From IMG/VR virus record IMGVR_UViG_3300032274_000021: a DNA stretch of 38,172 bases. The stretch is one strand, 5' to 3'. The position numbers were made by a program, and so were the translations under genes. Under the pieces are notes generated by a model. That model worked only from the letters and a program-made list of their open reading frames with translations. It was not told the origin of the DNA and ran no database searches. Below, piece after piece: positions 1 through 38,172 of this stretch. The DNA comes from a virus. Within the stretch, counting starts at the first letter, position 1. The number at the start of each line of letters is the position of its first letter.

Positions 1-127
1 AAGCACCTTCCCCTCGCGCTGTACCAATGGCCCCATCGTTAGCATGGCGCGGTCAAGTGCTTCTTTTGACCGCCCGCGCAAGGTGCGTGTACGGTAATTG
101 CCATGCTGTGTGGTGCCACCGATGTTA
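1..127. repeat. Terminal overlap copy 1. It is identical to 38046-38172, which indicates a circular assembly with a 38045-bp unit.
   Basis: By direct comparison, both ends read aagcaccttcccctcgcgctgtaccaatgg...gtggtgccaccgatgtta. Confidence 0.95.
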
Positions 128-201
128 TCGATTACCATGCGGGCCAATTCGGTCTGTTCGCCTGTGATGGCTGAGTGAAGTTCAACGCGAACGATAATCA
201 T
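1..201 (-). CDS. Conserved hypothetical protein, N-terminal part (MIIVRVELHSAITGEQTELARMVIDNIGG...). The CDS is split by the linearisation point and continues at 38045->37953, for 97 aa in total.
   Basis: The ATG at 201-199 overlaps the stop of the upstream gene (ATGA). The frame stays open to base 1 and, across the circular junction, to a TGA at 37955-37953. Confidence 0.7.
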   Translation of the reverse strand, partial: MIIVRVELHSAITGEQTELARMVIDNIGGTTQHGNYRTRTLRGRSKEALDRAMLTMGPLVQREGKVL

Positions 202-854
202 GCTGCGATCCTTTCCATTGCTGCATCGCCCAGCTGGCGCGCGATGGCAGCGGCCAGACCGGGATAGGTTTCACTGCGCTTGCGCGCGCGATCGGGGCCG
301 GGCGGTTCGCGGTGAACCGCGCTCCATGCCTTGTGTTCGGCGGTTCCGGCCTTGGGCGGGGTCAGTTTGTTGGTGGGTTTCAGCCTGGGCAGGTTGATCA
401 GTTCCAGCCCGGTGGCCTTGAAATAGGGATCGCCAAACCACCACGGCTGCACGAATTGGGTTTCACCGCGTCGTGTCTTTTCGATGGCATGGCGGTGCAT
501 CACCGGGTTTTCGACAACGCGGCAGGGTATCTGGCTGGCATCGCGCAGTGCGGTGTAGAATGCTGCTGCCTTGTCCAGTTCGGCCCAGCGCGCCGGATCT
601 GGCCCGTTCACCTTCTTCCCGCCGATATAAAGCCATCTGCCGCCAGAATTGCACAGGATGGTGCAGGGCGGGTGCATCACCGCCATCAAATCCCAGCCAT
701 CATCCAGATGGTTCAGAACATCGTCCCTGATATGATGGTTGCTGCCATCATCCGCCGGTTCGATGTCACATGACCATGCTTCATGGCCCAATGCGGCAAA
801 GGCACGGCGCATGACGCCGGAACGCTCGCAAGCGATCAGAACGCGCAGGCTCAT
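198..854 (-). CDS. Short C5-cytosine-methyltransferase-like protein (function uncertain)
   Basis: It has a PPC motif (HPPCTILCNSG) and an ENP motif (VVENPV), spaced as in Dcm motifs IV and VI. There is no clear FxGxG motif or target-recognition domain. The start at 854 follows a GGAGGA Shine-Dalgarno sequence and overlaps the upstream stop (ATGA). Confidence 0.45.
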   Translation of the reverse strand: MSLRVLIACERSGVMRRAFAALGHEAWSCDIEPADDGSNHHIRDDVLNHLDDGWDLMAVMHPPCTILCNSGGRWLYIGGKKVNGPDPARWAELDKAAAFYTALRDASQIPCRVVENPVMHRHAIEKTRRGETQFVQPWWFGDPYFKATGLELINLPRLKPTNKLTPPKAGTAEHKAWSAVHREPPGPDRARKRSETYPGLAAAIARQLGDAAMERIAA

Positions 855-1051
855 TGAGTATCCTCCGGCCAAGCCTCATGCATCATGAAACTTGCACCGC
901 ATTTGCAACCAGCAGAGTGGTCAGAGAGCGGACCTTCGATGATAAATCTCATGCGCCATTCGCCGCGCGACCATTCAACTTCGCACCCGGCTTCTGACCA
1001 GATGCCTTGCGAATTTCCACAATAGGGGCACACGGGTTTGACAATGCCCAT
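851..1051 (-). CDS. Small zinc-ribbon protein (CPYCG...CKCG)
   Basis: The ORF has two Cys pairs. The start MGIVKPVCPYCG overlaps the upstream stop (TGATG). Confidence 0.55.
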   Translation of the reverse strand: MGIVKPVCPYCGNSQGIWSEAGCEVEWSRGEWRMRFIIEGPLSDHSAGCKCGASFMMHEAWPEDTQ

Positions 1052-1170
1052 CAGCCCGCCCCCAAGATCAGTGCCCACAGGTACAGGCTAACGGGCAGAG
1101 CGAAGATCAGGCCACGCGCAAATGAGCGGCGGGGTGGATTGGCTGTTAAAATCTGGATTGGCATGATCAT
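1051..1170 (-). CDS. 39-aa predicted membrane peptide (MIMPIQILTANPPRRSFARGLIFALPVSLYLWALILGAG)
   Basis: This ORF is not in the supplied track (<60 aa). It exactly fills the gap between two coupled genes, overlaps the stop/start of both neighbours, and has a hydrophobic C-terminal segment. Confidence 0.45.
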   Translation of the reverse strand: MIMPIQILTANPPRRSFARGLIFALPVSLYLWALILGAG

Positions 1171-1583
1171 TCACCTGACCCATCTGGAAAGTAGGAAACA
1201 AAGGTGCCGTCGCGCCGGGTCCATCCTGCTCCAATGATCATGCCCCTAAGCGTGCGTTCAAGGTGGAAATCCGCGAACCCATCAAGGTGATCGGCAACAC
1301 CCACTTCAAGGTCTTCAATGGGCAATACTGACAGCGCATAGCTGGCCGCCCGGCGCGATAGTTCGACCGCAGTTTCTGGCGGGTATGGGATCATCTCTTC
1401 CAGAATGGCAGCGAGGCAATCCCGAATGACGTTCTGTGCCACATTGATCTTGGCCAGATCGGCCGGGAAACCGGATAGCATTTCGGCCATCTCTTTTTCG
1501 CTCCGCTGAAATTCGCTTTGGACCGCTTCGATCATGCGTTTTCTGATCGGATTGTTGGGCTTTCTGAATCGTCCCATGATCAT
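1167..1583 (-). CDS. Hypothetical early protein (138 aa)
   Basis: The ORF is in the coupled early operon, with 4-nt overlaps at both ends. Confidence 0.65.
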   Translation of the reverse strand: MIMGRFRKPNNPIRKRMIEAVQSEFQRSEKEMAEMLSGFPADLAKINVAQNVIRDCLAAILEEMIPYPPETAVELSRRAASYALSVLPIEDLEVGVADHLDGFADFHLERTLRGMIIGAGWTRRDGTFVSYFPDGSGE

Positions 1584-1915
1584 TTCCCCCGCAGCTTAGT
1601 GATGGCGGCGATGGCCATTGCGGCTGTCAGTTCGAGTTGTTTGATCGCTTCGGCGCGGTCGCCATCCTCTTTCAGCGCGCTGGATGCATTGAGGGCGTAA
1701 CAGGCCGCGTCCCTTGACCAGTTCATGCCCAGCTGGACCTGATTGCCCTTTTCGGGCCATGCGGTGTTGACTTCGATCATCTTTTCGCGGGCGGCAATCA
1801 CGCCCAGAAAGGCGGGCCGATCATCATCCCGAACGGCCAGGTTCGACACATCGTAATCAACCATCTGGCTGTTGCGGCCAATGCGTAGCTGCGGGATTTT
1901 TACCGGTGCGCCCAT
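1580..1915 (-). CDS. Hypothetical early protein (111 aa)
   Basis: The ORF is in the coupled early operon. Confidence 0.65.
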   Translation of the reverse strand: MGAPVKIPQLRIGRNSQMVDYDVSNLAVRDDDRPAFLGVIAAREKMIEVNTAWPEKGNQVQLGMNWSRDAACYALNASSALKEDGDRAEAIKQLELTAAMAIAAITKLRGK

Positions 1916-2139
1916 TATGCGAAGCCCAGCGGCTGAACGCGCCGCTGCCCCTGCTGAATTTGCGCCAGGCGCTGGCTTTGTTCGCGCATCGCCCCGCGAT
2001 AGGTGCGGGTATAGAGCGCCTTTTCCAGACGTTCTTCTTCCCGCAATTCGGCATCTGTCAGCCTGCGTTGCAGGCGGATCGATGTCAGTTCATCGCGGCG
2101 GCGATCCTGAACTGCGACAGGGATATTGCGGAGGGTCAT
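1915..2139 (-). CDS. Hypothetical early protein (74 aa), Arg/Glu-rich and probably coiled-coil
   Basis: The ORF is in the coupled early operon. Confidence 0.55.
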   Translation of the reverse strand: MTLRNIPVAVQDRRRDELTSIRLQRRLTDAELREEERLEKALYTRTYRGAMREQSQRLAQIQQGQRRVQPLGFA

Positions 2140-2381
2140 GGTTCAATCCCCGCGTTGGCCATGGCCGACGCAAATGGGATGATCTGGTCTGCTGAAGCGA
2201 ATTTCTTCAGGTCATCCCATTGATGATTGCTCAAATGAAGATGGCCGGGCTTCAGCGTATCCCGTGATGGATAAGGGAAATCATCAACAATACCGATGCA
2301 GCCATAATGTTTGCGCAGGGCATCCGCATTGCGGGTTTTACCGCAAGCCATCGGGCCATAAATGATTATTGTATTGGTCAC
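2136..2381 (-). CDS. Small P-loop (Walker A) protein (81 aa)
   Basis: The N-terminus IIIYGPMACGKT fits the GxxxxGKT Walker A pattern. Confidence 0.55.
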   Translation of the reverse strand: MTNTIIIYGPMACGKTRNADALRKHYGCIGIVDDFPYPSRDTLKPGHLHLSNHQWDDLKKFASADQIIPFASAMANAGIEP

Positions 2382-3157
2382 GCTGCCATCCTTTCGGGTT
2401 GAGAGAACAATTCATCGAAGGCGCGCAGGAAGTGTTCCTCTGCCTCGTCCGGGTGCCATGCGCGGGTGATGCGGATGGCGGTCAGGGCTTCACGGTCCAC
2501 ATTGGCCAGAACCGGCCAGGGGTCTTCAATGCCCTTCAGATCGCGCTGTTCGATGGCCAGCGCCTGCATATCGGCGCGCTTCACGATTTCGTGCCGGCCG
2601 CCAGTCCATTCCACGCCGAACCGGGCGCACAGCCGCTTGTCCAGCACCGCTTCCACCCGGCGATAATCCGGCAGGATGATCTTTAGCGGGCGGGTGATGT
2701 CATGAATGAAGGCTTCGGGCGCATCGTGCATCAGGGCGCAACGGCGCAGGGCCAGCCCACGTTCACCGCCGATCTGGCGGGCCACAGGGCTGACCAGGCG
2801 CAGAACCAGCAGGCAATGCTGGGCGATGGTGTAAAACTGTCTGGTCTGCCCGCTGAAGCGCCCCTGGCGCAGACCGGCGGCAATATCCATTGGCTGGATG
2901 ATGCTGCAATCAGGATCGGCCAGATCAAGATAGCCGCCTGACAGCAGGCGAATGGCCGTGGGGCAGGTATGCGGCACGGTGGCGGCGCTGGCCGGTTCGG
3001 ACAGGTCCAGCTGCGGTGCCGGGCTTTGATTGCCGGAAGCGGTGCAATCATCGCACAGCAGCTTGCCATCGCGCCATTCCCATCCGGGTGGCGGGGCGGA
3101 TGCCATGCCGCCATGGGATTTGCCGCAGTCACAGGTGTAGGTAGATGTATCCATCAT
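2378..3157 (-). CDS. HD-domain phosphohydrolase (YfbR-like 5'-nucleotidase family) with an N-terminal Cys4 zinc ribbon
   Basis: It carries LMHDAPEAFIHDITRPLK (HD motif) and an N-terminal CDCG...CDDC. The start at MMDTSTY (3157) follows an AAGGGG Shine-Dalgarno sequence. The track start at 3256 would overlap the upstream gene. Confidence 0.7.
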   Translation of the reverse strand: MMDTSTYTCDCGKSHGGMASAPPPGWEWRDGKLLCDDCTASGNQSPAPQLDLSEPASAATVPHTCPTAIRLLSGGYLDLADPDCSIIQPMDIAAGLRQGRFSGQTRQFYTIAQHCLLVLRLVSPVARQIGGERGLALRRCALMHDAPEAFIHDITRPLKIILPDYRRVEAVLDKRLCARFGVEWTGGRHEIVKRADMQALAIEQRDLKGIEDPWPVLANVDREALTAIRITRAWHPDEAEEHFLRAFDELFSQPERMAA

Positions 3158-3207
3158 GGTGAAACCCCTTTCAGATAATGAGGGTGAAAAGTGCCTGGTT
3201 ACCCCGC

Positions 3208-3438
3208 TCACCACGGCAGCATGCCAGTGCGAGCCAGCCCTTCCAGAACGCGCCATGCGATCCAGGCCATGCCGGGGATGATGATGCAGAGTTCGACCTT
3301 CAGGACGATGGCATTGATGCGCCTGACGCGTTCCCGCAGCTGCTGATCATGCAGAGAGATGATTTCTTCAGGCGTGATCGGTACGGGCCGATGGCTGTCT
3401 GCAATGATGCGTGCGCGGGGTTTTGACGAGAGTTTCAT
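3208..3438 (-). CDS. Hypothetical protein (76 aa) with a C-terminal hydrophobic segment
   Basis: The ORF is in the coupled operon and contains the segment ELCIIIPGMAWIAWRVL. Confidence 0.5.
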   Translation of the reverse strand: MKLSSKPRARIIADSHRPVPITPEEIISLHDQQLRERVRRINAIVLKVELCIIIPGMAWIAWRVLEGLARTGMLPW

Positions 3439-3965
3439 GCCGCGATCCTTTGTGTGTCGGCAGGTGCCTGTGATTGTCGGGAACGCTGTTTTTCACCCAG
3501 CGTGGGCTGCCCATTTTCGGCGCGCCAGCTGTGGCCGATATTGGCGAAAAAGCGTGCGTGGCTGGTGATGCAGTGGCCCATGCGTTCGCGCTGCGCCCAC
3601 CAGCGCATGGCACAGAGCAATGCGCCCTGCCGCGCTTCATCATCGGTCAAGCGCCCACCATGTTCCGCTGCCTGTTCCAGAAAGCGTTCAATGGCAGTAT
3701 CCAGCGCAGCGATGCGGCCTGCCAGAGTTTCACCCGTTGCAGGCTGGCCATCACCCAGGGCGATCCAGCGCCAATCGCGCGCGATTTCACGCCATGCGGC
3801 CAGATCGGCACGGGCATCATCTTCGGAGATGGCACCTGCCTTCACATGGTCAGGGTATGCCGCGCGGCGGCGGTTGAAGGCGGCCAGCGCCTCTGCTGCG
3901 ATGTCAGCGCGATCATGGATGGCTGCATCGGGGTTTTCGATGGCGGGATGCGTCCAGTCCATCAT
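3435..3965 (-). CDS. Hypothetical early protein (176 aa)
   Basis: The ORF is in the coupled operon. Confidence 0.65.
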   Translation of the reverse strand: MMDWTHPAIENPDAAIHDRADIAAEALAAFNRRRAAYPDHVKAGAISEDDARADLAAWREIARDWRWIALGDGQPATGETLAGRIAALDTAIERFLEQAAEHGGRLTDDEARQGALLCAMRWWAQRERMGHCITSHARFFANIGHSWRAENGQPTLGEKQRSRQSQAPADTQRIAA

Positions 3966-4342
3966 TCCATCCCCAGCGCGGATTTATAGGCATCCAGCAG
4001 CATTTCTGCTTCCATGCGCAGATCAGGGTTCATCTTGCGCAGACGAATGATCGCATCGATCGTTTTGTTATCGAAGCCGATGGCCTTGGCTTCGGATGCG
4101 ACATCGCGCAGATCATCATTAATGCCTTGCCGTTCTTCCAGCAGGCGTTCCTTGCGTTCGATTATGATCTTCAGCCGCTGGGCTGATTCATCAGGATTGG
4201 CATGAATATCCGCCGGTTGGATGCGCGTTTTCTTCTTCCCCTTGGCCGGGGGCAGGGGCCGGAATTCGTGTCGGATACCGCCCTGGCCATCTGGCACGGG
4301 GACAAGGCCCATGCGGACGCCATCGCCTGATTTATCGCTCAT
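3962..4342 (-). CDS. gapR: GapR/DUF2312-family DNA-binding protein with a ~45-aa N-terminal extension
   Basis: The C-terminal 80 aa (RLKIIIERKERLLEERQGINDDLRDVASEAKAIGFDNKTIDAIIRLRKMNPD) match my recollection of the UPF0335/GapR family. Confidence 0.7.
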   Translation of the reverse strand: MSDKSGDGVRMGLVPVPDGQGGIRHEFRPLPPAKGKKKTRIQPADIHANPDESAQRLKIIIERKERLLEERQGINDDLRDVASEAKAIGFDNKTIDAIIRLRKMNPDLRMEAEMLLDAYKSALGME

Positions 4343-7137
4343 ATCGGCAATCCCTTTTCAGCGGGTTGGAAGGCTTGTTCGGGTGGCTTCTGGAACACCC
4401 AGCAATGGCGCGCCTTGCCATCGCGGCAGTTGACGACGCTCTGCCCCAGAAACTTTCTGGATTTGCTGGTGGGCAGCAGCTTCTTCAGTTCGAGGATCGA
4501 CCCGCCCGGCATGGTCATGCGGTGGGCGGCGAATTGCTGTTCAATTTCCGCCATGCGGAAGGCGATCAGCGATTCCTTGCGATGGTGGTTCAGGCCATCC
4601 GCCTCCACCGCCAGCTTGCCTTCGGTCATCTTCTGATCGATGAAATCGAAGGTTTCCCAGAACTGCTGCACAATCGGGTGATCGGCACCCAGCGCGCCAT
4701 GTTGTGACAGGCACATCTGGCGGATCAGCGCGTGCCCTTCTGCCAGTTCGGCCACGGAAAACAGCGATTTGCCATCCAGCGTCATGGCTTTTGACAGGCA
4801 ATCCAGAGCGGTCGCCAGCTGGGCATGGTTGAAGGCAAGCCGGTCATTCTGCACTTCAGGTTCGGCCATCAGCGCAGCCTCGTGGACAGGGAAGCGATTG
4901 TTGAAATATTCGATGATCTGGGCTTCCTGCCGGATCATGGCCACGATCCAGTGGGACACCTGATCAACGTCCAGCTTCTTCAGTCGTTCACCTGCTGCCT
5001 TGCCCTCTGCCGTGAAGCGGCTTTTATCGACAAACAGGGGCAGGATGCGTTCCAGCACCGCATCTTCTGCATCGCGCACAGGGTGATTCTGGGCGATGAC
5101 GATGGAGCCACGGAAGGGCGGGCTGAATGTGTCGGTGCCCGCATTGGCCACGCCGCGCGTGCGGGGGCTGTGGCCGTTGTAAATCTTTTTGAGTTCTGAC
5201 CAGTTGAAGCGGCGGGCCGCTGGCTGATCCTTGTCCCGGTCCCCTTCCAGCAGAACCACGGGCAGATTGCCATATTTCACCAGTTCGCGGCTGATACCGG
5301 CGGCGGTGGCGCTGGCAGGGTCAAACCCTTCATAATTGTGGCGGCGGCCCACCAGCTTCCACAGGAAAATCAGCATGGTGGATTTGCCCGATCCGGGCGG
5401 CCCCGCGATTTCCAGAAAGCCCAGGCTTTGCTGATCGCGCCTGATCTGTTCGGCAAAAAGCGAGAGGAAGAACCACGCCAGCGAGACAAGGCCCAGCGAA
5501 CCGAATGCGGTATGGAAATCTTCCCACCATGAATAATCCAGCGTGTTCGGATCATAATCGATGGCGAATTCGGCAGTGGCGCTGTGCGGCTTCACCCCCA
5601 CCTTGCCGATTTCAAAATAGTCTTCGTCATTCAGCTTGACGACGCGGCCCTGTGTGACGGCGATATCATCAAACATCCATGCGCCGTGTTCGATCGAATA
5701 GCCGGAGAAATAGAGGGCATCGACGGTGCGAATGCCGTCCAGCTGGCGTTCCATCAGCCTGTCCAGCTGGTATGTCGTGCCGGTGTAGATGCCGCCGGGG
5801 GCAACCGATATCAGGCGTTTTTTGAATTCTGCGGAACCGGCGATTGCGGGGCCGGGAAAGTTGGCCTTTACCGTGTCCTGTTTGCCGGGGAAATCGACGC
5901 GGACGTAATAGCTGCTGTCATTGATCGCGGCATCACGCTGGAAATACAGGGCGCGAAACACGCAATTGGCGATTTCGAGAATTTCCACCGCTTCACGCGC
6001 GGCCAGATCCCACTTTTCCTCATTCGACAGGGCGGCCAGCGTCTTGTCTTCATCATAGGACTGGATCAGTTCATTGATCCGCTGGACAGAGAATTTGGCC
6101 CAAAGCTGGCGGGTCTTGAAGGTCAGCGGGAATTCTGCCCGCCTGCTGCGGCGATAGAGCAGGAACGCCTTTTCCGCCGCGCTTTCAGCAATGGTGATGT
6201 CACCATTTTCCAGATAGGAATCCAGTTTTTCGGCGGTCAGCTGGCCCAGCTGGAACAGATCATTCCAATCCTGTTTCGCGCCTTCGCCATCGGGGCGGAC
6301 CTGTGCGGCGCGCGCGGTCCACCCTTCATCGCGCGCCTGCGCCACCCATTTGCGGGTATAGCGCACACCCGCTGCGCCGACATCAAAGGCAAAGACAAGG
6401 GTGGGTCGCTTAGCCCCCACACCCCGTTTCGCCACCGCCTCTGCCAGCTGGGCCATCCATTTGGCAGGATAGAAATTGGTGGACATGCTGGCTGCGGCGC
6501 GCGCCCGTGGCCGCACCTTTTCAAACGCCTCCCCCAGCGCGATGGCATCAAAGATGCCCTCTGCGATCCAGATTTCATCGGCGGTGGCCAGATCATCAAA
6601 TGTCAGCGATGGGTGGTGCCAGGCGTGGCCTGATGCCTTGTACCCATATTTGAAATTCGCCTTCTTCTTCCCGAAGCGATAGGGGCGATCAATGATCCGC
6701 TCCCACCAGCCATCATCGGGCAAGGGAAAGCGGACAGTGGCCGAACCGTGGCCGATCTTGCGGTCCTGATACCATTCCTGGGTGTAGGCACCGCCCAGCT
6801 TAACTTCGTTAAATCCGCGCCCATCGCGCAGATATGCCTTGGCGGCGGCGTGCGGGTCTTTTTCGGATTGCTTGTGCCGGTCTGACCAATTGTCAAACAG
6901 ATCATCATACAGTTCCTTGACCGGCCATTCCTGCCCGCATTTGCTTTCGCGCCCGCAGCGCAGCACCCACGGTTTTTGCGAATGGATATAGAGCGATTTG
7001 TCCCGGCATGCCGGGCACTTGCCGCCGCGCAGCCATTCGCCACCTGTGGACGTGAATTTGTAATCGTCCTTCAGGCGTTTGATAATGTCTTGGCGAAGCC
7101 GGTCTTGCATGAATGGGTTGCTTTGTTCTGGATGCAA
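4339..7137 (-). CDS. Bifunctional primase/SF3 helicase (P4-alpha-like replication protein)
   Basis: It has an N-terminal Zn finger (GGKCPACRDK...CGRESKCGQ), a Toprim-like segment (IWIAEGIFDAIAL), a Walker A motif (GPPGSGKST) and a Walker B-like motif (VVLLEGDRD). Confidence 0.85.
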   Translation of the reverse strand: MHPEQSNPFMQDRLRQDIIKRLKDDYKFTSTGGEWLRGGKCPACRDKSLYIHSQKPWVLRCGRESKCGQEWPVKELYDDLFDNWSDRHKQSEKDPHAAAKAYLRDGRGFNEVKLGGAYTQEWYQDRKIGHGSATVRFPLPDDGWWERIIDRPYRFGKKKANFKYGYKASGHAWHHPSLTFDDLATADEIWIAEGIFDAIALGEAFEKVRPRARAAASMSTNFYPAKWMAQLAEAVAKRGVGAKRPTLVFAFDVGAAGVRYTRKWVAQARDEGWTARAAQVRPDGEGAKQDWNDLFQLGQLTAEKLDSYLENGDITIAESAAEKAFLLYRRSRRAEFPLTFKTRQLWAKFSVQRINELIQSYDEDKTLAALSNEEKWDLAAREAVEILEIANCVFRALYFQRDAAINDSSYYVRVDFPGKQDTVKANFPGPAIAGSAEFKKRLISVAPGGIYTGTTYQLDRLMERQLDGIRTVDALYFSGYSIEHGAWMFDDIAVTQGRVVKLNDEDYFEIGKVGVKPHSATAEFAIDYDPNTLDYSWWEDFHTAFGSLGLVSLAWFFLSLFAEQIRRDQQSLGFLEIAGPPGSGKSTMLIFLWKLVGRRHNYEGFDPASATAAGISRELVKYGNLPVVLLEGDRDKDQPAARRFNWSELKKIYNGHSPRTRGVANAGTDTFSPPFRGSIVIAQNHPVRDAEDAVLERILPLFVDKSRFTAEGKAAGERLKKLDVDQVSHWIVAMIRQEAQIIEYFNNRFPVHEAALMAEPEVQNDRLAFNHAQLATALDCLSKAMTLDGKSLFSVAELAEGHALIRQMCLSQHGALGADHPIVQQFWETFDFIDQKMTEGKLAVEADGLNHHRKESLIAFRMAEIEQQFAAHRMTMPGGSILELKKLLPTSKSRKFLGQSVVNCRDGKARHCWVFQKPPEQAFQPAEKGLPI

Positions 7138-7197
7138 AAATCCGCCCGTTCGCGCGCGCGGCGCGATCGGTTGGACCTTTTGTGTCGGAAGTTCGGA

Positions 7198-7551
7198 TCA
7201 GTCCCTTTGGCTGGCGCTGATCATGTCGAAGATGGATGTCTGGCCAAAATCATGGCCCGGCGGGCGTTCCTGATCGACCTTGGCCGGTCTGAATTCCTCA
7301 CCCAGCCCGCTGGGGGACAGGGTTTTTTCAAATGCCAGGCTGGCCACCCAGGTCATGCCGCATTTGATATTCTGGCAGACGTAATAAAGCCGCCTATAGG
7401 TGGGTGAAATTTCTTCGGAACTGCGGGTCAATGCCTTGTGATCGCACACAGGGCAGCGGCAAACAGGTGCCTTGCCATGATGGCGTTCTGCCACTGGCGT
7501 TTCCGCGCCATTGTTCTTGTGCGTTGCAGGCAGGGACATGGGCATGTTCAT
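7198..7551 (-). CDS. ogr: Ogr/Delta-family zinc-finger late transcription activator
   Basis: CRCPVCDHKALTRSSEEISPTYRRLYYVCQNIKCGMTW matches the CxxC-N22-CxxxxC pattern and the QN..C signature of P2 Ogr. Confidence 0.85.
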   Translation of the reverse strand: MNMPMSLPATHKNNGAETPVAERHHGKAPVCRCPVCDHKALTRSSEEISPTYRRLYYVCQNIKCGMTWVASLAFEKTLSPSGLGEEFRPAKVDQERPPGHDFGQTSIFDMISASQRD

Positions 7552-8012
7552 GCTGTTTCCCCCTGGTGTGCGGAAAGATTGGTGAGCGTGGCCAGCCCAT
7601 CGGTCAGAACATCAATTGCCTCTTCAATTTCCTTGCGCGCGGCGCGCTGGGTGGCGGGGCAATCGGCATTCAGGCCCGCATCAATCATGGCGGACAGGGC
7701 TTCGCCCGTTTCCTTGGCGGCCAGCTTTGCCACATTGGTCAATTCGCGGGCGGCAGCTTCGCGTGATGCGATATCCTGTCGCAGCCCCATCAGGCGATGG
7801 AATGGTGCGTGGTTGCCGCCATGTTCCACATAGGCGCGATCCAACCGTTCGGCATCGATCATGCGAATTTCGATTTCGCAATCATGATCTGACCAGTTTC
7901 GCACTGACCGTTCTGACACCCCGCAAATCGCGCCGCAGCGATCCCACCCGATCAGGGCGGCCACCACGGTCAGCGTGTGCTGATAGGTCAATGGTTCGCG
8001 GCGCTTGGTCAT
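7548..8012 (-). CDS. Possible CII (CP76/186-type) lysogeny-establishment regulator, or a hypothetical HTH protein
   Basis: It lies immediately downstream of cro. It has an HTH-like segment (GAICGVSERSVRNWS) and a helical C-terminal half (KETGEALSAMIDAG...RKEIEEAIDVL) reminiscent of the CP76 family. Confidence 0.4.
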   Translation of the reverse strand: MTKRREPLTYQHTLTVVAALIGWDRCGAICGVSERSVRNWSDHDCEIEIRMIDAERLDRAYVEHGGNHAPFHRLMGLRQDIASREAAARELTNVAKLAAKETGEALSAMIDAGLNADCPATQRAARKEIEEAIDVLTDGLATLTNLSAHQGETA

Positions 8013-8311
8013 GCGCCACCCCGCTGCATTTCGTCCCCATTATTGAAGGGGACGCGGGTGGCATGGTGATCTACACCGATGAAACGGTTCGCATGAACAG
8101 GATGGTGAATATCAGGCCGCAACCAGTAACGTGAAACACCAGTGGCAGCTTCCACTGACAAGATGTGTTCCGCCGGAAGGCGCTTGGAACTTTGCAACCA
8201 TTTCCAAACGGCAGTCTGCGAAACTTCACAGATCGCCGCCAGCTTTGCCTGACTGCCTGCTTTTTCAACCGCCAGTTGTAGTGCCTCGAAAGGTGTTGGT
8301 GCTGCGTTCAT
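8009..8311 (-). CDS. Cro/YdaS-like HTH regulator, first gene of the early operon
   Basis: It has an HTH segment (QAKLAAICEVSQTAVWKWLQ) and is divergent from cI across the operator region. Confidence 0.75.
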   Translation of the reverse strand: MNAAPTPFEALQLAVEKAGSQAKLAAICEVSQTAVWKWLQSSKRLPAEHILSVEAATGVSRYWLRPDIHHPVHANRFIGVDHHATRVPFNNGDEMQRGGA

Positions 8312-8322
8312 GGGTGACGAAA

Positions 8323-8340
8323 TAACAACCTATGTTGTTA
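8323..8340. promoter_or_regulatory. Operator O1: perfect palindrome TAACAAC-CTAT-GTTGTTA
   Basis: It was read directly from the sequence. On the minus strand it lies in the 17-nt spacer between TTGACG (-35) and TATTTC (-10) just upstream of the cro-like ATG. Confidence 0.7.
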
Positions 8341-8371
8341 TCGTCAACACCCAAAAGTCACGCGCACAAAA

Positions 8372-8385
8372 ACAACCAAAGTTGT
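8372..8385. promoter_or_regulatory. Operator O2: ACAAC-CAAA-GTTGT
   Basis: It has the same half-sites and 4-bp spacer as O1. It is centred 47 bp from O1, immediately upstream of the cI ATG. Confidence 0.6.
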
Positions 8386-8391
8386 AGGTTG

Positions 8392-9069
8392 ATGAGAATG
8401 ATTATCGGTGAACGCATCGAAACTCTGTTGAATGAGCGAGGCTGGTCCCAGGCGGAACTGGCTAGGCGTGTGGGCGTAAGCCAGCAAACCATCTGGAAGT
8501 TGATTTCTGGCGGATCACGGCAATCGAAATATCTGGTTCCCATCGCTCGCGCGCTTCGCACTACGCCTGAATATCTGATGGGAGAGACTGACGATCCAGC
8601 ATCGAATAAGGTTGGCGAGGCGCAGCAGACGTGGAACGGGCCGCCTGCCGAAAAATCGGATGTGGTGGAATTGCCGCAATTCGATCTGGCATATGGCATG
8701 GGCAGCAGCTTTATCCATGATGTGCCGGTTACAGGTGTATCGCGCAGCTTTTCCCGCGCATGGCTGCGCCAGTTTACAGAATCGCCTATCCGCAATCTGT
8801 TCTGGGCCAGTGGCATTGGCGATTCGATGATGCCCACCATACAGGATGCCGATGTGGTGCTGGTGGATACGGCCATCCGCACGCCAGAGATGTGGGATAA
8901 AATCTGGGCGCTGGAAATGGGCGGCATGGGCATGATCAAACGGCTGCGCCCCACAAAGGATGGCACCGGCATTCGCCTGTTATCCGATGGTGGTCAGCCT
9001 GAAGAAATCGCCTATGACGGGGAAATGAATGTCATTGGCCGCGTCGTGGCCATTGCCCGGAAGATTTGA
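8392..9069 (+). CDS. cI: CI-type repressor: XRE HTH plus an S24 (LexA-like) autopeptidase domain
   Basis: It has an HTH (RGWSQAELARRVGVSQQTIWKLISG), a Ser motif (GDSMMPTI) and a Lys motif (MIKRL). The start MRMIIGERIE is chosen because the track start at 8332 lies inside operator O1. Confidence 0.85.
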   Translation: MRMIIGERIETLLNERGWSQAELARRVGVSQQTIWKLISGGSRQSKYLVPIARALRTTPEYLMGETDDPASNKVGEAQQTWNGPPAEKSDVVELPQFDLAYGMGSSFIHDVPVTGVSRSFSRAWLRQFTESPIRNLFWASGIGDSMMPTIQDADVVLVDTAIRTPEMWDKIWALEMGGMGMIKRLRPTKDGTGIRLLSDGGQPEEIAYDGEMNVIGRVVAIARKI

Positions 9070-9101
9070 TTGTCACTTAATTTGCAACAGGAGCAATCCG
9101 A

Positions 9102-9521
9102 ATGAAGAAACTGATTTGCCTCGCACTTTTGTCAGGTGTTGCCGCGTGTGATGTTCCGGCGGAAACGTCTGGCGGGATGGCCGAAAGCAATGAAGAAGTG
9201 GCAAGCAATCTGACCGGCCCACAGAAAAATGCTGTCAGGTCGGCAAAGCAATATATCAGTATGTCAGGCTTTTCGCGCAGTGGTTTGATTGACCAATTGT
9301 CATCCGAATATGGCGATGGCTATGAAGTGGCAGACGCCACCGCAGCGGTGGACAGCCTGACTATCGACTGGAATGAACAGGCTGCCCGGTCTGCCAAGCA
9401 ATATCTCGATATGTCGGGCTTCTCATGCAATGGCCTGATTGATCAATTGTCATCGGATGCAGGCGATAAATACACGGTGGAACAGGCCACCTTTGGGGCT
9501 GAACAGGCGGGTGCCTGTTAA
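9102..9521 (+). CDS. ltp: Ltp-like (host cell surface-exposed lipoprotein family) tandem-repeat lipoprotein, a candidate superinfection-exclusion protein
   Basis: It has a signal peptide and lipobox (MKKLICLALLSGVAAC) with Asp at +2. Two repeats (KNAVRSAKQYISMSGFSRSGLIDQLSSEYGDGY.. and ..AARSAKQYLDMSGFSCNGLIDQLSSDAGDKY..) match the Ltp repeat as I recall it. There is a good Shine-Dalgarno sequence (caggag). Confidence 0.7.
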   Translation: MKKLICLALLSGVAACDVPAETSGGMAESNEEVASNLTGPQKNAVRSAKQYISMSGFSRSGLIDQLSSEYGDGYEVADATAAVDSLTIDWNEQAARSAKQYLDMSGFSCNGLIDQLSSDAGDKYTVEQATFGAEQAGAC

Positions 9522-9536
9522 GGGCCCCTCCGCCGT

Positions 9537-9893
9537 TCAGATCAGATCATCAACCGTGATGGCCAGCGCATCGGCCAGCTTTTTCAGCGTGTCGATCGAT
9601 CCGCTTTTCTGTCCCGCTTCGATATTGGCGATCTGAACACGGTTCACGCCGGATGCATCACCCAGCGCCACCTGCGTCAGCCCGCGATATTCGCGCCACA
9701 CGCGCAGGGGCCGTTCCCCGGCAATCATGCGGGCTGCAATTTCGGCAGGGACCAGTTCTTCATCCCCGTGGCGGATCGCCGCCATCGCGCGGTCATAGCT
9801 GCGCAAATCTTCCAGATCCACGGCGGCCAGTTTCAATGCCTCATATTCGTCCAGGGGAATGGTGATCATTTCGCCCATTGTCATCTCCATCAT
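9537..9893 (-). CDS. XRE-family HTH antitoxin (HigA-like position, downstream of the toxin)
   Basis: It has a C-terminal HTH (RGLTQVALGDASGVNRVQIANIEAG), and its ATG overlaps the toxin stop (ATGA). Confidence 0.75.
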   Translation of the reverse strand: MMEMTMGEMITIPLDEYEALKLAAVDLEDLRSYDRAMAAIRHGDEELVPAEIAARMIAGERPLRVWREYRGLTQVALGDASGVNRVQIANIEAGQKSGSIDTLKKLADALAITVDDLI

Positions 9894-10138
9894 TCGTAAA
9901 CACCGCCACGCGGGCCAATTTCCAGCACGGCCAGCACCGCGCCATCATCCATAATAACGCGCCAGTCACCCACCCGCAGGCGGATGCCGGTGCGCCCCTT
10001 CAGCGCGGTGACATTGTTGGCCTGCGCCGCCGGATTGGCGGCATATTCTTCCACCTTCGCCACGATGCGCTGTGCCGTATTCGCAGGCATCCGGCGCAAG
10101 GTCTTGATGGCAGAACGGGTGTAAGTGATCGGCTTCAT
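9890..10138 (-). CDS. RelE/ParE-superfamily toxin
   Basis: The sequence MKPITYTRSAIKTLRRMP...GIRLRVGDWRVI...IGPRGGVY is typical of RelE/ParE. The ATG at 10138 is chosen because the track start is a TTG inside the promoter. Confidence 0.75.
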   Translation of the reverse strand: MKPITYTRSAIKTLRRMPANTAQRIVAKVEEYAANPAAQANNVTALKGRTGIRLRVGDWRVIMDDGAVLAVLEIGPRGGVYE

Positions 10139-10156
10139 GCGAATGATGTAGCCCAA

Positions 10157-10184
10157 AGTTACAATGTAGTCAATAGTTACATTG
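10157..10184 (-). promoter_or_regulatory. Promoter/operator of the toxin-antitoxin pair: direct repeats AGTTACAATG and AGTTACATTG
   Basis: The repeats are 18 bp apart and overlap a TTGACT-N17-TACATC promoter-like element on the minus strand just upstream of the toxin ATG. Confidence 0.5.
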
Positions 10185-10198
10185 ACAGAATGTGCAGA

Positions 10199-11233
10199 TT
10201 ATTTCGTGGCTTCCAGTGTCAGGCCGGTGGTCAAACCGCCGCTGCCATCCATCGTGTGGCTGCATTCGGCCACCACCCATTGCCGCGCATCGATTTCCGC
10301 CTTGAAGCCGGTCAATTCCATCGGGCGTTCCGGGAAAATGTCGGGGCGGCCATAGGCCAGTTTGGTGCTGAACTTTGCCACCTGCCGTGCAAGGCGACTG
10401 TTTTCTGCCTTGGCGGCCTGTTTTGCATCCGCCTCATTCGCGTAAACCTTGCGCAGCCGCTTGGCCTTGCCGGTGCCGCTGCCTTTCACCGTCACTGTTT
10501 TGCGGGTGCCACTGGCCTTGTCATGCCAGCGGGCCGTCACCCCGGCGCGGTCATTCTGGTCAATCCGCGTGTAATCGCCGCTGCCATCGGTCTGCCTGCG
10601 TTCGATTGTTTCGGTGGGCAGATCACTGCCGCCTGCGGATTTGCCACTGCCGATCGGCGCGAAGATCAGCGTGGCCGCCTTGATCGTGGCCACCGCATCA
10701 AACCGTTTGCCCAGCGCGCGCAGCAGCGCGGCATCGCTTTTCGCGCCATGCCCCAGCGCGGGAACCACATTGCCACCCAGCGTATCATCCACCTTTGCTG
10801 CCAGCCCGTTGGCGGCGGCTATGGAGCCAATGATATCCGCCACCGTCTGCCCCACAAAGCTGCGTTCGCGCCGCACCTTCAATGCGTCAGTCATATCAGC
10901 AGAACGTGCCCGGATGGTGATTGTATCCGGGTTGCCGCGCCAGCTGGCTTCATCCACCTTATACGTGCCCTTGTCCACCAGCCCGGTGGGCAGGCCGGTG
11001 CCCTGTTTCCAGCCCAGCTGCACCTTCAGCGTGGCACCTTTGGGCGGGATTTCCACCATGCCATCTGCATCGGACAGGGTGATATCCAGCTGATCGGCTT
11101 CATCACCGCGCTTTTCACTGATGGTCAGCGCGATCAGCACGGGGTCAATCGTTTCGGTCAGGTCTTTGCCATCCAGCGTCACCTTCCACGCTGCAATGGG
11201 CATTTTCAGCGCCTGCCGTTCAGTATCAGCCAT
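10199..11233 (-). CDS. gpD: Tail protein D (late control D family)
   Basis: MADTERQALKMPIAAWKVTLDGKDLTE...DQLDITLSDADG is typical of gpD. It is the last gene of the tail operon. The track ORF is extended upstream through gpU in another frame. Confidence 0.85.
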   Translation of the reverse strand: MADTERQALKMPIAAWKVTLDGKDLTETIDPVLIALTISEKRGDEADQLDITLSDADGMVEIPPKGATLKVQLGWKQGTGLPTGLVDKGTYKVDEASWRGNPDTITIRARSADMTDALKVRRERSFVGQTVADIIGSIAAANGLAAKVDDTLGGNVVPALGHGAKSDAALLRALGKRFDAVATIKAATLIFAPIGSGKSAGGSDLPTETIERRQTDGSGDYTRIDQNDRAGVTARWHDKASGTRKTVTVKGSGTGKAKRLRKVYANEADAKQAAKAENSRLARQVAKFSTKLAYGRPDIFPERPMELTGFKAEIDARQWVVAECSHTMDGSGGLTTGLTLEATK

Positions 11234-11606
11234 CGGCGCGTTCCAGCGCCAGCGTGAAATCGCTCTTGCGCGCGGCCCCATCCACGAAAAACAGTTCCTG
11301 CCGCAGATCCAGCTTGCGAATGAAGAAATCGCCCAGCACTTCACCCACGCCGGAAACCAGCGTGTATGCCTCCCCCTTGTCCGCCATTTCGCGGATGGTG
11401 TCGATCGATGAATAGGCACCGATCCCCTCACCGGGGTAAAGCGCGCCCGACAGGTTGATTGTTTCTGCGCCGGGGCCAATGAACTGGCTGGCCGGGCGGG
11501 CCATGAACCGTTCGGATTGGGCGTGCCGCCATTCCCAGCTGCGCTGCAATTCCTGATAGGGCAGGGTGCCGATTTCAAAGGCGAACATATCCAGGGCCAT
11601 CAGCAT
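11226..11606 (-). CDS. gpU: Tail protein U
   Basis: MLMALDMFAFEIGTLPYQELQRSWEWRHA...PASQFIGPGAETINLSGALYP follows the P2 GpU pattern, and the gene sits between T and D. Confidence 0.85.
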   Translation of the reverse strand: MLMALDMFAFEIGTLPYQELQRSWEWRHAQSERFMARPASQFIGPGAETINLSGALYPGEGIGAYSSIDTIREMADKGEAYTLVSGVGEVLGDFFIRKLDLRQELFFVDGAARKSDFTLALERADG

Positions 11607-11608
11607 AT

Positions 11609-13807
11609 TTATTCGTCCTGATAGGATGATCGTTTCGCCGCAGCGGCCATTGCGCTTTGCCGCTGCAATTCAGCGGCCACGGCCTGTGCGATGCTTTCTG
11701 CGCTTTGCCCCGGCGCGGCATGGATGGTGATGCTGACCTGGCCAAACTGCATCCCGCCGGAATGTCCACCGCCGCCGCCGGTGGCGGCCATTGCCATTGT
11801 GGCACTGGCCATGCTGGCCCCGGCCACACCCTTTGCCATTGAACGCGCGGCGCGGATGGGGGAACCAGCCCCGCCATCGATCCCACGCGCCAGCCCATCG
11901 GTGATGTAACCGCCCATGCCCATCATCAGGCGGGATGGGCTTTTGATCCCGAAGAAGTTCTTGAACGCGCTGATTCCGCCCTTGGCAATCTGGATCAGGC
12001 GCGTTGCCAGAACCGCAGGGTTCAGCGCGGATAGCAGGCCGGTCATCATCATGCCGCCCAGATTTTTCAGCCAGTCTGGCAGGCCACCAATCGCGCCTTT
12101 CACCCACGCCACGCCGGAATGGAAGGCAGCAGAAATCTTGTCCCAGTGTTTGTAGATCATGTATCCGGCAAAGGCGACAGCGGCCACGATGGCGGCGATC
12201 ACCAGAACGATGGGATTGGCCAGCATCATTGCGCCTGCCTTCATCATCCCGCTGCCCATCAGCAATGCCGCCGTGCGGATGCCGCTGAAGACTTTCATCA
12301 GCATTGGCCCATTGGTCAGCGCCAGACGGAACACGGTGGAAAATGGCCCCAGAATCGCGCCGAATGCAAATTTCAGTGCGCCCATGCCGATCACCAGCCC
12401 GGAAACGGCCATCCAGGTCATCAGCAAACCCTTTGCCAATGCAGGATGTTCCTTTGACCAGTTCCGTACCGTGTTGGCGATCGAAACAATCTTTTTGGAA
12501 GCTGCGGTGACTGTGGGCAGCAGCATGGTGCCCAGCGTGATATTCACCGCCTTCAGCGCATTGATGGCCAGCCCTGTGGCCCCTTCCGTGGTGGCGATGC
12601 GGGAAAGATATTCCTTCTGCATCGATCCGGCATATTGCGCCTTGTCACCCACCAGCGCGAAGTTCGCCTGAAGCTGGTCAAAACTGGCAAGAAGGGGGGC
12701 GATTGCCGCCACGCTTTCCGATCCGAACAGCTGGGTCAGCATACTGGCCTGCTGGGCCTTGGGCAATTCGCGGATGCGCGCCAGCAGATCGGTGATCGCG
12801 CCAGCTGCATCCTTTTGCATGGCTTCTGCCAGGTTCCCGGCATCCAGCCCCAGCGCGGCGAATGCCTGTTGCTGTTTCTTTGTGGCAGCTTCACCCTTTG
12901 TCATGGCCAGCATCATGTTCTTGATGCCGGTGGCGGCGATTTCTTCCTCCACACCCACCGAATTCATCAGCTGGCCCATTGCGGCAATTTCCGGCGCGGC
13001 AAGCCCTGCCACCTTACCCAGCGCGCCAATCCGCGTGGTGATGCCAGCCACGGCGGTCACATTGCCGCCATAGGTGTTGGTCAGCGCGTTGATCTTGTCC
13101 GCCAGCGATCGAACTTCACCCTGGCCCATGCCAAAGGCTGTGCGCCATTTGGCCATCATCGCGCCTGCATCTTCAGCCGTGCTGTCAAAGGCGATGCCCA
13201 TCTGCGCCGCATCTTCTGCAAAGGTCAGCAATTCTTTTCGCGCCACGCCAGCGCGGCCAGCTGCGGCCACGATCTGGGCCAACCCTTCTGCCGCCATCGG
13301 AATCCGGGTGGACATATCGGTGATGTCTTCACCCATCTGGCGGTATTGATCCGGCGTGTCGAAATTCACCACCTTGCGCACATCGGCCATCGCGCTTTCA
13401 AATGTCATGGCCTGTTTTGCCGCCAGCACGCCCGGTGCCGCCATTGCCACGCCTGCCATGATGTTGCCGGTGCCCGAACCGCGCAGATCCTCGCCACGCT
13501 GGCGCATGGCATCCGCCTGGGCATTGATCTTCAGCAGGCGCACCTGCCGTTCCATCCGGTCATTGGTGCGATCGATGCGGTCTGCCAGATCGCGTTCGCG
13601 CTGGATCAGCTGGGTCACATTGCCGCTGGTTCGGCCAATTTCGCCGCGCACATCGCGCAGTTCGCGGTCCAGATCGCGCGCCTCTCGCTTCATCGCGGCC
13701 AGTTTTTCACTGCCGCTCTGGCCCAGCCCTACGATTTTCTTCAGCGGGCCGGAAAGCTTGTCTGAACTGGCGAAGGAAACCAGCAGGCGCAGATTTTTGG
13801 TGCTCAT
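11609..13807 (-). CDS. gpT: Tail tape measure protein
   Basis: It is a large helical Ala/Gly/Met-rich protein with a hydrophobic central region, placed after E/E'. The start MSTKNLRL overlaps the E' stop (ATGA). Confidence 0.9.
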   Translation of the reverse strand: MSTKNLRLLVSFASSDKLSGPLKKIVGLGQSGSEKLAAMKREARDLDRELRDVRGEIGRTSGNVTQLIQRERDLADRIDRTNDRMERQVRLLKINAQADAMRQRGEDLRGSGTGNIMAGVAMAAPGVLAAKQAMTFESAMADVRKVVNFDTPDQYRQMGEDITDMSTRIPMAAEGLAQIVAAAGRAGVARKELLTFAEDAAQMGIAFDSTAEDAGAMMAKWRTAFGMGQGEVRSLADKINALTNTYGGNVTAVAGITTRIGALGKVAGLAAPEIAAMGQLMNSVGVEEEIAATGIKNMMLAMTKGEAATKKQQQAFAALGLDAGNLAEAMQKDAAGAITDLLARIRELPKAQQASMLTQLFGSESVAAIAPLLASFDQLQANFALVGDKAQYAGSMQKEYLSRIATTEGATGLAINALKAVNITLGTMLLPTVTAASKKIVSIANTVRNWSKEHPALAKGLLMTWMAVSGLVIGMGALKFAFGAILGPFSTVFRLALTNGPMLMKVFSGIRTAALLMGSGMMKAGAMMLANPIVLVIAAIVAAVAFAGYMIYKHWDKISAAFHSGVAWVKGAIGGLPDWLKNLGGMMMTGLLSALNPAVLATRLIQIAKGGISAFKNFFGIKSPSRLMMGMGGYITDGLARGIDGGAGSPIRAARSMAKGVAGASMASATMAMAATGGGGGHSGGMQFGQVSITIHAAPGQSAESIAQAVAAELQRQSAMAAAAKRSSYQDE

Positions 13808-14309
13808 GGTCCCTTCACCCTGTTCATCAGTTTCCATCGTTCCACGGCCAGTCCGTGCCAGCGCATCAGTTCATCCAGTTCCATCGCCAGCAATTCAGAC
13901 AGTGGCCAATGGAAGATGGCGGCCAGATCAGCGATCAGGCTTTCAGCACCTGCTCCATCCGCTTCCGCTTGGCCGCCGTCAGAAAAAAATCAATGATTGC
14001 CTCGGCGCACACCACCAGGTCTTCCGGCTCAAGATTGTCTGCCTCTGGCTGGGTGATTGGCGGGATAGAAATTCTTGGCAGAACATCCAGCACCGCCGAT
14101 CCATCGCCATTCGTCAGCGATGCCAAATTCATACCTCGCAATTCGCCCGCCTTGGGCTTGCGCAAGGTGATTTCGGTGATGGTGGTATCCCCGCGCACAA
14201 TCGGTTCTGACAGCGCAATCGGATCAGACATCTTGCGGGCATTGCCAGCAGCAGGTGCAGGTTCGGTGGTTGGGGTTTCTGGTTGAAGAGCGGATTTGTC
14301 AGCCATCAT
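13804..14309 (-). CDS. gpE': Tail assembly chaperone E+E', made by programmed -1 frameshift at T TTT TTT (A7 at 13983-13989 on the plus strand)
   Basis: The -1 frame is open from the slippery heptamer to a TGA at 13806-13804 and encodes ...LAAIFHWPLSELLAMELDELMRWHGLAVERWK. Confidence 0.8.
13935..14309 (-). CDS. gpE: Tail assembly chaperone E
   Basis: The sequence contains TITEITLRKPKAGELRGMNL. The gene sits between the tube and tape measure genes and has a GAAGGA Shine-Dalgarno sequence. Confidence 0.85.
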   Translation of the reverse strand: MMADKSALQPETPTTEPAPAAGNARKMSDPIALSEPIVRGDTTITEITLRKPKAGELRGMNLASLTNGDGSAVLDVLPRISIPPITQPEADNLEPEDLVVCAEAIIDFFLTAAKRKRMEQVLKA

Positions 14310-14393
14310 CTATCCTTCAGGGAATGGAGCGGATCGGGTCTTCACCCCGGCGCGTCCGCTCATTGCACGCCGGGGCGAAGCTTATTGGCGGGA

Positions 14394-14903
14394 TCAGATG
14401 CCCAGTGCGGCGCGCTGCTGCGCCAGGCGGTCAATGCCGTTGACGATGAAGATCAGGTTTTCTTCATCCTTTTCGATCAGCACGCGGCCATCCACCGTCA
14501 GCTTGTAATAGCTGCAAATGGTCTTCACGCCCTGTTCGGTATCATCGCCGGGCTTGCCAGTGCCGGGGTCAATTTCCTGATGGCGCCCGCGCACCACGAT
14601 TTCGACGGATTTATAGGTGCCGGTGCTGTCATCCTGATAGGCACCCACCCAGCGCAGCTGAACCGCGTCATGGGTGATTGCGCCGAACTGGGCGAACACC
14701 TGGTCAATATGGCCGCCAGCCTTCCATTCGAATTCGATGGTTTCACCGCCCAGATCGATCTGGATTCCGGCATCCATGCCGCCGCCACGGTAACCTTCCA
14801 GCTTGCGGGCCAGCTTGGGGATAGACACTTCAGGAATCAGCCCGATGAAGCTGACGCCATCGTTATAAAGGTTCATGTTCTTCAGTTTGGAAGGCAGGGC
14901 CAT
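14394..14903 (-). CDS. gpFII: Major tail tube protein FII
   Basis: MALPSKLKNMNLYNDG... fits the P2 tube family, and the gene lies downstream of the sheath gene. Confidence 0.9.
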   Translation of the reverse strand: MALPSKLKNMNLYNDGVSFIGLIPEVSIPKLARKLEGYRGGGMDAGIQIDLGGETIEFEWKAGGHIDQVFAQFGAITHDAVQLRWVGAYQDDSTGTYKSVEIVVRGRHQEIDPGTGKPGDDTEQGVKTICSYYKLTVDGRVLIEKDEENLIFIVNGIDRLAQQRAALGI

Positions 14904-14945
14904 GACGGGTTACTCCAAAGGAAAAGGGAAGGGGGTCAGCGGGGA

Positions 14946-16079
14946 TCAGGCCGCCAGCAATTCGGCATAGAATTTATCGGTGATGCGCTGGTTCAGCGTG
15001 ATCGCTTCAGCAGGGGCGACAGGGGTATAGCTGTAATCGAACACCAGCTTGCCCGCTGCCATGTCAGCTGCGCTGTTATCCGTATCGCGGAATGTCGCTT
15101 CTGCCCCGATGATGCGGCCCTGCGCCTTCAGCGAACGGAATTTGGCGTTGATGGTTTCAAGGATGTCATTGATCAGCCCCTTGGTGATCGGTTTGTCGAT
15201 CGCCCACACCAGCCCTTCTGCAATGGCATCCTGCAAAATCTGCGCGGTGCGGGTGGCGCTTTCAAAGGCGAACAGCGGTTCATCTGAACAGGTGCGGTTC
15301 CCCCAGAAGCGATAGCCATCAAGGCGCGCCAGCGTGGTCACATCGGCATCATTCAGCAGCCCGGCATCGGTGGTTTCACTGGCCAGGATGGAGAAGGATA
15401 CCCCCTTGCTGATGCCAGTCACGCCGTTCACCGCCATGTTGGACAGCGTTTTGTGCCAGCCAACCTGCGTATCAATCTTGGCGCGCAGGCCCATTGCACG
15501 GGCGATGGCAGAGCCGGTGAAATCGCTGAAGTCGGGCCAGATCAGCATCAGTTCGCGCGCGGCGAAATTGGCGCGATATGCGGTCACTTCCGCCACTGTG
15601 TCACCCACAGCCGCTGCATAGGCAAAGGCGCGCAGTTTTTCGGCAATGGTGGCGAGTTCCGTGGCAACAGCCTGCGTATCGTAACCCGGAACACCCAGAA
15701 TGCGCGGGCGCAGGCCCACCAGCGATTCTGCGGCCAGCAGAGCCTGCAAGCCGGTGCGGTCACCACCAGCAGTCACCGTGCCGATAATATTGGTTTCGGT
15801 GGCGGCGGCATCCACACCCTCTGCCACGCGCACAACCACCAGCGGCGGGCTGGCCTGATCGGCAATCGCCTTCAGCGCATTGGCAAAGTTCCCTTCCGTT
15901 CCTGCAACGGCAATCGCGCCGGTCACATCGGTGACCAGCACCGGCGTATCCAGCGGGAAAGCGGCGGCATTGGCATCATCTGCAACAACGACAATGCCGA
16001 TAACGGATGTGGCGATATCGGCAATCGCGCGGACGCCGGTGTTGATCTCATTGACCGTGATACCGTGGTAATATGGCAT
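14946..16079 (-). CDS. gpFI: Contractile tail sheath protein FI
   Basis: MPYYHGITVNEINTGVRAI... is a typical sheath N-terminus (377 aa). Confidence 0.9.
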   Translation of the reverse strand: MPYYHGITVNEINTGVRAIADIATSVIGIVVVADDANAAAFPLDTPVLVTDVTGAIAVAGTEGNFANALKAIADQASPPLVVVRVAEGVDAAATETNIIGTVTAGGDRTGLQALLAAESLVGLRPRILGVPGYDTQAVATELATIAEKLRAFAYAAAVGDTVAEVTAYRANFAARELMLIWPDFSDFTGSAIARAMGLRAKIDTQVGWHKTLSNMAVNGVTGISKGVSFSILASETTDAGLLNDADVTTLARLDGYRFWGNRTCSDEPLFAFESATRTAQILQDAIAEGLVWAIDKPITKGLINDILETINAKFRSLKAQGRIIGAEATFRDTDNSAADMAAGKLVFDYSYTPVAPAEAITLNQRITDKFYAELLAA

Positions 16080-16094
16080 GGGGCGGGCCTTTCG

Positions 16095-16433
16095 TTAAAA
16101 CGGGATGGAAAGCTGCAAGCGGTTGTTGAGCGGCAAATCTGTGCGCCGGCCGATCAGGGTCAGGATGATCTGGCCAGTGGCGGAAAGGGCGAGCGATACG
16201 CGTTCCAGCGCGATGCGCGGTTCCCAGCGGCGGATGGCCCCGGCGGTGGCGGCAATCCACAGCAGGCGTGTGGCGGGCGTCAGCGGGGCATCCACCAGTT
16301 CAAACAGGCGCGAACCATAATCACGCCGCATCACGCGCGTGGTCAGGGGCGTGGTCAGGATATCGGCGATCGACTGCGCAATATGCGCTTCATCCGCCCA
16401 TGCCGCGCCGGTTTGCCGGTTCATCCCACTCAT
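16095..16433 (-). CDS. gpW: Baseplate protein W (GPW/gp25 family)
   Basis: IAQSIADILTTPLTTRVMRRDYGSRLFELVD is the GPW/gp25 signature. Confidence 0.85.
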   Translation of the reverse strand: MSGMNRQTGAAWADEAHIAQSIADILTTPLTTRVMRRDYGSRLFELVDAPLTPATRLLWIAATAGAIRRWEPRIALERVSLALSATGQIILTLIGRRTDLPLNNRLQLSIPF

Positions 16434-16939
16434 TGCGGTGCCCCGGTGTTCGATCCGCCAGACTGCACGCCGCCATGCGTGTGCGATTTCAGGCTGATGC
16501 TATCGGCCACAACATCTGTGTCAGCGGTGACGGTGCCGGTAACATTCACGTCACCCGTGATCTGCACATTGCCGGTGATTTCCACATCGCCGGGGGCCAC
16601 GATTTGCAGGCCGTCATCAGTCAGCGTGATGACCAGACCGGCAGCGCCGTGGATCTGATGGGTGGCATCATTCGCCGGGGCGGGAAAGGCATTGGAATAG
16701 ATCCCGCGCAGGATCACACCGCCTGCAATATCCCCTTCCGGGCACAGCAGTATAACCTGTTCGCCTGCGCTGGGCGGGGTCCATGTGCGGAACGAACCCG
16801 CCCATTCCATCCAGGGCAGCGGCGGAGACAGCACATCACCCCCACGGAACACAGCCGTGGCGCTGCCCAGATCGACACTTTCAACAGTGCCGATGCGCAG
16901 TAAATCGCCAAGCTGGCCGGGGATATCGTCTTCATCCAT
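16430..16939 (-). CDS. gpV: Baseplate spike/assembly protein V
   Basis: It contains LRIGTVESVDLGSATA... and a C-terminal SLKSHTHGGVQSGGSNTGAP. The start MDEDD is chosen because the track start lies inside the late-promoter palindrome. Confidence 0.85.
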   Translation of the reverse strand: MDEDDIPGQLGDLLRIGTVESVDLGSATAVFRGGDVLSPPLPWMEWAGSFRTWTPPSAGEQVILLCPEGDIAGGVILRGIYSNAFPAPANDATHQIHGAAGLVITLTDDGLQIVAPGDVEITGNVQITGDVNVTGTVTADTDVVADSISLKSHTHGGVQSGGSNTGAPQ

Positions 16940-16984
16940 TGGGGCAACATCGCGGGGGCGGGCGGGTGCATCCATGCTGCGCGC

Positions 16985-17005
16985 TTGTGATGTGGTGCAC
17001 CACAA
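16985..17005. promoter_or_regulatory. Late-promoter palindrome copy 2 (TTGTGATGTGGTGCACCACAA), a candidate Ogr binding site for the V-W-FI...D operon
   Basis: It is one of three near-identical 21-bp dyads. The dyad centre is 56 nt from the gpV ATG. Confidence 0.65.
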
Positions 17006-17020
17006 GTGCGCAGCATGGCG

Positions 17021-17257
17021 TCATTCTGCCGGTGATTCCTGCGGGGGCGGGTTGGTGATCACGCCCAGCGCAATCTTCTGTTCAACGCCCTGCGCCACTT
17101 CATCCACGCGCGCCTGCGTTGCAGCTTTGTCATATGCGCCCTTGGAATTCAGGCACGCATTCACATTGCGGCGATGCGTCACGCCATCATGGGTGAAGGT
17201 GACGGGCACGGTGCGGGTGTCCGCATCAAATTTGCCGATGGTGGTTTTCATGGTCAA
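17021..17257 (-). CDS. Hypothetical protein (78 aa), last gene of the J-I-H-G operon
   Basis: The ORF overlaps the gpG stop by 4 nt. Confidence 0.55.
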   Translation of the reverse strand: MTMKTTIGKFDADTRTVPVTFTHDGVTHRRNVNACLNSKGAYDKAATQARVDEVAQGVEQKIALGVITNPPPQESPAE

Positions 17258-17661
17258 TTCTCCTGTCCTGATGGGGCGGTCTGGTTGGGTGCAATGGGCC
17301 AGACCACGGATGCCGGATCATCCGCCCACAATGCGGGTATGTCGCGCAGCTGCTGGCGATAGGTGGCCCATGCTTCCCGCTGGGAATCGGTAAACTGGAT
17401 ATCGGGCATCTGGCTGAAATCGGATGCGGCCAGCAGCCGGTCCCGTTCCCGCCGCAGACGTTCCATGATTTCTTCCTTGGGTGGCGGTGGCGGATCGGCG
17501 GCAATGGGGCGGCCATCATCCCCTGCCACAATCATCTTTCCCTGTGCCTGCTGGTTCAGCAGGTCTTCAAATTCCGCCATTGTCAGATCAACGGCATCAG
17601 CTGGCGGCGGAACGTCTGCCGCCTGATGGTAAAATCCGCCGGTCGATGGGCTGAATTTCAT
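17254..17661 (-). CDS. gpG: Tail fibre assembly chaperone (gpG-like)
   Basis: It lies after the fibre gene and contains RRERDRLLAASDFSQMPD...REAWATYRQQLRDIP, typical of fibre assembly proteins. Confidence 0.75.
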   Translation of the reverse strand: MKFSPSTGGFYHQAADVPPPADAVDLTMAEFEDLLNQQAQGKMIVAGDDGRPIAADPPPPPKEEIMERLRRERDRLLAASDFSQMPDIQFTDSQREAWATYRQQLRDIPALWADDPASVVWPIAPNQTAPSGQEN

Positions 17662-17692
17662 GGTCGCTTCCTCTATCAGAACGGGTCAGGGA

Positions 17693-19279
17693 TCACCGCC
17701 CAAAGGCGATGTATTTGAAACTTGTGGTGGTGCTGCCGGAATTGATCACGCTGACGGATGTCAGCGAATTGCTGGTATCGTGAACGTCACCTTCCACATT
17801 GGTGGAAGTGCCGCCGCCTGATGCCAGGGCAAGTGCGCGCCCGGCATAGGCTTGCGCAAATGTGACCGATGCACTGGAATTGCCATTGCAGGAACCTGTG
17901 CCCATCTGGAAATACCAGGGCGTGCCGCCAATTTCGATGCGCAGCACCAATGCTGATGCTGTATCCACCAGAATGGACAGGCCCTTTTGAAAATAGGATG
18001 CGTGCTGGCCATCCAGCAAATCCGCATCCAGACCGGAACCGGAACCATCATTACTGGGGTGGTAATAAGGGCTTCCCTGCTTTGCCACATCCGCGCTGGC
18101 ACCGATATAAATTCCAGCTTCAAAATATGTTGTTGTGGGCGACCCATTGTCGCGCGTCATCACCTCGTTACCGTCAAACACGGTATTGACCCCATCATCC
18201 GGGCCAATCTGAAGGGCGTGAAGCGTGCTGGCGGCGGAAAGATCATCCGTTGCTGTCAGGCGCAGGCGCTGCATGATCACATCGCCCAGGCCCGAATAGT
18301 CCCCCGACAAGCGGCCATCAGGCAAAATTCCCGTGGCGTTGGCCAGATCACGGAAGAAACTGCCATGCTGGCCATCCAGCAAATCCGCATCAATGCCAGA
18401 CCCGGAACCATCCACGGCCAGCAGTTTGGTCAGCACATCAGCATAATAGCTGCCCTGCTGGCCATCCAGCAAATCCGCATCCAGACCGGAACCTGCGCCA
18501 TCCACCGTCAACAATTTGGCCAGCAGCGCAGCAGCCGTAACCAGATTGTCTATATAGGTTTTGGTGGCGGCATGGTTTGCCGCAGTGGGCGCGCCAGAAA
18601 GGGTCAACAGGCCCGTCATCACATCACCCGCCCTGTTTACAGGCGTGTATCCAAGGCGGGCGATAATATTGGCGTAGTAACCCCCATCCTGCCCATCCAG
18701 CAAATCCGCATCCAGACCGGAACCGGAACCATCTACGGCCAGCAGCCACGGCAAAATCGCTGAAACGGCTGCTGCAACTGTCAAGGCGCGCACGGAATCA
18801 GTTCCCGCCTGTGCCTCTGCATTGGTGGTCAATTCAACCACGCCCTGGCGTTCTGTGGTGGCGGGCGGATTGGTGAAATTGGCATTGCCAAAGGTCAGCA
18901 GGGCGGCGGCAATATCGGCAAAGATGGCATCAATCGACAGTGCACCAATGCTCTGCACTGTCTTTTCCAGAATGGGGTCGACCTGCCCATAAATGGCAAA
19001 CATGGTGCCATCATCCAGATAGAGGGCAAATGACCGCAGAGAGTAAACGTCTGCGGTGCTATCCACCATATTGATGTGGATTGTATCATCCGCCACCACT
19101 TCACCGGCAACGCCAGCCACACGCTTGAATTCACCGGCCAGGGCAATGTCCGTTACCGCAGGCACCACCGCCGTTTGCGACAGACCAACTTCGGTAATGG
19201 TCACCGGATCAGTGCCGGTGTTTTGCGCATTGACCAGGGCGGCCCGGCCCGCGTTGGTGACGGTAATATCCAATGGCAT
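17693..19279 (-). CDS. gpH: Tail fibre protein H with four internal DG(S/A)GSG(L/I)DADLLDGQ repeats
   Basis: It follows gpI, is 528 aa long and has a repeat-rich fibre composition. Confidence 0.85.
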   Translation of the reverse strand: MPLDITVTNAGRAALVNAQNTGTDPVTITEVGLSQTAVVPAVTDIALAGEFKRVAGVAGEVVADDTIHINMVDSTADVYSLRSFALYLDDGTMFAIYGQVDPILEKTVQSIGALSIDAIFADIAAALLTFGNANFTNPPATTERQGVVELTTNAEAQAGTDSVRALTVAAAVSAILPWLLAVDGSGSGLDADLLDGQDGGYYANIIARLGYTPVNRAGDVMTGLLTLSGAPTAANHAATKTYIDNLVTAAALLAKLLTVDGAGSGLDADLLDGQQGSYYADVLTKLLAVDGSGSGIDADLLDGQHGSFFRDLANATGILPDGRLSGDYSGLGDVIMQRLRLTATDDLSAASTLHALQIGPDDGVNTVFDGNEVMTRDNGSPTTTYFEAGIYIGASADVAKQGSPYYHPSNDGSGSGLDADLLDGQHASYFQKGLSILVDTASALVLRIEIGGTPWYFQMGTGSCNGNSSASVTFAQAYAGRALALASGGGTSTNVEGDVHDTSNSLTSVSVINSGSTTTSFKYIAFGR

Positions 19280-19305
19280 CGGTCAGGCTCCGAAAAATAA
19301 ATTGA

Positions 19306-19851
19306 TCATGCGGCAGCACCCCAGATGCGCGCCGCGACAACCGGACGGGCCACGGCGCGCAGGCCGACACGGGCACGGGCGGTCTGGGAAACTGTGAAGG
19401 TGAAATGGCTGCGCACCGGCTTTGTTCGGGCGACTTCCGATATGACCGCGTCGATAAATTCCTGTTCCGGCGCTTCGGCGTTTTCCCCACCCAGCGTCAC
19501 AGTCAGGTCAAAGGTGTGCGGTGTACCGATCGGGTCTTGCTGGAACCATTCGCGCACCACCACGCTGCCACCAAAACTGTCCACCACATCGATAACCGAT
19601 TGGGCCGTTCCCTTGATCCTTTGAATTTCAATGGCGGTTGCCACGCGGGCACGGCGGATATGCAGGGGCCAATCGGCAGACCATTGATCGATCGACAATG
19701 CCCAGGCCAGCCAGGGCAGCAATTCTTCCGGGCAGGTTTGCGCAGACCACAGATCGCGATAGGGCGTATTGATTGCGCCGATCCGTGCGCCCAGCAGCTG
19801 TTCCAGCGCCAGTTCCATTTCGGTGGAATTGGGGGGCAGAAGCGTTGTCAT
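19306..19851 (-). CDS. gpI: Baseplate/tail protein I
   Basis: MTTLLPPNSTEMELALEQ...LLPWLAWALSIDQW is the P2 gpI signature. Confidence 0.85.
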   Translation of the reverse strand: MTTLLPPNSTEMELALEQLLGARIGAINTPYRDLWSAQTCPEELLPWLAWALSIDQWSADWPLHIRRARVATAIEIQRIKGTAQSVIDVVDSFGGSVVVREWFQQDPIGTPHTFDLTVTLGGENAEAPEQEFIDAVISEVARTKPVRSHFTFTVSQTARARVGLRAVARPVVAARIWGAAA

Positions 19852-20750
19852 TCACCAACCCCGGCATCGGTCAGGGTGATACCCGTGCAATATCCGCATT
19901 GCTGGCGGGTCAGCACAATGTCTGCGGCGGGTGATACAAGGTCGATATTCTGTACACCTTCCGGGTGCAGGGCGGCGATAATCCCGGCGCGCGTCACATC
20001 CCGCCCCAGGCGCAATGTGGTTTCCAGATGTTCATCAAGGCGTGATTGCGCCTCTGCCAGAACCAGCGCCCGATCGGGGCCGGAAAGGAAGGTCAGCGTG
20101 GCATCAATGGCAAAATTGACGATGGCGGCAGATTGCACGGTGACATTATCGGTCAGCGGGCGCACGCTGGTATCGGTCAGCCTGGCATCCACCGCCGCCA
20201 GCACCGGCGCGCTGGCCGTGCCATCACCCGTGCGGGAAAGCACGGTAACGGTCACATCGCCGGGGGTGGGGCTGATGGCGGACGCATCCAGTACATCGGA
20301 ATCCGCAGACAATGCGTGGAAGATATAGGCACCTTCCGGCCCAGCGACAGAAAACCCTTCCGGTGCCAGAACCATGCGCCGCCGCAGGCTGTCATCACTT
20401 TCATAGGTGGGGTCTATCCCATTGCCCGGATCGCCCGGATCAAGGATAAATCGTTCCACACCCACAATCGCGGCCAATGCATCCAGATCAGCGCCCATTG
20501 CATAGGCGGGCATCACCGCACGCGCCGCATCATTGGCGCGCTGGCGCAGCAACATTTCGCGGTAAGCGAACAGCTGGATCAGCTTCACCACAGGGTCACT
20601 TTCCAGCGCCGCATCAAAATCAGGGAAATAGGTCTGGAACTGGGCCAGTGCCTGCGCATAGATTGTTTCGAAGCTTAACGCTTCCACCACATCGGGCGCG
20701 GGCAAACGGGACAGATCGACCCCGGTAAAACTGTCTGATGCAATGGCCAT
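19848..20750 (-). CDS. gpJ: Baseplate protein J
   Basis: It belongs to the Baseplate_J-like family (FETIYAQALAQFQTYFPDFD...LIQLFAYREMLLRQRANDAARAVM). The start is uncertain: 20750 (MAIASD) or 20774 (MGRGF). Confidence 0.85.
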   Translation of the reverse strand: MAIASDSFTGVDLSRLPAPDVVEALSFETIYAQALAQFQTYFPDFDAALESDPVVKLIQLFAYREMLLRQRANDAARAVMPAYAMGADLDALAAIVGVERFILDPGDPGNGIDPTYESDDSLRRRMVLAPEGFSVAGPEGAYIFHALSADSDVLDASAISPTPGDVTVTVLSRTGDGTASAPVLAAVDARLTDTSVRPLTDNVTVQSAAIVNFAIDATLTFLSGPDRALVLAEAQSRLDEHLETTLRLGRDVTRAGIIAALHPEGVQNIDLVSPAADIVLTRQQCGYCTGITLTDAGVGE

Positions 20751-20796
20751 GCGGCTGATGAAGCCGCGCCCCATGCTTTGTTGCACCCCCCCTTCC

Positions 20797-20817
20797 TTGT
20801 GATGCGGCGCACCACAA
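20797..20817. promoter_or_regulatory. Late-promoter palindrome copy 1 (TTGTGATGCGGCGCACCACAA), between the divergent gpJ and holin operons
   Basis: It was read directly. The dyad centre is 57 nt from the gpJ ATG at 20750 and 82 nt from the holin ATG. Confidence 0.65.
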
Positions 20818-20888
20818 ATTGCCGCACTGGCCCGCACGCATTGGCGCGCAATGGTGGGGCAAATTCAACCGGGATTGCGCGACATCAC

Positions 20889-21209
20889 ATGGACAGACTT
20901 TTTGAAGCGGCTGCTGCACATTTCTGGTGGATCATCGCCGGAATTTCCGGGCGGATGCTGTTCCACACGCGAGAGGCGCAGGCCGGAAACCGCCGGTTCT
21001 GGGGGCGCGAATTGCCGTTTGAACTGCTGGTGGCACTGGGAATGGGCCTGATCGGATATTCGCTGTGTTCGTGGTTCGAACTGGTTGGCCCGGTGGCCGC
21101 CGGGGTGATCAGCGCCGTTGCCTATCTGGGGCCGCGCGCCATCGACACGATGTTTGACCGCGCACTGGAAGCTGGCGGCAATTTCTTTGGCAAGGGGAAG
21201 GGCAAGTGA
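20889..21209 (+). CDS. Putative holin (three predicted TM segments, charged GKGKGK tail)
   Basis: MDRLFEAAAAHFWWIIAGISG..., three hydrophobic stretches, placed immediately upstream of the endolysin with a 4-nt overlap. Confidence 0.6.
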   Translation: MDRLFEAAAAHFWWIIAGISGRMLFHTREAQAGNRRFWGRELPFELLVALGMGLIGYSLCSWFELVGPVAAGVISAVAYLGPRAIDTMFDRALEAGGNFFGKGKGK

Positions 21210-21673
21210 CCAGGCTGACCCCGCATTTCCAACTGTCCGAATTCACCAGCAGCCAGACTGCCCTGCGCCGTGGGCTGGACAATACGCCCCCGCCTGAAGT
21301 GATCGGCAATCTCAAGAATTTGTGTGAATATGTGCTGGAACCCGTGCGCAAACATTTTGGTGCGCCGGTGATTATCAGTTCCGGCTATCGTTCCCCGGCT
21401 GTCAATCGCGCAGTGCGTGGGTCTGCCAGCAGCCAGCATTGCATGGGGCAGGCCGCAGACTTTGAAATCCCCGGCATTTCCAATGTCGATATTGCGGAAT
21501 GGATACGCGACTGGCTGACTTTCGATCAGCTGATCCTGGAATTCTATACGCCCGGCGTGCCAGACAGCGGGTGGGTCCATGTCAGCTGGCGAATGCCATT
21601 GCGCAGGCAGGCGTTGACTGCGGCACGCCTGGCGCGCGGGAAAACACAATATTTTGCCGGGATCGTGGCATGA
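21206..21673 (+). CDS. Endolysin, peptidase M15 (VanY/D-Ala-D-Ala carboxypeptidase-like) family
   Basis: The SGYRS, SQHCMGQAADF and GWVHVSW motifs supply the Zn ligands H, D and H. Confidence 0.85.
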   Translation: MTRLTPHFQLSEFTSSQTALRRGLDNTPPPEVIGNLKNLCEYVLEPVRKHFGAPVIISSGYRSPAVNRAVRGSASSQHCMGQAADFEIPGISNVDIAEWIRDWLTFDQLILEFYTPGVPDSGWVHVSWRMPLRRQALTAARLARGKTQYFAGIVA

Positions 21674-21996
21674 CGCGGGAAAGCCGCATCTCGCCCTTTG
21701 TGCGGCCTGCACTGCTGTTCACCGTGGCGATGGCCTGTTTCGGCGTGGCCTTTCTGGCCGGGGCCATTGAACTGGTAAAACCGGGCTTGGGCATCCGCTT
21801 TGGCAATGCGGTGACGCAGGTGATGCGCAACGTGCCCGATGGATATCTGCAATTGTTCGGCCTGATGTTTTCCACCTATGCGCTGGGAAAAAGCGGCGAA
21901 CGCATTGTGAAGGCGCATTCCAGCGCCAAAAATGATCCGGCCAAATCGGACGGTGACAATATTCTGGCCGCGCTGGACAAGGCGAAAGAACGATGA
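21670..21996 (+). CDS. Membrane protein in the lysis cassette (possible antiholin/lysis regulator)
   Basis: The ATG overlaps the endolysin stop (ATGA). There are two hydrophobic segments (ALLFTVAMACFGVAFLAGAI and YLQLFGLMFSTYAL). Confidence 0.45.
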   Translation: MTRESRISPFVRPALLFTVAMACFGVAFLAGAIELVKPGLGIRFGNAVTQVMRNVPDGYLQLFGLMFSTYALGKSGERIVKAHSSAKNDPAKSDGDNILAALDKAKER

Positions 21997-22367
21997 ACCC
22001 TGTGGCCATCTGGAACGCGCTGATCGGACTGCCGCGATGGGCGCATCTGCTGATGGGGGCGGTGGCGCTGGCCGGGGCGGCGCTGCTGTGGTTGCAGTTC
22101 CATGACCGTGGCGTGGTAAAAAAACATGAAGCCGGTGTTTCTGCCCAGGTGGCTGAAACCGTTACCCATGCCGATCGAACCGCCATTTCCGCTGATCAGG
22201 AACGCGCCAGACAGCGCGCCACCGACAGTGCCGAAACCAAGGGAGCCATTGCCAATGCCCAAGCCAAGCACCCCGATGAAGTGCGCCGCGCTGCTGGCCC
22301 TGCCACCAATGCTGCTGCTGACAGCCTGCGGAAACGAACGGGTCAGGATCGCGGCCCCGCCCGCTGA
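21993..22367 (+). CDS. i-spanin (Rz-like)
   Basis: It has an N-terminal TM segment (LLMGAVALAGAALLWL), a charged helical periplasmic part, and a position after the endolysin. Confidence 0.7.
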   Translation: MNPVAIWNALIGLPRWAHLLMGAVALAGAALLWLQFHDRGVVKKHEAGVSAQVAETVTHADRTAISADQERARQRATDSAETKGAIANAQAKHPDEVRRAAGPATNAAADSLRKRTGQDRGPAR

Positions 22368-22572
22368 ATGGACTGATCCCGTAACCTGGCCGGAAATCCC
22401 GGCAGGTGAAGCACTATGCGCTGATGAAGGTGGGGCGATGGAACCCTGCCTGTCTGACCGGGAAACGGCGGGCCTGCTGGGCGCGCTGGGTGACGCGCTG
22501 GATGCAGCCAATGGCCAGCTGCTGAAGCTGAAAGACTGGTTCGTTGCGGCAGGCGCGGAACCGCAGGACTAA
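22255..22572 (+). CDS. o-spanin (Rz1-like lipoprotein), in the +1 frame, overlapping the 3' end of the i-spanin gene and extending past it
   Basis: It has a lipobox (MKCAALLALPPMLLLTAC with Gly at +2) and a Pro-rich mature part. An alternative start lies at 22276. Confidence 0.65.
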   Translation: MPKPSTPMKCAALLALPPMLLLTACGNERVRIAAPPAEWTDPVTWPEIPAGEALCADEGGAMEPCLSDRETAGLLGALGDALDAANGQLLKLKDWFVAAGAEPQD

Positions 22573-22575
22573 ATT

Positions 22576-22917
22576 ATGCCCGCAACCTTCACCTTCCAAC
22601 GCGGCGAACCCATCATCATTGACCTGGTGATTGATGATGCAGGCTCCATCGATCCCGTCAATGTGACGGTGGCGATGCGCCTGAAGAAAGGGACGCGTCC
22701 CCCGCCACAATCAGACCCTGCCATTGCCGAATTCGTTCTGGCCTATGTTCCCGCCAGCGGCAGTGACATGGCGTATTGGCGCGGCACCATTGCCGATTCA
22801 TCGGCTATCGATCCGGGCGATTATGTTACCGATGCTGTGCTGTCACTGGATGATGCGGTGATCGCCATCACCGATCCGGTGCGGGTGCAGATACGCGGAA
22901 GCGTGACCCCGGCATGA
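22576..22917 (+). CDS. Hypothetical protein (113 aa), beta-rich, possibly an Ig-like virion accessory protein
   Basis: The ORF lies 4 nt after the o-spanin stop, in the same late operon. Confidence 0.6.
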   Translation: MPATFTFQRGEPIIIDLVIDDAGSIDPVNVTVAMRLKKGTRPPPQSDPAIAEFVLAYVPASGSDMAYWRGTIADSSAIDPGDYVTDAVLSLDDAVIAITDPVRVQIRGSVTPA

Positions 22918-23267
22918 GTGTGATGCAGCTTTCTTTCCGGCAGGGGCCGCCCCCCATCGCCCTGTTCTGGCGCGGGCCGCAGCGCGGCGAATATCGCGCC
23001 ATTCCGCGCGATGCGACCGGGGCCATCGCCGCCATTATCGGGCCGCGTGGTGCATCCGGGCCAGCAGGCAATGGCGCGGCGCATGATCAGACCTTCAGCG
23101 CCGCAGCCAGCTGGACGGTGAACCACAATCTGGGCCGCCGCCCTGCCGCCGTGCGGGTGCTGTCCGATGGCGGGATTGAGGTGATCGCAGAGATCATCGA
23201 AATTTCGACCAACCAACTGATTGTTCAATTTGCAGTGCCGCAATCTGGCCGCTGCGTGGTTTTATGA
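22914..23267 (+). CDS. Hypothetical protein (117 aa) with a short collagen-like G-X-Y run and a C-terminal domain paralogous to the C-terminus of the next gene product
   Basis: It contains GPRGASGPAGNG. Its SWTVNHNLGRRPAAVRV...NQLIVQFAVP aligns with SFNLDHNFSSRDVSVEV...NRVTLTFAAAP in the 23279-24070 product. Confidence 0.6.
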   Translation: MSVMQLSFRQGPPPIALFWRGPQRGEYRAIPRDATGAIAAIIGPRGASGPAGNGAAHDQTFSAAASWTVNHNLGRRPAAVRVLSDGGIEVIAEIIEISTNQLIVQFAVPQSGRCVVL

Positions 23268-23278
23268 AGAGGTGAAAC

Positions 23279-24070
23279 ATGGGTAAATCTGTTCTGTCCG
23301 ATCTGGATTTCGGCAATTCGGCACGGGTCACAAACCTGCCAGAACCCGCCAATGCGCAGGATGCCGCGACCAAGAATTATGTTGACAGCGCGGTGGAAGG
23401 GATCGCGTGGAAGGACAGCGTGCGTGTGCATGCACAGGCCAATGTCAATCTGGCGGCACCGGGTGCGGCGATTGATGGCGTGAATATGGCGGTGAATGAT
23501 CGCTTTTGCGCACCGGCGCAGACGGCCACAGAAGAAAACGGTATCTATATCTGGAACGGGGCTGCGGTGCCCGCCACGCGGGCGGGTGATGCCAGCACCG
23601 CAGAGGAACTGGAACAGGCCGTGTTCACTGTGGAGGAAGGCACATCTGCCGGGGCGACATTCCGCCAGACGGCGGTCAATTTCATTCTGGATACAGATCC
23701 TGTGGCCTTCACCAGTTTCGGCACAGCAGCTGGCGCAGCATCAGAAGGCAGCGCAGGCACCGCCGAACTGGCAACGCAGGCGGAAGTGGATACCGGAACG
23801 GATGATGCGCGCATCGTCACCCCGTTGAAGCTGGCCAATTGGGCAGGCCGCAAACGCAAGGCAACCGCCACCATTGGCGATGGTGCGGCGACCAGTTTCA
23901 ACCTGGACCATAATTTCAGCAGCCGCGATGTGAGCGTGGAAGTTTACAAGAATTCGGGCAATTATGATTCCGTTCTGGTGGATGTGACCCGGCCAAGCGT
24001 GAACCGCGTGACATTGACCTTTGCCGCAGCACCGGCGCTGAATTCTTACAATGTGGTGGTGATCGGCTGA
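23279..24070 (+). CDS. Tail-fibre-like protein (263 aa)
   Basis: It has an N-terminal LDFGNSARVTNLPEPANAQDAATKNYVD motif and a fibre-repeat-like GTAELATQAEVDTGTDDARIVTPLKL. There is a Shine-Dalgarno sequence (gaagaggtg). Confidence 0.65.
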   Translation: MGKSVLSDLDFGNSARVTNLPEPANAQDAATKNYVDSAVEGIAWKDSVRVHAQANVNLAAPGAAIDGVNMAVNDRFCAPAQTATEENGIYIWNGAAVPATRAGDASTAEELEQAVFTVEEGTSAGATFRQTAVNFILDTDPVAFTSFGTAAGAASEGSAGTAELATQAEVDTGTDDARIVTPLKLANWAGRKRKATATIGDGAATSFNLDHNFSSRDVSVEVYKNSGNYDSVLVDVTRPSVNRVTLTFAAAPALNSYNVVVIG

Positions 24071-24071
24071 T

Positions 24072-24641
24072 ATGGCCAGCCAGTTCCTGTTTCCCGATAG
24101 TCTGCTTTCACCTGGTGGGTGGACGGGGGATTACAGCGATCTGGACGAGGTTGCGGCATCCGATGCCGACTTTGTGTATTCAAAGGACAGGCCCAATGGT
24201 TCGGCCATCGAAATTGGTCTGTCCAACCCGGCCAGCACGCCGGGCGGTGGGTTGGTGACGCTGAATTACCGCCATGCCCAGGTGCAATCCGGGGTGATCG
24301 ATGGCGGCGGTTCAGCAACCACTTTGGATGTCAGCCTGTACCAAGGTGGAACGCTGATTGCATCCGATGTTCAACAGGCACCGGGCGGTGCTTGGGCAAC
24401 GCGCAGCTGGCAATTTGATCCGGCGGCGGTGACAGACTGGACCGACCTGATATTCATTGCGTCTGCGGATGGTGGTGGTGGCGGACCCAGCAGTCGGCGC
24501 GGCGTTGCATTGTCATGGATCAGGATGGAAATTCCCGGCGCAGAGACAATCTATATAGGTGCAGCGGGGCAGGCCGCACGTTATCTGGGCGCGCGCGCTT
24601 CTGCCGATCTGTATCTGGGGGAAAAGGCCATCTGGCCCTGA
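24072..24641 (+). CDS. Hypothetical protein (189 aa), last gene of the lysis/accessory operon
   Basis: The ORF starts 1 nt after the previous stop. It is Gly-rich and beta-rich. Confidence 0.6.
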   Translation: MASQFLFPDSLLSPGGWTGDYSDLDEVAASDADFVYSKDRPNGSAIEIGLSNPASTPGGGLVTLNYRHAQVQSGVIDGGGSATTLDVSLYQGGTLIASDVQQAPGGAWATRSWQFDPAAVTDWTDLIFIASADGGGGGPSSRRGVALSWIRMEIPGAETIYIGAAGQAARYLGARASADLYLGEKAIWP

Positions 24642-24654
24642 TCCTGCACCGCCA

Positions 24655-25335
24655 TCAATCGCCCGCCAGATGGGCGATCACTGTATCCAGCAGCTGCGAT
24701 CTGTCCTTCGCCGTCATGCCCAGCAATTCGCGCCGTTCATATCGGGTTTCCCGTGCATGGCGGGCTGGCCTGTCCCGCAGGCCGAACTGGTGAACAGATG
24801 CCACTGCGGCAACCCGCCCGGCAAAGCCAATCCATGCTTCATGATCGTTCTGGCCAGTGTGCAAAATGCCGCTGCGCCGGATCTTGCGAAACATGGCCCG
24901 GTCCCGCACGCGGCGGCGATTCCTGATCTTGCCGCCACCGGCATTGTCTTCTTCCGGGTCAACGCGCAGCCATTTGATCACCTTGTCAAATTCAAAGCTG
25001 CGCAATCCGCGCGCTTCCCGGTCATACCCGGTGAAGATTGGCCCCTGTTTCACCCAGCTTTTCATAAAGACCAGGCGCGGCGGTCCACTGCCGCCCGATG
25101 GATAGAGGAATTTGACCGCGTAATTGCCCGGTACAGGTTCCGTGGGTGGTTTGCGCGCGGCAAAGCCAGACCCATCCGGGTTGCGTTGCGCCGCGATGCG
25201 TTGCTGGTTGGACCGGCGCATGGTGGTGGCCACCTGCCGGAACAGGCGGCGGCGCGCGGGTGCATCCAGCGATTTCAGCATCCCGCCAACGAAACTTTCC
25301 AGTTCTGCCAGATCGCCAGTTTCGGCGCGGGCCAT
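24655..25335 (-). CDS. gpS: Tail completion / virion morphogenesis protein S
   Basis: FVGGMLKSLDAPARRRLFRQVATTMRRSNQQRIAAQRNPDGSGF follows the P2 gpS family pattern. Confidence 0.8.
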   Translation of the reverse strand: MARAETGDLAELESFVGGMLKSLDAPARRRLFRQVATTMRRSNQQRIAAQRNPDGSGFAARKPPTEPVPGNYAVKFLYPSGGSGPPRLVFMKSWVKQGPIFTGYDREARGLRSFEFDKVIKWLRVDPEEDNAGGGKIRNRRRVRDRAMFRKIRRSGILHTGQNDHEAWIGFAGRVAAVASVHQFGLRDRPARHARETRYERRELLGMTAKDRSQLLDTVIAHLAGD

Positions 25336-25338
25336 GCC

Positions 25339-25842
25339 TTAACCCCCTTCGTACCCGGCCAGCAATTCCTTCAACGGGCCGCCGGGGGCGTAAATCTGGC
25401 GCAGCAGGGCCACGGGATCAGTCATGGGTTCCAGATCGGGCATGGGCGGTTCAGCGCGAAAGCTGGCCTGATAGCGGTCTGCATCATCGGCCAGAATGTC
25501 AATTGCCTCACTCAATGGCAGGGAAATCTGCACATCCACCGCCTGATTATCCACCGGGTCCACTTCAAAAGTAATGCCATCCACCCCGGTCTGATGGTTC
25601 TGGATCAATTCGCGCTGGTTGGCGCGTATCCACAGCGCCAGCGGCAGCATGATCTGGGCGGGGTCACCGCGATAATTCAGCAGCACAATGTCCACTGTGT
25701 ATCGATATTCAAAGCCCAGATTGTCCCCATCGCGCAGGGCCAGCGTGCCCTTGGTCACATACAGCGCCAGCGCATCTGGTTCGCGCGCCAGTTCGGGCAG
25801 GGCCGCGGTCAAATGGGTGCGCAGGCTGGCCGGTTTCTGCAT
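25339..25842 (-). CDS. gpR: Tail completion protein R
   Basis: MQKPASLRTHLTAALPELAREPDAL...YRYTVDIVLLNY follows the P2 GpR pattern. Confidence 0.8.
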   Translation of the reverse strand: MQKPASLRTHLTAALPELAREPDALALYVTKGTLALRDGDNLGFEYRYTVDIVLLNYRGDPAQIMLPLALWIRANQRELIQNHQTGVDGITFEVDPVDNQAVDVQISLPLSEAIDILADDADRYQASFRAEPPMPDLEPMTDPVALLRQIYAPGGPLKELLAGYEGG

Positions 25843-25846
25843 CAGA

Positions 25847-26068
25847 TCAATCCCACAGCTTTATGATATCGCGTTCCGGGGTGAATGCCTGTGGCAGAAC
25901 GGGCAGGGTGATCACCTGCCCTTCCACCAGAATTGGCCCCTGATCGGCCAGATCACGGTTCAGTTCCAATGCCTGTTCCACAATCCCTTCTGTCCGCCCC
26001 ATCACGCGCCAGCACAGCGCATCCAGCGTTTCATTCTGGTGGGCAGTGGCGGTAAAGGTGGCGGCCAT
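25847..26068 (-). CDS. gpX: Tail protein X (LysM-like)
   Basis: HQNETLDALCWRVMGRTEGIVEQALELNRDLADQGPILVEGQVITLP is typical of gpX. Confidence 0.85.
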   Translation of the reverse strand: MAATFTATAHQNETLDALCWRVMGRTEGIVEQALELNRDLADQGPILVEGQVITLPVLPQAFTPERDIIKLWD

Positions 26069-26544
26069 CAGATCAGTTCAACCGCAGTGCGGCCAACGCC
26101 CTTGATATCACGGATGGCATGGATGGCGTTACGGCGATGATCCTCTGCGCTCATGTCCAGCACTTCAGACCGGGTCTGGCCAGTGCCGGTGGCGGTCAAA
26201 TCACCATGCGTTTCCCGCAAATCTGCCGTGGCGTAAGAATAGATGGCGCGCCGCCACAGATGGACTAGGCGGCTTTCCCCGCCAATCTGATCGGCCGGCA
26301 CATCTGCCAGCGCCGCATAGGTGGCCAGTTCCTGCGCCGCACGCCACAGGGCCAGATCGCCATCCACGGCCAGAACCGCGCCCAGCAATGATTGTTTCAC
26401 CCGATCATCAGGGATCAGCGTGCCGCCGATCCGCTGTGCATCGCGGAAATGGTTCACATCCACATCGGGCCAGAACGGCCCGCAGGAAAGCACTGTGCCT
26501 GGCGCAGTGGCATCTGGGGTGGGGGAGGATATGAAGCCAGCCAT
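26068..26544 (-). CDS. gpL: Head completion/stabilisation protein L
   Basis: FWPDVDVNHFRDAQRIGGTLIPDDRVKQSLLGAV follows the gpL pattern, and the gene lies after M. Confidence 0.8.
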   Translation of the reverse strand: MAGFISSPTPDATAPGTVLSCGPFWPDVDVNHFRDAQRIGGTLIPDDRVKQSLLGAVLAVDGDLALWRAAQELATYAALADVPADQIGGESRLVHLWRRAIYSYATADLRETHGDLTATGTGQTRSEVLDMSAEDHRRNAIHAIRDIKGVGRTAVELI

Positions 26545-26732
26545 CAGCTATCCAGCCAGTACAGTTTCTGCTGTTCTGTCAGTTCGATAGCGTCATGGTC
26601 ATCGAATGCAGCATAGCGGGTGTATCCGGGCGGCATTTTGGCGATGTTCACCTTGTCGATTTCCGTCAGTTCGATGGCGATAGGCTGGCCCGGTTCGACT
26701 TCGTACCATGTGCTTCCGACCTTCACCCGCAT
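26544..26732 (-). CDS. Hypothetical protein (62 aa) inserted between M and L
   Basis: A strong Shine-Dalgarno sequence (caGGAGGAtcaaATG) precedes MRVKVGSTWYEV. Confidence 0.6.
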   Translation of the reverse strand: MRVKVGSTWYEVEPGQPIAIELTEIDKVNIAKMPPGYTRYAAFDDHDAIELTEQQKLYWLDS

Positions 26733-26833
26733 TTGATCCTCCTGAAGAAAGTGGGGGGTGGGGATCGGGATCATCGGCGTGGGCGAACCTGCCTTGATCC
26801 GTCACCGCCCCCCGGCGCCGGTGGGCGAGCTGA

Positions 26834-27616
26834 TTATTCTTCTTCGTCCGTCACTTCGCCTTCCTGGGCGGAAGGCGGATTCTTGTTCATCCATGAAACC
26901 AGGCGTTCAATTTCCTTTTTCACGCCGATTTTCGGGGCCAGCGCCAATGCGCGGCGCAGCGATTCCAGCGCCTGTGTACGGGCATGGCGCTGGGCACCGG
27001 CCACGGCGGTTTCGCCTTTGTCAGCCTCGGCATCAGCTTCACGGATCAATTGCAGGCCAATGGCCTTGTGCAGTTTGGCGCGGGCCACATCGGGCATATC
27101 AAATGGTTCGGTCAGCTGGGCGGTGCGCAGCAATGTTTGCAGGTCATAATCCTGATCCTGGCCAATCGCGGCAAGGGCCGCAGTGGCGATTTCTTCTGCC
27201 ACCACGCAGGCGGGTGTTCGCTGGAACCGTTCGGGCATCCGCAGGCCAAAGCGCAAAACATGTTCGGCAATGTCCAGCGCAGTGACAGTGGCCCCGATAT
27301 CGATGTGCCACAGCATGATGGTGGCCAGCAGTTCATCCTGCACCGCCTTGCCGGTTTCAGTCGCGGCTTCCAGCGTGGCGTTCACATGTGGCTGATAGCG
27401 GGCGATCATATCCCGTTTCGCCGCAATCTTGGCTTCGGTGGACTGGATATCGCGCAGGCGGGCCATATCTTCCCCCAGCGCGGCCAGCAGCAATTCATAT
27501 TCGGTGGCCTCTGCGCCGGAATGCTGGCGATCAGGTGCGACATCACCAGAAGAACCACTTTCAACTGCCTTTGCAGCAAGCTTTTTCTGGCGATGGCGTA
27601 GAGCGGGACTGAACAT
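26834..27616 (-). CDS. gpM: Terminase small (endonuclease) subunit M
   Basis: It sits after the capsid gene as in the P2 GpM family and has a strong Shine-Dalgarno sequence (caGGAGG). Confidence 0.8.
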   Translation of the reverse strand: MFSPALRHRQKKLAAKAVESGSSGDVAPDRQHSGAEATEYELLLAALGEDMARLRDIQSTEAKIAAKRDMIARYQPHVNATLEAATETGKAVQDELLATIMLWHIDIGATVTALDIAEHVLRFGLRMPERFQRTPACVVAEEIATAALAAIGQDQDYDLQTLLRTAQLTEPFDMPDVARAKLHKAIGLQLIREADAEADKGETAVAGAQRHARTQALESLRRALALAPKIGVKKEIERLVSWMNKNPPSAQEGEVTDEEE

Positions 27617-27768
27617 CGAATTGCCTCCTGAATGGTGCCCGCTCTATCCGGCGGCGGGCGCTGGCGCTGGCTGATGCGACTGCTTCAGTCGCGGCCTCCC
27701 AGCTATGCGTCTGGCTCTTGCCTCACCGCCCCGGATGGCAGGGTCAGGCCGTCAACGCCTCTCAAGTA

Positions 27769-28884
27769 TTACGGGGCCGGGCGGGCAGCAGCTGCGCCAA
27801 GCGTGATGTTTTCGACCAGGACAACAAGTTCGTAGTCTTCAACCACGTAATCCATGTTGACGCTTTCGTAATTGGCGATCCGGTCATAATCGGGTTCATC
27901 CACCAGACGGCGGCGGCGCGTGCCTTCCTGATTGTAGATCGACAGATTATCGAGCCGGGTGATCAGAACGGCATTGGCCGGGAAGTATGGCACCTGCACA
28001 GCGGGCAGGCCGCCCAGCGTTTTGGTGGAACGCAGGATGCGGTCGGTTGCTTCCACTTCCGTGGCCGTTGCGCCAGTGTTCTGGGCGATGCTGAAAAGCT
28101 TGTCATCCACCAGATCGGCACCGACGATCACAACCAGTTCAGTGTCGCGGCGGTGCCATTCAGGCATCATCCGCTTGGCATCCAGAACCAGCGCATCCAG
28201 CGACGAATAATCGGCTTCGCCGGTGATGGCATTGTCCAGATTGGCGTCATACAGCGTGGCATCCGCCTTGACGAAAATCGCCTTCAGCGCATCATCATTG
28301 CTGCCATCGCTGTGGACGGTCAGATTGCCATCATCGAAAACCTGGGCGGGGGCCGTGGTGCGAATTTTATGCAGCCAGCCTTCAGCCAAATCCTGCAACA
28401 GCGGATAGGTGACGATATCGGTGGTGGCGGCGCGACTTGTGCCGTTCCAGCCAGCCATGATCAGATCGCGGCCCTGCTGTTTCAGGATCGCCATTGCCAG
28501 CAGGCGTTCAAAATCGGGCTTGTGCCGCCATGCATCCAGCTTGTCATACCGGCGCGACCAGTCGAAATTGGTCTGCAAGCAATTGTAAGTGTTGGATTCG
28601 CCATTATCGGTCGGATCGGACGGATTGCGGCGCGTGCCGCCAGATGTATCCGTGCGCGATGCGATAGGGCGGGTGCTTTCCAGCGCCAGCGTCTGGCCGC
28701 TTTGCTGCGGCACATTTTCAATGTTGATCAGGCCAAGGAATTCAATGGTTTCCTTCAGCTTTTCTTCAAAACGCTGTTCAACCACCGGATCGACGGCGAA
28801 AGTCTGGGCGGGGACTTCGATCGAGTTCAACAGGGCGATGGTCGAAACATAGCTGTTGAACAGAACGCGGGTTTTGGGATTCAT
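27769..28884 (-). CDS. gpN: Major capsid protein N (P2 family)
   Basis: The N-terminus is MNPKTRVLFNSYVSTIALLN... (371 aa), and the gene lies between the scaffold and M genes. Confidence 0.9.
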   Translation of the reverse strand: MNPKTRVLFNSYVSTIALLNSIEVPAQTFAVDPVVEQRFEEKLKETIEFLGLINIENVPQQSGQTLALESTRPIASRTDTSGGTRRNPSDPTDNGESNTYNCLQTNFDWSRRYDKLDAWRHKPDFERLLAMAILKQQGRDLIMAGWNGTSRAATTDIVTYPLLQDLAEGWLHKIRTTAPAQVFDDGNLTVHSDGSNDDALKAIFVKADATLYDANLDNAITGEADYSSLDALVLDAKRMMPEWHRRDTELVVIVGADLVDDKLFSIAQNTGATATEVEATDRILRSTKTLGGLPAVQVPYFPANAVLITRLDNLSIYNQEGTRRRRLVDEPDYDRIANYESVNMDYVVEDYELVVLVENITLGAAAARPAP

Positions 28885-28930
28885 GGGATTGTTCCTTCAG
28901 CGGATATCGATTGCGCGCGGATCGTGATGG

Positions 28931-29770
28931 TCAGAATTCGGCCTTGATGGCGTCACCGCCGCCAGTGCCGGTGGGGCGGGTGCGGTAACTGTCAGGCTTC
29001 GTTTTTTCGATGGCAGCAGACAGGGTGGAAACGTCTTCAGTCAGCTTGCCGATCTTGGCCGCTGTGGCATCATTCGATGCCTTGAAGGCGGCTTCCAGCT
29101 TGCCCAGACCTTCAGCCATGACAGTGGCAAATTGTGCCATCTGGTCAGTCTGCGCCGGTTCCGCAGGTGTGGTGGCTGGGGCGGCAGGTTGGGCCGTTTC
29201 CGGCTTTGCCATGTCGGTGAAGAATTTCTTCATCGCGGCGAAGGCACCTGCCGCCTCGCTGGTTGCGGCTGCTTCCTCTTCAAATTCGACCGCGAAGGGA
29301 TCGGACAGCGCAATCAGGTTTTCCTTGCGCGCTTCATCGCGCGTGCTGAATTGCAGGATTTCAGTGCCCAGGCTGGCCGGGCTGTCAGTCAGCGCCATGC
29401 CCACCAGGTAAGCCTTGCCGGTATTGGCAAAGTTGGGATTGATTTCGACGCTGGAAAAAACCTTCTGATCAGCCTTTGTCAGTTCTTTCGCCTGATCGTT
29501 CACGTCAAAGCTGGCATAGAGGGCCAGGCGTTTTTCATCCTTGCCGCCAATCTTCAGCGTGATTTCTTCCGTCTTCACCGCATCGATCGATCCATAGGAA
29601 TTGAAGGGCGGTTCGGGCGAATAGCCGCGCAGATGTTCGCAATTGATGCGCGCGGTATAGGTTGCGCGGTCATAGGTGGCGGCCATCTGTTCGATATGGG
29701 CGCGTTCGATCTTGCGACCGTCAACGGTATCGCCTTCAACGGCAACGCGGAAGAACTTGGATTTGGCCAT
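28931..29770 (-). CDS. gpO: Capsid scaffolding protein O
   Basis: MAKSKFFRVAVEGDTVDGRKIERAHIEQMAATYD... is typical of GpO. Confidence 0.9.
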   Translation of the reverse strand: MAKSKFFRVAVEGDTVDGRKIERAHIEQMAATYDRATYTARINCEHLRGYSPEPPFNSYGSIDAVKTEEITLKIGGKDEKRLALYASFDVNDQAKELTKADQKVFSSVEINPNFANTGKAYLVGMALTDSPASLGTEILQFSTRDEARKENLIALSDPFAVEFEEEAAATSEAAGAFAAMKKFFTDMAKPETAQPAAPATTPAEPAQTDQMAQFATVMAEGLGKLEAAFKASNDATAAKIGKLTEDVSTLSAAIEKTKPDSYRTRPTGTGGGDAIKAEF

Positions 29771-29855
29771 GACAGGCAGCTCCTGGGATCAGTTTCGGGT
29801 GAGCGTCTGGCACCCATTCCGCACTGAACCGGCCCATTCGGGCAACGCCACCCGC

Positions 29856-29876
29856 TTGTGATGCCGTGCACCACAA
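29856..29876. promoter_or_regulatory. Late-promoter palindrome copy 3 (TTGTGATGCCGTGCACCACAA), between the divergent O... and P-Q operons
   Basis: It was read directly. The dyad centre is 59 nt from the ATG at 29925 and 96 nt from the gpO ATG. Confidence 0.65.
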
Positions 29877-29924
29877 ATGGCGCGCGATGATTGGCTGCAC
29901 GCGCGCCCGCACCATGCGCGCGAT

Positions 29925-31736
29925 ATGCCAGAACCCACCATGCCTGTTCCCATCCCATATGACGCGCGAAGGATTGCGCGCGGGTATTACTGGCGGGGCT
30001 GGGGCGTCACCGAACTGGCGCGGGAAATGGGGCTGAAACCCACCACGGTGCAAAGCTGGAAAGAACGCGACGGGTGGGATGATGACCCGGTAATCCGCCG
30101 CGTGGAAGACAGCCTGGAAATGCGGATGAACCAGCTGATCTTCAAGGAAAGCAAGAGCGGCCATGATTTCAAGGAAATTGACCTGCTGGGCCGCCAGATC
30201 GAACGTATGGCCCGCGTGCGCCGGTACGAGGCACCGGGCGGCCATGAAGGCGATCTGAACCCCAAGGTCGCCAATCGCAACGCCGCACCCAAAAAGAAGG
30301 CAGCGAAAAACCTGATCACGCCGGATGAAGTGATCCAGCTGCGCGATGCGCTGAAGGATCTGTGTTTCGGATATCAGGATACATGGTGGCAGAACGTATC
30401 GCGCCGCACACGTTTCCTGCTGAAAAGCCGCCAGATCGGCGCGACATTCTACTTCGCGCTGGAAGCATTGGTGCGCGGGCTGGAAACCGGCAACAACCAG
30501 ATATTCATTTCCGCCAGCAGGGCGCAGGCGAATAATTTCCGCAGCTATATCATCCAGTTCGTGTTCAAGGTGCTGGGCAAGGATTTGAAGGGCGAACATC
30601 TGACCATCCAGCGCGGGGAAAGCGAGGATGGGGAGGCGCTGGAACCCTTCACCATGTATTTCCTGGGCACCAATTATCGCACAGCCCAAAGCTATCACGG
30701 TGATGTCTATATCGATGAAGTTTTCTGGATTTACGGCTTTGACCAGCTGAACAAGGTCGCATCTGCGATGGCTTCGCAGAAACGGTATCACAAAACGTAT
30801 TTTTCAACGCCCAGCACCATCAACCATGAAGCCTATCCCATGTGGAGCGGCGAACGGTTCAACAAACGCCGCCCGAAGAACGAACAGATCAAGATCGATA
30901 TCGGGCACAAGGTGCTGAAGGATGGCAAATCCGGCGCTGACCGCATCTGGCGGCACATCGTCAACATTCACGATGCAGAGGAACAGGGCTGTGACCTGTT
31001 CGACATTGAAGAACTGAAATTTGAATATTCAGTCGATGAATTCAACAATCTGTTCCTGTGTGACTTTGTCGATGACAGCCAGTCCAGCTTCCCCTTGGCA
31101 TTGGTGCAGCCATGCATGGTTGATAGCTGGGATGTGTGGAAGGATTTCCAGCCATACGCACTGCGCCCCTTTGCCGATGGCGAAGTGTGGATTGGTTATG
31201 ACCCCGCCGAAAGCGAAGATGGCGACAATGCCAGCTGCGTTGTGGTGGCTCCGCCAGCGGGTGGCAAGGGTAAATTCCGGGTGCTGGAAAAGCTGACATG
31301 GAAGGGCAAGGATTACGAAGCGCAGGCCGCTGAAATCCGCAAGCTGACCCGCAAATATCGCGTCACCGAAATTGCGATTGATGGCACCGGCATGGGATCG
31401 GCAGTCTATCAGCTGGTGTCCAAATTCTTCCCGATGGCGCGGCGGATCGATTATTCACCGTTGGTCAAGACGCAGATGGTGCTGAAGGCCAAGAACGTCT
31501 TCAGCAAAAGGCGGATCGAATTCGATTCCGGGTGGACCGATCTGGCCCGCGCCCTGATGTCGATCCATCCCCAGCTGACCAAGGGTCAAAAGCATATCAC
31601 CTATGTCGCGCGGCGCAGTGCGGAAACCGGCCACGGCGATCTGGCCTGGGCGCTGCTGCACGCGCTTTTCTGTGAACCAATGGATGCCACTGATGGTGGC
31701 GGCATCCGCAAATCCAGTGTGGAGGTCAACCGATGA
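29925..31736 (+). CDS. gpP: Terminase large (ATPase) subunit P
   Basis: It follows the P2 GpP pattern (LLKSRQIGATFYFALEAL is Walker A-like; VYIDEVFW is Walker B). The start is uncertain (29925 or 29940). The track start at 29877 abuts the palindrome. Confidence 0.9.
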   Translation: MPEPTMPVPIPYDARRIARGYYWRGWGVTELAREMGLKPTTVQSWKERDGWDDDPVIRRVEDSLEMRMNQLIFKESKSGHDFKEIDLLGRQIERMARVRRYEAPGGHEGDLNPKVANRNAAPKKKAAKNLITPDEVIQLRDALKDLCFGYQDTWWQNVSRRTRFLLKSRQIGATFYFALEALVRGLETGNNQIFISASRAQANNFRSYIIQFVFKVLGKDLKGEHLTIQRGESEDGEALEPFTMYFLGTNYRTAQSYHGDVYIDEVFWIYGFDQLNKVASAMASQKRYHKTYFSTPSTINHEAYPMWSGERFNKRRPKNEQIKIDIGHKVLKDGKSGADRIWRHIVNIHDAEEQGCDLFDIEELKFEYSVDEFNNLFLCDFVDDSQSSFPLALVQPCMVDSWDVWKDFQPYALRPFADGEVWIGYDPAESEDGDNASCVVVAPPAGGKGKFRVLEKLTWKGKDYEAQAAEIRKLTRKYRVTEIAIDGTGMGSAVYQLVSKFFPMARRIDYSPLVKTQMVLKAKNVFSKRRIEFDSGWTDLARALMSIHPQLTKGQKHITYVARRSAETGHGDLAWALLHALFCEPMDATDGGGIRKSSVEVNR

Positions 31737-32743
31737 ATGCTCAAGTGAAGAAGGCGGAGGGCAAAGTCACCGCCTTTGCGCTGGATGATGCCGTCAGCGT
31801 GATGGAGCGGCGCGATCTGTTGGGCTATGTCGAATGCTGGTGGAATGGCCGCTGGTATGAACCGCCGGTGCGGCCCAAGCACCTTTCGCAGCTGTTGCAG
31901 GCCAGCGCCCATCATGGCAGCGCCATCCGCGTAAAGCGGAACCTGCTGGTCAAGCATTTCCTGCCGCACAGCCTGTTCATCCGGGATGAATTTGCCCGTT
32001 TCGTGCTGGATTTTCTGGTGATGGGCAATGCCTATCTGGAAAACGTGCCGAACATTGCCGGGCGCACCGCCATGCTGAAGAACAGCCTGGCCATCAACAC
32101 ACGGCGCGGCAAGGATGGGGTTTACTGGTTTGTCGAAAAATTCACCGATCCCCATCAGTTTGAACCGGGGCGCATCCTGCACCTGACCGAACATGACGTG
32201 TCGCAGGAATTGTATGGCAAGCCGGAATATCTTTCTGCCGTTCAGTCGCTGTTGCTCAATGAAAATGCCACGCTGTTCCGCCGCCGCTATTACCTCAATG
32301 GCGCGCATGCGGGCTTTGTCTTCTATCTCTCCGAAACGTCCATGACCGATGCGGATACCGATGCGATCAGGAAGGCGCTGCGCGATGCCCAGGGCAAGGG
32401 GAATTTCCGCAACCTGTTCCTGCACGCGCCGGGCGGAAAGAAAGACGGGGTGCAGATCATCCCCATCAGCGAAGTCGCGGCCAAGGATGAATTTCTGAAC
32501 ATCAAGAACGTGACGCGCGATGATATTCTGGCCGCGCACCGCGTGCCGCCGCAGCTGCTGGGCGTGATCCCGCAGACCGCCGGTGGCTTTGGCGATGTGC
32601 GCACCGCCAATGACGTGTTCTTCGCCAATGAAATCGAACCGCTGATGGAACGGTTGAAGGAAGTGAACGAAATGCTGGGGCAGGAAGTGGTTCGGTTTTC
32701 CGAATATCAGCCTGCCAATGGCGCTAGTGGCTCCGCGCCCTGA
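31733..32743 (+). CDS. gpQ: Portal protein Q
   Basis: It resembles PBSX/P2-family portals, is 336 aa long, and overlaps the gpP stop (ATGA). Confidence 0.9.
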   Translation: MNAQVKKAEGKVTAFALDDAVSVMERRDLLGYVECWWNGRWYEPPVRPKHLSQLLQASAHHGSAIRVKRNLLVKHFLPHSLFIRDEFARFVLDFLVMGNAYLENVPNIAGRTAMLKNSLAINTRRGKDGVYWFVEKFTDPHQFEPGRILHLTEHDVSQELYGKPEYLSAVQSLLLNENATLFRRRYYLNGAHAGFVFYLSETSMTDADTDAIRKALRDAQGKGNFRNLFLHAPGGKKDGVQIIPISEVAAKDEFLNIKNVTRDDILAAHRVPPQLLGVIPQTAGGFGDVRTANDVFFANEIEPLMERLKEVNEMLGQEVVRFSEYQPANGASGSAP

Positions 32744-33434
32744 TTGCTTCGGCTCGGCCCAACAGTAATGCCCGTTCTTCCGGTTCGGCTAGTGTAAGCG
32801 CCTCGGCAAGTGTCGTTGCGTTTTCGTTGAACTGGCGGCGACCGTGGATGACATAGAACAGGTCGATTCCTTGGTTCATCAGGCGCAGCCAGTCACCATT
32901 GCGACTGAACCGCTTAACCAGCCCATCGCGCATTAGCTTGATCGCGCGTAGTTGGTTGTCGCTGAATATACCTGTGGCAGCGAACGCAAACCCTTCATTG
33001 CGTTCGTGCCAATGGGCGATTTCTTCCAGCAGGCGTTCGGCCTGTGTTGCGGGAACAACCGGCTGCTGCATGGGAGCATTGATGTCATCAAGCAGCGGTT
33101 GGGGTGGGGGATACTGCCCCCATTTGCGTATCGATGGCAGGACATCAGTGAACAGCCAACGTGCAAATGCCTTAGCTTCTGCCTTTCGACTGTTTAGTGT
33201 TAATGCATAGACACCAGCCTCATTGATGATGTTCATCCGTCGCCGCTGCCCGGACCTGCCCTCCCTAATGGTTAGGTCAGCTTTTTGATAATCTTCGAGT
33301 CGGTTCGCGAGTTTCGTTGGATTGGATAGCCCAAGGGCTGCCGCAACGTCTGCTAGCACCCACCATGGTTCACCGTCGCGCATCACCATGCGAACATCCG
33401 CGGCCTCGAAATGCAGCGGGATGAGGGCGCTCAT
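32724..33434 (-). CDS. Bro-N domain protein, a putative prophage antirepressor
   Basis: The N-terminus FEAADVRMVMRDGEPWWVLADVAAALGLSNPTKLANRLEDYQK...INEAGVYALTLNSRKAEAKAFARWLFTDVLPSIRKWG matches the Bro-N family. Its 3' end overlaps the gpQ 3' end by 20 bp. Confidence 0.75.
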   Translation of the reverse strand: MSALIPLHFEAADVRMVMRDGEPWWVLADVAAALGLSNPTKLANRLEDYQKADLTIREGRSGQRRRMNIINEAGVYALTLNSRKAEAKAFARWLFTDVLPSIRKWGQYPPPQPLLDDINAPMQQPVVPATQAERLLEEIAHWHERNEGFAFAATGIFSDNQLRAIKLMRDGLVKRFSRNGDWLRLMNQGIDLFYVIHGRRQFNENATTLAEALTLAEPEERALLLGRAEAIRARSH

Positions 33435-33541
33435 TTCGACTGCACTGGTTGATTCAATCCCTTCTGGATTAGCTGACGGATGGCTTCTGCCCGCGACGCA
33501 ACGCGATGCTTGAAACGATAATCGTCGATCTTCTCGAACTA
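33431..33541 (-). pseudogene. Ribbon-helix-helix (CopG/Arc-like) gene remnant with no start codon, preceded by an in-frame TAG
   Basis: The frame reads (TAG)FEKIDDYRFKHRVASRAEAIRQLIQKGLNQPVQSK*. Its TGA overlaps the Bro ATG (ATGA). No ATG, GTG or TTG is available after the TAG. Confidence 0.4.
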
Positions 33542-33582
33542 GTCAGTCAGTATAGCGCCGCCGCCTGAAAAGGCGGTGGTTG

Positions 33583-33750
33583 CTATGCGCCAGATCGCCG
33601 GGGCTTCGGCACCTGCATCTTGGACGCAAGTGCCCGTATCTCTTGCCGCCGCGATCGGTGGACGAAAACTTGCACCTGAACAACGCCGGATGACGCTTTG
33701 CGCGCGCGGTATGCGGCCTGCCGCTGTGCATTGGTGACATCGAATGACAT
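33583..33750 (-). CDS. 55-aa hypothetical basic protein (MSFDVTNAQRQAAYRARKASSGVVQVQVFVHRSRRQEIRALASKMQ...), first ORF of the antirepressor operon
   Basis: This ORF is not in the supplied track (<60 aa). It lies downstream of the paired 13-bp repeats and a GGGAAG Shine-Dalgarno-like sequence. Its pattern resembles small CopB/RepB-like regulators. Confidence 0.35.
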   Translation of the reverse strand: MSFDVTNAQRQAAYRARKASSGVVQVQVFVHRSRRQEIRALASKMQVPKPRRSGA

Positions 33751-33787
33751 AGATCGATCTTCCCGAATATGGCGAGCGGCATCACTT

Positions 33788-33835
33788 CGTTACTAGTTGC
33801 ATCGGCCATGCACAAGAATGACCGTTACTAGTTGC
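33788..33835. promoter_or_regulatory. Two perfect 13-bp direct repeats, CGTTACTAGTTGC (33788-33800 and 33823-33835), a candidate operator pair for the antirepressor operon
   Basis: The repeats were read directly and are spaced 35 bp apart. On the minus strand they flank or overlap a TTGTGC-N17-TAACGA promoter-like element upstream of the 55-aa ORF. Confidence 0.5.
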
Positions 33836-34158
33836 CCGTAGATCGCCTGCAGGGTCGCTTTCAGCGCGCCACCTATCCGGCGCTCCCCGGCCTCATTGAC
33901 CTGCCGTATTCGCGCCCAGCGCCCGCCCTGATGCCGTTTTCAGGTATCCCCGGCGCTGAACCCCGCGCGCCGCGCTCTGCTCCCCCCCTCGCCTGCACGC
34001 TTTGTGTATCGAAATTCATGCAGTTGCCCAGATATCGCGCAGCCGCAGCATCCCTGGCTTTGCGCAGGTTATTCATAACGCTTGGAAAAATGCGAAATTC
34101 AGCACGGAAGTTCTAATCCGAAGCCGTGTTTCGAACATTCGCTTGTCGACCTGATGAT

Positions 34159-34440
34159 GGGGGAGGGGTTCAGAAACCCTAACATTCCTATTGTGCCTTC
34201 TGAAGTTGCGCTGAAACCCGCAGAAATCCGCCATTTTTTTGTGATGATCGCAGGCTAATATCAACCTTACATGTCCAACACCAAAACCTTATGTCATTGA
34301 ATTTATTATGTAATAAATTTCAAAATGTTAGGTTTCAAAAAGCTAATCAGGTAAGGATCGGGTAAGGTCAAATGTTAGGCCGCAAACCCGCAGAAATCCG
34401 CCAATGTTAGGAATGTTAGGGTTTTTCAGCCCCCCCCCTA
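34159..34440. repeat. Composite structured non-coding locus containing:
- Terminal inverted repeats: a G-run plus AAACCCTAACATTCC at 34159-34188, and its complement at 34410-34438.
- A 20-bp direct repeat AAACCCGCAGAAATCCGCCA at 34214-34233 and 34384-34403.
- Five AATGTTAGG iterons.
- An AT-rich perfect palindrome AATTTATTA-TG-TAATAAATT at 34300-34319.
   Basis: All elements were read directly from the sequence. No credible ORF is present, and there is a sharp local drop in GC. Confidence 0.8.
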
Positions 34441-34509
34441 GGGCTTCCGGCATTGCGCCGGTGTGCTGAAGTGATCCATTCATTCTGCGCAATCCTACAA
34501 GGAATGCTC

Positions 34510-34545
34510 AAAAAAATGGCTGGCGCACTGTGACGTGGGCCAGCC
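34510..34545 (-). terminator. Intrinsic terminator after the integrase gene: GGCTGGC/GCCAGCC stem followed by T7 on the minus strand
   Basis: On the plus strand this reads A7 (34510-34516), then the stem arms at 34518-34524 and 34539-34545. It lies ~30 nt downstream of the int stop. Confidence 0.6.
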
Positions 34546-34575
34546 TGGTTGGTCGATGCAGGATTATGCGAAGGG

Positions 34576-36225
34576 CTATGCGGCGATCAAAAGCTTATGA
34601 CATTGACCAAATCCAACCCCCGCAACCACTGATAGCATAGATTTTTCGCCATTACTGGCAGCAGGCGCGGTGCGGTCTGGTGCTGCAAATCCCAAGAAAT
34701 TGGCCAGATCACCATGCAGCTGCAGGTCAGCGCCTTGCTTCCCATCTGCGCGCGGTGACAATTCCACGAATTCAATCAGGCGCTGCAGCAGAGGCTGCGC
34801 CTTTTCGATTGCCTGCCGGTCACCGGCTGTGATTTCAGCCAGCGCGGCGATCTGATTGCGATACTGTGCGATGATGGCCGGGTGCGCCACCAGTTCGGGA
34901 ATGTCGTCCAGATCGTCCAGTTCGGCCACCAGCTGGGCGCGTTGCTGCGCCAGCTGATCAGCGCGCGCTTTCAGCGTTTCCGGCGCGATGCCTTGCATGA
35001 TGGCATCGGCAATCCGTTCTTCCTGTTGCTGAAGCTGGGCCATGCGTGAATCAAAATCGGCGCGCGCTGCAATGCGCCGCCGCCGTTCTTCTGCCCATGC
35101 CTGCCGGAATTCTTCCAGATAGGCCGCAATCACATCTGGATGCAGCAAATGATGATCGATCGCGCGCCAGACGCGCTGCTGTAGCTTATCATCCTTGATA
35201 GTGGCGCGGTTGTTGCATGTGCCGGTCTGGCGATGGGCAGAACAGCCCCACCGATCAGTGCTTATCACCACCACTGGCCCGCCACATTCGGCGCAGCGGA
35301 TCATGCCGGAAAAGACCCGCTTTTTGCGTCGTGTCTGGTGAAGGGGCTTTCCAGAGCGCATGGCGATCTTGCCCTGCACCTGCTGCCACAATTCTGGATC
35401 GATGATCCGTAATTCCGGCACGGTATGGCGAATGGCATCATCCGCATCATTGGCCCGCGATACGCGCTTGCGCGTTTCAGGATCCTTGCGGAAGGTCTGC
35501 CGGTTATAGACGATTTCGCCAGCATACAGGGCGTTGTGCAATATGCCATTGCCCCGCTTGCGGTGCCCGCTGATGGCATTGGCGCGCCATAATCCGCCGC
35601 GCGGCGATGGGATGCCTTCCCGGTTCAAGCCCCGTGCGATGTCAGCCGGTCCGCGACCATCGGCATATTCCTGAAAGATACGGCGCACGATTGCCGCCTG
35701 ATCGGGGTCAATCTCTCGCAGCCCGCGTTCCAGTTCACCGTCGGCGCGAAATTCGCGCTTGCGACGGTATCCGTAGGACAGGCCACCGGGAATGCGCCCA
35801 GCCTTCACCCGTCCCACATGGCCGCGCCGCACCTTTTCAGCCAGCTGTTCCAGGAACAGCGCAGACATGGTGCCGCCCATGCCAATGTGAATGGTGCCAA
35901 TCTCACCTTCAGATGCGGTGATGATCTGGCCACCGGCAAAGCGCACCCGCTTGAACAAATTGGCCAAATCTTCCTGATCGCGGGACAGGCGGTCCAGACT
36001 TTCCGCCAGCAGGATTTGCGCCTTGCCGCCTTCAATCGCAGCCATTGCGGCGATCAGTCCGGGCCGATCGCGTACCGTGCCGCTGATTGCCCGGTCTGAC
36101 ATTTCATCCAGCACCCGCCAGCCATCGCGTTCCGCCCGTTCGCGCAGCAGGCGGAATTGATCTTCAACCGATGCCTGTGACTGCATCGCGGTGGAATATC
36201 GGGCATAGAGGATGGCGGTTTTCAT
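34576..36225 (-). CDS. int: Large serine recombinase (phage integrase)
   Basis: It has an N-terminal resolvase domain (AILYARYSTAMQ...LLAESLDRLSRD), a recombinase domain, a Zn ribbon (CAECGGPVVV...CSAHRQTGTCNN) and a C-terminal coiled coil (549 aa). Confidence 0.9.
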   Translation of the reverse strand: MKTAILYARYSTAMQSQASVEDQFRLLRERAERDGWRVLDEMSDRAISGTVRDRPGLIAAMAAIEGGKAQILLAESLDRLSRDQEDLANLFKRVRFAGGQIITASEGEIGTIHIGMGGTMSALFLEQLAEKVRRGHVGRVKAGRIPGGLSYGYRRKREFRADGELERGLREIDPDQAAIVRRIFQEYADGRGPADIARGLNREGIPSPRGGLWRANAISGHRKRGNGILHNALYAGEIVYNRQTFRKDPETRKRVSRANDADDAIRHTVPELRIIDPELWQQVQGKIAMRSGKPLHQTRRKKRVFSGMIRCAECGGPVVVISTDRWGCSAHRQTGTCNNRATIKDDKLQQRVWRAIDHHLLHPDVIAAYLEEFRQAWAEERRRRIAARADFDSRMAQLQQQEERIADAIMQGIAPETLKARADQLAQQRAQLVAELDDLDDIPELVAHPAIIAQYRNQIAALAEITAGDRQAIEKAQPLLQRLIEFVELSPRADGKQGADLQLHGDLANFLGFAAPDRTAPAASNGEKSMLSVVAGVGFGQCHKLLIAA

Positions 36226-36374
36226 GTGCGGGGCGAATCGGCCTTTCGATCCGCCATCATGGCGCGAACCTGCCGCCGTGCCAAATACCGCGCGAATTCG
36301 ACCGCTTCAGCCGTGGCTGGCTGGCGGTCATGATCGCGGCAGTTGATCAGGGCAAGGGCAGGGCGCGATGCCAT
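36222..36374 (-). CDS. 50-aa hypothetical protein (MASRPALALINCRDHDRQPATAEAVEFARYLARRQVRAMMADRKADSPRT), coupled to both dam and int
   Basis: This ORF is not in the supplied track. Its ATG overlaps the dam-like stop (TGATG), and its TGA overlaps the int ATG (ATGA). Confidence 0.45.
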   Translation of the reverse strand: MASRPALALINCRDHDRQPATAEAVEFARYLARRQVRAMMADRKADSPRT

Positions 36375-37225
36375 CAGGCGAACAGCTGCTGCTGTGATGG
36401 AAGGTCGAGAGCCGCACTTGCGGCCGGGTTGATCCAGAGAACTTCCGTTCTTGGGCTGTTGCGGTGCGCCCTGGCTGCGCTTTCCTCCCGTCGCCAGCCT
36501 TTCAGTGCAACATCATACAACGGGTTGGGATAGCCAGAAAGCACGATCATCGCGGTACTTGACGCAATTGCATCCAGCAGTGCGCAGTGATCGTCGTGGG
36601 TCAATTCATAGGAATAGGTGTGGTATCCATGCCCATCGTTTTTTACCTTAGAACGAGTTGATGGCAGATATGGTGGGTCAAGGTATATTAGAACATTGGG
36701 GGAATTGTAGTCTTTAATCAGGTCGAGTGCAGGTTTGTTTTGGATCGACACGCCGCGGAATCTCTCAATGATAGGCAGGATGTCAGATGGAAATTTGGCC
36801 CATTCGGAAGCTACATTTGTTGTGCCCGATACCCCGTCAATCCTGAAACCAGCCTCACGATCGATCCTCGCCCCGCCAGTTCCGTGTGCCATGTGAGAGC
36901 GAACAAGCATTCGCCTTGCACGTTCAACGGGTTCTGAAGTCGGTTGTAGGGCCAGTTTGTATTCGGCGCGCGCATAAGGGGTGAGTGCTAGAAGCCGCAG
37001 CAGTTCTTCAGATTGGTCGCTGCGCAAAATTTGGAAGAGATTGACAAGTTCACCATCCAAATCATTGTAAATTTCGTTATATGATCGCTCTTTTCGCAAG
37101 AGTACGGATGCAGCGCCACCAAAGGGTTCTACATAGATTCGATGCGCGGGAAAATGTTCGATCACCCAGGGGGCCAATCGCCATTTACCGCCTAGCCAGC
37201 GGAGAATTGGCCTAGTCGGTTTCAT
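36374..37225 (-). CDS. dam: Dam-type (D12 class) N6-adenine DNA methyltransferase
   Basis: It carries the motifs RPILRWLGGKWRL, EPFGGAASVLL, NDLDGELVNLF and YLDPPYL. Its central part is visibly lower in GC than its neighbours. Confidence 0.85.
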   Translation of the reverse strand: MKPTRPILRWLGGKWRLAPWVIEHFPAHRIYVEPFGGAASVLLRKERSYNEIYNDLDGELVNLFQILRSDQSEELLRLLALTPYARAEYKLALQPTSEPVERARRMLVRSHMAHGTGGARIDREAGFRIDGVSGTTNVASEWAKFPSDILPIIERFRGVSIQNKPALDLIKDYNSPNVLIYLDPPYLPSTRSKVKNDGHGYHTYSYELTHDDHCALLDAIASSTAMIVLSGYPNPLYDVALKGWRREESAARAHRNSPRTEVLWINPAASAALDLPSQQQLFA

Positions 37226-37956
37226 AATGCCGCCACCGCTTCGCTGATGCGTTCGACTGCGACATCAAACCATTTCGGGTCACGTTCGATGCCATAGAAC
37301 CGCTTGCCTGCCTTGATCGCGGCAACGCCGGTGCTGCCGGTTCCCATGAAGGGATCACACACGGTTTCACCGGCCACATTGCGCATGATCTTGTCCATCA
37401 CGGCGGCAGGTTTGATGGTGGGGTGCCCATATTGCCTGCGCAGCTTGCGATCACTGCTGGCGGTGATCGATCGAGCCTTGTCCGCCAGTTCACCCTGCGG
37501 GTGATAGCCACGGTCCCATGCGTGAATGTAGAATTCCCGATCTGGCCGATAATGCTTGTTCGCCATTGGCGTGGGGTTTGGCTTCGTCCAGTCCAGCAGG
37601 GCAAAGCGATGAAACTGACCGCTCACCAGCGGCAGCAGACCGGGCAGCTGATCATTGCTGCAAAAGCATATCAGCGCGCCGCACAGCAGCGGGTTGATGA
37701 TGGAATGATCAAAGCCCTTATCGATCCCGGCTTCTGTGATCTCTTCCAGCATGGTGCGGCTTTTGCGAAAGCGCCCGCCGCCGCTGGTGTTGAGGATATA
37801 GGGCGGGTCCATGCAATCGCAGTCCATCCAGCCCAGGCGGGGCCGGATGGCATAGGCATCACCCAGATAGAGCGTGGCCAGAATCGTATCGCCGTGGCGG
37901 ATTTGAGCGATGTGCTGATCTGGCCCGCTGGCCATGTCGAGGGCGGGGGCGATCAT
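37222..37956 (-). CDS. Beta-class N6/N4 DNA methyltransferase (CcrM/HinfI-like motif order)
   Basis: It has an N-terminal DPPY (CMDPPYIL), then GHPTIKP and a C-terminal DPFMGTGSTGVAA. Confidence 0.85.
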   Translation of the reverse strand: MIAPALDMASGPDQHIAQIRHGDTILATLYLGDAYAIRPRLGWMDCDCMDPPYILNTSGGGRFRKSRTMLEEITEAGIDKGFDHSIINPLLCGALICFCSNDQLPGLLPLVSGQFHRFALLDWTKPNPTPMANKHYRPDREFYIHAWDRGYHPQGELADKARSITASSDRKLRRQYGHPTIKPAAVMDKIMRNVAGETVCDPFMGTGSTGVAAIKAGKRFYGIERDPKWFDVAVERISEAVAAL

Positions 37957-38172
37957 GCTGACACTTTCTTCCGTTCGCCATAGCCCATTCCTGACAATGC
38001 CTTCGCAACCAGGTTCCAGACGTGTTCGCGTAGACGCGGGTGACTAAGCACCTTCCCCTCGCGCTGTACCAATGGCCCCATCGTTAGCATGGCGCGGTCA
38101 AGTGCTTCTTTTGACCGCCCGCGCAAGGTGCGTGTACGGTAATTGCCATGCTGTGTGGTGCCACCGATGTTA
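37953..38172 (-). CDS. C-terminal part (plus the duplicated overlap) of the junction-spanning 97-aa hypothetical protein (...SHPRLREHVWNLVAKALSGMGYGERKKVSA)
   Basis: This is the same gene as feature 1-201. The TGA at 37955-37953 overlaps the methyltransferase ATG (ATGA). Confidence 0.7.
   Translation of the reverse strand, partial: NIGGTTQHGNYRTRTLRGRSKEALDRAMLTMGPLVQREGKVLSHPRLREHVWNLVAKALSGMGYGERKKVSA
38046..38172. repeat. Terminal overlap copy 2 (identical to 1-127)
   Basis: Established by direct comparison. Confidence 0.95.

Follow-up and report, generated by a model that had tools for sequence, protein, structure and literature searches.

Gene organization of the locus

The window analysed here is the whole 38,172-nucleotide stretch of IMG/VR virus record IMGVR_UViG_3300032274_000021, a sequence that occurs in DNA metagenomes only (microbial mat and marine sediment). 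Directly behind its lysis genes lie four plus-strand ORFs, which the initial annotation had singled out as a fibre-like accessory module and which are real genes with exactly the boundaries given there. Their products are named by length (p113, p117, p263, and p189) and occupy positions A to D of a cassette. The locus is composed as follows:

20955-22572, plus strand: lysis cassette, directly upstream of p113 (Pfam and PHROG matches; source-contig gene calls)
20955-21209, plus strand: holin (PF16083)
21206-21673, plus strand: M15 endolysin (PF08291)
21670-21996, plus strand: 108-aa membrane protein
21993-22367, plus strand: Rz-like gene
22438-22572, plus strand: Rz1-like gene
22576-22917, plus strand: ORF of p113 (position A, 113 aa)
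22914-23267, plus strand: ORF of p117 (position B, 117 aa)
23279-24070, plus strand: ORF of p263 (position C, 263 aa)
24072-24641, plus strand: ORF of p189 (position D, 189 aa)
24655-25335, minus strand: gpS tail-completion gene (PF05069), the right border of the cargo site

The genes are tightly spaced: p113 follows the stop codon of the Rz1-like gene after 3 nt, the ORFs of p113 and p117 overlap by 4 nt (ATGA), gaps of 11 nt and 1 nt separate p117 from p263 and p263 from p189, and the stop codons of p189 and the convergent gpS gene lie 13 nt apart. Co-transcription of the cassette with the lysis genes is plausible because a scan for terminator-like and promoter-like sites performed no better than expected from shuffled sequence and found nothing terminator-like between Rz1 and p113. 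The P2 Ogr-type late promoter dyad (TGT-N12-ACA) occurs nowhere in the window. The same phage also encodes J, I, H, and a G-like chaperone (PF16778), in agreement with the canonical J-I-H-G fibre set ascribed to it earlier.

Fibre-like features of p117 and p263

The products of positions B and C are built from the following parts:

p117, residues 1-42: variable N-terminus
p117, residues 43-54 (DNA 23040-23075, plus strand): G-X-Y run of four triplets
p117, residues about 63-117 (DNA 23100-23264, plus strand): conserved C-terminal beta-sandwich domain
p263, residues 13-40: N-terminal fibre-junction motif
p263, residues 45-135: globular domain
p263, residues 153-189 (DNA 23735-23845, plus strand): one copy of a T4 gp34-type repeat
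p263, residues 192-263: C-terminal beta-sandwich

The short collagen-like run reported for p117 is present, and a G-X-Y run recurs at the same place, with varying length, throughout the p117 family; with four triplets and no Pfam Collagen match, it falls short of extended collagen triple-helix repeats. W67, N70, H71, N72, G74, P77, G86, and N100 are nearly invariant in the family alignment. PHROG matches of p117 are restricted to its C-terminal domain, and neither the single sequence nor the B-family profile found a match in the PDB.

In p263, the LATQAEVDTGTDDARIVTPLKL stretch, previously read as a fibre repeat, is a genuine T4 gp34-type repeat. It carries the T4 gp34/gp12-type motif (...E.xxG.a.iAT..E...Gtdd...vTP..l) and matches PDB entry 9x3r_M with an E-value of 5e-13 as a single sequence and 9.5e-28 as a family profile, with 9f4a_Le, 9f4b_FG, and 5iv5_O as further matches. 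The second tail-fibre hallmark claimed for p263, at its N-terminus, holds as a motif but not as a Pfam domain. The NLPEP...KNYVD stretch scores 19.9 bits against PF03906 (T7 tail-fibre N-terminal), for which the cut-off is 25.2, and the match spans only positions 126-153 of the 157 in the model (the last 28 matched). A T7 tail-fibre N-terminal domain was ruled out on account of this partial, sub-cut-off match, and the stretch is assigned as a junction motif instead.

The C-terminal domains of p117 and p263 had been called visibly paralogous. Profile comparison bears this out (hhalign 94.6%, E 6.8e-8, B residues 63-111 against C residues 203-253), and both proteins match the same C-terminal region of phrog_16122. 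BLASTP of p117 against p263, in contrast, gave an E-value of 1.0 and did not detect the paralogy, so that profile comparison was required.

Families of p113 and p189

Neither p113 nor p189 was initially credited with a recognizable motif, a view that has to be corrected for both. As a single query, p113 has no direct match in Pfam, PHROG, or the PDB, and comparison with phage genomes, the PDB, and a k-mer protein search returned only itself or one relative. Its membership of the A family runs through intermediates and partly through synteny: with the A-position gene of loci L015/L016, the L016 gene serving as the link, it shares 34% identity across the full length (E 2e-8), and hhalign aligns it with typical A proteins (probability 72%, E 3.5e-5). 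P0272 shares 50% identity with p113 and likewise has a p117-like gene behind it. The A-family profile, with p113 included, matches a structural protein of phage KPP25 (26dk_M, E 1e-9), T5 p132 (7qg9_R, E 6e-5), and DT57C LtfC (8hqz_Q, E 1.3e-4). Typical A proteins match phrog_1084 and phrog_3304, and reach a sub-threshold 24.2 bits against Pfam LtfC (PF23926; cut-off 27). By a weak assignment, p113 may be a diverged Ig-like beta-sandwich belonging with the LtfC/p132-like proteins, a family that includes the T5 p132/LtfC collar, and we propose that it serves as an anchor or adaptor. An A-like gene lies directly upstream in 34 of 72 non-redundant loci, ending 290-450 nt before the start of C; because about half of the cassettes are without an A gene, A is not a general anchor.

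Two parts can be distinguished in p189:

p189, residues 1-157: CBM-like jelly-roll domain (AF2 and Foldseek)
p189, residues about 142-189 (DNA 24495-24635, plus strand): cassette-specific C-terminal tail of roughly 45 aa

Comparison of p189 with phage genomes, the PDB, and a k-mer protein search again returned only itself or one relative. Its AF2 model (pLDDT 91, pTM 0.81) is matched in Foldseek by the Fbs1 sugar-binding domain, CBM4-2, CBM61, and a hyaluronan-binding module (E 4e-5 to 1e-3, TM 0.4-0.47; matches include 1umi, 3jxs, 2y6k, 1gui, and 4d0q, at E 4e-5 to 7e-4), and residues 1-157 are confidently predicted to form a CBM-like jelly roll. According to BFVD, the fold is also found in phage tail-fibre and minor-tail proteins. 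A full HMMER search placed this N-domain in a family of 602 members, N-terminal in proteins of 123-2955 aa, one of which gives a weak CBM_4_9 match; the family adjoins a cassette in 0 of 79 viral loci. The tail, on the other hand, is common to D proteins or separate small ORFs in 21 cassette loci, always downstream of C.

Conservation, spread, and mobility of the cassette

Far from being the oddity of a single lineage, the four genes belong to a widespread cassette, A-B-C-D, of which they represent one copy. There are 4,277 homologues of p263, and the C family, 263 aa long in most loci, was found in at least 535 IMG/VR stretches and in 73 genome loci from many phyla. B and C are closely linked: in 138 of 146 loci, a p117-like domain ends 13-60 nt ahead of C. 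Phages and prophages bearing C span at least eight bacterial phyla and both myovirus and siphovirus backbones. Among the carriers are Microcystis phage Mvi-JY20, Thermus phage YS40, and prophages of Methylocystis rosea SV97, Methylobacterium bullatum LMG 24788, Hydrogenophaga defluvii, and Deinococcus pimensis. Although phage structural proteins usually diverge past recognition between hosts, C keeps 50-74% identity and a near-fixed length across hosts that include Proteobacteria, Cyanobacteria, Deinococcota, Actinobacteria, Bacteroidota, and Planctomycetota. Median pairwise identity is 57% for C and 42% for the C-terminal domain of B, as against 19% for the N-terminus of B, 18% for D, and 11% for A, a pattern that fits conserved internal joints and variable ends. 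The D slot is hypervariable, with 40 unrelated clusters, and several D proteins begin with the same junction motif as C. Co-variation of the B N-terminus with the type of A (odds ratio 64) was considered as evidence of contact and rejected, since the B N-terminus co-varies with D as well (odds ratio 24), which indicates linkage only.

The cassette is horizontally mobile and resides in hundreds of unrelated phages of many phyla. That the module lies outside the canonical P2 gene set, and that it would vary among related P2-like phages, is confirmed by the nearest P2-like relatives: L174 and L175, retrieved through gpS (76% and 74% identical), lack the whole set of four, and the same site in P2-like relatives holds other cargo, namely an SNase, an outer-membrane beta-barrel protein, or a GDSL-like gene. 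It is in non-P2 phages that the nearest C homologues (71-74% identical) are found. The initial annotation looked to alphaproteobacterial P2-like prophages for comparison; the cassette is not peculiar to them. Insertion sites are many (behind the lysis genes, as here, and at the TerL|portal, MCP|connector, and J|endolysin junctions) and, where neighbours could be identified, fall within late structural or lysis regions; only two of more than 160 cassette loci, L106 and L138, have P2-type baseplate genes nearby. Neighbour analysis used a codon-position filter in view of the G+C-rich DNA, and neighbour counts are approximate. In Rhodococcus phage E3, the C homologue sits between two genes annotated as structural proteins. 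With the cassette at so many junctions, neighbouring genes are indecisive as a head-versus-tail criterion. The P2-like phage studied here would have acquired its copy at the cargo site between the inverted lysis genes and gpS; a search for flanking repeats as insertion marks gave short chance matches only.

The distribution of the cassette bears on two explanations that dispense with a separate appendage on the particle. As the D slot is hypervariable in the manner of receptor-binding tips and J-I-H-G are close by in this genome, the four genes could equip the canonical H/G fibre with alternative distal parts or with assembly factors and act as a host-range switching set. We consider this very improbable: the cassette is found unchanged in siphovirus-type and other phages without P2 H/G homologues, none of the four proteins resembled the H or G of the window in the searches run, and their sizes and folds are unlike those of fibre chaperones. 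The second explanation is a lysis-time function outside the virion, in which a soluble lectin-like fibre complex released with the burst would, for example, mask receptors or debris, bind matrix, or act in superinfection exclusion. The position 3 nt behind the spanin genes with no terminator between, and a site that is a moron hot spot judging by the cargo of the relatives, speak for this explanation, and the extreme conservation of C across phyla is easier to understand if there is no particular virion to fit. Nevertheless, all A or C family members or relatives with a determined location are virion components, and other cassettes are distant from any lysis genes, inside operons for the head or the tail. 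In gene-caller and Pfam outputs there is no sign of a signal peptide or membrane anchor either. Release as a soluble complex appears improbable.

A putative accessory fibre or decoration

Among the three options put forward initially, a second receptor-binding or decoration apparatus fits best, the products being fibre-like with virion-protein relatives; we infer the presence in the virion itself, together with the oligomeric states, the order of contacts, the binding of glycans, and the site on the particle. With some reserve, we lean towards a portable accessory fibre or decoration that is expressed late, carried on the virion, and adds glycan-binding adhesion. Expression would be late, probably from the lysis transcript. 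p117 and p263 would form trimeric fibre-like proteins, for which B offers its G-X-Y run and C its gp34-type repeat as support, and would associate through, or dock by, their common C-terminal beta-sandwich domain. Phage-specific attachment to the particle would fall to the variable N-terminus of p117 and to p113, provided that the latter is indeed an Ig-like protein related to T5 p132/LtfC, whereas p189 would be an exchangeable distal unit, its CBM-like lectin domain held by the short conserved tail. The resulting appendage may bind surface or matrix glycans reversibly, adding to the H/G tail fibre and not replacing it. Its site could be a tail or neck collar, if T5 is the guide, or the capsid, if the homologue 9nx3 is; the two analogies indicate different sites, because the solved relative of C is named as a capsid protein and the known relatives of A are on tails.

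Several observations speak against an accessory fibre of this kind. A core conserved at 57% among unrelated types of virion is hard to square with direct docking on very different capsids or tails, the sole solved relative of C is about 20% identical and forms the C-terminal part of a 1151-aa protein, and the only docking motif common to D proteins is the tail, present in a subset. The weak link of p113 to LtfC/p132, the lack of A in half of the cassettes, the disagreement of the two analogies over the site, and a p263 model of moderate quality with no significant structural neighbour count against it as well.

The homology of p263 to 9nx3 raises the possibility, on the doubtful side in our view, that the cassette encodes head fibres or a decoration of the capsid. 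Binding of p117 and p263 to the capsid would then be through their common C-terminal beta-sandwich, as proposed by analogy with 9nx3, while the N-terminal parts and p189 would project outward like Hoc or head fibres. PDB entry 9nx3_A, deposited as 'Capsid decoration protein', is matched by p263 as a single sequence with an E-value of 1.6e-3 and by the C-family profile with 6.3e-12, C residues 40-263 aligning with 9nx3 residues 19-242 over both domains; its capsid role is the molecule name chosen by the depositors, and a literature search found no paper behind the structure. The chain constitutes the C-terminal 242 aa of gp232, a 1151-aa virion protein of Bxz1-type mycobacteriophages. It was not recovered when the p263 model was compared with the PDB by Foldseek, which returned nothing below E 0.03, the AF2 model being of moderate quality (mean pLDDT 68, two well-folded domains). 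The beta-sandwich is always C-terminal (in p117, p263, an 822-aa YS40 protein, phrog_16122, 38707, 8309, and 2824) and is preceded by N-terminal parts of widely varying length, as would be expected of a common anchor domain. Furthermore, some cassettes adjoin MCP, portal, or terminase genes, and p263 matches phrog_2647, labelled 'head decoration', with an E-value of 3.8e-58. This label, the sole functional one in a family without a Pfam domain, is an annotation of unclear basis, and the Myrna capsid paper names another protein. Besides the low identity to 9nx3, capsid docking is also made less likely by the variety of capsids involved: P2-type, HK97-type, and further capsids would all have to be contacted directly by one domain with about 50% conservation, which is improbable. 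Moreover, the A family has its known structural relatives among tail anchors, and other cassettes come after J or tail-fibre genes.

A bolder variant, which we entertain only tentatively, sees in the B-C core a self-contained 'plug-in' appendage, independent of host and virion type, that moves between phages of different phyla. The core would then act as a universal adaptor that carries phage-specific anchors (A and the B N-terminus) at one end and, at the other, hypervariable cartridges (D) of the lectin or receptor-binding type. The dense invariant polar residues of C domain 45-135, namely D74, R75, Q81, N87, Y90, N93, R101, D104, E112, E120, R129, Q130, and N134, might in that case point to a conserved ligand or to an activity of the domain itself, beyond a role as shaft. 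Should the cassette be a portable accessory fibre, as we favour, it would represent a widespread and so far uncharacterized route by which unrelated phages gain or swap adhesion specificities, and a ready-made scaffold for studies of modular host-range evolution.

Comparison with known systems

The predicted fold of p189 residues 1-157 is that of CBM4/9- and Fbs1-type jelly rolls (Foldseek E 4e-5 to 1e-3), a comparison at the level of the fold only, with TM-scores of 0.4-0.47. Unlike the CBM4/9 and Fbs1 modules, the p189 family is phage-specific and usually N-terminal in long proteins. Bxz1-type gp232 (9nx3; phrog_2824/phrog_2647) is homologous over the globular domain and C-terminal beta-sandwich of p263, but identity is about 20% and the gp34-type repeat is not conserved there. 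Furthermore, 9nx3 ends a 1151-aa protein whereas p263 is free-standing, with 263 aa and an N-terminal motif of its own, and Cluster C loci lack the B-like neighbour found in the cassette.

T4 Hoc and Wac are non-essential accessory appendages encoded at the edge of structural operons, conferring reversible adhesion and exchanged horizontally. The same traits liken the cassette to lambda Stf/Tfa, non-essential extra appendages at the edge of the structural operon with reversible adhesion and horizontal exchange (PMC12617516, Ur-lambda). No sequence relationship to the cassette was detected for lambda Stf/Tfa or T4 Hoc/Wac, and the lambda collar is the N-terminus of Stf itself.

The T5/DT57C system (p132/LtfC collar with pb1/LtfA-B) differs in that p113 itself has no direct match to it, T5 pb1 is far larger than and unrelated to the 117- and 263-aa proteins, the backbone here is contractile-tailed and P2-like, and half of the cassettes have no A gene. 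It is alike in that a small gene for a putative Ig-like beta-sandwich adjoins fibre genes and that p132 and LtfC are both matched by the A-family profile (E 6e-5 and 1.3e-4). In T5, the side fibres are held by their N-termini on p132, an Ig-like collar that is dodecameric (PMC10038345, PMC12617516), and the L-shaped fibre system is an accessory one, providing reversible, glycan-binding adsorption beside the main receptor-binding device (PMC10038345). In the T5 structure paper, a separate collar protein is described as a hallmark of the T5-like group; if the cassette encodes a portable accessory fibre, the use of such a protein for side fibres would extend beyond T5-like phages.

Organization of the cassette

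The 38-kb metagenomic contig carries a P2-like phage in which lysis genes and four further ORFs, occupying cassette positions A to D, are located between gpS and gpJ. The initial annotation had placed a four-ORF module here together with the lysis genes, and its coordinates proved exact.

Gene content of the window
Minus strand: O-N-M-L-X-R-S and J-I-H-G-V-W-FI-FII-E-T
Between gpS and gpJ, plus: holin (PF16083)
Between gpS and gpJ, plus: M15 endolysin (PF08291)
Between gpS and gpJ, plus: 108-aa membrane protein
Between gpS and gpJ, plus: Rz/Rz1-like genes
22576-22917, plus: p113 ORF (position A)
22914-23267, plus: p117 ORF (position B)
23279-24070, plus: p263 ORF (position C)
24072-24641, plus: p189 ORF (position D)

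Rz1 is followed after 3 nt by p113, which overlaps p117 by 4 nt; p263 begins 11 nt further on and p189 after another 1 nt. Sites resembling promoters or terminators occur no more often than in shuffled sequence, and the interval from Rz1 to p113 contains none, which makes co-transcription of the four ORFs with the lysis genes plausible. The P2 Ogr-type late-promoter dyad (TGT-N12-ACA) has no match in the whole window, where 4.5 are expected by chance; the late genes are probably controlled differently than in P2. The stops of p189 and gpS are convergent (window 24639-24657), with 13 nt and no terminator-like hairpin between them; transcription from either strand would continue into genes of the other. 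The only data sets found to contain the window sequence are DNA metagenomes of microbial mats and marine sediment.

The backbone departs from P2 at other points. V and W reside between the G-like chaperone and FI (window 16095-16975, minus) rather than upstream of J, and the lysis genes (window 20955-22572, plus) are inverted, diverging from J and converging on S. A Bro-N domain protein (PF02498; window 32724-33434, minus) adjoins the portal gene.

A widespread cassette with a conserved core

The main new point is that the cassette is widespread across phyla and has an unusually conserved core, rather than being a peculiarity of one prophage group. The C protein, p263, matches phrog_2647, labeled "head decoration" (E 3.8e-58), and has 4,277 homologues in a large protein collection, none of them with a Pfam domain. 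More than 100 homologue clusters fall at 67-74% identity, with lengths of 261-264 aa, mostly exactly 263 or 264. Matches by tblastn include Microcystis phage Mvi-JY20 (54%), Thermus phage YS40 (49%), Rhodococcus phage E3 gp88, and about 200 cluster C mycobacteriophages (~34%). At least 535 relatives were found in IMG/VR, and a one-genome-per-species scan yielded 73 C loci; those with 48-68% identity include loci from Methylocystis, Methylobacterium, Caulobacteraceae, Hydrogenophaga, Janthinobacterium, Methylomonas, and Xanthomonadaceae as well as Cyanobacteriota, Coriobacteriia, Armatimonadota, Blastocatellia, Gemmataceae, Deinococcus, Ferruginibacter, and Opitutus.

The loci compared (n=146) each carry a near full-length C gene, 263 aa long in the great majority. 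A same-strand p117-like domain ends 13-60 nt upstream of C in 138 of these; one of the remaining eight is cut by a contig end, and in Thermus phage YS40 the B-type domain forms the end of an 822-aa protein upstream of C. B proteins begin with a variable N-terminus, continue with a G-X-Y run whose length differs between members, and end in a conserved domain of ~55 aa (W-T-I-N-H-N-L-G ... N-Q). The paralogy of the p117 and p263 C-termini, previously seen by eye, escapes BLASTP and is confirmed by profile comparison (hhalign 94.6%, E 6.8e-8). Among non-redundant loci, median pairwise identity is 57% for C and 42% for the B C-terminal domain, compared with 19% for the B N-terminus, 18% for D, and 11% for the A position.

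A T4 gp34-type fibre repeat occupies p263 residues 153-189, and the tail end alone of the T7 fibre N-terminal model is matched, below threshold, by residues 13-40. Searched against the PDB, the C-family profile matches 9nx3_A, a "Capsid decoration protein" (E 6e-12, residues 40-263). This chain corresponds at 100% identity to the C-terminal end of gp232, a 1151-aa "virion structural protein" found in ET08 and other Bxz1-type phages. The AF2 model of p263 is of moderate quality (pLDDT 68), with well-folded domains at 45-135 and 192-263, and a structural neighbour search with it gave no significant hit.

In the C-family alignment, residues 45-135 (window 23411-23683) are unusually dense in invariant polar positions (D74, R75, Q81, N87, Y90, N93, R101, D104, E112, E120, R129, Q130, and N134 in p263); this pattern would suit a binding or active site better than a passive shaft. 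Bxz1-type phages carry two C-family paralogues (L172, Mycobacterium phage ET08 gp232-gp236): a ~300-aa gene near 57 kb, labeled head or capsid decoration in some records, and the C-terminus of gp232, i.e., the 9nx3 chain, adjoining minor tail proteins and LysA.

Variable ends of the cassette

In many loci the gene upstream of B encodes ~112 aa. Typical A proteins match phrog_1084 (to E 2e-22), phrog_3304 "L-shaped tail fiber protein assembly" (to E 4e-10) and, below threshold, Pfam LtfC. By sequence, p113 appears to be a divergent member of this family: its entire length aligns to the A gene of loci L015/L016 at 34% identity (E 2e-8), it shares 50% identity with another relative, P0272, which precedes a gene sharing the N-terminus of p117, and hhalign relates it to typical A proteins with a probability of 72%. 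An A profile including p113 matches Pseudomonas phage KPP25 structural protein 26dk_M (E 1e-9), T5 p132 (7qg9_R, E 6e-5), and DT57C LtfC (8hqz_Q, E 1.3e-4). An A-like gene is detectable in 34/72 non-redundant loci and is therefore frequent, not universal.

The genes following C fall into 40 unrelated BLAST clusters encoding 66 to 894 aa. A k-mer search with p189 found zero relatives; a full HMMER search recovered 602 that match residues 3-157, and in these the domain is almost always N-terminal in proteins of 123-2955 aa. No B or C gene is located near these relatives in any of 79 viral loci. The last ~45 residues of p189 (IYIG...YLG...LYLG) constitute a separate element that recurs in 21 cassette loci. 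It lies downstream of C in every case, either as an extension of the D protein or in a small reading frame of its own. On these grounds p189 is a fusion, specific to its lineage, that joins a lectin-like domain of outside origin to a cassette-specific tail. The element is a separate frame of 66-91 codons after D in L010:8980-9198, L020, L021, L022, L024, and L025, and was missed by gene callers in L009-L012. The confident AF2 model of p189 (pLDDT 91) is a jelly roll; the solved folds closest to it are those of sugar-binding modules (Fbs1, CBM4-2, CBM61, and a hyaluronan-binding module), and the viral models it resembles are portions of tail-fibre and minor-tail proteins.

Insertion sites and mobility

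All four cassette genes are absent from the two closest P2-like relatives, L174 and L175 (gpS 76% and 74% identical), which keep the inverted-lysis layout. The site corresponding to window 22572-24655 holds an SNase-like gene (PF00565) and a GH108 endolysin in L174 (700-2780), and a GDSL-like 403-aa gene (sub-threshold), two small genes, and an outer-membrane beta-barrel moron (PF13505) in L175 (7680-10900). The interval from the inverted lysis genes to gpS is a hot spot for cargo; in the window, the inserted cassette is not bordered by repeats. The closest C homologues (71-74% identity) belong to phages with other backbones, e.g., a Methylocystis prophage with a lambda-type tail module and large phages with T4-like recombination genes. 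Elsewhere, cassettes are situated between gpA-type terminase and portal, after protease-capsid fusions, or with J-like or tail-fibre genes before them and endolysins behind. A non-virion role exerted at lysis is less likely, fitting poorly with those cassettes that are embedded in head and tail operons.

P2-type V, W, and J genes are clearly recognizable at only one other cassette locus, from a cyanobacterial MAG (L106:5820-11524), where they come just downstream of the cassette; its J and W are 41% and 54% identical to those of the window.

A putative accessory appendage

The combination of conserved inner parts (C and the B C-terminal domain) with variable ends (A, the B N-terminus, and D), together with fibre motifs and virion-located relatives, fits an accessory appendage, which supports in outline the initial proposal of a second receptor-binding or decoration apparatus encoded by a variable cassette. 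Such an appendage might be assembled in gene order, with A and the B N-terminus as anchor, B as proximal piece, C as shaft or adaptor, and D as exchangeable tip. In this phage the p189 tip is a probable glycan-binding domain, suggesting reversible adhesion to surface or matrix polysaccharide in addition to binding by the canonical H/G tail fibre, which would be useful in a microbial mat.

On the attachment site, the two analogies point to different places. T5 p132 is an Ig-like protein; a collar made of 12 copies surrounds a tail-tube-like ring and holds the three L-shaped fibres by their N-termini (PMC10038345), and the Ur-lambda paper describes DT57C LtfC in the same way (PMC12617516). The A family points to a tail or neck collar, and the only solved C relative, 9nx3, to the capsid.
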